From Tubulanus polymorphus (lineage: Eukaryota > Animalia > Nemertea), in assembly GCF_964204645.1 (NCBI RefSeq), contig NC_134033.1, forward strand, positions 10,920,655 to 10,984,654: a DNA stretch of 64,000 nucleotides, in the 5' to 3' direction. Under the pieces are notes generated by a model, which was not told where the DNA came from, did not search any database, and worked only from the letters and a program-made list of their open reading frames with translations. This document shows positions 1 through 64,000 of this stretch, in pieces. Each line of letters starts with the position of its first letter. Position 1 is the stretch's first letter. The translations under genes and the position numbers were made by a program.

Positions 1-102
1 CCTTAGTGTTATATTAGGAACCGCGGCTGATGCTTTTTCAAAATACGCTTTCGTTGTTGAGATTTTTATACACGTGGACCTCGTCTAATCGACTTTGATA
101 AG
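1..102 (+). promoter_or_regulatory. Candidate distal non-coding exon
   Basis: Donor GATAAG|GTAAGAG at 103, nearly identical to the real donor at 37257, followed by CpG-rich sequence (about 150-300). TTAGT at 3-7. Confidence 0.3.
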
Positions 103-2284
103 GTAAGAGAGAAAACGCTTTTTTTTTCATTCTGAATATTTCAATTCTTCGCAGTCGTCATCGAGTTTTTCTCGATGATCCGTCTCGGTCGTCTCGGCGC
201 GATCTCGTCTCTGTCCGTAACTACGAGAGTCATTGGCGCAATCGTAGACGACTTCGGGTTGTCTGGCCGGTCTTAGAATTCTGAAATTGCGAGGTTCATT
301 GGCCTGAACCTTTTTTCGCTCATAATTTATCAGTAAAATCAGCTACCGAATCTTGTCTGTCATTATTATTAGTTTGATCTCATATTTTTCGTACATTGAG
401 AAAATTTGCTTCATTTGTTGCATGTTAAAACCAAATTCCGAAAACCTGTCTACACCAAAAACCTTGCTAGGATTCTTATTGCCTTATTATTTTATTTAAG
501 TTGTTCTGTGGGCCGATTTCATGGACCAGCAACTTAAATCCTAGGGTTTAAATAAATAAAACTTAAATTTTAAGTTGAAACTTTGGACTGAAATGAAATC
601 TGGTGTATGATAGTTATTTCTGTCCCGATATGAAGTAAGTAATTTAGATTTTTGTGGTTAGAAGCGAATTTATAAATCGTCGAAGAGTTTTAGAGAATTG
701 TGTTGTTTTTAAATCCCGGGCAAACGCTGCATAATTTCATTACTGTTGAGTTAATCTAATTCCAATCATCGTGAGAATCATTAATTTGTGAACTATGAAA
801 TGATTTTTTCCTCAGTTATTGCCATTAATCCGGTCCAAACTGCACATATTTATTACTGCATTCTTTTCTACCAGGATCAAAAATCGATTGTCTAGGGTTT
901 TGTTGAGGATGATTTTTTCCTGATGTTGTTTTACCCGAGAATATGACAATGTTTTTTTCCGGTTGCCAAGGCAACTTGATTTCCCGCAATTTTCAGCTTT
1001 TTTCACGTTTTTTTGCGAATATTTGCAGTCCGTGACATTACAAAAATTTTCATTCAAATTCGAATTTAAAAGAATTTTAAAAGAGTCTAAACTCAACGTT
1101 ATTTTCAAGTTTAGGTTTAGAAGTTATAGCGGTGAAACCAGAAATTTAGAATGTTTTAAGATAGAGTATTGGGGTAGAAATGATGATAATTATATATATT
1201 GTGATGCTTTCATTTTTCGAGACAGTACACGATAAAATATTTTCTCAAAAATCTGATAGTTCATTAGTGTCATATTTTCTAAAATTAAGGATTAGATTTA
1301 AAGTTAGGACTAGAAAAAGATGGAATGACTCATTTTTGTGGTATACGCGCTAATTTTGCTTAAATCTGGAGTAAGAAAATCAGTTTCTGTAATTAATTGT
1401 TTTGCTGTGAAGGTTTTTTACAGAAAGTTGGAAAAACTAAAAATATTTGGATTTTAATTTCAGGGAATTGCTAGTCGAGTTAGAAAAATAGCTGAAGGAA
1501 AACTTGTTATCTTTATATATAATAAATCCTAAATTGATAGGACATTTTTAAGAGCGACTACAGATATTGAAAATAACAGTTATTTCATCAGTTTTCATTC
1601 ATGATGCTAAAGCCTATCATTAATCTTTATTTTTAAGTCATTCCTAAACGGTTTTTTTTTCTTTATTCGTTAAAAATGCATCATTCATCATCGCCGATTG
1701 TTACTATATATCGAACGTGAGAAATTAAATGCCCTTCGTATATTCGAAAATAACTTGATTTATTTCTACCGGTTTCATTTTGGAACGAACTATCGTAATA
1801 AAGTTAGGAGCAGCGCAAACAGTGAATGAGAAAAATCTTTGATATTTATGAAATGTCAGACGAATATAGTTCAGGGGTTTATTATGTATATTTGGTGAGA
1901 TAGCAAAAAAATGAATTTCCTTCGATTAATCTTTTTTTTCAAAATTATGCACAATTGACGACTATTGTCGGACATAACAAGCGTTATTGAACGTCACTGT
2001 TTATTAAAGATATTCTCAAGGGAACCGTTTCATTTTGCGAATATTTTAGAAAATGAACTTCCAGAAATAGATCTTTCATTCGATCTAAACGCTTGCGGAA
2101 TGACGTTCTTAAATAAGGCGTCAGCGTTTTTTCAACCTAGCTGATAAATCATTCAACCAGAACCTTTCAGTGTCATCCGTAGATAATTCTTTGTGTGAAG
2201 CCGTGGTTTGGTTTTGATACATGTATCCAATAGGATAATATATTCATGAATACTTATATCAAGATATTATATTTTGTAATTATA

Positions 2285-2415
<131 letters not shown>

Positions 2416-5269
2416 GTGACAAATAAACAATATTATTAGGGATGGCTCCAGTTTAGACTTATACTAAGCTTCATCGAAGGTATCCTAAGCCCGCAGCAGC
2501 TACCTTTTAAAAAAGCAATTTGGAACGTTCATTTTTTAGTCGAAGTTTTCTTGCCCTTTCTACACGAATGAGGTTTGTATAAAAATGTGTGTTTTACTTC
2601 AAAAGATAAAAGCAATATTTTACAGTTATAGTTCTTGTTATTAATCTAAACATTTACAACGTAAGGCAAACACATTACTAGCCTTGATTCAGTATTATAC
2701 CATCAGTTACAGTAGAGATAACCCTACGTCGTGGAAAGATCTACCGTAGGAACCCTAAATTCTGTGAGCGATCTTCCCCGAAATCATCGATTTGCGCATT
2801 AAAACTAAAACTAAAGACCACAACTTATTTCATCGACCTATTTGAACTATTAAGTCTCGTGGGATATATCTCTAGCCTTCGTCTAATCAAAGAAGGACAA
2901 GATCTTCAATTTCTCCGAATGAGATGTGATACTTAGAATGTATGTTCATATTTTATTACAAATTCTAGCTATGTGGAGAAATTTGAGCCCAGAAGGATCT
3001 GGTCTCACCATCCTATCTCTCTCAATCTCAATGAAAAACATAAAGTGTTCAGTTGACTGTTTATGAAACCGAACACCAATATGTATTACAGTAGTACAGG
3101 GTTTAGATGATAAACGAGATTTTATGTTTGGTAATATTTTGGTCCCGATTATTGGGCAGAAATAGTATAATGAAATGATTCATTGCTCAAAACGGAGATT
3201 TTTAATTGTTGCTCTGACTCATCCGTCCTGCCTCTGATTTTAATACTGACTACTATTACTGACTTGGTAATATTTCGCTGGGTTGTTACGACCGCGTACC
3301 AAATTATCGATATAAGGGTAAATTGAAAGTCTTTCCGAAATCCTTTGTGAAAGTAATCGACTCGAGCAGTAGGTACTGCTACGTATGAGTGCCTGTAAGT
3401 TTTTGATTGTGTCTAGTTATTATACAAGGCATAGTTTGGCCACTAAAACATATGAAAGTATAAGAATATCGAGTGAAAAGAGGCAAGTTATAAAAATCTG
3501 CTACACATGTGCATGTCTGATGCGTGTCTAACCGATTTAACTATAGATCACATAATTTTGCTCCAGTTGTTTTGTCAAAAGACTCGATACTAGGTAACCC
3601 CATTTGTGGATTTCCCCGATTTAAACCCGGACATATTTTGGTTAATCACAATGGAACGGGATTCCATTGTTCTGATCGCTTTATGACTGATGTCAGAAGA
3701 AAATCTGCTCATATTAGGAAAAATACTTCACACATGTTTTTTTAAGGAGAGAGTTTAAAGTTGTTCCTCCGATCTATATCTATATCCTCTGATATACGTA
3801 TATCAAATATGATGAAAACGATGAGGTTAAGGTTAATTCATGATTCGATAGTTTGATTTCAACTCCGTTAGACCTAGTCATGGTATACCTAGTTCAGGCA
3901 GATTCCTGAGGATAAAATTTGATCTGACACCTGCGCAACTGGTTTACATAACGGTGGCATAATAACATACTATTTCGACCAAAAACAAGTGTGTGATATA
4001 ATTATTCAAAAGCACATTTTGTGTTAAGGTTTTTCAGTCTATATTTATGAGGTAAATATGTTCGGTCTATCATTAAGCCTTGTATTGTATTATATGTACT
4101 TTATTACACAGTCACGTTTGTAATTTATGATCTTCTGTCGCCCGGTTTTATCAGTAGCATTCGACATACACCCCAGATAATTTTAAGAAAACTGTTGTTA
4201 TATAGAATAGATTCAGATAATATCTATTACTGTTGGTATCGAGTAGTCTGGTAGATTGTGCAATGGAAAATTGTTAAAAAAGGCTAAAGTCAAAAACAGG
4301 AAGTCAAACGAGATATCACGCACGGGGCCCATGGGTTTTTGGACTTCACTCTAAAATCAAATTCAACTGAGTCTGTCAAAGCCGGGTTCAGCGATGTATG
4401 TTATATCCTATGATATATTATAATATAGGCCTACAGATATATGTATATATTTATGAATAATTGAGCAATTAAGATCCAGCCCAATGAAACAAGCGAGTAA
4501 CTAATCATGTCATGCTATATGTATATATATTATGTAAGTTTATTTAGTTAGCCGGTTGGTGACAAAGAGTTTTTTGAATCACATGGACTCTATCACAGTA
4601 TCATCGGTGGTATTAATGTAGCTAAATAGGTATGATTAATTACTGAAGCAGAAATAGATCTGGGTTAGTTGTTGATAATGGCAATTTTTGTCACAGGTTT
4701 CATGATGTGACGTAGCTCCCGTTGTAGTGATTTAGAGATAGCTCTTGATCGGAGATTTTTTTTTACAGGTTCATACATAACTGAACTTTTTTGTCACGAG
4801 TTTCTGAGTCGAGTTTTACATCATAATTATTGACTGTTGGAACTATGGGTCCGTCCGAGCCTTATGCCTTACCCCTTGGAAATGAAGAACAATAGTGAAC
4901 CGATAACTGTGGAATAATGCGCCCAAACTGGGCTGACTGTCGTTTTGCAGATATATTTTGTACATTTTTATGATACTTTGTAATTAGGTATATGCTTATA
5001 GGCCGTTCTGGTGAAATAAATCTGTGTCATAGCTGTAGATAGCTGTTATATGATAATTGGTGTATTTAGTGTTCGACTGGCAGCACTTCCAGTCTCATAT
5101 TGAAATATATAAATCTAGTTTTTTGTTCGTGTCTGCGGCCGCGGCCACCATTGTCGTCATCAGGGACCTATATTTTTGAAGACATATAAGATTTTATTGT
5201 TAGTTATTATGCAACCAGTTATTCGTACGTTGAATCGGATATGTACACCGATTTTTATTTTTATTTCGA

Positions 5270-5480
5270 CTGTCTGGCGTGACATTTTTGCCGTAGCCAA
5301 GCGGGCATGCGCGCGCTCGCGCTCAAACTGAGTCATCGATTTTCGCGATAAAATCGCCGGGTACGCCGCGGCGCCCCTTGTGGCGCCATCTCGGCGTTTA
5401 GTCATTTCTGTGAGTAAGTCCCGCGCGGTCGGAGTGCAAACGTTTAAACGACAGATCGGGTTCGATTCAAATTTGTGCGA
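5270..5480 (+). promoter_or_regulatory. CpG-rich island, candidate alternative promoter with tandem 5' splice sites
   Basis: GC/CpG far above the AT-rich background. TTAGTC at 5398-5403 is followed by overlapping donors GTGAGT (5410) and GTAAGT (5414). A GTGGCGCCATCT CTCF/YY1-like motif lies just upstream. Confidence 0.4.
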
Positions 5481-5771
5481 TCGTGAAAAATCAACCAATA
5501 TTTTTTCGATTTGTGTGACACATCTCGACACCCACAATCAGCCGCGGGCTGCATCTACTGTTTAATATCTGTATCAAAGTATTTCAATTACATCTAATGA
5601 AATGACGAATAGCAAAACAAGACTTAAGAATTTTAGCATTATTCGTGGGCAGGTAACCACTGCCTTTCGCTAAATGTCCAAATAAGACTTTGCCCAGTTC
5701 TAATATGGGAAATCTTGAAGCTGAAAAGGAAGGAATACTGGTCTGAAATATTGTTTTATTGGGCTTTCGGA

Positions 5772-6050
5772 GAGATGCAGTGGCCGAGTATTCGAGCCAC
5801 ACTCATCTCGTCAATCCATGGTTCATGGGTTCGAATCCTGGTGGCGACAGAGTTTCTTATCGGAAGATTCTTCTCTGGTCTCTCTCTCCCCTTTCCATAA
5901 AAACGAAATATCAGATCCGGTAACGAAGCCGTGCGTGCGCTCAGTATGTGGGTGACAGGAAGATAGAGAGGAAAGCAGACCTCTGCATAAACTATATGTG
6001 ACAGCTTCACTCTTCCACTGGCAGAATCTCAAACTTATCACTGTTTCCAA
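5772..6050 (+). mobile_element. tRNA-derived SINE-like element
   Basis: A-box-like TGGCCGAGT (from 5781) and perfect B-box GGTTCGAATCC (5828-5838), but no complete cloverleaf. The 3' boundary is uncertain. Confidence 0.6.
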
Positions 6051-6085
6051 TACCGGTCACATATTTTTGGCTAGTGTCAGATGAC

Positions 6086-6315
6086 CAGGGGTGGATCCCG
6101 GATTTTCGAACTGGGAGTGCTCTGCTGCTGGTCATCCCCTAGTAAATCATCCCCCCAAGCCTCAAAGAACAGCCCTGTTTGAACATCTGTGTTTATATGT
6201 ATGGTACATTTTGTTTGAAATATAGTGTAGAAAAACTGAAAATAAATGATTTAAAGGAAATTTACCAAAAGGCACAATGCCCCATCACCCTACCCCGCCA
6301 TCGGATCTGTGCCTG
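6086..6315. mobile_element. Degenerate MITE with CAGGGGTGGATCC / GGATCTGTGCCTG-type termini
   Basis: Imperfect terminal inverted repeats. A related end (CTGGATCTGCCCTTG) lies near 14005-14019. Confidence 0.4.
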
Positions 6316-6370
6316 AAGACCATCCAGTTTAACTGGTGATATGGATAGGAAATGGTAAAGAACATGTGCA

Positions 6371-6416
6371 CTGGCTGCTGGTGCTGCTGCTGCTGCTGCT
6401 GCGGCGGCGGCGGCTG
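6371..6416 (+). repeat. Compound (CTG)6(CGG)4 trinucleotide repeat
   Basis: ctggctgctggtgctgctgctgctgctgctgcggcggcggcggctg. Confidence 0.9.
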
Positions 6417-7683
6417 TGATTTTTTTTGTTGTTACATTCCGATTATGTAAGTCATGATTCTGTATAACTAGGGTAGCCGGCTGTTAGTATTAACGCTAAA
6501 ATTAGCAATCATCTCTGTAGAATGCGAGTCGGTAACCCTCGCTATGTCTGTGTGCGTTTTCATTTTTACGAATCTTGGTGGGAAATTTTTTCACGCAGAC
6601 ACAATATCCACAATATCCACTGTATCCACAATATCCACAATATCCGTATTAACATTCAGCTAAATACTAGAAATAGTAGCCTTCATCAGTGAAATTTTAG
6701 TGATCAGTTCGACCGAACAGGATTATCTCTAGTCGATCAGTAGATTTGCTTTAGACATTTTGATTGTGTTTTTTTATGTGTTTTTTTTTAAATGTAACAT
6801 TAGCAAAATTTATCAGTGGATGAATCTTTCTCAGGAGTATCGGTTTTTGTTTCATTGTAAGCTAATTATTCCATCAGTCCTGACGCGAGGATAGACCACT
6901 TCCTACCATCATCTTTGTTTCAGCTTCCACCCACATTTATATCCTTCTTTCCGTATTTATTTCTTTATGATTCAATGTTTGAACATTAGACACTTGTTCG
7001 TTGATACGTGAGATTTTGAGGGCTCAATTTATTGTTCCGGTTTCTTGATAGGTCTATATCTGAAATTTATTTTACCAGGGGCTGCAGTTACTCAAAAGTT
7101 GTTTACTGTTAACCAGTGGATAGTTGACATATAAAAAATTAAAAGTTCATTGTTACTATGGCATTTATCCGCCGGTTTTCTCTTGAGCAACTGACCCCGT
7201 GTGTAAAGAGAAAATATTACTAACCCCCTTTTAAGATGTAAGTAACTCAGGTGAGGAAATGTAGAAAGCATTATTACGGAGGGTTTCAATCTGTTGATTC
7301 ATTTAGCAACATTATTTTTGTCACATACGATTAGTTCGCATAGCCCTTGATGTACATGGCTCCCAGAAAGAAACTTTCTGATACCTATCTATAAAATCTT
7401 CCCTACACTGATTCGCTTGAGGTATAGATACCCTTTTTCCTTAGATAATAAGTCGAATTTGCAGCGAATATCAAACCAGTTTCACTCTTTAATTACCGTA
7501 GCCTGTATTTTCTGTTTTTCCCTGGAGGGAAAACGAAAAAAAAAAACGACATTTCATTCAGCATTTTTATACCGGGTGATACTTTATTCCCCGAGGTCAA
7601 GTTTCATATGAAAAAAAGATCTGTATCAATTCCATTTACATGAAACTAAATCCACAATCTTAAGAAATTCAGCTGTGTTTTAT

Positions 7684-7718
7684 CTTGGAGTAATCATTTG
7701 ACAAATGATTACTCCAAG
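7684..7718. repeat. Perfect 17-bp palindrome with 1-nt spacer
   Basis: CTTGGAGTAATCATTTG-A-CAAATGATTACTCCAAG. Confidence 0.95.
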
Positions 7719-8004
7719 GTTTTATGGACAGTCTCAAACAATGATGAGAGAAGAATGATTTTAAAATGACCGGTCACTAATTGTTTATTATGTGTGTCAG
7801 TGTATCTACTCTGATATCACAACATGGAAACACAGTGATGCAGTTTCATAGACTAACCCTAAAGACTGGCTGGCCTCTGACCTGGAAAACCTGGAAAATA
7901 TAGGAAATCAGAAAAAGACCTAGAAAAAACAAGATGTACAAAATCTACCAAAAACCTGGAGAATTTGGATAATGCTGTTCACCGCTTGTGTCTATATCAA
8001 TATG

Positions 8005-8220
8005 TGAGGAGAGAATCCCACAATGATAATAAAAAGTCCGAAAATGAAACTTCGAGATAGTAGTTTATTTCAACGTTTCGACTATATCCTAATAGTCATC
8101 TTCAGGAATAATGATAGGCTAATGATAGACTATTAGGATATAGTCGAAACGTTGAAATAAACTACTATCTCGAAGTTTCATTTTCGGACTTTTTATTATC
8201 ATTGTGGGATTCTCTCCTCA
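8005..8220. mobile_element. Perfect 93-bp inverted repeat with 30-nt spacer; probable Penelope-like element (inverted pLTR) remnant
   Basis: 8005-8097 is the exact reverse complement of 8128-8220. It carries a minimal hammerhead motif of the type described in Penelope pLTRs, and a short 3' extension follows the right arm. Confidence 0.65.
8065..8111 (-). ncRNA. Minimal type I hammerhead ribozyme motif
   Basis: The minus strand reads UUAUUC-CUGAAGA-U-GACUAU-uaggau-AUAGUC-GAAA-CGUU-GAAAUAA. This gives the CUGANGA and GAAA cores, a 6-bp helix II, a palindromic ACGU helix III and a bulged helix I. Confidence 0.65.
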
Positions 8221-9482
8221 TCGCGTCAACACGGATATTGTGTTTACCTATCGTGATATCAGTATGTGATTCAATTAAAATTGATGAATTGTAACATTTT
8301 AAACCTAGACATTTTTCACGGAGATAATCATATGGAAAAATCATCAGGAAAAACTCAGGGGATTTGTAAATGGGTGGAAAATGAGGGTGTTGGCTTTATG
8401 TGATAGTTAGTGTAATGGTGTCTGCTGTGACCCGTGTAAATGGTGTCTGCTGTGACCCGTGTAAATGGTGTATTCTGATTAATTACGTTAATTATAAAGA
8501 AATATTTATAATGTAATTTATATAGAATACATGTGATAATGATTACTGTATCATCAGAATGTGTCTGCTTAATACCTGACCTAACTAACAGTAATACTGT
8601 GACACTGGAATACACACTAATCAACCCATATGAAAATAGAGAGATCTTCTTCCTATTTTCACAGACTGTAAATATGTAGGTTAGGTTTAGTTTTTCCATT
8701 GAGTTTGTTTTTGTTATCAGTGATCTGTTAGAATGAATAAATAGCCATCATCATCATACCTCCTGCTGTGAGAGCTGTTCTATTTTTAGTAACTGATCGA
8801 TCAATACTATAAAATGATATTTACGTAACACAAATTCAGCTTGAATTTGATTCAGTTTTCTACAGTTGTGTTGGTCGATAGTTTATACGTCCATGGTTAA
8901 TCTGACTTTGGATCCAGTTCCACAGTTATCTGACTCCGTATTCAGAATCTACAGTTCGTATTCTTTGGATCCAGTTGTCGGTTGACTCTCTCAGTCCTGT
9001 TCCATTGTTGCACTCATTCGTAAATATGAATAAAATTTAGCTTGTAGAATTACTCACGTCTTCCTGCATGGACTTATCCTAGCTCCAGAAAAAAAACAAA
9101 ACTTTCATCTCATTACCGTGACAACCAGCGGTTCTCTATGTGTATTACGTATTCTTATCGAGACGACCTTTTCTTCAAGCGGATCAGAAATGAGGCTATC
9201 GCCATGCCGATCATGATCCGGCTGAATTGCCTCGAGATTTCTGTTTCAACAGGTCTTCGTCGTCGCAGTGCTGTAAAAATGTGTTTTCGATATCGATGGA
9301 CGTTAAAATGGGAACTGTCGGACTGTGTTGAGGGACGCGGGGTTGTGTCGTTCCCAGTGAAGTGCGCTCATTGAGTATTCCAGACAGATCGGTACGGATG
9401 ACAAGTGGTCATCGCGATGATACGACAAAGTAATGTCCGGCTCTCATTTCATCATTGACATATCGTCAATATCCGATACATG

Positions 9483-9510
9483 TATATATATCCGATATAT
9501 ATATATATAC

Positions 9511-9558
<48 letters not shown>

Positions 9559-9566
9559 ATATATAT
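9483..9566. repeat. Imperfect (TA)n/(TG)n microsatellite
   Basis: Seen directly. Confidence 0.9.
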
Positions 9567-9769
9567 TGTTGAGCATTGATTGCTCTGCTGTTCGTTGGGG
9601 TTTTTCATTTGCCCGCACTGTCTGCCCCCGCACTGTCCGCCCGCCCTGACTGCCCGCACTGTCCGCCCGCACTGTCTGCCATTGTGTGTCTCTTCTCTAC
9701 CCCAAAACAGAATTCAATAGTGGGTGAACTAAAAATCGAAACGCTGAAACACCGAATTGATTTCTTGTT

Positions 9770-9913
9770 CAGGGGCCGGTTGCATAGTCATGGCTTAGAC
9801 TTAAGACCAGTCTAAGACCAACTTAGTTCTATAGCCAATCCAATAATTTAAGACCAGTCTTAAGATTTAAGACCGCTTTTGGACTTAAGTCACGACTGTG
9901 CAACTGGCCCCTG
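9770..9913 (+). mobile_element. MITE family A, copy 1 (PIF/Harbinger-like)
   Basis: TIRs CAGGGGCCGGTTGCATAGTC / GACTGTGCAACTGGCCCCTG with internal TAAGACC repeats. Homologous to 48320-48463 in opposite orientation. Confidence 0.8.
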
Positions 9914-9997
9914 ATGTTTATCTTGCAGTGCTTTTTAGATACGACTTAATGAAACTTATAAACATTAACAGGCAAAACTGCATTTTGAATACATTAT

Positions 9998-10212
9998 AGG
10001 CTAAAAAGATGATACCTTGTTTCTTATTTCTGCTGAGCTTAAAAGTTGATCAGGCCACCTATCTACCCTGTACATTACCTTTTTTAAAATCATGATCAAG
10101 CTAACAACAACAGACCCAGCAGCTATAGTAATGAATTGATTATATATTTTATTGCGATTTACAAAAATGACCCCCGGCCGATCGTGAACACCAAAGTATT
10201 ATTTTCAGCCCT
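9998..10212 (+). mobile_element. MITE family C, degenerate copy
   Basis: GATACCTTGTTTCTTATTTCTGCTGAGCTTAAAAGTTGA matches 36280-36319 with two substitutions. Confidence 0.6.
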
Positions 10213-12596
10213 ATGTAATATGATGGGTTGAGAGGGTTAATGTTAATGGAAAAAATATACTCAGACAACTCGCCGGTAACACAACCTGACGACATTTCTC
10301 ATGAACGATCACGGGGCACTTACTTCTCAATCACAATTGTCTGCATTTCTATTTGATCGAGTGTCGAAATAAAAAAAAAGTCAAATTCACCGTTTTATTT
10401 TATGTTTGCGTATGTAGGTATATTTATTTCTGCACATATTTATTCCGATATCGGTCAGGTTTTATAAGGCTATATGAGGAACCTTAAGAAATTTGTGACG
10501 ACTGGATTGAAAAAAAAAATTAAAAAAAAAAAAAATTTTTGTCTAGTCTCGAGTAGGTCTTTTACCCAAGGCACGACGAACCGAAGAAAAGAAACGCGAA
10601 CAAACTTTTTAGCCTTTTTCGCTTGAGAAAGTAAAGATCAATGAAGCATTGTGATAGTTTTCTGTAGCGAAATCTTCAATCGAATTGTGAACTGTTTTTT
10701 GTTCAATAATTTTTTTGTGCGCAATCTGGGTAGTCATTTGGATTTGGAAAGTTTTCAGAGTGTAGATTTGATAGAATAATTACTTCTTCAGCTCTTCAAT
10801 AAATAGTTTATTTCATAAACCTTGCGTAAGTTGGATCAATGTGTTGTTTTCTATTACTTGAAACAATGAAGTCAAATCAAATTGTAATCAGTGTTTGACT
10901 TTATTATTAGGAGCCGACAATGAAATGAAAGTTTATGTATCTCGAAGCTGACGTTGATTTATGTTACTCCGAAATTAGACAATAATTGGACGTTATCTTA
11001 ATGTTACCGATTTACGGCAGTATTTTTACGGATTTTTTTCTTGCTTTATTGTCGGCAATTTTGTGAATTTGTTTTCCCTTCAAATTGAAAGTGTTGATTT
11101 TGGTGTGTGAAGATTTATTTACCGTTGACGCAAATTGCGTTGGAAATGAAAATGTACAATTTGGATGAAATGATTGTAGATTTGTTTTACCTGGTCGTTT
11201 ACTCCTAAAACACATATATACGTTGCGATGTTTAGTTCACCTGTTAATGCACGTGATGAAACGAGAAACATAATGAAACGAACTTACAGCGCCACTGATG
11301 ATGGAGGGAGATGTAATGATAACAAAGAGGTGTTGATTTTAAACTGTCATAAGATTCACTGGTTGTCACTGATTGGGTATTGTGTACGTTTCTTGTTTCT
11401 GGCTATCTCGTACTCTAGCAATCGGAGCATTGTTTGTCATCGAATATCTCTAGGCATCGAACATGACAATGTAATTTAATTTTCAAATGGATTTTGCAGT
11501 CAGAAGTGGAGTCAGAAGTGAGAGAGTGAATAGTTTAAACTCGGTGATCTCGATGATGATGTTCTGTCTCTGGGGTTCAATAACACAACTCTCTGTGCAA
11601 TCAACCCAATCAATGTTATGTGCAAAATAAAATGTTTGTCTAGCCGCCAGATTCATGTCTAATAATTTTTTTTTAAACATGGATGAAAAGTGCCAGGGTC
11701 TTGTACATTTAATCTGGCTTAGACTTTGTAGCAAGACTGGTCATTTTGGTTCTGTAGCTAATCTAGCGAAATAAAGACGCCCGCACATTTTGAGCTGTGC
11801 TAAGTTTGTACGCGTTTAGCCCAGACAGGATTGAAGGCAAAATTATGACAAAGGCAAAATTATAATTTTATTAATTCATGTAACCCAATATCATACAGGC
11901 AGTGATTGTAATGTTATAGATCAACGATATTCTTTCTGAAATCGATATGCTAGATGCTATCATCAGTTTTTATGCACAATGAATACAGCACTCGTAAGCG
12001 GAGGGGGCTTAAGACCAGTTGAAATCGTAATCATTTATTTCTAAACTAGGATCGTGCAATTCCACTCTGATAGGTGAACGCATGGTTAGGGTTAGAACTG
12101 GAAAAACTGCTTTGAAAATACAGCCCTATATCATTAGAGAATATCCACCACGAGACAATAATGATTCATATCGGATGTAATCAACAGATGTTTCAAAAAA
12201 ACCTTATAGAACAAAACAAAAATCAATAGACTACAAATTTCGCTCTCATTGTCTGTGGGTATCATGGTATATTCATACACCACACTTGGGCCTCATTGTG
12301 AGCATGGGATCAACTTATATATTGATACATATATAAAACATCTGGTTTGACAGATCAGACTTTTCTGTCTCTGATCAGTTCAATTGTAGACAATAGAATC
12401 ATTCTTTATTGCTGGATAAAGTATAATTCGTAATATTCACAGAGACAGTTCGCTCAGCCAGGTGGTCCCCGCACTATAGAAACATACAGTCTTCAGCTTT
12501 CAGCATAAACTATAGATGTTCTGCAAGAGGTAAATGAAAAAGACGAGTTCTTAATTGTTTTTACTGATGCACACTTTGATCTGGATTTCTAGATGG

Positions 12597-12691
12597 CTGG
12601 GTCCTGTTCCATAGTCATAGCTTCCACCTAGGACCAGGATACGTAAATCTATGATCAGTCTTTAGAGCCTGGACTATGGAACCGGCCCCAG
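12597..12691. mobile_element. Short MITE with family-A-like termini
   Basis: CTGGGTCCTGTTCCATAGTC ... GACTATGGAACCGGCCCCAG inverted termini. Confidence 0.55.
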
Positions 12692-15600
12692 AATCCAAAT
12701 ATTAGTTTAGAAGAGTTTTACGTCCCAACTGCAAGTAACAGTGTAACCCTAGTGGGTCTTAGTCTTAGAAATATAATCGCACAAACCACAAAAGATTTGA
12801 TAGGCTATATAATCCGATTGACTTCTATTGTGTGTTAGTGTTTGTGTATAGGAAATTATTAATTAATCCATGACGGGAAATAACATTTTGTTTGAAGCGT
12901 GTATGTTAGAAATCTAAGTGAAAAGGGTGAACTTTACAATAGAATTGTCAGTTGTTTAGTCCAGAAAGCTTCTCTTGATCATTATTAAACTTATTTCGAT
13001 TAATTGCAATTGGTATGATACTAATAATAACTATATTAGCATCAGATATACCTGGAAAATATGGTTATTCATCATACGTAGGAACCTAGTGAAATTAACA
13101 CAGTGATGGGCCTGGTGGTTGCATTTAATGATGAATGCCTTACCCGTATAATCTACAAAAAAACATCAATACTGACAACTGAAAAAAGTAATAACAGGAT
13201 TCGTTGATACGTAATACTGTACACTGTATTGTTGAATACTAGATTCAGTACAACCAGGAGGAAACTGATCAGTAAGAACAGCAAGCACTGAACTGTGTGT
13301 AGATGTTGTTGAAGTTGCATCAAGTTGAACATGTTCTATTATTCTATGGCAAATCTAGTTTTTCCGGAGTTCTAGTAATAGAAATATCTTCAAAATGTGC
13401 CGGTCAAAAGTTGCTCCGAGTTGTGACTGGTTCTGGTTGTCTGTGTTTCGGGGTGACAGATTGAAAGTTACATTGAGTTTAAAAAATTCAGTTCATGGCA
13501 ACTGACGAGCAGTATTTAAGGGTTGCAGGTGTGCCAGCTAGTTGCTGCGCACCACATGTTTCAGTGGCTATTCCAGGTTGCCAGTGCTGTCTACTATTTC
13601 TGGGTTTACACGTTGTATGATGAATGTTGAACTTATTGATAAATTGATTCACTATTTTGCTACTGTTTGTTTGGGTAGATATAGCAATATCTAGAAGCCT
13701 TGTTGGAAAGTTTATTTGCGATGTTTTGTTTAAAGGGGGCGTAGAAAAAATAGTTAACTATACTATATAACCGCCACTATAAGAGCATTGAAGATGCGAA
13801 GCCTATAGGGAGGTCTAGGGAAAAATTGAAAAAAATCTAAACTATTTTAGTGATTTTTCAGGGCATCGGATCTCATTGTCTACGTTATGGCAAGTTTGAA
13901 ACTATAAATGTATTTATTAAAGCATATTACCGGTAAAGAAAATTGAGGCCATAAAAAAGGACACTTTGGAAATTTTAAGGGGGGGGGGGTAATTACGCCC
14001 TGCACTGGATCTGCCCTTGATTTGATTCAAAATCTTTTACCCACAGTAATATCAGTTTTATATGATGACAATGATTGTTTTTTTTTTCACCACCCACTCA
14101 CACTTAAACCCTGCATATACAAGAGAGACTTATTGGTCGATATTAGAACATCTGTGAATACAAGGCACGAACAAATACTTCACAGTTTGAAGCTGCCATC
14201 CGTGCGTGCGTGTATATATAGTAATCACTATATACGACGATTTGTCAATCTTAGATTCTTTTCTACGTATTTTATTAATTGAAAATATGTGCAATAAATT
14301 GGATTGGTCGATCAGTCGCCCGGTTGGTCGGTCGATCGATCAGTCGTTCGGCTAATTGAGCTGAATAGAATTATTTTTTTTCGCATCTAGCGTTGTAATT
14401 AATGGTTTCATGTACAATGATTCTGATGCATAGAAAACTAATTCAATAGAATACTATTATTAACTGTTTTGGAAGTGATGTATTTGGTTAATGATTTTTA
14501 TTAATATTTGAATTAATAATTAAAATCTTTTAAGTATTTCTTAGGTGTTAACCAAACCCACCCTCACATCCCCACCCCCACCCTGATTCCCATTCCCACC
14601 CCACCACAACTCCCACTCCTTGCCCGCAATCCGAAAAACTTGTGAAAAATAATGACTGTGTTTATTTTCAGCATGATTCATTGGTGCAGAGATTTTATGC
14701 GGTTCTTTTTTCTAGTGAAATGAGTCGATTAATAATAAAACTGTCTGAAGTAATCTTTTTTCATTTCAACTATTTCCACTGCAGACCGATTGCACAATTC
14801 ACTTCGTAAAATTCCTTCAACCAGTGGCGAAATATTTGAAACTACTGCGTAGTTAGTTTGTTATTCATAGTTTTTCTTGCCCGTAAATTCGGGACGACGC
14901 GTTTTAAATTGAGGTCAAGTTAACAAATATATTCGTATACTTATATTTTGAGGACTAGTTTTATTTCACTTTCTCGGTGTAATTTTTACGCAAATAGAAT
15001 ATCGTAGGAAATACTCTGTCATTTCGTCGTCTCGTAAATGAAACTGAAAACGTTTTTTTAAACCACTTCTTTTGGACTTATATTCAATCGCGCATGAAAT
15101 TAAAAGAGTTTTCCCTCATTTTCGTATTCAAATATACGTTTCGTTTTCAAATTTATTCATATTTAACTGGATTTCGAACAGAAGAAAATGAGCGAATGAA
15201 ACTGAAATGATTATTTCTTGTTTTGATGTTTCGGTCTCTGACTTCATGTCTACTGATCGTAGTTAGTTATTTTCAATATTTAATCTTTGTTCGCCACTAA
15301 ATACCGATGCATTTTGGTAAATAGAAAATACTTCATAAAGAAAGTGAATTTAGATTATCTTTGATAAAGTACGAATGATTTTCGAAGAAAAAAATAACTA
15401 TTCGGCTTATCTTGTGTACGACCTTGGTGACTGGTACTTTGTCAAGGTCGGCAGACGTAGCTGTACACTGGTGTAGATTGGATGAGTATTGATCTCTCTG
15501 TCTAGGTGTCGCCTGCTGATCATTTACGGTGAATTGACCGAAAACCCCAAATCACAGTTGCAGAAAGGTCGTTAATCAACCTTTTAAGCAACTTACGCCT

Positions 15601-15769
15601 GCATTGTCGCAATCAAAGTCCGGTTTAAGAAGCATTTTAGCTAATACAGTCTTTGTACCCCGGTTTCTAAACACTGCAGTGACCATTCAACATCCTTTTC
15701 AGAAATTGTACTGAGGTATTAAGACACTCGTTTAAAAAGCATTGAACGCTTGGTTTAACCAGTGTTTAA

Positions 15770-16057
15770 CCCTTTCAGTGCTGGCTAATTAATACCCTAT
15801 AGTGCTGAAGATAATTTGAAAATTCTGAAAAATTCCACCCTAGTGTGTTGAATAACAGGAATAGCACTACAGTGCGTCTACACCGCGGTGCAGTGTATCG
15901 TTAGTTACTAATATTTCACTATGTATCACAGGTGCTGCCATCTTTCAAGAGAGATAATTAGTAATTACTAATTAAATCAATACACCGCAGTGCGGTGTAC
16001 TAGCAAAATCCATCACTGATTTGTACACTGCACTGCGGTGTAGACGCACTGAAAGGG
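15770..16057 (+). mobile_element. piggyBac-like MITE family B, copy 1 (288 bp)
   Basis: TTAA|CCCTTTCAGTGC ... GCACTGAAAGGG|TTAG. CCC/GGG termini and a TTAA target are piggyBac hallmarks. Internal CACCGCAGTGCGGTG-type palindromes. Confidence 0.85.
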
Positions 16058-19000
16058 TTAGGTAAATTCCGCGGTTAGTTAGGGTTAGTTTGAATCTCCT
16101 TGAGATTTAGTTGAAAGTTATTTAATTGTTATCCATAGAAAGCTATTCATTGGCATTTTGGATTAAGTTGTTATTTTTGATTCCATTGAAATACATATTC
16201 ATGAAATCACGATCCAATCAGAAAACTGGTTGCCATACAGGTTATGTGGAGACTTTACACTTGGTTTCTGTGACTCATTAGAAATCGAATCAGAAGTTAA
16301 GTACGCTGAACCCGAATAATTTGGCGAGCATTTTTGCGAAGGTAATTCGCTCCTTTGCATTTTTGAATATTCATTTGTTTGATGAGGTCTGAGGCGCGAT
16401 GAATCGAGAAATCATGCTTAATAATCTCTCCTCATCGTGGTTGAATGCGCGATCGTAACAGGCAGCGGAAGAGAGACTGTCTAGTCTGTCTGTCTGTCTG
16501 TCTGACTGACTCGTGGCGGGGCAGACCGACCGACGGACAGACGGATGCACTGATGAATATGTGGCGATGATAAACGGGAAATATATTCGATAAGATTATT
16601 AATAAACCCCTCGTGCAGAATTCAGACATTGATTAGAGAATTTTTAAGCAAATTCTTATGCAATCAGTAACAGCATGTGAAGAGGTTCACAGTCTGTTTC
16701 ACAGTGTGTTGACTCATCGGCGGGTTGAATTAGATTTCATGGACTTCAGTCAATTTTCGTGTTGGATGACATTTTTTTCCGTTCATTGCTAATTGAAATA
16801 AAGTTAAGTTTGCGATCGTTCCTATGGGATATGCTGATGATTGGTTGACCATAGAGTCAGTATCCTTGGACTTGATCAATCCTAGAGAATGTCAGCCTTA
16901 ATGAAACTCAGTCTTCGACTGACCACCATAGTACGTCATATTCTGGTAGTGATAGCGACTGACTTTGATGTGCCTGAGTTGCAGTGTCAGAGAACTGGCT
17001 CAGTGTGCTGTATTATATTAGCAACAATCACACGGAGTTGATTTGGCCCGGATCTGGCCCAACGGAGTTTTTGACCAATTGGCCCGTGCCTGATTAAAGA
17101 ATGTATCAATACGTAAACCATGGACCGATAATGCTTGTGTGATCGTGTGTTTTATTTGCAGTCACTGGTCTTTGTTACCCTAGAGATGCTTAAATCCGTC
17201 GAGCCATTCGAGTACTGTGACTCTTCTGCACTTAAGAGTTCCTCGTAATGCCACAAGTGCGCTCGACAGTAAAAGGAAGTTTCTGCTTTTTGATGTGCTT
17301 CGACGACGTCTGAGTTTAGAAAAAATAAATCTCCGATCCAATAAAGCGTCTGTTGAAGGAAGTCACGTTCGTAAGTCTGGCTGTGTCAATACGGCCGTAT
17401 CCGTTGCTAGGCGCGAGGCGTTTTTTCGGCAGACGCCGTAGACAAAAATTAATATATTATCGGAAAAGTTTTGTGTATACACGGACGCTGTCTGTGATGC
17501 AACCGCTCGTCATTTCCTTATTCATCTTCTGAAACTTTTTTGTGTATCTCGACAACAACTGGGATTTGCCAATTTACGAAGTGATAACCTGTTTATATTT
17601 CATCTGTCGAGATTTTTTTTGTTCGAAGATAACTGTTGTTTCTATTCCTAGCTAGCATTTTAAAATGAGGCTCTGGATTCAGAAAGAACGAATTCTTAAA
17701 TCCGTTTGATTTATTCATCAATTCAGTTTATGTTGAATCAATGTTGACACGTTTTGTGGGACCCGGGATAAATGTTAAACACAGGCAGAAGCAATATCTA
17801 TAAAACTTACTTGTGCTTGATTTTGCCCAGGCCTAGCTTTCAAATCGATTCTAGTTCAGCTTGAGTTGGTTAAACTTTGACATATGTATTAACTAGTTTA
17901 TATATTCATGGTTTAACCAAAGGTGACGCATTAAACACGGAGGTAGCTATGATAGAATAAACGGGCAAAATGTCGCAACAGTGTGGTATATAGACAGACC
18001 TCTACCACGGAGGGAGGGAAATACCAAATGAAATCAACAGTGTAAAAAGAGATAAATCAAATCAATAATGTTCATCAGACTGAAAGGAAGCAACCTGATC
18101 CAGAATGCAGAACTCAGCTACTCAATATTCCAGACAGATCTCATCTCACGAGACCTGACGCATCTCTGATGTTGTCGTCTGCATCGTGGCTGTCTTTTTT
18201 CTCCTTGCTATTCGCTGATTTTGTATTTCATTACCATAACATTGTCTGTTGTATGCTGTTGATAGATCTCAGACTGGAGACACTGAGACACGGAGAGACG
18301 AGACAAGAGTACGTTTAGGTCACTGGTAATTGAAGCCTCCAATCTAGACCTGTATTTCGCCCAACTCCCAGATTTTAGATTTGGTTGTAGAAGATGAAAA
18401 TGCCGACATCAGTTTAACCCTGATGCAACCCAACTGAAATACAATATACTTGTCATCACCCAGGCTTCACATGTTCAATCCCTCATCTCATATATCATAT
18501 TTCTTTATTGGGAAAATACCATTTAGGTAGTTTATCAGCAAATAGTGATAATCACTTCAAAGTACTCAGGATCTGAGATATCAATTGAAAATGTGGACTG
18601 CAAACGCCATCTTTGAAACCACTTTATACCAAAATAAAGTCATGTCTTGAATAATAGCTTGTTCTTGATATAAATCTCGGAGCATAAGACCACAATTGAG
18701 GTTAGGAAATCAGTGTCGTAAGTACTATTTGAGAGACTGAATTTCATTCATTTGATTAGTTTCCAGCCGTCTGTCTGTCTGTCTGTTTTTTTGCGCGGTG
18801 TTCGAGACACTGCATTGATTTTCTTCACGACAGCATCGTCGACTGTAACACTCAGCCATTCTGGGCACGTCTGCTCGAGCCGTCACAAGAATTTCAACTT
18901 CAGCTTGATTACCGATAAAAATTTTGTATGCGCTCCCTCGTGTTGATGTCCCGACTGCCGCAGCCCCCTTCACCGCCATGTCATAAAGGGTTAAATCAAA

Positions 19001-20264
19001 AAACATAGACGATAGCGATGATGACTTTTGAGGATTGAATTTTTCCCGAAAGCAGATATAAAGAATCTTCCCTCTGGTCTTGGATTCCCACTACTATTGA
19101 ATGCCTTGAAGTTAACTGTTGTAATTAAGATTCATTTCCCAGTGGCTGTGTCTGCTCTGACTGTTTTGAACTTGAGATGTTTGACCTTTATTTTGCCTGA
19201 TTCTCTTTTTCTTGGTATTTGCCATCTTTTTTACCCTTTCATATCTTACCTTTCTTCTGTCTTTATCTCTCTTCCTCTACACAATTCTGCTCCCTCTCCT
19301 GACCTAAAGTAATTTGTCATTCATTTCACCTCTCCTCTCTCCCCTCTCCTCTCTCCTCTTCTCTATCCTCTCTCTTATTCTCTGCTCTCTCTCTTCTTCC
19401 GCCATGATCAAAACTATTTACTGTCTCTTTTGCAACTGATTGACTGGAGATGACCTTGAGTTTTGAACCTTTTTTCTCCCAGTTTACTTAGTTCTCTGAT
19501 TACAGATTATCGGTGAAACCCTCTGCTCAACGGTGGCGAATAATGTTCACCTGTTCAAACTTTTTCCTCAACAAACAAATCGTTGCCACGAAGAAATTCT
19601 CAAACCGAAACCATTCTATACACAATCTGTTTACAATTCTTATGTCTATATTGATGTTGTTGGCAATACGTTACTGATGGCCTTTTCGTATTTCCATCAG
19701 AATGGAAGCAGATGGGAATAGACACAAACGTGCATATTGCTTTTTGAAGAAGTCAGTCTGAAGATCTAGACACCTAGATTGGTGGTGAAAATAGTGTAAT
19801 GTTTGCAGACGTCAACGCCGTGGAAAAATAGCCGAAATACATTCCACACCTGAAAAATGGTTTCAAACTGAAAGCAATAAATATGGAAGCATTAGTTTAA
19901 GCTATGTATATGAACTGAAATTCAATTTAACAAACATGTTTTCACTGGGACATCTGTGTGGCCCACTTTAATTTGATTTTGTGATAGTTTTCAAGTGTCG
20001 TTTGTTTGTATTATTTTGTAAGTGATATATGATCAATAACACGATATCACAAACAATTTTTTATGGAGGTCCAGAGTTCGTACATTTTTGCACTGTGTTG
20101 TTTTGCTCGGCCCTAATCAAGATTTGATTTTTACTCATGATTCATTTCTCAAAGGAGATTGAGTCATAAAATCCACAAGTTGTCTGTGTAAGGTACGTTT
20201 TGCTGATTGACAAATATGTTAACCAATTTTTATCCAAGTCTGCAAAACCTTTGGATTTGACTGA

Positions 20265-21258
20265 GGATCCAGTTCCACGGTTATGAGAATCTAGTGTGAC
20301 TCTGGATCCAGTTCCACAGTTATGAGAATCTAATGTGACTCTGGATCCAGTTCCACAGTTATGAGAATCTAATGTGACTCTGGATCCAGTTCCAAAGTTG
20401 TGATAATCTAATGTGACTCTGTATCCAGTTCCACAGTTATGAGAATCTAATGTGACTCTGGATCCAGTTCCACAGTTATGAGAATCTAATGTGACTCTGG
20501 ATCCAGTTCCACAGTTATGAGAATCTAGTGTGACTCTGGATCCAGTTCCACAGTTATGAGAATCTAATGTGACTCTGGATCGTGTTCCACAGTTATGAGA
20601 ATCTAATGTGACTCTGGATCCAGTTCCAAAGTTGTGATAATCTAATGTGACTCTGTATCCAGTTCCACAGTTATGAGAATCTAATGTGACTCTGGATCCA
20701 GTTCCACAGTTATGAGAATCTAATGTGACTCTGGATCCAGTTCCACAGTTATGAGAATCTAATGTGACTCTGGATCCAGTTCCACAGTTGTGAGAATATA
20801 ATGTGACTCTGGATCCAGTTCCACAGTTGTGAGAATATAATGTGACTCTGGATCCAGTTCCACGGTTATGAGAATCTAGTGTGACTCTGGATCCAGTTCC
20901 ACAGTTATGAGAATCTAATGTGACTCTGGATCCAGTTCCACAGTTATGAGAATCTAATGTGACTCTGGATCCAGTTCCACAGTTGTGAGAATATAATGTG
21001 ACTCTGGATCCAGTTCCGATTCAGCATCCAGTTCCACAGTTGTGAGAATCTAATGTGACTCTGGATCCAGTTCCACGGTTATGAGAATCTAGTGTGACTC
21101 TGGATCCAGTTCCACAGTTATGAGAATCTAATGTGACTCTGGATCCAGTTCCACAGTTATGAGAATCTAATGTGACTCTGGATCCAGTTCCACAGTTGTG
21201 AGAATCTAATGTGACTCTGGATCCAGTTCCAATTCAGCATCCAGTTCCACAGTTGTGA
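20265..21258. repeat. 39-bp minisatellite, about 25 units
   Basis: Unit GTGACTCTGGATCCAGTTCCACAGTTATGAGAATCTAAT. Confidence 0.97.
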
Positions 21259-22179
21259 ACTTACAGTGACCCAGGTTTAATTCATATATGGACATCTAGT
21301 TGCATTGTTATATGTTCATGTAATTTTACACGTATATTTGAGATCAATTCAAAACATTTTACCACATTTAAAGCCCTTGTCTTCCAGCTTGCAGTACATA
21401 CATTTACATATCGAGGGCATTGACCTTAAATGGGTGTAAGTAGGTATTGTATAGATGGATTGATATGAAGCTGAAGAGCTGGAATCCATTGAGTCATTTG
21501 TGTTTAGATAATGAAATTAGGAAGTGTAGGAAAAATGATTAGGAAGTGGTTTTGTGATATATTGATGTGTATGTATGTATGGATGAGTATTTGTACATCC
21601 TGGTTTTCATTCTCTCAATGAAATTGGTTTCCTGTCGATGTATTTCTTTTGAGACGTCGTTTTCACAGTGGATTACGTTCGAAAAGATTGAACCAGTTAA
21701 AAAAGGTTTGTCTACGTTAGAATTTTCGGTTTGTTCTTTTGTGAAAAAATTATGTTCGTTACAAAAACGTACGTATATCTCATTTCTTGCGAATCACTTT
21801 CTTTCAGTCTTGAATGAAAACGGTTTTAATTTTCAGTTTAATTTCATCTAATGGAATTTTTTGTGCTAATTGTTTTCATCGCATTTTGTTTCAATCTCTT
21901 AAATCTTTTCCCGAAACTGAATCTAATTCTATGAATATGTCGCATGTTTGAATGTTTAATCCCGGTGCTAACACGGAGTGATTTTTAGTTACCGGTTGCT
22001 GCGATCAGTTGTGCGACCGGTTCTGCGAGCGGTTCTTACACAATCGATCGCTCAGTGTCTCCTGTCTGCAATCACTGGAAACTGAGTGGTGATTATCTTT
22101 CCCGCCAAACATCTGTATCATATATCATGTGACTTGTCTAGATGGCCGCATTTCTGCCTGAAGGGTTGCCGTATTTGGA

Positions 22180-22529
22180 AGTATCACGTGATAATCATTC
22201 GCTCTCTCATTGGCTAGTTGATGAGTTGCTCGTCGCTTGGTGTCTCCAGCTGCCGCACACACGGCAACTCCGAGCAATTTCTCAGTGATGAGCTACTCTC
22301 CATCCCCCAATATCAAACATGTTTGGAGCAAATCCTTTCGACGACGAGCAAATTCAAAAGCAAATTCAGCTGTTTTATTGGGAATTGCTCGAAAACGTCG
22401 CCCTCTTGCGGCAGGCTTTAGAAATGAGCGCAGCAATTTTTCCGGTAAGAACTGCTTAGAGAGATATGATGGTAGCGCTGTGAATAGATCAAGCGAGATC
22501 AGTCGAGGCTTTGTTTAGTCTTCACGGAG
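22180..22529 (+). promoter_or_regulatory. Candidate alternative promoter / non-coding first exon
   Basis: CACGTG E-box (about 22185), reverse CCAAT (ATTGG, about 22209), TCAGT (about 22282), CpG-rich body and donor GAG|GTAAAC at 22530. It shares the motif TGGTAGCGCT with the 33-kb candidate exon. Confidence 0.3.
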
Positions 22530-22964
22530 GTAAACAAGTTAGCTGTTTGAAAGAAAATATCAGTTGTTTTTTGAAATACGATGTTTTACTGGTGAAACTG
22601 TAACCGAAATGTTAGATAAACTAAAATCGAATATAATATATACAAACACAGCCCACTCAAACATAAATAACTTTGTAGTGGAGTCATTGGCCTCTCTTGG
22701 ATACCTATTTTAGGAACTTTACCAACATTACACTATCTTCAAGAGAAAAAGATAAAAACGTCAAGAAGAGAAAGTTGGTTGATATTTATCTGAGATGCTC
22801 GTGGTTGACATTCTCAACTTGCTCATGAATGATTCTGAAGACGTACAAGTTTGGAATGATAGACCAAATGCTCCTTTTCTAGATCCTTTCTAACGCTTGG
22901 TATGAAATATTGGTAATATCCGTTCGGTAGGTTAAAGGTTCTGTCAGTAGGTTCGGTGCTCTTA

Positions 22965-23062
22965 GATGGTAAGGTTAGATCTTCTCAGGATAGGTTAGAT
23001 TCTCTCAGGTTAGGTTATATTCTCTCAGGTAAGGTTAGGATTCTCTCAGGTTAGGTTAGATT
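22965..23062. repeat. 20-21-bp tandem repeat
   Basis: Unit similar to GGTTAGATTCTCTCAGGTTA, 4-5 copies. Confidence 0.85.
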
Positions 23063-23389
23063 CACGTGCTATCTGTAGGTTCGGTGAGGTCCTCGGTCCA
23101 TTAAGTTTGGTGGCCTTGAAATTCTCACCAGATCATTCACCTGATGGATTGTCTATTTCTAGTGTTTAATCTCTCTCCCCGCCTCCCTCTCCCACTCGCT
23201 GGGGTTTCTGACTCCTTACTAAGCATCTTTGCATGCAATTGTTTATACTTGAGCTGTTCTTTCCTGAATACAGTTTTTAAATCTAATGCAGCAATTGTAA
23301 ATCATAAGTACCACTTTCTGGGTTACATTTCTGTCATGGACCAATCGCTTAAAACTATTTCATCGGTGTGGGCTATAGTTATTCAACAA

Positions 23390-23704
23390 TGGCTATGTGA
23401 CTGGGTTCACCCGTGGCTATGTGACTGAATTCACCCGTGGCTATGTGACTGGGTTCACCCGTGGCTATGTGACTGGATTCACCCGTGGCTATGTGACTGG
23501 ATTCACCCGTGGCTATGTGACTGGGTTCTCTCATGGCTATGTGACTGGGTTCACCAATCACTGTGACTGGGTTAACACATGGCTATATGACTGGGTTCAC
23601 CAATGGCTATGTGACTGGGTTCACACATGGCTATATGACTGGGTTCACCAATGGCTATGTGACTGGGTTCACACATGGCTATGTGACTGGGTTCACCCGT
23701 GACT
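23390..23704. repeat. 24-bp minisatellite, about 13 units
   Basis: Unit TGGCTATGTGACTGGGTTCACCCG. Confidence 0.95.
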
Positions 23705-24899
23705 GATTGACAGGATTCAATATTGTTACAGATTCAGTTGAAACTGATTCTCAAAGTCAATTTTTCATGACATGAAATTTATATCCAACTTTCTTGATAC
23801 GTTGAATATTTCTCCTATCTACTTGAAACGAAGTGTTTTAGATTTTCTCCTGTTGATGGTACTTCTAGGTATTGGAAAATCGGGTCTCTCTCTTCAATGA
23901 CAACTGCAGATACTCGATACACACGCGATACACAGTATCAACAACTACATGTCATTAATAGACTGTCCTTGATTCTGGTCTCCTGGGAAAAAAGTGAAAT
24001 AAAAACCGCTATTCCCGACACAGCGATCACCGCGATGATCTACTCTGAGAATCCATTAACGATATACTTATTATCTTTGATGTCGGCTTCATGCAATGAC
24101 CTTGACCCTGAAATGGGTTTGAATTTTTACGCAGAGAGAATTTTTATAGGCTGATATATTTATGTGACATCAGATGGCGTATCTGACGATCAGTTATTTC
24201 CTACCTTTACCTATAAATAGAAATATTTGGTCTCGGTGTCATATTCCCAGACAGCTTATCACAATGATTTGGGCCTTTGAGATTCTGTTCACGAGTGTTA
24301 CATTGTCATGATAAGGGTTTGAGGAAAGGGCAAATACGCAATGGCTGTAGTAGTGATGTCTTAGTGAGTAGCACCAAGCTGGATGTACAGAGACCCCAGA
24401 TCCTTCTATCACTATGGACCTCGCAGGAAGGTACTCACTACCTAGAGCAGACTGCTCAGTGATTGCAATGGGTAGAGACTGGAACTCTGCCTATTTATTA
24501 TCTTGCATCATATTGAATCTTTATTACTAATTTTCCACCATCTCCGTTAGAGAAAAAGTAATTGAATTCTGAACTGCTCGAGTTTTCACTATATTGCCAG
24601 CACTGACGCCGGTGTTAGTGAATTGATTAGTTCTACGTGTTATAATGAAATGGGATATTAATACTTCGATCGATTCTAGAAATCTGAATGAAAAACATTT
24701 CGTTAATTTGATATTTTTCTTCCTTCACACGTTGCATGTTGTTTTACGTATATTTGTACGGTTTCATTCTCGAAGTCTATAATGCGTTATTATCAGGATA
24801 CGTGAAACTGAACGTTCTCAGGTAACGATATAAAATCATATGGGAAATAAATGAATTAAAACACAGACGACGTAGGTTGCCATATGTTGCGTGCCTGCC

Positions 24900-25082
<183 letters not shown>

Positions 25083-28000
25083 TTGAGGCCATCGCACCAC
25101 TTGTGAAATATATATTTTTGTGCGATCAATTAATGTTCAGGTGTATTTTCAATAGGACGATATCTTGATGTCGAATATGATTATGGAGCAATAAACTATG
25201 GGATGCCAGCACGAGGGGCGGGGGTTGAGAGCCTGTAACAAACACTGGGTAAAGCACCACTTACAATCGCAGCACCTTCCAGAAGCAATCGTGGGTAATG
25301 AAGACCCTTCAGTTGAATAGGGGACCTATAGACCAGATGGCGTGACAAACAATAGGTCTTACGTATAGAGTTCAATGTTTCTCCATTGAAAGTAGAACTC
25401 GATTTTGATCCATTTCAAATTTGCATGAGAAGCTACTAGGTTCGTTACTAGGGTCGTTACTAGGGCTGTTACTAAGGTCGTTACGAGGGAAGTGAACAAA
25501 TGCATGTTTTTAATACGGCACATGTTGACAAGTCTTTGGGCTTCATGTAAGGATTGTCGTCGTTTTATTAATTGCTCATTATTTCAATTAAAGCAATTAA
25601 TTACGGTAAGCGATCATAGCGTGAATGAGGCTATTTTTCCAATTAAAACTTTATTGAGACAGTCCTCGGTTCGGCATTTCCATGTTTTTGTAACTCCAGG
25701 CCTAGTTAAAGTCTAAATATAACCTTTTGGTTTAGCGGAGACTTTCCGTTGGTTGTGTGTTTCTAATGGGATAGCTGATAGGGTCCTCAGTTTGTATACA
25801 CAAGGTGCAAGGTGCACTGTGTTATATTTACCTGGTGTTTGGGTAATTTTTCCTGCAAATTTTTGCCATTCACTAAATTTCTATCATGTTGATTTTTTTC
25901 CCCGCTTAAGGTTTGCGCAGGGATGTGTGGCTAGCTTGGTGCCCTTTACATTTGGTTTCTCGCCGAAGCCCATGCTCATGTCCCCAAACACGGGCCAAAT
26001 CATCTCCGTATGAACGCAGCTATAGTTACAGCTCTAGCTGTGGGTAGAGTGAGTGAGACTAGAGATTTCTTACCTACAGTCTATGATGCATTATGCTCTG
26101 TATAAAACAGTTTTGTTTGAGTATGCGTAAGGTATATTATGGGTGTGGTCATAACCTGAATAAAAATGACCTTTGTTGTAAATCATGATTTACGTTTTGA
26201 TCGTCCTATATTCTGATGAAATATAGTCTTAAGCCGAGTTCTGCATCAATCTCTCGATGTAACGACGACCTTGAAGTAACGAAGCAACTACAGACAATTT
26301 CATGGCTAAACCAGTGTGGTAGACCTGCAGCAGGACTGCTAGTCCCCTCTCACTAAATGATGATGCTCCTCTCTGATCTGCGCTGCTTTGTCATCATTCA
26401 CCATCCCCTGTACCTTGTGCCTCTAGCTTTCGCGCCCTCCGCGTCATATGGCCTTTTTACCTTGTTCGCGCCATCCTACCTCCTGGAACCTTCTTTCGTG
26501 CTCTTCGAATCCGTGCTGTTGGATGAGTGTGCCTCCTATCCCCTCGTCTGCCCCTATCGTGTAACTTTCCCGACCCTCCCCTCACTCATGGAATGATTGT
26601 CGATATAGCATATACGTATATGATATGTGGTGGGGTTGATAGGTACAGTGCAATGCCATCAGACTGCGCGATATATTGCAGCGTACTTGTTCGATATTCC
26701 GAGCTGACGCAAACTCTTGAGTTATACATAAAATACTAGATCAAGATTTACATTTATATATAGTATTTATTTTTATCATCTATGTGTATGTAATCATATT
26801 AGGAAACGTACCACTCTACGCGGGTTGTCAGGTGCAATGATCTCAAGGCGTAACAACTCTCAACGTATGAAATTTGTTACAAGTAAATCTAGTTTCAATT
26901 GCTAAATACTTGCGAGGACATTACTTTTCTAACCTGTAAGGTCGTTAGAATTTATTTCGTTAGAGTGTAAGTTGATGATTATATATTGTTTTAGGCCTCT
27001 CCGATTCTACGTTATGAGTCCAATTTGACTCTGGATCCAGATCGTTCAACAGTTTTGGTTTTTCATTTATTAACTCTGGACCCAGTTCCAGTGGTTCTAC
27101 AGCTGTGGTTCTCAAATAATTTCGGATGATAAAACTCTGGAGCAATACCTTGTGGTGGATACTCGCCCACATTTAGTGATGAAGTGCAGTGTGATATAGA
27201 CAGAATGACTAATAGTTACATGTTGCATTTAGGTTATCTAAAGTGTTGGATCCTGTTTTTTTTTAAGTGGGAGTAATAGATCTATCTTCAATTGGGCTCT
27301 ATTGAAGATGTTGACTATGGAGAAAGGTTACCCACTGACCTATATCCTGTTGTACCTCCTCTGATGTGCCCGTATTAGTCAGATTTTCCTATAGGGATCA
27401 TCTCAAAATCACAATTACCTGGAAAATCATGCAACCGGGCAAAGATTTATTGGACTAATTTCAAAGATATGTTTCCTTGGTGCAAATAAGCAACGGCACA
27501 GCGTAAAACACAAGCACTTACTTGAAAAAATCTGCTACACTCTGTTGAAATATGCTACCGTGTTACAGAAATCCCAGAGTGGAAAAAGGTCATGGTATTT
27601 TCATAACACACATTCTATAGAAATCCTATCCTAGTCATTGGGTTGCTTCGCTAATGGATTAGTAAGCGGACACTAGCTTTAGAAATAATCATAGAGATTG
27701 TTCTGTTTTCTTTTTGAGTCTGACGAAAACACTGGTGAACCAATAGCTCATGTTCTATGTTCTAAGCTGATGTTTGTCTCAGTATCATTATGTACCGGAC
27801 AGCGTCATATAACGATATAAGATGTTCCTTTGCTCCGACTTCAGGAAGAATCTTTGAATTTTAGCTTTAATCGAGCTTCAGAAATAATTAGCTGTTCTAG
27901 CTATGAGTATTGGAGTATCATGAGTTTAGCTTTTCAAAGAGAGCCATCAGTGGATGGTAGTATCTACTGGGCTTTAGAATGAGAACTTAAGAATAGTCGG

Positions 28001-28984
28001 TATCTCCCAGAGAATCTTTGATATTTCAATTAATAGAACTATCAATGTGAACCCTTAACCCCCTCCCTCCCTCAGTGATAAAGCTCTAAATAGGTGAAAA
28101 TCTGATTTAAGTTTTTTGGGTTAGGTGACTAGTATGTTGAAACCTGAGCTGATTTATTGAAAGTGTTGAATGTGTTAGGTAGAGGGGGAGGGGTCTGATA
28201 GCTGCAGAAGTTCATCTACCTCAGCGACAGTTTCTACTGTAAATCACCGGCTGTGATTGATTGATTATGTCATGTGATCGGCCAGACGACTATGACATCA
28301 TCACAGTTCGATTCTTCCGCGTCTGATGCACTCGTTTTCACGGCGTGTCGCCCGCATTTTCCGGCTTAGGAAAACTCGATCGTCCGCTCGCTTGCTCGCT
28401 CGCTCCGTGCCGCCGACTTTTTTTCAGACGGCGATCGATGCGCGTTGCCGTGGAAACCGAACAGATTAATTATCGATCGTCGATCATCTCGCGATGACGG
28501 ATATTTTTCGTCTATACGTTATTAAACGACGGTTGCCGATGACGACGACGACGATGACTAGGGTTGTCCGAGTGCAGACGATCGTTATTGTTACTGCAAC
28601 AATGCGTGAAAGAGTCGAGAGTGCAGAATCAATCGACGCTATGAGATGATTAAAAAACCATACACTTTTTGTGGTTCGTTTAGATTTAATGTAAGAAATA
28701 AATCTCAAAATCAACAACGATTCATTCTGCCGATTCATTCTGCCGATTTGTAGAATATTCGGCTTATAAGAAGATAAATCTTCAGGTCATCATCAGCGTT
28801 CTCCACGCGTCGGGTCATGTGTTATATGAATCCCCTGAAACATGAATGATTCATTTCAGATTCACGGAATGCGAACAATCGCCAATTCGAGATTGATTCA
28901 TTGTTTTGTTGTTTGTTAATATTTATGGAATACGAGAAAGAAAATGATACAAGACTAAATGAGATATTAAATCAGTTTTTGGGT

Positions 28985-29333
28985 TGCATCTCCGTCAGAA
29001 CCGTGACGCATCTCCACCATAATCGTGGCGCATCTCCGTCACAACCGTGGTGCATCTCTGTCATAACCATGGTGCATCTCCACCATAACTCATAACCATG
29101 GTGCATCTCCACCATAACTATGGTGCATCTCCGTCAGAACCATGGTGCATTTCTGTCATAACCATGGTGCATCTCCACCATAACTCTGGTGCATCTCCGT
29201 CAGAACCATGGTGCATTTCTGTCATAACCATGGTGCATCTCCACCATAACTATGGTGCATCTCTGTCATAACCATGGCGCGTCTCCACCATAACCGTGGC
29301 ATATCTCAGTAACCACCGGGCATCTCAGTAACC
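28985..29333. repeat. 22-bp minisatellite
   Basis: Units GGTGCATCTCCACCATAACCAT / GGTGCATTTCTGTCATAACCAT alternate. Confidence 0.92.
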
Positions 29334-31171
29334 ACATTCTGTCGTGGCAACTTAATAGGAATTTCTTTACAAGTCACATCAATTCAGGACATGATAAAAA
29401 ATTCATAACCTTTGCGCACATTGACAGTGCGGTGCTGCACGTTGTCGCGGCAGTGCTGTTACGCGGATATACTTCTAAAAGGCAAAAATTAATTAGAACT
29501 GAAAAGAGATATGTTCTGGTAGCAGGTTTGGAGTCATTGGTGGGGAAGTTAAATTCAGCGTATAGATTCATGCATCTATGATTCGCGTGCAATTAGTTCA
29601 AGTTTCTGAGTTTCTCGATGGTTTTATGATTTACAAGTTATGAAATAAACCCTTAGTCGAATGATGAAAGCTTCGATAAACTGATCAAACTAGGAGCGGA
29701 TCGAGGATTTAAGAGTTCCCGCCCGTTCTTGCTAGTCGCCGATAAACCCAGTAACGTTATAGCCCAACATAAACAGCTACAGTACCAGGTATCCATATTC
29801 AAAGTGAATCAGGTTTTGGTTGTCACTAGATAGCCTGGGCCATTTACCTTTATCAAGTGGATACCCCCTAGTGGGGAGTTTTTGGGGTCGACTAAGAATG
29901 ACTGATCACAACATCTTCGGTTCATCTTTTAATGTTCATAGTTTGTTGATGATTTCAGACATTTCTATAATTTGCTACTGTACATTCACGTTGCTGTACA
30001 TTCATGTACGTTGCTTATGCGAAGTTCTTTGAACAGGTTTTATTTGTTTTGAACAAAGCTGATGCTGATTACCGACTAACATTGATACAGTGTAAATAAA
30101 ACCTATAGTCTGTTCCTCGGAGAGTCAAGGTCACTCGTCGGTATCTACTAATTTTAGTCGTCTGCGGAAGGCAATATTTTAACTCAAAACGGCAGACGTT
30201 GAATACCGTAACATTTTTTGAATGCCTCTCTAAATGTGAAAGTGATGGCTAAATCTAGATGGATTAGACATTTTATCACTCGTGTTTGTTCCAAACATTG
30301 CAAAGTTAAGTTAGTGATTTGAAGTAAATGATTGTCGTATGACTCTGGGGTTTCGCAAGTCTGTTTTAATCCTAGGTTATTTTAGACTCTTATCTCACAG
30401 CGTTTTATGTCGTTATGCTATCCATCTGTTCAAACCGGTAAAAACCTATTTTATCTGTTGTATATATATTGTTTATTGAACACAGCTGCTGTTTTTCTCA
30501 GAAATGAATTAGAAATGTTATTGATTTTGATCGTTGAATTCAAGGCATAGGCTTCGTGTTATTCCCTGCTGTAATCCTGGGTGACTCGAGACGAGAGATT
30601 GGTAATAATGATATTAATAATAATCTTAAAATTTTTAAAAGCATCTATTTCAGTGAGGCGTCATTCTTTCAAAGAAGATCCATTTTCTCTAAAATTTGGG
30701 TAATTTAAAAGTCCAGAATGCGAATCAGTTGAAGGATGAGGTTATCGATTATTATCGAAATCATAACGTGAATTTTATTTTGAAATAAAAATGAATTTTT
30801 GATGAAGATTAGAAGTATTTTCAATGGGGGTCTTGGAAACTGCATGAGTCGGTATGTCTCACTTACCAGGGGTCACATAAAACATGAGAACATTTTTAGC
30901 AGGATATTCTTTCATCACGGCTTATACTGAAGAAGGATCAATTATTATTATCATTTGTGTGAACTGTCAGTAGTTGCAACCGTGAAAGAAAATCACAATT
31001 AACCGTCTCAAGTCACGTCAATTTACTGAATATGTTTTTGATGGACGCAGTATTTTCATCGTCGATTTCTGTTTCAATTTTTTTTAAATTAGACATGCTT
31101 TTACACATATAGAATCAATTGGGACTAATTGGCAATTATAGAATATAAAACAAAAATAGAAACATCCAATC

Positions 31172-31950
31172 GTCACCTGGCACTAGAACTGTGTATACCT
31201 CTGTAGCCAGCAGTGGTAGTTCAGTCACCTGGCACTAGAACTGTGTATACCTCTGTAGCCAGCAGTGGTAGTACAGTCACCTGGCACTAGAACTGTGTAT
31301 ACCTCTGTAGCCAGCAGTGGTAGTACAGTCACCTGGCACTAGAACTGTGTATACCTCTGTAGCCAGCAGTGGTAGTACAGTCACCTGGCACTAGAACTGT
31401 GTATACCTCTGTAGCCAGCAGTGGTAGTACAGTCACCTGGTACTAGAACTGTGTATACCTCTGTAGCCAGCAGTGGTAGTACAGTCACCTGGCACTAGAA
31501 CTATGTATACCTCTGTAGCCAGCAGTGGTAGTACAGTCACCTGGTACTAGAACTGTGTATACCTCTGTAGCCAGCAGTGGTAGTACAGTCACCTGGCACT
31601 AGAACTGTGTATACCTCTGTAGCCAGCAGTGGTAGTACAGTCACCTGGCACTAGAACTGCGTATACCTCTGAAGCCAGCAGTGGTAGTACAGTCACCTGG
31701 TACTAGAACTGCGTATACCTCTGAAGCCAGCAGTGGTAGTACAGTCACCTGGCACTAGAACTGTGTATACCTCTGTAGCCAGCAGTGGTAGTACGGTCAC
31801 CTGGCACTAGAACTGTGTATACCTCTGTAGCCAGCAGTGGTAGTACAGTCACCTGGCACTAGAACTATGTATACCTCTGTAGCCAGCAGTGGTAGTACAG
31901 TCACCTGGCACTAGAACTGTGTATACCTCTGTAGCCAGCAGTGGTAATAC
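31172..31950. repeat. 52-bp minisatellite, 15 near-identical units
   Basis: Unit GTCACCTGGCACTAGAACTGTGTATACCTCTGTAGCCAGCAGTGGTAGTACA. Confidence 0.98.
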
Positions 31951-32649
31951 TGTGATGAATAGATCTCTTTCACCCCGAAAACGGATATATTTGAATGAAT
32001 TTTAATCTGCTTATTTATAGATTTTTTCGCATGGCACATTGCCCTCGTTGGTTCAGTCTGTTTAAAAATGCATGTTGCACTTCAGCTGTAATGGTTCTGT
32101 TTATCAGTCAGATATGTGACTAGCTGTAGAGCTCTGCTACACCGCCATTGACCTTGACATTCATAGCTCATCATTTTATTTCAAGGATTCCCCATATACC
32201 GGGAGACCTCTGACCACAGTCTGACGCACTGATCTCTCTCGATTCTTATCCTCTCAGCGTTTCTATGTATCCCTGTAAACCAGCCGCCTCTTCTATTCTC
32301 ATTATGTTGAGAACATACACACGATATCCACGATGTCCACGTGATGAATATACGAGAAAAATCCCACAATAGATTCAGCCAAAATGAAAAGTTCTTGAAT
32401 AGAAGAATGTATATTTATTTGAGCAGTGCTTTTGCTATTAGCCATCATCAAATATACATAAACACTTCTATTAAACATCTTTGGCTGAATTTTTGTAGAA
32501 TTCTCTTGTATGTCTCTCTATCTATTCTCTTCTACCTCTTTTCGTACCTCTCTTCCCTATATCCTCTAACCTCCTATACCATCTCTCATTCCCGTCAATA
32601 AAATACAGGGAGAGGATGTATTTTTACTCCTATGTATATACCCTTTATT

Positions 32650-32786
32650 CTGTCTACCTCGCTCCTATGTATCGTCCCCTATTTCTACCTCTCTCCTGCG
32701 TATTGTCCCCTATTTCTACCTCACTCCTACGTATCGTCCCCTATTTCTACCTCTCTCCTACGTATCGTCCCCTATTTCTACCTCTA
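32650..32786. repeat. 31-bp pyrimidine-rich tandem repeat, about 4 units
   Basis: Unit TCCTACGTATCGTCCCCTATTTCTACCTCTC. Confidence 0.85.
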
Positions 32787-33029
32787 CCCCGTGCTTCCCT
32801 ATTCCTAGCCCATTCCTGTCCCTTCCCATTCCTTCCTCGATCTCTCACCGTCCCCCTGCTCTGATCTACTATTTGGGTTTTGCCCTTTGTGAGCCTCTTC
32901 CACTTGCCGATTTGCCTGTGCTTCCTAGTATTAATAGGTCACGACTACATTAATCTAAAAAGCTAGTTGTTTCACCAGCGCAGCCAGCGCACCGCAACCA
33001 GCCAGTGTGTACGTGCGTGCTATACACCT

Positions 33030-33446
33030 TAGTTTAGTCGGAAATATTCTTTATAGTCACATGACCAGAGAGAACGCCAGTAAGCGCTAGGAGAGGAGAG
33101 ATATATCGGCGGTTTTCTTGTCATGCTGTTTTTTCTATGTGAGTTGTTAGAGGCTGGTAGCGCTATATAGCGTATGCAGTAATGTAGTTTTTCTCGTGGA
33201 GAGTACTATAAGCATACATAGCCGCATACACGCATTGTGTTAGTGGCGTTTCTTTAGTATCACTGCACGCATCATAAAGCCAATTTCTCCGCGGGTTTTT
33301 TGTCACTCGTAGTCGACGAAGACGCGACTGTAAATAAGGATTATTCGTGGTCGTAGGATATTTCGGTTATGCTTCTTCCTGTTGTTAGTATTTCAATAGA
33401 ATTCAACGGGAATCCGGCGCTGCAGACAGCCACATTATTGATTCAG
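33030..33446 (+). promoter_or_regulatory. Candidate proximal promoter / non-coding first exon of mbl
   Basis: CpG-containing segment with initiator-like TTAGTT/TTAGTC near 33029-33039, ending at donor CAG|GTAAAA (33447), 3.2 kb upstream of the 36652 acceptor. The start coordinate is a guess. Confidence 0.45.
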
Positions 33447-34407
33447 GTAAAAAACGGTTGGCTTAGTTTTTGCTTTTTCAGAATTTCTTCAACATCATTT
33501 AAAGGCAAAAAAAAATTCTAACTAATAATGAGTGTACGATTTTAAACATAATTTCATTATGAGTAATAAAAATCAATTTATGGCCTGAAATATTGTATGA
33601 TGAATAGTTGAACAAACGCAGCTTTGACCTAATTTACTTATTCCATTGAATTGTTGCTGAGAATATTTTAACACAGTTCAGTAGAAGTAGGTCGGGTTCA
33701 TTCATGGTGTTCTAGTCCGTACTCCCGGAGGAGAAAATCCTTTTTATATGATTTTCTTTTTGAGATTTCGCATTGCGGAATGCAGTGATGTTTTATCATC
33801 TGTTTTAATGCTAGAACACAAAAGTTCTATCAGTTTGAAAGTCTTTTTTCTGATAGTATTATTGGTTTAGAAGAAAAAGTAATTTTCAATAGTATTGCTT
33901 GGATATGTGGTGTTTGAATAATAGATTCTATCATTTAAATTGGCTCTATAACTGTTCCCCCTGATAAAAGTCATGATATCTAATTTATTTGACCTATTAG
34001 TGATGGTCTAGTGAATCTGTAAATAAGATAATGACCATAAGTCTGTCTGGGGACAGACTGTGTCGTCGTGTGCATTGACCAGTTGTTGATTAAGCAAATA
34101 ATTTACAAGTGTTTAGAGTTTACCCAATATTTATATATGTATGTGATTATGTAGACTGAATTAATGATGATTATTTAGATTCACTATCCACGGCTCTTAT
34201 GAAGTTTTTAGTGTAAATCTTTACTTTTTAAATGTTTGGAAAAAATGGAGCCTTTTCTGGTTGGAATGAAATATGAATCACACAGATTGAGAGTGCATGC
34301 ACGTAATGTTTCAGATAAGTCGAGGTAGAGAAGATTAGATAACATTATTCAGCACTATTTTGACTATGGGTATCACTTTTTCTTTGTCTGATGAGTCAAA
34401 CATCTAC

Positions 34408-34497
34408 AGAGGGTGCCCTACTATCTGATGAGAGGGTGCCCTACTATCTGAAGAGAGGGTGCCCTACTATCTGAAGAGAGGGTGCCCTCCTATCTGA
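34408..34497. repeat. 23-bp tandem repeat, about 4 units
   Basis: Unit GAGGGTGCCCTACTATCTGA(A/T)GA. Confidence 0.9.
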
Positions 34498-34899
34498 GTT
34501 CTTTCTCTTGCCGTTTGAAATGTAGACCTAGTCGAGATGGTCAAACATCTACGTGCCATTGAGGACAATTGCTAACTGAACTAGTTATAGGGTTTTGAAT
34601 AACCAGTCAGCATTGCATAAACTGACTAGTATCTCAGTATGTTCGGGGAAGTCCCAGGGAACTGTGGCATATGTCATTTGCACTATTCAAACCTGTCATT
34701 TAACCAATTAAATATTGATCTTTGGCATACCTAACTGGACACCTGCCGATGGTCAACCAGTGGTCAATATGATTGTTTCAGTTATAAACATGATATCAAG
34801 ATTTTAATGATTATTAGATTATGATGAGATTATGTTGTTCCGTTGAACTGTGGAATTATGAGATGAAGGATTGGGAAGATGGATTTTATTTTAGAAAGT

Positions 34900-35045
34900 G
34901 GGTCCAGTTGCCCAGTCGCAACTTAAATTCCAAAAATGGCCTAAGTTTTAGGACAGTCATAATTTGCTAGATTGGCTATAGATTTAGATTGGTCTTAAAT
35001 CTAAAGGTCAGTTGTGCATGCTAGGCTTAGATTTAAGACCAGTTT
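34900..35045 (-). mobile_element. MITE family A, degenerate copy 3
   Basis: GGTCCAGTTGCCCAGTC...CAAAAATGG...TAGATTGGCTATAGA...TTGGTCTTA is colinear with the 48320 copy. Confidence 0.6.
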
Positions 35046-36264
35046 ACACTTATTTTTGTTATATAACCGGCTTACAACATTATGTCACCCAAAACTAGTA
35101 CGTAGAATGGGGCTGGAATTTGTTTCATGCTTAAGAATATAAGATAAAGAGTAGTGAATAGTATAGAATAACCGGAGCAGACAAACCGATTTATACAGTG
35201 TGATCATTTTACTGAAATCTCTTTACATTCGTGACTGATGATTGTACATTTTTTGCTGCGGCAATGAAATAAAAAACGTTCCGAAGACTCGTTGAATTCT
35301 ACGCCTATACGTGTTCAATATGACATTACGCCAACAAAGCGGTTTTTGGGGGGGGGGAGAAAAAACCTGTCGAAACAAATAGACGATGAATAGAATCAGT
35401 CATCGACTGGAACATTCTATATGCTTTATGCGCAGGTTTTTCTTACATCTCTATAGAACTCGTCTAGCCTATTTATCATTAAGAAAAAAACTGTAAATGC
35501 CTCATACGTGGCTCTGCCATTTGAAAGGGGTATATGATATGAGATATGCGCATATTATTTACCTGAATTAAGATTTTGACCACTCTGAGAGTTAGTTTCA
35601 GTAGTTCAGTTTTAATTTCCCTGGTTTTTATGAACAGTCTAATTATGGTTTAATGTCCCAGATTCTAGTAAAAGTCCATCCCCAAATATTGCTTATTGTA
35701 GAAATGATCTGATACTGGTTTTCAAATGTTCAATTTTATCTAGGAACTTTCCTGCAAAAACAGTCTTATGAAAATTGTTTTCCCAGATTGTACAATCTTT
35801 AGTCAGGAGATCGAAAATGAAAAAATGTAGTTGGAATTTTATCTTGTTTCCTCAATAAACCAGGCTTATCTTTTCTTGTAGCTCAAAGGTTGAAATACTT
35901 GAGTAAAACATATTGGTGGCAACTCACTAAAAAACTTTGTCATTTGCCAGCAAGTCATAAACACCCCCCCCCCCCCCACTGCACCCCCTCCCGTTACCCA
36001 CAACAGACATAAACAAATCAGAAAAATAGAAACTACAAAAAACATATTTTCGTTTATTCCTACGAAAATAAAATTTCTATTTCTACACGTCCTATTGCGG
36101 TTATTGAACTAGGTCATTCATGTATTTACGTGAACAAAGTCTCGAGTGTGAATTTGTCATCGACGCCTCGATTGTGACGTATTGTTGCGGTTATTTTCCG
36201 CTGAATTTCATTATTTCTCGATTCGTCGAACGCCGCCTTTCGACTGAACAAAAAAAAGGATATT

Positions 36265-36454
36265 AGGCTAAAAAAAACGGATACCTTGTTTCTAATTTCT
36301 GCCGAGCTTAAAAGTTGACCCGGCCGGCCGCCTGTCTCATCTACCCTATAAACCGTAATAGACCAGGTAGTTATCGAAACGAACTGATTACACATTTAAA
36401 CGCTCGTTTCCCGGACGCCGATCGGGAGAAACGAGGTATCATTTTTTTTTGCCT
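36265..36454 (+). mobile_element. MITE family C, about 190 bp, about 200 nt upstream of the ATG-exon acceptor
   Basis: Imperfect TIRs AGGCTAAAAAAAACGGATACCTTGTTTCT / AGAAACGAGGTATCATTTTTTTTTGCCT. A direct copy lies at about 9998-10212. Confidence 0.7.
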
Positions 36455-36651
36455 CAGTTATGATCGACTTTCTCTTGGACTATAACCATAAAACGGTACT
36501 TAGAAAGAGATTAAAAAAAACTACGATTACATAATTATTATTTGTGTCTGTGACGAGCAGTTTTAGAGGCAGACGCTGTGTATTTTTCTACCTCACTAGT
36601 AATTATACTGAATTAACGCTAACATTTTCGTCGTTCGTTTTTGTTTTTCAG

Positions 36652-37064
36652 ATCTCCGGGGAAAGTTGTTGAAAAAAACTTCAAGCAAAAATCTGGTGTC
36701 GTATCGAATCGATGGCTTCTTTAACCGTCGATAATACGTCGTAACCGATAACAACTGCTGTTCGCCGATCGACTGATCTCAAACGCTGCGAGCGAAAGCG
36801 CGGTCGTTGTTGTTCTCTCGCCCTACAGGGGGAGCCGGTGGTCGTCGCGCGACTACGAATACGAGGACGAAATTGTGTTAACGCTTTCCGATCCGCGTGG
36901 CTGTGGGCGTCTATCATAGTATTATCATCGTTGATATTTGAATAATCTTGTGTCGATCGTTAATTGTGATATATTTGTGTCTCTATATATATATATATTA
37001 GTATCAATATATATATATATATCCGTCTTAATAAATATATATATAAATATATATATATCTAACT
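36652..37064 (+). other. mbl: 5' UTR part of the ATG-containing mbl exon (whole exon 36652-37256, 605 nt)
   Basis: Strong 3' splice site: branch-point-like GCTAAC (36618-36623), pyrimidine tract ttttcgtcgttcgtttttgtttttc, AG at 36650-36651. Confidence 0.75.
36712..36744 (+). promoter_or_regulatory. Upstream ORF (MASLTVDNTS*) in the mbl 5' UTR
   Basis: ATG GCT TCT TTA ACC GTC GAT AAT ACG TCG TAA. It is the only ATG seen between the acceptor (36652) and the main ATG (37065). Confidence 0.5.
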
Positions 37065-37256
37065 ATGGCCATGGTCAGTCCGACGATGATGAACTTGGCA
37101 AACGTAAAAGATTCTCGCTGGCTCACGCTGGAGGTATGTCGCGAATATCAGCGTAATAAATGTACGCGGCCGGACACTGAGTGTAAGTTCGCTCACCCGC
37201 CAGCCCACGTTGAGGTGCAGAACGGACGCGTTACTTGTTGCTTCGATAGTATAAAG
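37065..37256 (+). CDS. mbl: Muscleblind-like CCCH zinc-finger splicing regulator, first coding exon (64 codons: ZnF1 and start of ZnF2)
   Basis: Translates as [64 protein letters not shown]. It has the diagnostic Muscleblind [14 protein letters not shown]-terminal box and a C-x7-C-x6-C-x3-H finger. It ends at a strong donor AAG|GTAAGA (intron starts 37257, phase 0), the conserved intron position in mbl/MBNL after DS(I/L)K. Confidence 0.97.
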
Positions 37257-39445
37257 GTAAGAGGAACCTTTTTTCATTGATCTTTTTCAGTCCACTCGCT
37301 ACTTCAGACGCAGCGGGTTAAATGCGATCACTTTTTGTCAGTCGGCAGATGGAATCCAGTTATTTTGGGAAGTTTTGAAGATGCTTCAATGGATCGTGTT
37401 GATATTTGGTTTGTACATGTATCTACCCTAGACACATCTCCACTCCAAAAACTGGTCCGGTCGCGATCGACGACCATTGTCTCACCACCAGGGGAAGTTG
37501 ATTATTGAATTATTCTATTCATATTGGTACCTTTTTTGCATATTTTCTAACTGCAATTAATTGCAAAATAGTAGCTCATGACATGATGAGGTGTGGTGAA
37601 TGTCAAGGTTATTGGTATCTATATGTTCACCAGAAGCATTGAATATTGAAATTTTGACATTGTAAAGCATTTCAAAACCTTCACCAAGAGGGCATGGTTT
37701 CCCTGGACCCCAGTTTCATTCATGTTTGACTATCATCAGTCTTATGATGGTTCTGGAGACATATCCAGAAATGACTAACTAATTTTTGGTTACAAAATGG
37801 TTTGTATCAATATTAATCTTTTGTACTGTAGACTTTTTTATGACTTATGTAGGTCATCTAGGATGCGGGTCATCGCTACAGCCATACTTGTAGAGCCTTC
37901 ATATTTCAGCTGACTGGTATTACTAGTGTAGTTGAAAATAACTCCCTCTGATGGAACCATAAGGAAGAGCTTCTAGTCTGATAATATTGACTATTTTCAT
38001 GTGTGGGTGAGTGGGGAGTTAGTCTGTATTAGTTCATTGGCTCCAAAAATGCTTGTTTGATCTAATGATCGAAATCATACTCTAGACTTCTGAAACTGTC
38101 AATAATATATCATAACCAGCGTTGTTTGAGTCTTTTCCTTTTTTCATTGATTTCGTATGATATGTAGACATGACTATTGTTCAGTATAGAATAACACAAT
38201 GGCCTTGACCTCAGGTGAACCCTTGCGTGCTGGTATAAATGGACTGATTGATAATAGAACATTTTTCCTTCCTGGAAGGAAAGAATAATTCGCCACATTT
38301 ATGCACATTATATACAGACCAATTGGGACAGTGTATTTCTGCTTAGAGATAGTTAGTTCTGTATAAGGGGTTCACAGCACCGGTAAAATTCATTTAGAAT
38401 TTCATCAGATCCTGAACTGTCTCTAATTATTAGGAAAGGTTCTTTACTGACACAGCTTTGCAAAATGGTTTGCTGTCCCTGTCTTTGTAATTGGTTAACT
38501 GTCCCCTTAATGAAGTGCTTCATCCAGGAATATTCACTATTCTAAAATCCCTTATTCTCAGGAATGTGTTACTGTCCTTGAATGTCAAGAACAATCCCTG
38601 GAAATAGTAAATGGGTCAGTTTTGTCAGTTCTTCAGAAATTGGCTCACGATTGCTCGTAGCATGGATTCACAGAAACACTTCATAATCCCTGATTAAAAG
38701 GATTTCAAAGTCTACCCCAAACTGGAATGAATATACTTTTTTCATATGCTGTTTTAAGCCAGGTGGATTTGTCAATATGATATGCTAATTGTGACTGCGA
38801 CTGCTGGCAATATTTGCCAGAAAAATGAACATTCTGTTTGCTCTTTAGATATCACGCACATGATAACTGACGCTATAGAGTCAATTGTGAAATCGGGGGC
38901 AATAAAGGCAAACAAATTCAAACATGAAGTAGGCAAAAATACATTTAATATCTGAGCCTATAGTACGAATAGAGTGACATTAGTTACAAGTCAATATTCA
39001 TTAACTCTTTATATCTTTATAAATGAACAAATATCAATTATCATAATCATTATATCAAGCGAAATTTGAGTTTAAAAATATTTTGATGACTCAAATGCAG
39101 TGATTGAAAGATAGGAGTAAAGGTAGGGGGCGCGAGTGTATCTTTTCAACTGATCGCGGTGAATTCATTGATTGCCCAAACAATCTACCATACGCTGACT
39201 AAATCGCCCGGCAAAGTGCCCGTATTCACCTATTTTGTTTTTCAGGCCAATTATTTACACCGGCGATCGAATAGCCAACAAATTGCTTGTCTGTCCGCAT
39301 TAGGCGTCTTCCGGTTTTTATCAACCAATAGAATGCATTGTTTATATCATGTGATAGTTTGATCGCTACGCTCCGGCTAATAAATTCACTGGTGAATTCA
39401 ATCATTGTGAGCGGGCAAAATCTACGTTCAATGTGCCCAATCTGT

Positions 39446-39803
39446 CCCTGGTTTGTCAAAAACAGTCCCTTGTTGTCACAAACGATCCCTGGATTGTCAC
39501 AAATGGTCCCTGGTTGTCACAAACGATCCCTGGTTGCCACAAACGATCCCTGGATTGTCACAAACGATCCCTGGATTGTCACAAACGATCCCTGGATTGT
39601 CACAAATGGTCCCTGGTTGCCACAAACGATCCCTGGATTGTCACAAACGATCCCTGGATTGTCACAAATGATCCCTTGTTGTCACAAACAGTCTCTGGAT
39701 TGTCACAAACGATCCCTGGTTGTCACAAACGGTCCCTGGATTGTTACAAACGATCCCTGGGTTGTTACAAACGATCCCTAGATTGTTACGAACGATCCCT
39801 GGT
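39446..39803. repeat. 20/21-bp minisatellite
   Basis: Unit CCCTGGATTGTCACAAACGAT. Confidence 0.95.
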
Positions 39804-40097
39804 TCTTGATTTTTTTCACGTTCGGAGAGACCAGGAATTCGATTTCCTGCGTGACTAAGAAACTGAGACGAAGTTAGAATATCTCGTATTGCTACTGCTC
39901 AGCTACGCGAGGAAGGAAGTTCCAGCTCTTCCTTACGGAATTCCCTTTGAAACACGATCTCACATTTAATGTCAAGGTCATTATCTGCTGCAAGGGTATA
40001 ATGATATATGAAGGATTAATCAATCCAGTGTTTGCTGCTACCTCGTATTGACAGTGTCAGTTCACTTTTCTCGCTCAGTGTCTTCTTCTTGGACTTC

Positions 40098-40238
40098 AAG
40101 GCATGCTCCTCATGACCTCTCCGAGGCATGCTGCTGATATCTCCGAGCCATGCTCCTCCTGACCTCTCAGAGGCATCCTCCTGATATCTCCGAGGCATGC
40201 ACCTGACCTCTTCAAGGCATGCTCCTCCTGACCTCTCC
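40098..40238. repeat. Degenerate tandem repeat of about 24 bp
   Basis: AGGCATGCTCCTCCTGACCTCTC variants. Confidence 0.75.
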
Positions 40239-43200
40239 GTACAGCTACACAACTGATCAATATTCTCATCTATCATTATGGCTTATTTACCTAACAAACT
40301 ACCCTGTGGTATCAGTACGGGTTCCAGGAGGCAATTTTCTATGCCTCATTAACCAAAATAAACACTTTCTATCTAAAAAGTGATATTACGTATATATATT
40401 CAGTACTGCACCGGTTCCAATCTTGCCTTCAGCGTACGCATACATTTTACATGCCTAGAGGTGCAGGGTCCTCAGAACATCGTCTAGAATTAACATAATT
40501 TATATACGAAGGCTTAAAAATCCATGAGGGAGAAAAACTATATATTTTTCGAGATTATAATGGAAAAAGACTTGAATTCTTGCTAGTCGATATATGCAAA
40601 TTGAGCAGACGCTCTTGTACCATATGGAGAAGACGTTGCGTTTAAAGATCTATGTAAAAATATTCGTACACGCAAGGTGTTTATGTCAGAACGACTTAAT
40701 GACATCTGTCGTCATCTCAGCAGACACAACACGCTAGCTAATTTGTATAGGTTTATGTATATCCCAGATCTAGATTTTATATATCGAATTTTGTCTTCAA
40801 AGCCCTTGAAACCGTAGAACTCAACAACGCCCCAAATAGAAAGGAAAACCACAAGACTTGATTGAGGCCACGATGCAATAAATAGAAACACATTTTTTCG
40901 AAATTTTCCAACAAGAAATCATCTCGCGGAGGCCTGGAATCTGATTGCAACGATTCGTTAAAGTTCTCTGGGGGATGCCTAAAACCATTCCTGCTGCAGA
41001 TCTACATAATCAGTATTTTCCCTATTTTGAAATATGGTTTAGGATATTGGTGTCGTTAAAAATTCCTTTTATGAAAATGTTAGGGCTGCATCAACCACAA
41101 ACAGCCCCATTTTCAGAAACATGGCTTCACCCTGTGCATGTGAAATTAGGTGCCCTTTTTAATCCCCAGGATCTCTAAGATGATTGAATTCTGTCTGGTA
41201 TATTCAGCTGGTCCTGTAGCTATATTCAATGTAGCAGGAAAGCTATTTCAACCGGTTAGAGACACAATTTTCTGCCTGGGATTTCACCGTCCATGATGTA
41301 TATTGTTACGACTGGATTGATGGGTGAAACAGCTCTATAAAAGTTAATCTACTGTTTATGGCTATTTACTGTCCCCTATTGATCGCTCAATCGAATGTTT
41401 CTCTTCTATTTGGAGAAAATTTAATTAAGATTCTTTGAAAGCTGTTGCTTTTCTAGGTTGTATGAGGGTTTAGAATTTACTCATCTTTTCGCTATTGTCC
41501 TCATAAATTCCGTATTTGGCTCATAGTCTGTATTTATAATACTTGCTGCCCTGGGGAATTACCTAGAGATGTGTCACCTGTGATCAAGAATTTATGTAAC
41601 TACCTTGTCCCAAATTAAAAAGCAATATGATATTTTTATATTTGATTTGAAATTTTCCCCTAAATTATGTAATGTTTTAATAGAGCCAGTGTTATTCACT
41701 CCAGGTTCAAGAATTAACTTTTAAGAAATCTGATAAAGTGGTACTTTAGTAGCCAACATTTCTCTAATGTTTGTGACCTTCTTAAAGAAAGCATATTTTA
41801 GGCAGGTTATATCATGTATGATATTTTATAGATGGCCTATGATATTCCGCATCAGTATTTCCTGGGCGGGTCTAAGGAATTGTGAAATCTTATATTGCCC
41901 AGAAGGAGTTCATCATACATTCAGATGTTTGAATATTTCATACGACAACAGATGTCTTGTGGGGATATAGCATTTCTGTTTAACAAAGCTCTCTCCAGTA
42001 GAACCCAATAAATAATCCAGGTACTGGTATATGTAAAGGACTGACTGCTACCATCAGGATTCAAACGCATCAACCCTGGATTACTGAGAATCGGGACAGA
42101 GCTGGAGCTGCTACACATCACTGACCCTAGTGCTAATTGTAACTTTTAACGTAATTGACCTGTGAAATCACTAATAGTTAATATCTTGGCTCCAAGATAT
42201 TGAAAATGGCTGCTTCATGTGATGTTCAGGAATATGTATGACTGAGTGCTCGTCACGCCATCTGGTGGGATAACTAGTATTGCTATTGCAGCTCCAATCG
42301 CTGATAAATTCCGTCTAGATACTATAGGCTCATGAATACCACCAGCATCCAAACTGATTTATGAGAGGCCATCACTCGTATCTTAAACCACTTGATCGCT
42401 CACAGAATTTAAAATCCCAGGACATTTTAGCCAAATTAGAAAAATTACGAACATTTATTCCAAGTTTTTTTGTCAGAAAACTGGCTGCATTCAAACGTAA
42501 ATGTTCACACAGATGCTTCATAGCTGAATACATTTTCAATTATGCAGATATTTTGAATCAGACGCCCGATTCTGCCGATTCTGTCGATTCACTGTTGTAT
42601 CTACTACATGACAGTTGAATTAGAAAAAAATAGAGTCTGTCTGCATAGCTGGAGGCTGTGTAACTGGGTGTGGCCGTTTAGCAATTTCTTCTCAATAAGT
42701 ACTCCCGAGTTCAGATCGGTGCGAAGCATGCTAAAAATCCGCATAAATCCGACACTGCGTAATTCGAATTGATGATGACACTCTGTACGAGTTGAATAAG
42801 TCTGCTATATCGACACAAAGCGGGTGGCTCCTGATCTAGGGGTGGCACCAGATCTAGGGTTCCGCACGGTAGTGACGCATTAATACAATATTATCAGCAG
42901 CTCCAAATCAACAGCACTTTACCGATAAAACTCAAAGAATGAATATTTAACTAAATGAAGAATTAACAGCTTTTAGAATCTCTATTCCCAATTCCTGGAT
43001 TGATGATCCTACGACTGGTTCAATAACCACTTCTAAATTCTGGAGCTGATTTTATAGACACGTTCAAATTATAACCACCTGAGTTAGTTTTAGTGAGTAG
43101 TTTTTGAAATTACTATGAAACCAGGAAAATTGCTTAGAATATGACAACATTGAAATATTGTGTAAGAATTTTAAGCGCATATATTGGCTTATACCCTTGG

Positions 43201-45302
43201 ATGAACCCGTGTAAAAAAGGGTTTCAAGTTTCATTGTACGGTAAAATGATTCATGAAAGCTTCAAACGTCGGATAATTTTCAATTTGAAAAAAATGAGAC
43301 ATCCGAACGTAATTTAATGCTATTCAACGTGCGAAGTTCAAATTTCATTGAAAGCTTTATATAGAGTCTTTTTATATTATCTACCCTTTTATCATTATAG
43401 TTCATCTTCAAAGTCGGGTGTGAAATTTAAAAATTAGATGTCATTTGTCATGTCATGTCTGGTGCGTTTAAGAAGTTTCTGTTGTTTTTTTAACCGTCAT
43501 TGTTTCTGCAAAAAATATATATATGCGATTGACAATTCATACATTTCATTATATTTCTGTGTTTATCATTTCTGTCTGTGATGTTGAATTGATCCTTTGA
43601 TGTTTTTGAAGTTGTGTCGAACGCGTGTGAGGGAAAAATTGTGTGATATTTTGCGTGTTGTTGATGAAAAGATAAAGTGATGTGTATCGCTTATTGCTAT
43701 ATATGGAAATGTGTCAGAAATCTTATATAGTCAGCTCAATTGAAACAGGAATCATCATGTGTTGGTTCAATTGATTAACAGCTAATAATCTTGACTGATA
43801 AATTAATCGTTATTACGGTTGAAAAATTCTAATCATCATATTTCGATATCGAGAGGTTCCCAAAAAAATTTTGAAGATTTAAAGAGTCCATTGAAAACCC
43901 ACAATTATTTGTATTCAAAATGTTGTGGTTCCATTAATTTCTTCATCAAAATGCTGTAGATTTCAATTGAAAATTGTGTTCATTTATTCAGCGTTTAAAT
44001 GAATACGTTGGAAAATTTAATTTTGACAGAAAAGGTGGACATGTTTTACTATATAAAGGTAGCCTATAGACCTATTAAGTCTACACATTTCTATGATTAG
44101 ATATTTAAACCTATTGTGACAGTGACCCAACCGGTGACCTCTCATGTGGCCTCATTCATCTACTCAGCAGACTATTTGACCAAGAAGAAAATCAGTTAGT
44201 CTAGCCATAATCATTGTAGTGGCACACTCTATAGAGGCTCCCGATGGGTGAAAATAACACAAGTGCTATTTGACCACTATTACCAGGAAATTATTTAGTA
44301 AACAGTAATTTAAGCTCGTATAAATATTTGCCATGGCGACTAGTAACACTGACCCAGTAATATAGAGAACTATGCGCCTATAGTCACCATATTTCAGTTT
44401 GTAGTTTGATCATAGAATATTCCATGAATTTTTGTCATCGTAAAAGGTGAATGTATTACTTAGAGTCATGATTGCCTATAGATTCAAAATGGCTCATGAA
44501 AGCAGCGTCAACCTTGTAGCTGCACTCATTGTGGAAAAAAAAACAGTCCTATGAATAAAACACCCGGCACAAATTGATATTGTTACGACATGAATTCCAC
44601 GTGGAACTCAACAATTCCCTTTTTGTCAGCATTCATTTCTCGTGCATTCAAATCGAAATCAACATTTTATGAAGGAAATCAATTGCAATTGTCGATGAAA
44701 ATCTTGTATCTTTTCTCATGCGCTGAAAAAGTTACTCTTAGTCACACGACGCTGCAACCTTGACGATCTCTGAATTAAGCTTCTAATCAGGCGTCGCTGA
44801 TACCTGAAAACGTTCATTTCCAGTCTAAACATCTCGTCACGCTTATCACCGACGAATTGGTCGCCTGTCGCGATGATTTGACGCTTTTTTTGTCCGCCTG
44901 GAGAGGAAAAATTGACAAACGAAAATTAGGATTTACGAGACGAGGGTAAGCGCGTAATTCAGACATTAATTCTCGCGTTGACGTAATTGATCTTAGACGA
45001 CTAATTCCGTTGTCGTTGCCGATCGCTACGCGACAGATAATTACTGATCAACTACCCAGACGACGCGACGGTTAGCAGACGCGTGCTCCTCGTGAAATAA
45101 AAAACAGGAGGAAAAAGTAAATAAATGCGTATTTGGTGATTTGGTGATTTCAGCGCTATTAGAACAATACCCGATAGTCACGTAACGTATTGTGGAGAGG
45201 GTTATTCTGTAATTCATGTTGATAGCCGTCATTATCAACAGTCATTAATTGACGGTGAATACAAAACTTGTGTAAATAACAATCACTGATATTTCACCTA
45301 TT

Positions 45303-45762
45303 GCCAAACACCCCCTGAATCCCTGCCACGCACCCCCTATACACCCCCTGTATCCCTATACTGCGCCCAAACACCTCCTGAATCCCTGTCACATGTCCAA
45401 ACACCTGAATCCCTGTCACGCGCCAAAACACCCCATGAATCCCATCGTACATCCAAACCCCCTGAATCCCAGTTGTACGTCCAAACACCAGCTGAATCCC
45501 TGTCACGCGCCAAAACACCCCATGAATCCCATCGTACGTCCAAACACCCTGAATCCCAGTTGTACGTCCAAACACCCCTGAATCCCTGCCATGCGCCAAA
45601 ACACCCCCTGAATCCCATTTGTACGTCCAAACACCCCCTGAATACCTGTCATGCGCCAAAACACCCCCTGAACCCCAGTCGTATGTCCAAACACCCCCTG
45701 AATCCCTGTCACGCGCCAAAACTACACCTGAATCCCTGTCGTGCGCCCAAACACCCCCTGAA
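45303..45762. repeat. C-rich minisatellite of about 30 bp
   Basis: CCAAAACACCCCCTGAATCCCTGTCACGCG variants. Confidence 0.9.
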
Positions 45763-46952
45763 TTTTTGGCCACCAACTGCATTTATCCTCACCATGTCAT
45801 CTAGTCTGACTAGATGAAATCGTAGCATTACTGCAACTTACCAATGCATAGCCATAGTCATATTGATGCAACTTACCCGTACAGAGCCATGTTCCTTTTA
45901 TTGCAACTTACCCATACAGAACTATATTAGTGTAACTGATGCAGAGCCATATTCATGTTATTAATTAGTAGTATTTCCTCGGTAGATAAGCTACAAACAT
46001 TCGTATCTGCATCGAAAAACAAATTTGCTGCATTAGTGCCGGTCCAGGTAATCTGTCCACGCAAAGTTTAGGGTAACGATCGCGTGATTGATGGTAGGGA
46101 AGAGACTTTCCTCAATTCTAGCGCGGAAAATCGGGGCACAGACATTTGACTATGGACATCACGTAGACTGTTAGCGTTATCCGGTTGATGGTAGAGCTGG
46201 GAGCACTCGACGACGGCTAATTAGTCTATTTACCTGGTGATTATGCGTCTCGTGATGTCTGTTTTACGAGTTCGTACCTGTAATAAATGTCCCTCGTCGG
46301 CGACACGGGTAAGACCTGGATATCGGGTATCGCTAGAGACGACACGAGACGACGCGAATAAATAATCCGCCAGCATTGTCATCGAGTTAAGCGGATCATT
46401 GTGTCGACATTTCCGCGGTGACCGTCGTCTATTCGCAGCGACGATAGCGACTTAGCACCGGAAAAATTGTCTCATCGGCGCGAGTTTTACACCGATCAGT
46501 TTGAACATTAACGTACTGATCGAATTGTTTTATGGTGTGAAAGATATTCGTCATTCACGATGAATAACTCGAGGGTTACTTTCATTTGAAAACCTTTAGA
46601 CAAATTTCTGAACTTTCTTGAGTGTCTGAGAACGTCTCAAAAATGGTTAATCGTGAAAACAGTTTCAGAATGTCAGGAACGCTCCACACTATTGAATGTG
46701 TGCTAACATAAACACTTTAACTGTCTCCAGTGAATGTGGTACTGGCAATGCTACTGTGTCAAGTGAAATTCCATCATTAGGTGTGGCGCCAGTTTGCTGT
46801 ACAACATCATCGCTGGATTTCTCAAACTCGATCAAAATCTAACAATAATTTCTCAAATTCTATGCATGATGTATGAAAATCATGCCACTCTCAACTTTTG
46901 CAAAATTGAGATCAAAGTTTTTGAGAATAGACTGATTTTGATCGAGTTTGCG

Positions 46953-46989
46953 TGATATGTTAGTGGCGCCATCTGACGGGATAACTGGT
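46953..46989. repeat. 37-nt sequence, exact inverted copy of 54678-54714
   Basis: TGATATGTTAGTGGCGCCATCTGACGGGATAACTGGT. A related motif occurs at 42252-42276. An adjacent 17-bp inverted repeat (about 46823 / 46934) suggests a small TIR element. Confidence 0.9.
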
Positions 46990-48319
46990 ACGCCGGTACC
47001 CGATTGTCAGTCGGTCGTATACGTTTCATTTGGGAAGTGTTCGCTTAGTCGGTATTTTTTCAATTGATTAATAGACCAGTTCTCTATAAGCTATCCATCT
47101 TAGCCGGCACGTAATATAAGCGCTGGGTGGAGTCTGCTTACCTGCGTCTGGCTCGCTGCGTCTATCGGTCTCTCGGGTGGTATGGCCTACCACCATCAAT
47201 CATACTTGTGTTTAAACGCCGCCGCCGTGGCTGCAACGCCAAAACGGATATGTGAACCGCGCCGGACTCCCCGATATCAAATGGCCACCGATAAACACCG
47301 ATTAACTCGCATGCAATGAAAAATGATTGTGTTGTTTGTTAAGCAATCTCCCGTACTGGTATCAGTCTAAAAACGGACAGACTATGAACAAATGAATCGG
47401 GATTCTCCAGATTTCTCGCTCGAGGCTGCGGTAGAAATGCCTTTAATTCACTCCTGATCGTGATCAAATTCATAATTTATAAGATCGATTTACAATTGCC
47501 ATCAATTTGCTGATTCTAATATTTTTCTCGTATTTTTGTGATGTCAAAGTGGTATCACCAGTGATGTCATACAGAAATCTTATGGACTTATTTTAGTGAA
47601 AATACTTTATTGGTTTTAACCTTTACTATTCGTCAATTTTTCATCAATTTGACAACAAAGAAAATCACTTGGTCGGTTTTTCCGCTGTTGGCTGTTTTCG
47701 ACGCAGCAGCGACGATAGACATGGCTTTCCTCATAGAAATCAATACCCAACATCCGCTGATCCATCGCATTACGCAATATATCGGAAACCTCCGGCAGCG
47801 CGATCTAACAAAAGAAGTCTCAACGTAGCAAGTCCAATGCTTACAATAACTGCGATTTTTTTGTGTGTCTGTGTTCTAATCCACTGCCAGACAATATACA
47901 ATGGGTCCGTCTGCGTAAAATGCATTTCGTGGACTGCGGCTTATGGCGTTGATAATTGCTGCTCTTGTTTAACAATCAGGATAACAAGTTGGGCGGGGTT
48001 CACTAGTTTTAATGGAGTTATTATGAAGACTACGCTCTTCATTTTTGTCTTGGATCTTTTTATTCTACAATGCTCCCGCTGCTTTGAAGAGACAGGGATA
48101 AATAGAACGCTGAAAATCACTTAGTCAAATCTCATTCTCGATGACATACATATTTAATAGAATTATGATTTGTTATTAGAATTACGGACGGAGCTTGACT
48201 GAAATTCATTGATTAAGTTTTGAAAGTCCTATTTTTGCCGTGCGTTTTCCTGAACGTGATAAAGACCGAAAAAACAAAAACTAGCGATACAATAAGAGTT
48301 TAGGATTAGAGTTAATAGA

Positions 48320-48463
48320 CAGGGGCCGGTTCCTCAGTTGAGACTTAAGTCAAAAAATGGTCTTAGATTTTAAGACTGGTCTTAAGTTGTTAGATTGGTT
48401 ATAGAACTAAGTTGGTCTTAGACTGGTCTTAAGTTTAAGCCATGACTATGCAACCGGCCCCAG
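48320..48463 (-). mobile_element. MITE family A, copy 2 (inverted relative to copy 1)
   Basis: CAG|GGGCC...GGCCC|CAG is consistent with a 3-bp CWG target duplication. Its reverse complement aligns end to end with 9770-9913. Confidence 0.8.
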
Positions 48464-49269
48464 GAGTTTAGCAGGTGACAGTCGATAGACAGGAGTTTAG
48501 GGTCAGGGTTAGGTGACAGTCGATTAGTCCTACGAGCGATTATTACGAGTTAGATAATTGCTCGTAGATTAGTCGAACGAATGTATGAAATTCGTGACCG
48601 AAACAAAGATTTCACGTTATCAATTATCAGAGTTCTATTTGTCGAGTTCTGCTTGAAAATTACGATGACAAAGCTTTGTATAAAAACATTACACAATCAA
48701 TTATTCGGTAGCTGTTGAAATTGCCGATTGTCGTCGCACGGGCGACAGACCGGGCACGGACCGGGCGACAGACCGGGTGACGCAATCTGGTGTTTTTTTC
48801 CAGAGATACGGGAAGCGTTTAATACCGAGTTAATAATCGTTAATTAGATGGATGTTGGCGCGTTGTTCAGACCACCCATGGCGCCGAATAGATTCATCGG
48901 GTACGCGCCAATGCGCCAACACGCGGCGTCGGGTAGTTTGATTGATTTTGATTATCTAATACGTTATATTTGCGTGCAGGTGTCTGGCGCGTTCATGCGG
49001 TATACGGAACACGCACGTGCTCGCGGCTGACGCTGCTGAAATGAAGATTCTTTGTGTGTTTCGTGTATATTGTTATCCCGATAATGTTACACAATGATTG
49101 CGATAAAAACTACGCCGAACATGGGCGTAAATTCCAAACAAAAACAATATCAATTGAATTGAATTGTCGAAATCATCTCCAGACAGTACTGCCCTCTATG
49201 AGGATCGATATTTGTTACGCGAATAATTATTTTGAGGAAAATCTCCTTTTATTACGCAGCACATATTAA

Positions 49270-49557
49270 CCCTTTCAGTGCATCTACACCGCAGTGCAGT
49301 GTATGAATCGGTGATGGATTTTGCTAGTACACCGCACTGCAGTGTATTGATGTGATTAGTAATTAGTTTTTATCTCTATTGAATGATGGCAGCACCTGTC
49401 AAACATAGTGAAATATTAGTAACTAACGATATACTGCACCGCGGTGTAGACGCACTATGTTGGTATTCCCATTTTTCAACACACTAGGGTGGAATTTTTC
49501 AAAATTTTCAAATTATCTCCAGCACTTTAGGGTATTGATTAGTCAGCACTGAAAGGG
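49270..49557 (-). mobile_element. piggyBac-like MITE family B, copy 2 (288 bp, inverted)
   Basis: TTAA|CCCTTTCAGTGC ... GCACTGAAAGGG|TTAA with an intact TSD. The interior is the reverse complement of 15770-16057 with scattered substitutions. Confidence 0.88.
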
Positions 49558-52304
49558 TTAATATGAGCCCAACAACAACTGCTGATTTGCAAGAATTTTC
49601 ATGATAAACTAATAATCGTAAAAGTGATTGTTTTCTATGGAGTGAACTGTAATCAAACGGTATATTTCTATGTAAAGGTTTTAAGATTTCTGTGTCTGTT
49701 TTTTTCCGGATCCTCGGTGCGTGCATAATGAACACCGCGCGGATTCAGTTCCACGTTCAACTCATAAATATTACCCCGGTTTATTTTTTCACCTCCACGA
49801 TTGAGAACATACACTGAAAAAAGTTTTTTTAGCGTAGGCGGCAGGACCCAGTTTCACAGGTGGGTTTGTGTAACGCCATTTGCCAGAATTCTTGAACATG
49901 CATTGTAAAATCATCTAGGATTTTCAATCTTTCTACTTTCCTTGCGCATCATTCGAGTTTTTAAACCTATTCGTGAAAGCCAGTTTTTGGATACAGCAAA
50001 TACGGTCTAGATCGAGCCCTGAGCTGGTCATATTTTGTGGTTGAACCGATGCTGCGTGTCCCCGCTGCTGCTGCTGCGTGTACGCGCACCGTCATTGGAT
50101 ATTATAAAAAAAATATGCCGAGACACCCCAGCGACAACCTGTAATGTCTGGTTACCATGGAAACAGATTTACCGGCTTTGATGGTTGATAATAATTTTGA
50201 GGAGACTAGAAGAGAGTGTGTTTGTAGAGTCTCATCAGTCGGTCGTGTCTTTCATCTCGCCCTCGCTGCTTCTGTTCCGTCAGTCTGGCCATCTGTGTGT
50301 CAGTATTCTCTTCACCTCTCATCTGCTAGCAATGTTTCCTCTTCTACTCGCTTTCATTTTCACCTGAGATATTTTACGTCTCTTTTTTTATCCCTCCCTT
50401 TTCAAAACATCTTCCCTGTCTCGCCTACTTTCTCAATCTCTATCTCACTCCTCTCCCTCTTCCTATTACAATTATTTGCTTATGAATTAAATGTCATATC
50501 TAGTCTCTTTCATATATTTAGCAAGGAGTCTCCATATTCTACTTATTATATTTCTTTTATTTTCGAGGACGAAAACTTTCCAAATGTAGTAAGGGAGTAT
50601 ATAACAAAGCCATTTCTACTTTGATGTTATTGTATCTTAAGTATTATTATTTCATCTTAACTATTAGTATCTGCTAATTTGTTTGTTTAGTAATTCATTA
50701 ATCCGTGTTCAGACCGATTTCCCACTAATGTATGAAACAATGAGGTCGGGTGCCGTCAGGTAGGTCGATATTATCGAGAAGATTTCCGTTATATCCTATG
50801 ATTAATCTTCAGAAATAACGAAATACGACTGAAATTGTGATATCAAAACGAGATACGGCAAATAATAAAAAACTCGGAGATGGCGGAAAAAGCGATGGAC
50901 CGGACTAGTTTGGCACTTGTCACCTGCCAGTCTGTCACATGTCTCTCTGTTTGTTCTGTTTGTAACCAATATTACGTATAACTTATAAGATTCAGAAGAA
51001 TCGTTAGATACGGGCATTCTCGCAAAGTCAGGCTTGGAGTCTGCGTGAAATTCAGACACATTGAGCAGAATTAAGTCGTCTTCAACTGAAATGTCATAGT
51101 CTTCGTCATCTATATCGAGTTAGTTCCCGAAACGACTCGTAGGCAGAAAAATAGCGTTGCTAAACTGTCTTTCACTCACACCCTCCCCTCAACTCCGGGC
51201 CCCTCTCACTCTCTTCCTGTCTTTCACTCATAACCCCCCCTCCCTCAATCTTCTCCCCCTCTCGCTCATTGTGTTGGGTCTCTTTCTTTCCCTCTTGCAC
51301 TCTCCTATTTATTCCAATTCTCACCTTCCCCTCCCTTCTCTCTCTAATTCCCCTCCCTCATTAGTTATACCTCTTCTCTCTTCTCTCCCCTCCTCTTCTC
51401 TCAGTGGCTTCTCATTGCTGTCTGGTGCGTTCAGGTGATTGATGATATTGGTAAAGCCGATTGTTGACTGGTGCACGTTGATTGATTGATTATCGGCTGC
51501 ATGAATTCATTCGAAACTCTCCTATTATCGCACGATTGGCTCCAATCAAATTCACCGATCAAATAAATAAACTTCTAAACTCTTAATTTCATCGGATCAG
51601 CGTCGAAAAATTCACTTTCGAACGCGGATTTTGTGCCCCACAAGGCGCCCCACGTTGGATCTATATTACTAAAAGCGTATGATTGATTTCACCTCGACTG
51701 TGGTGGTGGTTATTGTCGTTAGAGTTTTAATTGAGGTTTGATTTCATTCAGAGAAAATTTGTCCTGATTATGATGGAAATTTTGATGAGATTGTTGTGCG
51801 TAGAAAACTACTGTCAAACCTGGTGCATCCTCACTGATACTTTCAGTATTTTAAGCTTATGCCAAAAGACGATATATTATTTAGTACATTTTCAATTCAT
51901 TGAATAAAACCCAAAATTGAATGAAATCATAAGCGCTATCTCGACGTTTCAACCCGAATACTTTCAGCTATTTTTGAAACTGATTTATTTCAAAAAGGCT
52001 CAAAGAATGTTTTATTTCGGAAAAAGCTCATAGAATTTGAGCCAAAATATCAAGATAATTCTAAAAGTTTCTTTCGATATTTCAATGTACAGATAGTCAG
52101 TTTGTTATCTATGAAAATGAACATTTGAAATGGTTTAGACTGTTCTGGTCTATGGGAATACTTTGATCTGTAGAAGATGGCCTTGAGTGTTTGAAAGGTA
52201 GACAGACAATGTTTACGTCTTCACTGTAGTTTTTTGTGTGATTCTTCATGTTTTTCCTGGAATACACTTTACCTCAGCTATTTCTGGCCATGTTTCATCG
52301 GCGC

Positions 52305-52541
52305 TGAGAGCCTGTGTGAGCCTGTGTGAGCCTGTGTGAGCCTGTGATAGCCTGTGTGAGCCTATGAGAGCCTGTGTGAGCCTGTGAGAGCCTGTGTGAG
52401 CCTGTGTGAGCCTGTGTGAGCCTGTGAGAGCCTGTGTGAGCCTGTGAGAGCCTGTGAGAGCCTGTGTGAGCCTGTGTGAGCCTGTGAGAGCCTGTGTGAG
52501 CCTGTGTGAGCCTGTGTGAGCCTGTGTGAGCCTGTGAGAGC
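52305..52541. repeat. 10-bp tandem repeat (CCTGTGWGAG) x23
   Basis: Seen directly; ends about 157 nt upstream of the 52699 acceptor. Confidence 0.97.
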
Positions 52542-52698
52542 TCTCGGGTTTTTATTACTAGCAAACTCAAACCTGCTAATGTGAAACTGGATCCAGAGCC
52601 GAATAAACCCCATAACTGGGAACGTGTTTCATGTTGATGACTGTTTGTGTCTGCTGGAAAGATTTCGTTAAAATTCTCTTCCGTTTTTATCTTTGCAG

Positions 52699-52866
52699 GG
52701 AAAATGTCAACGCAAGGAACCGCCGTGTAAATACCTACATCCTCCACAACACTTAAGAGAACAGTTATTACAGAATGGAAAAAATAATTTGATATTAAAA
52801 AATTTACAAATGCAAGTCGCGCAGGCATACGGGATGATGCCCATGATACCAAATGCCATGCCATAC
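52699..52866 (+). CDS. mbl: Muscleblind second coding exon (56 codons: rest of ZnF2 and Q/M/P-rich linker)
   Basis: Acceptor ttttatctttgcAG|GGA at 52697-52698. Translates as [56 protein letters not shown], completing [20 protein letters not shown] and the conserved HPPQHL-x-x-QL-x-x-NG-x-N segment. Donor TAC|GTAAGT at 52867, phase 0. Confidence 0.96.
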
Positions 52867-54677
52867 GTAAGTTAACACGATCCTTTACACGTTTTCTTAG
52901 CTTCAAAAATATTCCCATTATGTCGATGACTTTAAGGGTCGTCCATTTATTAAGCATTCATTAACGTCCCCCGTTTACCTCAGCTAAGTTTTCAAATCGA
53001 TCCGGATTTGAGAATAATGGAATATTTCTGGAAATACTTGCTCCGTGGATGGCGGTGACAGAGTTTCAGATTCAGTTATTGGAGTTATTGGCTGCAGACA
53101 TCTCCATCCTCCCATCATATTTGCTTAATAAATGAATGGCCCCCTAACTGTATATTTATTACACTAAAATTCGCTGTTATAAATGTGTGCTAACGAATAC
53201 AAATGATCTAAAGCTTCTTTGCGCATTCAAAAGAAAACCGATTTTCACCTTCAGATTTCTCAGATTCGTTAGAATTGAGAAAGTTTTTGCTGAGAAATTC
53301 TGTTTTTTATCCAACTTCTCGATATTTGCTACGTCGGAAGCCGGAACAACATGCGTCTTAACGCTTCCGGAGAAGATAGTCGCCTGCATAAATCGACCTA
53401 TGACATCATCAAGTTACTAACAGCCAGTTAACTCCGAGAAACAAAAGCCAATTCAGAGCTGTGGTAATTAATGATGACATGGGGAATCTATGGAGGTAGC
53501 CATCTTGAATTTGATTTATAATTGAAGAGGCAGATGACCCATCACATATGGTTACTATTCTTGTATTAGTATCACTGTAACCATTGCTTATAAGAATTGC
53601 CTCATAAAAAATTGCGATGTCTCCATTGAAGGCGTTTACGTGCTCTTCCTATATAGATGATAAAAGAATTTTGAACTTTTTAGAAAAGTCTTCGGTTATT
53701 TCTTGATTTGGTTTAGGAGTATGATAAACACGTGTACACAAATATTTCTCTGGCATTGTTTTTTGTTTTGTTGAAATGTTCCCGACTCAAAGAAAGTCGG
53801 TCTATCTGTGCATTTGTAAACAACAGCTATTTCGGGGTGGATTTGAGGCAGCTGTCTGGAAAAATGTAAAACCAAAACCTCGATTCTGCTGACTTCTTAC
53901 TCACCGACAGAAAAAAGATGAAAGAGCATCAAAGAGATGACGCTTTGTTTAGCCGAGGTAGAAAATCTTTTGTTGCGCCATAATGTAATTTTTGATATGA
54001 CGCAGGCCGACGATGGCTTTGCGATTTGAAATTATATTTGTTGGTTTTGAAAAGAAATGAATCATTGCTTAAAAATTGGTTCAATTTTCTTTATTCGACC
54101 GATCGGTCCTTCGCATACCGGTCTTTCATCAATCCAGGTCTTTCGGGGTTTATCAGTCGGTATTTCTTCGTCTCCCTTTCTGTCTACATCTTATCAACTA
54201 ACTATCATTATGGAGAATATAGAAAAGGGAAAAATCAAAACAGCTAAGAATTTAACCAGGAAAATTCGGAATAAATTTAGAATATTATATGATACCGTGA
54301 TTTAACTAACCTGACAAGTTTTGATATATAAACCAAAAAAGCCAAAAGAATTTTGACAACCTGTAGCCAACGCCTTTAGTTGAAACGTGATAACTTTCAG
54401 GGTAAGGTAGGGGTGAATATAGGTATTGCAGATGTGATTTGTAAAAATAAGGTGAACGATTTACTCTGATTGTTTGGTTGTGTTTTTAAATAAAGAATAG
54501 TTATATTCGGTATTCAGGTGTTGAAGGATCTGGGTCATAAAGGTTTCAACATTGTTTACTTTGCCTAATTCAGACACTGTTCAAACAGTTTTTCCGAGTG
54601 GGCTCTAAAAATCCTTCACCGGTTCAAACTTCGCATTCTCAATTTTACCATTCCTTGAGAGATCTGTGGTACGGCAC

Positions 54678-54714
54678 ACCAGTTATCCCGTCAGATGGCG
54701 CCACTAACATATCA
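54678..54714. repeat. 37-nt sequence, exact inverted copy of 46953-46989
   Basis: ACCAGTTATCCCGTCAGATGGCGCCACTAACATATCA. Confidence 0.9.
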
Positions 54715-55691
54715 GACAAATTCTAGTATATATGTATATATTTTGTAATAAAATTTCTTTCGCGTCCGTTTGTTCCGCGACCTTTCAAAAATGAAATGAA
54801 TATAAACAATCGGCTGTAAGCTCATTAAATTTTTCGAAATATCTGAAAATCTGCCGCGGACAAATTTTCGATTGAGACCGGCGCGAAACGTCCGTAGAAG
54901 ATTTATTTCGACATCGCTACGGCGATAATTGCGGCGTCTGCCGAAATGCGCCGACGACGTCTGTTGCCGCCGAATACCGCAGTTTGTTACGAAACCCCGT
55001 CAAATTTATACCTTTTAAAACGACGATTTACAACAATGCGAAGAAAAATCGATGGTTACCGCGGACGATTATGAAGGATTAGTCGCGTCGTATGTGGAGG
55101 ATTTAAACGGATTAGTGTTGATAGCAATCGGTTTTAATCCGGCGATTTATAGCGGATTATTCGAAGATAACAGTAACTTTAATGAAATAATTGCCATCGA
55201 TGACGGAGACACTGTGTGATGAATCGTTGAGCGTATTCAAATAAAATATACATATGAAGATAGTTGAACATTTTCTTGACAAGTTGCTGTTGCATTTACT
55301 TTTATTAGATTCTTTACACCCAGCTCACTGTATCGTCACAAAGCTCGCTGTATCGTCACTTCGCTCATTGGTTGAATAATCAGCTACCTGACTTATTGGC
55401 TGGATAGTCACTTTCCTAGGTAGGATAGTGACTTCTCTAGGCTGGATACCACTTTGCTAACTTAGTGGCATCATCACCTAGACTTATTGGCTGAATGGCC
55501 ACATAGGTTACTACTTATTGGCTGGATTGTCTCCTAGGTAACTTATTGGCTGGAAAGTCACGTAGGTATCTATCTCACTAGCCTTGGTTTGTAGTTTAGC
55601 TGATAAGTCGATTAACTGATGGTTGATGAGCTATCTGAATAAGGGATGACATACAGCTAACTTACAGACCTCATGACTTTAGTTCAGGAGT

Positions 55692-55693
<2 letters not shown>

Positions 55694-55783
<90 letters not shown>
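55694..55783. repeat. (TA)n microsatellite
   Basis: Seen directly. Confidence 0.97.
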
Positions 55784-55786
<3 letters not shown>

Positions 55787-56788
55787 GGTGACTAACTCAC
55801 AAGTTCCCTAAATAATTGCTTTACTCTGTCGTCGTAATGATGATGATCATCTCATCCAGCCGGTAATGACATAAAAAAGCTTCTTCTCATCTCAACCTAA
55901 ATCTATTCATCATCATTCATATTCAGACAGTTTCAGGTAGTGTAGATAACGAACCAGTAAGAGCTACAGTAGTTCACGAAATCACCGCGTGTATAAATCA
56001 ATTTATTCACATCTCTAATTCCTATAACGTAAGAATCTACGGCTTATTTGCCCGGCTTTCATCGGGCGCGGCGTCGAAATCACCGGCTAATTCGCTTGCG
56101 TAACCCTGTAATGTGGTTTTTATATGCGAGGCGACCATTGTGTGCCATAAAATGTCTCGATTTCTGGCGTAAACCTGCGCCGAGACTCGACGCGCGCGTG
56201 ATGGGAATACGACACGTACGAGAGTCGTTTCGATATCGACGAATTCATCTATCATGATTGGCCGAAGTCTGTCTGCCGCTGCGAGCACTCTGATTCAATT
56301 TATTTGACGGAGGAAATCTTTTTCGCCTCACCACTACTGTATTAACCCATTACCACTGGAAAATAGGCAGCGTATAGAATGTTAGCGGATGTAGATGTCT
56401 GCCGAAGCGCTGTCATAACGCCATCTACGCAAAATCTAAGTTTGTTTTTTTGACTGCATAAAAACTGTCACAATAATCTTTATATACATAGATACCTATG
56501 TTTTATTTAGTGAATTCTGTGTGAGTCGATGCTCATCTATATTGGCGTTTCAACTTAACTATTTTTGGAATTTTGGCATTTATTTTCTAATTAAATGTAT
56601 TTCATAACTCTTATTTTATTTTGGATGAATTTTGATAATTATCTTTGGTAAGATGCGCACTATGGCATGAACCGATTGCCGGTCAATTCAATTCAATTAT
56701 TTGATAGGGTAAAAGATTAATATGAATGTTTTCTGTATTGTTACTATAAATACTCACATGATTTGTAGTACAGAAATGTTGACGGTAC

Positions 56789-57338
56789 TACTGAGGTCTT
56801 CATCTCCCCTTCCCTGCTGAGGTCTTCATCTCCCCTTCCCTACTGAGGTCTTCATCTCCCCTTCCCTGCTGAGGTCTTCATCTCCCCTTCCCTGCTGAGG
56901 TCTTTATCTCCCCTTCCCTGCTGAGGTCTTCATCTCCCCTTCCCTGCTGAGGTCCTCATCTCCCCTTCCCTACTGAGGTCTTCATCTCCCCTTCCCTACT
57001 GAGGTCTTCATCTCCCCTTGCCTACTGAGGTCTTCATCTCCCCTTCCCTGCTGAGGTCCTCATCTCCCCTTCCCTACTGAGGTCTTCATCTCCCCTTCCT
57101 TGCTGAGGTCTTCATCTCCCCTTGCCTACTGAGGTCTTCATCTCCCCTTCCCTGATGAGGTCTTCATCTCCCCTTCCCTACTGAGATCTTCATTTCCCCT
57201 TCCCTACTGAGGTCTCCATCTCCCCTTCCCTACTGAGGTCTTCATTTCCCCTTCCCTACTGAGGTCTTCATCTCCCCTTCCCTACTGAGGTCTTCATCTC
57301 CCCTTCCCTACTGAGGTCTTCATTTCCCCTTCCCTACT
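56789..57338. repeat. 26-bp pyrimidine-rich minisatellite, about 21 units
   Basis: Unit CTGAGGTCTTCATCTCCCCTTCCCT(A/G). Confidence 0.97.
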
Positions 57339-57974
57339 TATTAATTACTTTGAGACGTATTTCAGTGAATGAAAGGTAATTTCTGTATTCTCACTGTGTT
57401 TGAATGATCATTCATGAATTGCTGAATAAGCGAAATGTATCGGATGATGATTATGACACCCGCTCAATACCAGCAACACTTTCTCACATCAATTAGTTTA
57501 TTGTGTTTTATTCCTGTGATACTGGATATTACATTCGTACCTCAGGGGTTATTCAGTGCTTTATTTCCTTAAAGCTCATGTTTTTTACCTATTGTGTTAT
57601 CGGCATATTTGATTTTCATCATTCTGGTTCAATGATTTTCTTCATAGTCATATTATTCTTAACGGATGCTTCTGTAGGTTTTCGTTTCATACTTTTAAGA
57701 ACATATTATCATTTCGCCATCTATGTACGTATAATGACATGTTTGGGACAAATTCTCGCGGAAAATCGATATTCGTACAGAGTTTAGCGTTTATTATTCT
57801 GGATGTTGTGACATCTTATAATCATTGAAGGTTCATAGGTAGAGATCTTTTGTTACTAGTACATTGGATAGATCGTCTCTTTCAATAACATTTGTTTTTC
57901 GTGAGAACTGAGAACGTTTTAACTTATGGATGAAGAAGACAGCTCCGGCCACTAGTCCTGCTATCAACACAATA

Positions 57975-57976
<2 letters not shown>

Positions 57977-58028
<52 letters not shown>
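57977..58028. repeat. Compound (CT)n(AT)n microsatellite
   Basis: Seen directly. Confidence 0.93.
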
Positions 58029-61000
58029 CTCAGTTGGTTCATTGTATCGGATGAATTGTTCTATCTAACAGCTATGATTCTATCTACAGATATCTCGCTA
58101 TAAATATCTCTTGAATGTGCAGTTTTTATGCAGTGTTGTCTTCAGCATATTTGTTAAGAAATATCCATCGGCCTGCTGCTGCCTCTGACTGCTTCAGGAT
58201 TCCTAGTTACAGCTCAGAGAGGTTGAGGCTGAGGAGAGGGGGCGGGAAAGGAGAAGATGGTGGAGGTTATGCAAAGGAAAAGTGCAACAGAGAGAGAAAG
58301 AGAGCATGAGTTAAGAGGGGATTGTATCAAAAGCTAGGAGGAATAAGAGAGAGCACAGAGAATGAAAGAAGAACAGATTGATAGAATAAGAAAACATGGG
58401 AAAGAAATATCCATTCGTCAGTAAAGAAATGTGTGTTCATGATAAAACATCTGACAAGTGATAGTGCTAAAAATTTTGAAATTGGTTTCATTGTGATGTT
58501 CTGCCATCTTGTCTGGAAACATCTTTCTGCAGTTTCTGATTCGTACATATCTTAACTCTCATTCAGAAATTGGCTCGAAAGAGATCAACTTTATACTAAT
58601 TGAATTCAATTAAAGTGTCAAGGACACATCGTACGTAGATGCTTATTTACATAATTTGAGAAATGTATTTTGTCTGGTGAATTGACATAATCGCAATCAG
58701 CAATATACAGCGAATAGACAGTGAATAGACATGCCGGCAAACATCATTTTCTGAATAGTTGTGAAGTGCAAGTTCTCAGCGGTCTTTATGCACACAATCA
58801 AACAAACAACAGAAAAATAATCGTCGAGATTGTGATAATATTATCGAGAGAATCCTGTTATCTATGAACGGAGCATAGCTTCGCTACCATCTCTCGTAGG
58901 GAGGTTAGTTCTCCAGTTACAGGTAATGGAAAGTATATCTCCGGTCAATCTTTAGGAGGAGGGAGGATGGGATTTGAATTTACGTAGGTATGACAATAAA
59001 TATAATTGATTGGTTTCATCATTGAGACTTGAAACTGGTCCGGCTTTCATTCTGAGACGGTTTAATAGAATAGTTTCTAACTTAAACCTGTGGGTTTATA
59101 TATATATATAAGATTTAGATATGTAGATTTAACTAAATCCATCGTTGATATAGTAACACAGTAACACGTGTTGAGATCTGCGGGGGATGATATCGACCGT
59201 GTTGTATCCGCTCTATGCTTATGTCCCAGTTTTTCCATTACAAAAAGTTTTTCGACCGAATAGCGTGTATTAAGAAATGTGCGAAATGCTCCTTCAGGGA
59301 AATCGGGTTTGTAAGGTTTTTCTCGTTGCGGCGAATATGTGGATAATTTCTTACAGCGTTCGCTGTTTCTTTGTTTATCGGTAACGAGACAGCGGTGAGT
59401 ACACCCACAGGTAATCTAGTATGCCAGTCATGTATATCTTGTCTGGTGTTGCTCGTTTGGTTTGTGCAGCTATTGAACGCTCTCTCGCAGTAACTCGAGG
59501 AGTGTTCTTGTCCATCGGATCGCGATACATTTTACATAATGGATACGTACATGATGTCCAACTGTGACAGAAAAAATGTATAAAAACGACCTAAAAGCGC
59601 CATTAGATCGCTTTTTGGTTTTTGGAGTCTTTATGGAGTGTTTTTTTCATATTACTTCTTGCTGTTTACCAGAAATCAGTAATTAGTGAGAACACATCCT
59701 CAACACGCTGCTGACCGGAGCGGTGTCAACAGGTTTGACGTTGCTCATGTTGAGGGAGGTTAAAAAAAACCGACATTCGTCTCTACTCAACGCATTGAGA
59801 TGATTCAGCTGAACTCTGACGGAATTGAGCCCTGAATTTTATCTCATTAAATATTATCGTCACAAGAGTTTGAAGTTTGCGCCGCCTCAAATTGTTGATG
59901 CTTCGCAATTTCGCCAAATATCTAACGTGTTTAATAATCGAAGCTTCCAAGATCTGAAGTAGGAATTTTTGGCATTGGGAATCGGCGTATTTTAATTCTA
60001 TTCTGCGCAGACTGCGTGAAGTTTATATGTTTTCGTTACGGCGTCTTTTCTTTGTCGATCGCATAAATTAGCGGGTATCCGTCTGGCGCGCGTCGTCGTC
60101 CGGCGTGACGCGATTGCGAAAACAACGTCTTGTCGAGGTGGGCGCTATTTCCGGCGCGATATAAATCCGTCGTTGCCGGTGACGACGACAACGTCGCTAG
60201 ATTTATCGCATCGCTTTACGTGAACAGATTCCGTGATTCCGTTCCGAAAAATATATTAATTACGACTCGACGGCTATAAAACTGTCGCCACGGAAACTCG
60301 GTCAGGGACTGAGTATATCAAGGTCATTTCACTGATTTCACTTGTAAAGTTGCAGTATATGACGACCTTAACCTTAACCTATTTTATATGGGTACCACTG
60401 TCACAGTCTAGTCATGGTGCTGTAATTGCTTCGTTCACCTTGACCTTCACATATTCCATATTTTCGCCGTAGATGATGGACAATGGATGAACTTGCTTTC
60501 TGCATTCCAACACTAATCGACCTTTTCACCGATATATACCTGGCTGTACCCTAGCCTTGGCCTTGGCCTAATGATTCTCCAGTCCACGCGCTGAATTCAC
60601 TGTCGGGTTGACACAGTGACCTTCACCCCCGATGTAATCTATTTCGTAATAATGCTGTGTGATTGGCTAATACGAGAAATCGAATGTCATATGCTGACTA
60701 GAACTGGATTGCGGTGAATTACTTGACCAAGGGTCACTGTAAATAGCTCAGATCGGATTAGGTTGGATTTATTCACTGCCGATATCACGATGAAACCCAA
60801 TTATATTATCTGATACGCGGCTTATTGTTTTTCGCTCTGATCTTTATTTCACATCGGTCGTTTATTGATCAGGAAATTGAATTTACTTACACTAGACTTC
60901 CTTCCTCTCGCTGCTCCCTGCTCTCTCCTCTCTCCTCTCACTGCTCCCTACTCTCTCACTGCTCCCTTCCCTCCCTACTCTCTCCTCTCACTGCTCCCTA

Positions 61001-61047
61001 CTCTCTTCTCTCACTGACTTATCCTCATGTAGACTGATGTTTTCGGG

Positions 61048-61155
61048 CAGATGGACTGGTTCCCTGAAGCAGATGGATCTGTGTTAGGTCAGGTGGACTG
61101 GTTCCCTGAAGCAGATGGATCTGTGTTTGGTCAGGTGGACTGGTTCCCTGAAGCA
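61048..61155. repeat. 42-bp tandem repeat, about 2.5 units
   Basis: Unit GGACTGGTTCCCTGAAGCAGATGGATCTGTGTTAGGTCAGGT. Confidence 0.85.
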
Positions 61156-61557
61156 GGCAGAGGCTGCAGTTGCTAAAAAGTTGGTTAAAGATAACAGGCG
61201 GAAATACCATGGTAAAAATGAACTTCACTATGTCAACTATCCAATGGTTAACTTAAAAGAACTTTTTATCAACTGCTGCCCCAGACAGATATCAGGTTTC
61301 ATGAAGGTGTCGTATGGCATCATTAAGTAGACAGGTCAGTGTTAGGTGATTCGGACTGGTTCAGTAAAACGAGCAGACCGGTATCAGGTCAGATTGACTG
61401 GTTCCCTGAAGCGGACGAAACGCGACTACTGTTGAAAAATACACTGATTAGCTCTCATCATCGTCGGTGGCAACAAGAGTTGTAGGCGTTTCATTGTTGT
61501 CCGTCTGCGATGAGGGAAAATGAGTCATCAGCGATGAGACACCAGACAGTGAAACCT

Positions 61558-61937
61558 AGTGACATGATTCCTCAGTGACTTCCTAGTCTGAGAATAGAGA
61601 CATGATTCCTCAGCGACCTCCTAGTCTGCGAATAGTGACATCATTCTTCAGCGACCTCCTAGTCTGCGAATAGTGACATCATTCCTCAGCGACCTCCTAG
61701 TCTGCGAATAGTGACATCATTCCTTAGTGACCTCCTAGTCTGAGAATAGTGACATCATTCCTCAGCGACCTCCTAGTCTGAGAATAGTGACATCATTCCT
61801 CAGTGACCTCCTAGTCTGCGAATAGTGACATCATTCCTTAGTGACCTCCTATTCTGAGAATAGTGACATCATTCCTCAGTGACCTCCTAGTCTGAGAATA
61901 GAGACATCATTCCTCAGCGACCTCCTACTCTGAGAAT
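61558..61937. repeat. 38-bp minisatellite, about 10 units
   Basis: Unit TAGTGACATCATTCCTCAGCGACCTCCTAGTCTGAGAA. Confidence 0.95.
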
Positions 61938-63355
61938 GGAGCACGACTTACAAAATTAAATTTCATCATTTCTAATTGATTTGATTTAATCATTCGAATG
62001 CACGCGGCAGTTGTAAAATACCTACAAACAGAAAAACAGTTTCTTTTTTTAAATACAACTTTAACTCAATAATTAAGGAGTTGATGAGTGGCTCATAGGC
62101 TGGCGTATTAAAATCATTTACTACACGCAGAATTGAAATACTGCGTGACAAAAAGCTGTATAATTAAATGGCAAATTTTACATTCTAACTGAAAATATTG
62201 AATTTCAATTGCCTGGGAGACGAATTTTGAATTTTTGACAAATTTTCGCGTTGAAATTTGAAAATTTTAGCGAACTGTGTCATGAACTGAAAGAAGTATT
62301 CACTCGGAGGGATAGAATTTTAAATTTTAAACGTAAATATCTGAATCTATCGGAAGAGCACATAAATCATTGTATCATTTTTTGATTTATCGGATAATTC
62401 TATATTTTCTCTTGATTTCACTCGTGAAACTCGAGATTCTCATTGCTTTTTATTTCGCATTCTCATCTCGCTTGTGAATAATAATAGCAGTTACCTGAGC
62501 TTCATCGTTATCCAAATATCTGCTTTTATCAGCTTCAAAATTATAGCTTCAAATATTTGCCTCAATATTTCACTGTTGCTATTTCAATGGTATGGCTTTG
62601 ATCCGGTTTCGGTCGCAGATTGAATTCGTGCACTGTGCCAAATTTGAAATATGAAAAAAAATGAATGGCACGGATCAGTCCATTATTGGCACTGTGCCTA
62701 GCAGCCACAGTCTTAATTATGATTTCTATATTTGGTTTAAACGTAAAATCAAACAAAAGAAGCTAAAATTACTTATGTAAATCATAATATATTAAGACCC
62801 TAATGACTGTCGAGGGTAAATTCAATCCAGTCATGGCTTATTCCGGTCTTTTCTAAAACTAAGCCGTCTGGCTGAAGTTCATTGTTGACTGTTTGATTTT
62901 ACGTGTGAAATAATGCTGGATTTTTTACGAAAAGCTTTTTATTAATATCTCGCTCGTCTCTTTAGCAAAATATTTTGCGAGGTAAATGAACGCATCCAAC
63001 CTTTTTGACTTATCCAAACTGCTCGAAGAGAATTTTTTGCGCGCAGACTCGCTTTATCTTTATCGAGATAAGATTTATGAATTAACATTAGTGTATCTGT
63101 GAATACCAGACGTGATGTGCTGCTGATGCCGTGCGGAATTTCCTGCTACCTGTTTGTTTGCATAATGAAATATGTTTCGGTGTTCGGAAATGATATAAAC
63201 CATAACCCATAACCATACATAAAAAATTGTGGTCTGGCCGATTATCTGTTGGAGTTCGTACAGATAAAAGTAGAACTGTTTACCGAGCAGAAATATGTGC
63301 TATCATTGTCTTTATGAATACCGGTTAAATCTCTTAGATTATAAAGGTAGCAGCT

Positions 63356-63438
63356 CCTATTGTTCCTGAACAGCAGCTGAGCTTCCCCTACTGTTCCTGA
63401 ACAGCAGCTGAGCTTCCCCTACTGTACCTGAACAGCAG
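63356..63438. repeat. 31-bp tandem repeat, about 2.5 units
   Basis: Unit CCTACTGTTCCTGAACAGCAGCTGAGCTTCC. Confidence 0.85.
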
Positions 63439-64000
63439 TATTTGTTACTGCTGTTTTCAAAGAAATGAACTCGATTACTGATTGATTTGGGAACAGACTA
63501 TAGAATAAATCGAGGTTGGAAGTGGAACAGACTATAGAATAAATTGATGTGGGAGGAGGTTGAGGTGAAATCAGAAACAAATTCAGATATTTGCAGATAT
63601 TCCTCAAAACTCAAGGAATAACCTCACTGTTTTAAGTAAATTTTTCGGCTACTAATGCGCTAGGGGTGAAACGAGCTCTTCACTTGAGATGATAAGAAAA
63701 ATGGATGCGTTTATTTGTTGATCTATATTTTGCTATATTTCATACACGTATACATCACTTAAGTATTATAAATACTGCACTAATTGATATGAATTTGATC
63801 TTCAATATCATTTTCATTATGATATTCTATTATTGCTCTAATTATAATCGTCATAACTAATGTCATATATATATATATATAATTATTATTATTACTATTA
63901 TTATTATGATATTCAATATGGTTAAATAATATATATAAACATATACGTATGTTATGTTAGCCAGCGCTTATTTGCTAGGCTATTTTTTCATCATTAATGC

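Follow-up and report, generated by a model that had tools for sequence, protein, structure and literature searches.

The window analyzed here is a 64,000-nt stretch of the Tubulanus polymorphus genome, and all positions count from its first letter on the forward strand. By sequence reading, a 605-nt exon lies at 36652-37256 (+). This is the first coding exon of muscleblind and the candidate circle-forming exon, and RNA contigs from two public runs (X2 and X4) also cover it. The exon follows a pyrimidine-rich tract with the acceptor tttttcag/ATCTCC at 36652, opens with ATCTCCGGGG, closes with ...GATAGTATAAAG and is followed by the donor ATAAAG/gtaaga after 37256. Its 5′ UTR part (36652-37064, +) spans 413 nt. 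The coding part (37065-37256, +) consists of the ATG and 63 codons, with A at −3 and G at +4 of the start codon; these 64 codons (MAMVSPT...CCFDSIK) encode CCCH zinc finger 1 and end in phase 0. The second coding exon (52699-52866, +) is 168 nt long, holds 56 codons with zinc finger 2 and is in phase 0 at both ends. A preliminary description had reported a 605-nt exon with 5′ UTR, ATG and first finger, strong splice sites and a next exon in phase 0. The sequence and the Pfam matches bear out all of these coordinates, both splice sites and the phase. Upstream of the main ATG, the exon contains a single further ATG at 36712, which opens an out-of-frame upstream reading frame of 10 codons (36712-36744, +; MASLTVDNTS, then stop). 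A TA-rich microsatellite patch (36969-37058, +; Tandem Repeats Finder; A+T 76-90%) sits just before the main ATG.

Both coding exons matched the Pfam family zf-CCCH_10, with E values of 9.8e-11 for exon 1 and 2.1e-11 for exon 2, and together they present the N-terminal CCCH zinc finger pair with the muscleblind signature. Protein relatives were collected by a word search with the exon 1 translation, and the best 120 of 340 were examined. These had E values from 6e-31 to 7e-27, many were named muscleblind at the source, and the nearest among them (P0001) shared 88% protein identity. The start exon is single copy in the 268-Mb genome (77 contigs); the sole second protein match falls about 7.6 kb beyond the window and belongs to a later finger of this gene. 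No retrocopy or circle-derived pseudogene was found in the genome, the only matches being to the TA repeat. We are confident that 36652-37256 is the second exon, and the first coding exon, of the genome's only muscleblind gene. It carries the start codon and CCCH finger 1, along with the greater part of the 5′ UTR.

The position of the intron after this exon recurs in other animals. Within the best 120 of 340 relatives, V directly follows the K of ...DSIK in 100 of 120 short relatives, a reading expected from read-through into a GT intron, which points to an intron position widely common to invertebrates. Among 80 environmental muscleblind loci, ...DSIK is followed by GT in 49 (genomic) and by exon 2 in 17 (linear mRNAs). 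Exon content and the intron position after DSIK match those of the circularizing exon of fly mbl and human MBNL1, in agreement with the orthology proposed earlier. Many insect annotations (P0020-P0078, e.g., P0025, P0051 and P0067) include short, 80-110-aa muscleblind isoforms that pass from the ...DSIK exon into an alternative terminal exon. Here linear mRNAs yield the single-finger proteins, and no circle is involved.

Splicing of the exon was examined in public sequencing runs, comprising X1 (DNA), X2 and X4 (RNA-like, available as contigs) and one further run without coverage. Depth in X1 covers exon and introns alike, which identifies it as DNA. Contigs of X2 (2024) and X4 (2014, a separate study) are locally confined to 36650-36958 and 37069-37257, the mapping tool having skipped the TA repeat between these segments, and they carry spliced joins, which identifies them as RNA. 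X4 contig 18 extends 202 letters upstream of 36650, the final 30 of which equal window positions 71-100 exactly. Past position 100, the genome reads AG/gtaaga at 101-108, with the GT donor at 103. This match and donor place the 3′ end of an upstream non-coding 5′ exon (1-102, +; GATAAG/gtaaga) at 102 and identify 36652 as an acceptor in use. The join from 102 to 36652 defines intron 1 (103-36651, +) with a length of 36,549 nt. On the other side, the letters that follow 37256 in X2 contig 9 and X4 contig 19 are GAAAATGTCAACGC..., with which the exon at 52699 opens; this join defines intron 2 (37257-52698, +) with a length of 15,442 nt. The start exon is spliced linearly, its acceptor 36652 being joined to 102 and its donor 37256 to 52699. 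The long flanking introns of the preliminary description now have lengths drawn from RNA joins, and the acceptor at 36652, on which its proposal hinged, is the one joined in X4 contig 18.

The RNA contigs also revealed branches. X2 contig 8 stops exactly at 36650 and keeps the AG before 36652, which means that this acceptor receives two or more upstream sequences, each with a terminal AG; alternative first exons or promoters probably account for the multiple partners. Contigs of both X2 and X4 end at 52866, the last base of exon 2, so exon 2 has at least two downstream partners. This branch is most simply read as alternative downstream splicing directly after finger 2. X4 differs from the assembly at three exon letters (36694 T>C, 36880 A>T and 37154 T>A), the last of which is synonymous in codon 30, and these differences are ordinary polymorphism between individuals.

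If donor 37256 were joined back to acceptor 36652, translation would continue into the first 21 nt of the exon, which read ISGESC and a stop in frame 0. The predicted one-exon circle would encode 64 + 6 = 70 aa, and the predicted two-exon circle (773 nt) would encode 126 aa. This arithmetic was correct as first given. Neither 605 nor 773 is a multiple of three, so any such circle closes its own frame. From arbitrary intron positions in the window, a stop is reached within 7 codons in 35% of cases and within 137 codons (the UTR length) in 99.7%. The closed frame had been offered as support for a circle; it is near-certain by chance and follows from any 5′ UTR, and the 70-aa and 126-aa reading frames carry no evidential weight for a circle. 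When the UTR was aligned with L001 (81% protein identity) and with the environmental mRNAs L010, L016 and L029, only the coding part aligned. None of the best 120 of 340 relatives of exon 1 was a protein ending in ...DSIKISGESC.

The fullest form of the proposal holds that this locus makes a conserved circMbl-like RNA, promoted by Mbl, autoregulatory and translated into 70 or 126 aa ending in ISGESC. An orthologous exon between long introns and the precedent in fly and mammals (PMC6769675, PMC5387669, 10.1101/2025.10.31.685782) argue for it, and the TA-rich patch before the ATG adds a resemblance, and a resemblance only, to AU-rich landing patches. Against it stand the chance expectation of a closed frame and an exon start and stop that do not align with the UTRs of the nearest relatives. 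With the junction and motif results below also weighed, we regard this full proposal as decidedly unlikely.

The contigs were then read for back-splice junctions. No back-splice joint, 37256 to 36652 included, was present among the joints listed for the X1, X2 and X4 contigs. Contig ends gave a further line of argument, which is an inference from the tendency of de Bruijn contigs to break at branches. X2 and X4 contigs pass 37256 into exon 2 unbroken, and the X2 donor-bin depth of 33.1 is fully explained by one contig with a depth of 65 over 82 of 161 positions. This unbranched crossing and the depth accounting indicate that the one-exon junction is absent from the X2 and X4 assembly graphs. 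For the two-exon junction, X2 contig 8 keeps the AG, so all retained upstream partners end in AG. A join from 52866 to 36652 would read ...CATAC at its donor end and ...TAC/ATC across the junction, without AG before 36652, and the X4 contig passes from the upstream exon to 36652 unbroken. Contig ends argue against either predicted junction in these assembly graphs. The junction result, which counts against the full proposal together with the wholly linear depth at the donor, is a weak negative, because contigs drop rare forms and the loose ends listed were a part of the total. X2 and X4 also have no intron coverage, which suggests poly(A) selection, a method that loses circles; both libraries were probably poly(A)-selected.

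Binding of Mbl to YGCY tetramers was the proposed driver of circularization. The exon contains exactly 10, as the earlier count of about 10 had it. The same number fails as support for a circle, since 8.7 ± 2.2 are expected when the exon is shuffled with its dinucleotides preserved (p = 0.35), and as many YGCY occur in 19% of 605-nt window tiles. The 300-nt flanks of the four splice sites contain 5, 2, 2 and 2 tetramers against a window mean of 3.0, and none of the four sites showed enrichment at distances of up to 300 nt or 1 kb. A local group of 5 YGCY in 130 nt occurs in a G+C-rich UTR patch (36756-36885, +). It ranks in the top 2.7% of 130-nt window tiles and at p = 0.33 against exon shuffles, and it is explained by the composition of the patch. 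Motif density in the exon, in the flanks and in local clusters gives no support to circularization promoted by Mbl, and these chance-level counts weigh against the full proposal.

The same group of motifs bears on a different explanation, in which muscleblind regulates itself through linear skipping of this exon rather than through its circularization, as reported for human MBNL1 e1 (PMC5389549). The five YGCY in a 130-nt segment some 100-230 nt from the exon start loosely resemble the mammalian arrangement, and the X2 contig that stops at the acceptor points to alternative upstream partners. However, exon composition accounts for the cluster, no 102-to-52699 join was seen among the contigs mapped here, and skipping would remove the only start codon seen. 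Regulation by skipping is therefore very unlikely in our assessment.

Pairing between the flanking introns was also considered. The exon is bracketed by only two inverted-repeat pairs, neither of which comes within 11 kb of its splice sites. The longest has arms at 15766-16060, which is 20.6 kb from the acceptor, and at 49267-49561 in intron 2, which is 12.0 kb from the donor; the arms span 295 nt and are 91% complementary. The second pair joins 9772-9913 with 48320-48461. By duplex energy, 70% of random intron pairs bind more strongly than the 400-nt flanks. In the flanking introns, complementarity did not rise above background, and nothing was found near the splice sites. The remaining inverted pairs consist of (TA)n microsatellites. 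Long (TA)n microsatellites occur in introns 1 and 3 (2240-2414, 24908-25082 and 55694-55783) and account for nearly all inverted repeats across exons. Intron 2 also holds two tandem arrays, one at 39445-39802 (21-nt unit, 17 copies) and one at 40102-40239 (22/47-nt unit), the latter of which gives a YGCY-dense patch. Two further segments flank the exon, 36298-36425 at about 230-350 nt upstream of the acceptor and 37347-37438 at about 90-180 nt downstream of the donor. In X1 and in the larger RNA run, their word depth reaches 10^4-10^5. In X4, the small RNA run, it is about 18-33, where the exon itself has about 2-7. These depths identify both segments as pieces of very high-copy, transcribed repeats. 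The two are not complementary to each other.

Intron length is the sole circle-favoring feature found at the locus. This observation fits an explanation in which back-splicing occurs at a low level, as a by-product of slow or erroneous splicing, and has no regulatory or coding role. Introns of 36.5 kb and 15.4 kb, with no motif clusters and no flank pairing beside them, speak for such an origin, and an error hypothesis for most mammalian circRNAs is argued in one study (PMC8365531). On the other side, the circle of this exon is abundant and regulated in flies and mammals (PMC6769675, 10.1101/483271), and no junction appeared among the X2 and X4 contigs. A by-product origin is a real possibility, though less likely than not.

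Evidence for circularization of an orthologous exon came from another animal. One relative, P0036, differs from the others after ...DSIK, and its source is the 934-nt contig L009 from JGI sample 3300056998. The first and last 123 nt of L009 are identical, which gives a period of 811 nt. Such identical ends are the mark of a circular path in assembly, and 123 is the largest word size in JGI metatranscriptome assemblies. After GACAGTATCAAG, L009 runs into AACAGAAGTACC... and then through a 30-residue tail to a stop, past which a long UTR with a TA-rich patch (L009:239-300) leads back to its own ATG. The closed reading frame encodes 92 aa. A related genomic contig, L015, has 93% DNA identity to L009 over the coding part. 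In L015, the letters homologous to the L009 join start at position 663, after the canonical acceptor tttccag/AACAG, and the coding part ends at ATCAAG/gtaacg (L015:3186). This acceptor and donor indicate that L009 represents a back-splice-type join of the orthologous exon. Its source is probably an insect, in keeping with an arthropod-like N-terminus. L009 may instead be a linear tandem repeat of the exon, as the contig alone could also show. No further circular assembly was found among the 80 environmental muscleblind loci. This circular assembly favors the general idea of start-exon circularization, and for the full proposal at the present locus it counts as a precedent from a different invertebrate.

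L009 parallels the window exon in several respects. Both have a long UTR with a TA-rich patch, the ATG and finger 1. The L009 exon ends in ...CYDSIK with its join exactly at the conserved donor, which in the window follows ...CCFDSIK, and its frame closes after a short UTR tail, as predicted for the window exon. The two differ in that L009 comes from another animal with 83% protein identity and that the tail past the junction is 30 aa in L009 and 6 aa in the window. The L009 circle is an observed assembly, whereas the window circle is a prediction.

The circMbl/circMBNL1 circle is the textbook example of a translated circRNA whose production competes with linear splicing of the host gene, and its conservation is stated as extending "from flies to humans". 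In the literature searched, we found no report of a muscleblind circRNA in a mollusc or annelid. If true, a start-exon circle in this spiralian-type lineage would date to the bilaterian ancestor, and it would provide a third independent lineage in which Mbl sites, AU-rich landing patches and intron length can be compared. The window itself yields an RNA-supported exon map and exact predicted junctions, without evidence for the circle itself. The content, the intron position and the very long introns shared with the circMbl and circMBNL1 exon make some back-splicing plausible. Back-splicing of the start exon in the Tubulanus lineage is a sound prediction by homology, although none of the tests made here supports it. 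In our estimate, the chance that back-splice reads would be detectable in total RNA from nerve or muscle is close to even. That the start exon also circularizes and that its circle serves in mbl self-regulation or is translated seems unlikely. Taken as a whole, the present data confirm the observation made in the preliminary description and neither support nor refute the interpretation placed on it.

Comparison with the known systems shows where the window exon agrees with them. Drosophila circMbl forms from the second exon of mbl, and Mbl sites in the flanking introns promote the circle (PMC6769675). In flies, it has been documented by junction reads, RNase R resistance and northern blots (PMC5387669). 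Translation from the host start codon to a stop soon past the junction is supported by footprints and a peptide (PMC5387669; 10.1101/2025.10.31.685782), and AU-rich patches have been reported as ribosome landing sites on circMbl (preprint 10.1101/2025.10.31.685782). In mammals, MBNL1 e1 is 1049 bp long, lies between exceptionally long introns and includes, at the 5′ end, a CLIP-bound stretch of 190 nt with nine conserved YGCY; human MBNL1 binds YGCY in the 5′-most part of e1 and excludes e1, and e1 circRNA is present at a low level in muscle (PMC5389549).

Against this background, fly Mbl sites drive the circle, whereas YGCY is not enriched in the window exon or its flanks and no junction is among the joints listed for the probably poly(A)-selected contigs. 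The window also differs from the fly in having fingers 1 and 2 on separate exons. The mammalian e1 has 1049 bp and a conserved YGCY cluster, while the window exon has 605 nt with YGCY count and clustering at shuffle level; the group at 36756-36885 bears a loose likeness to the mammalian 5′ cluster, here as sequence motifs only. The window exon shows neither YGCY clustering nor intron pairing above background. It has the structural features of a circMbl-type exon, namely, orthology, content and long introns. In common with the fly circMbl exon, it combines the downstream portion of the 5′ UTR with the host start codon and the first CCCH finger, and its TA-rich patch at 36969-37058 recalls, by resemblance only, the AU-rich landing patches of circMbl. 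The fly protein is close to that of the window (...KDSRWL.LEVCRE.QRNKC...), and the fly frame ends shortly past the junction inside 5′ UTR letters, as the predicted window frame would too.
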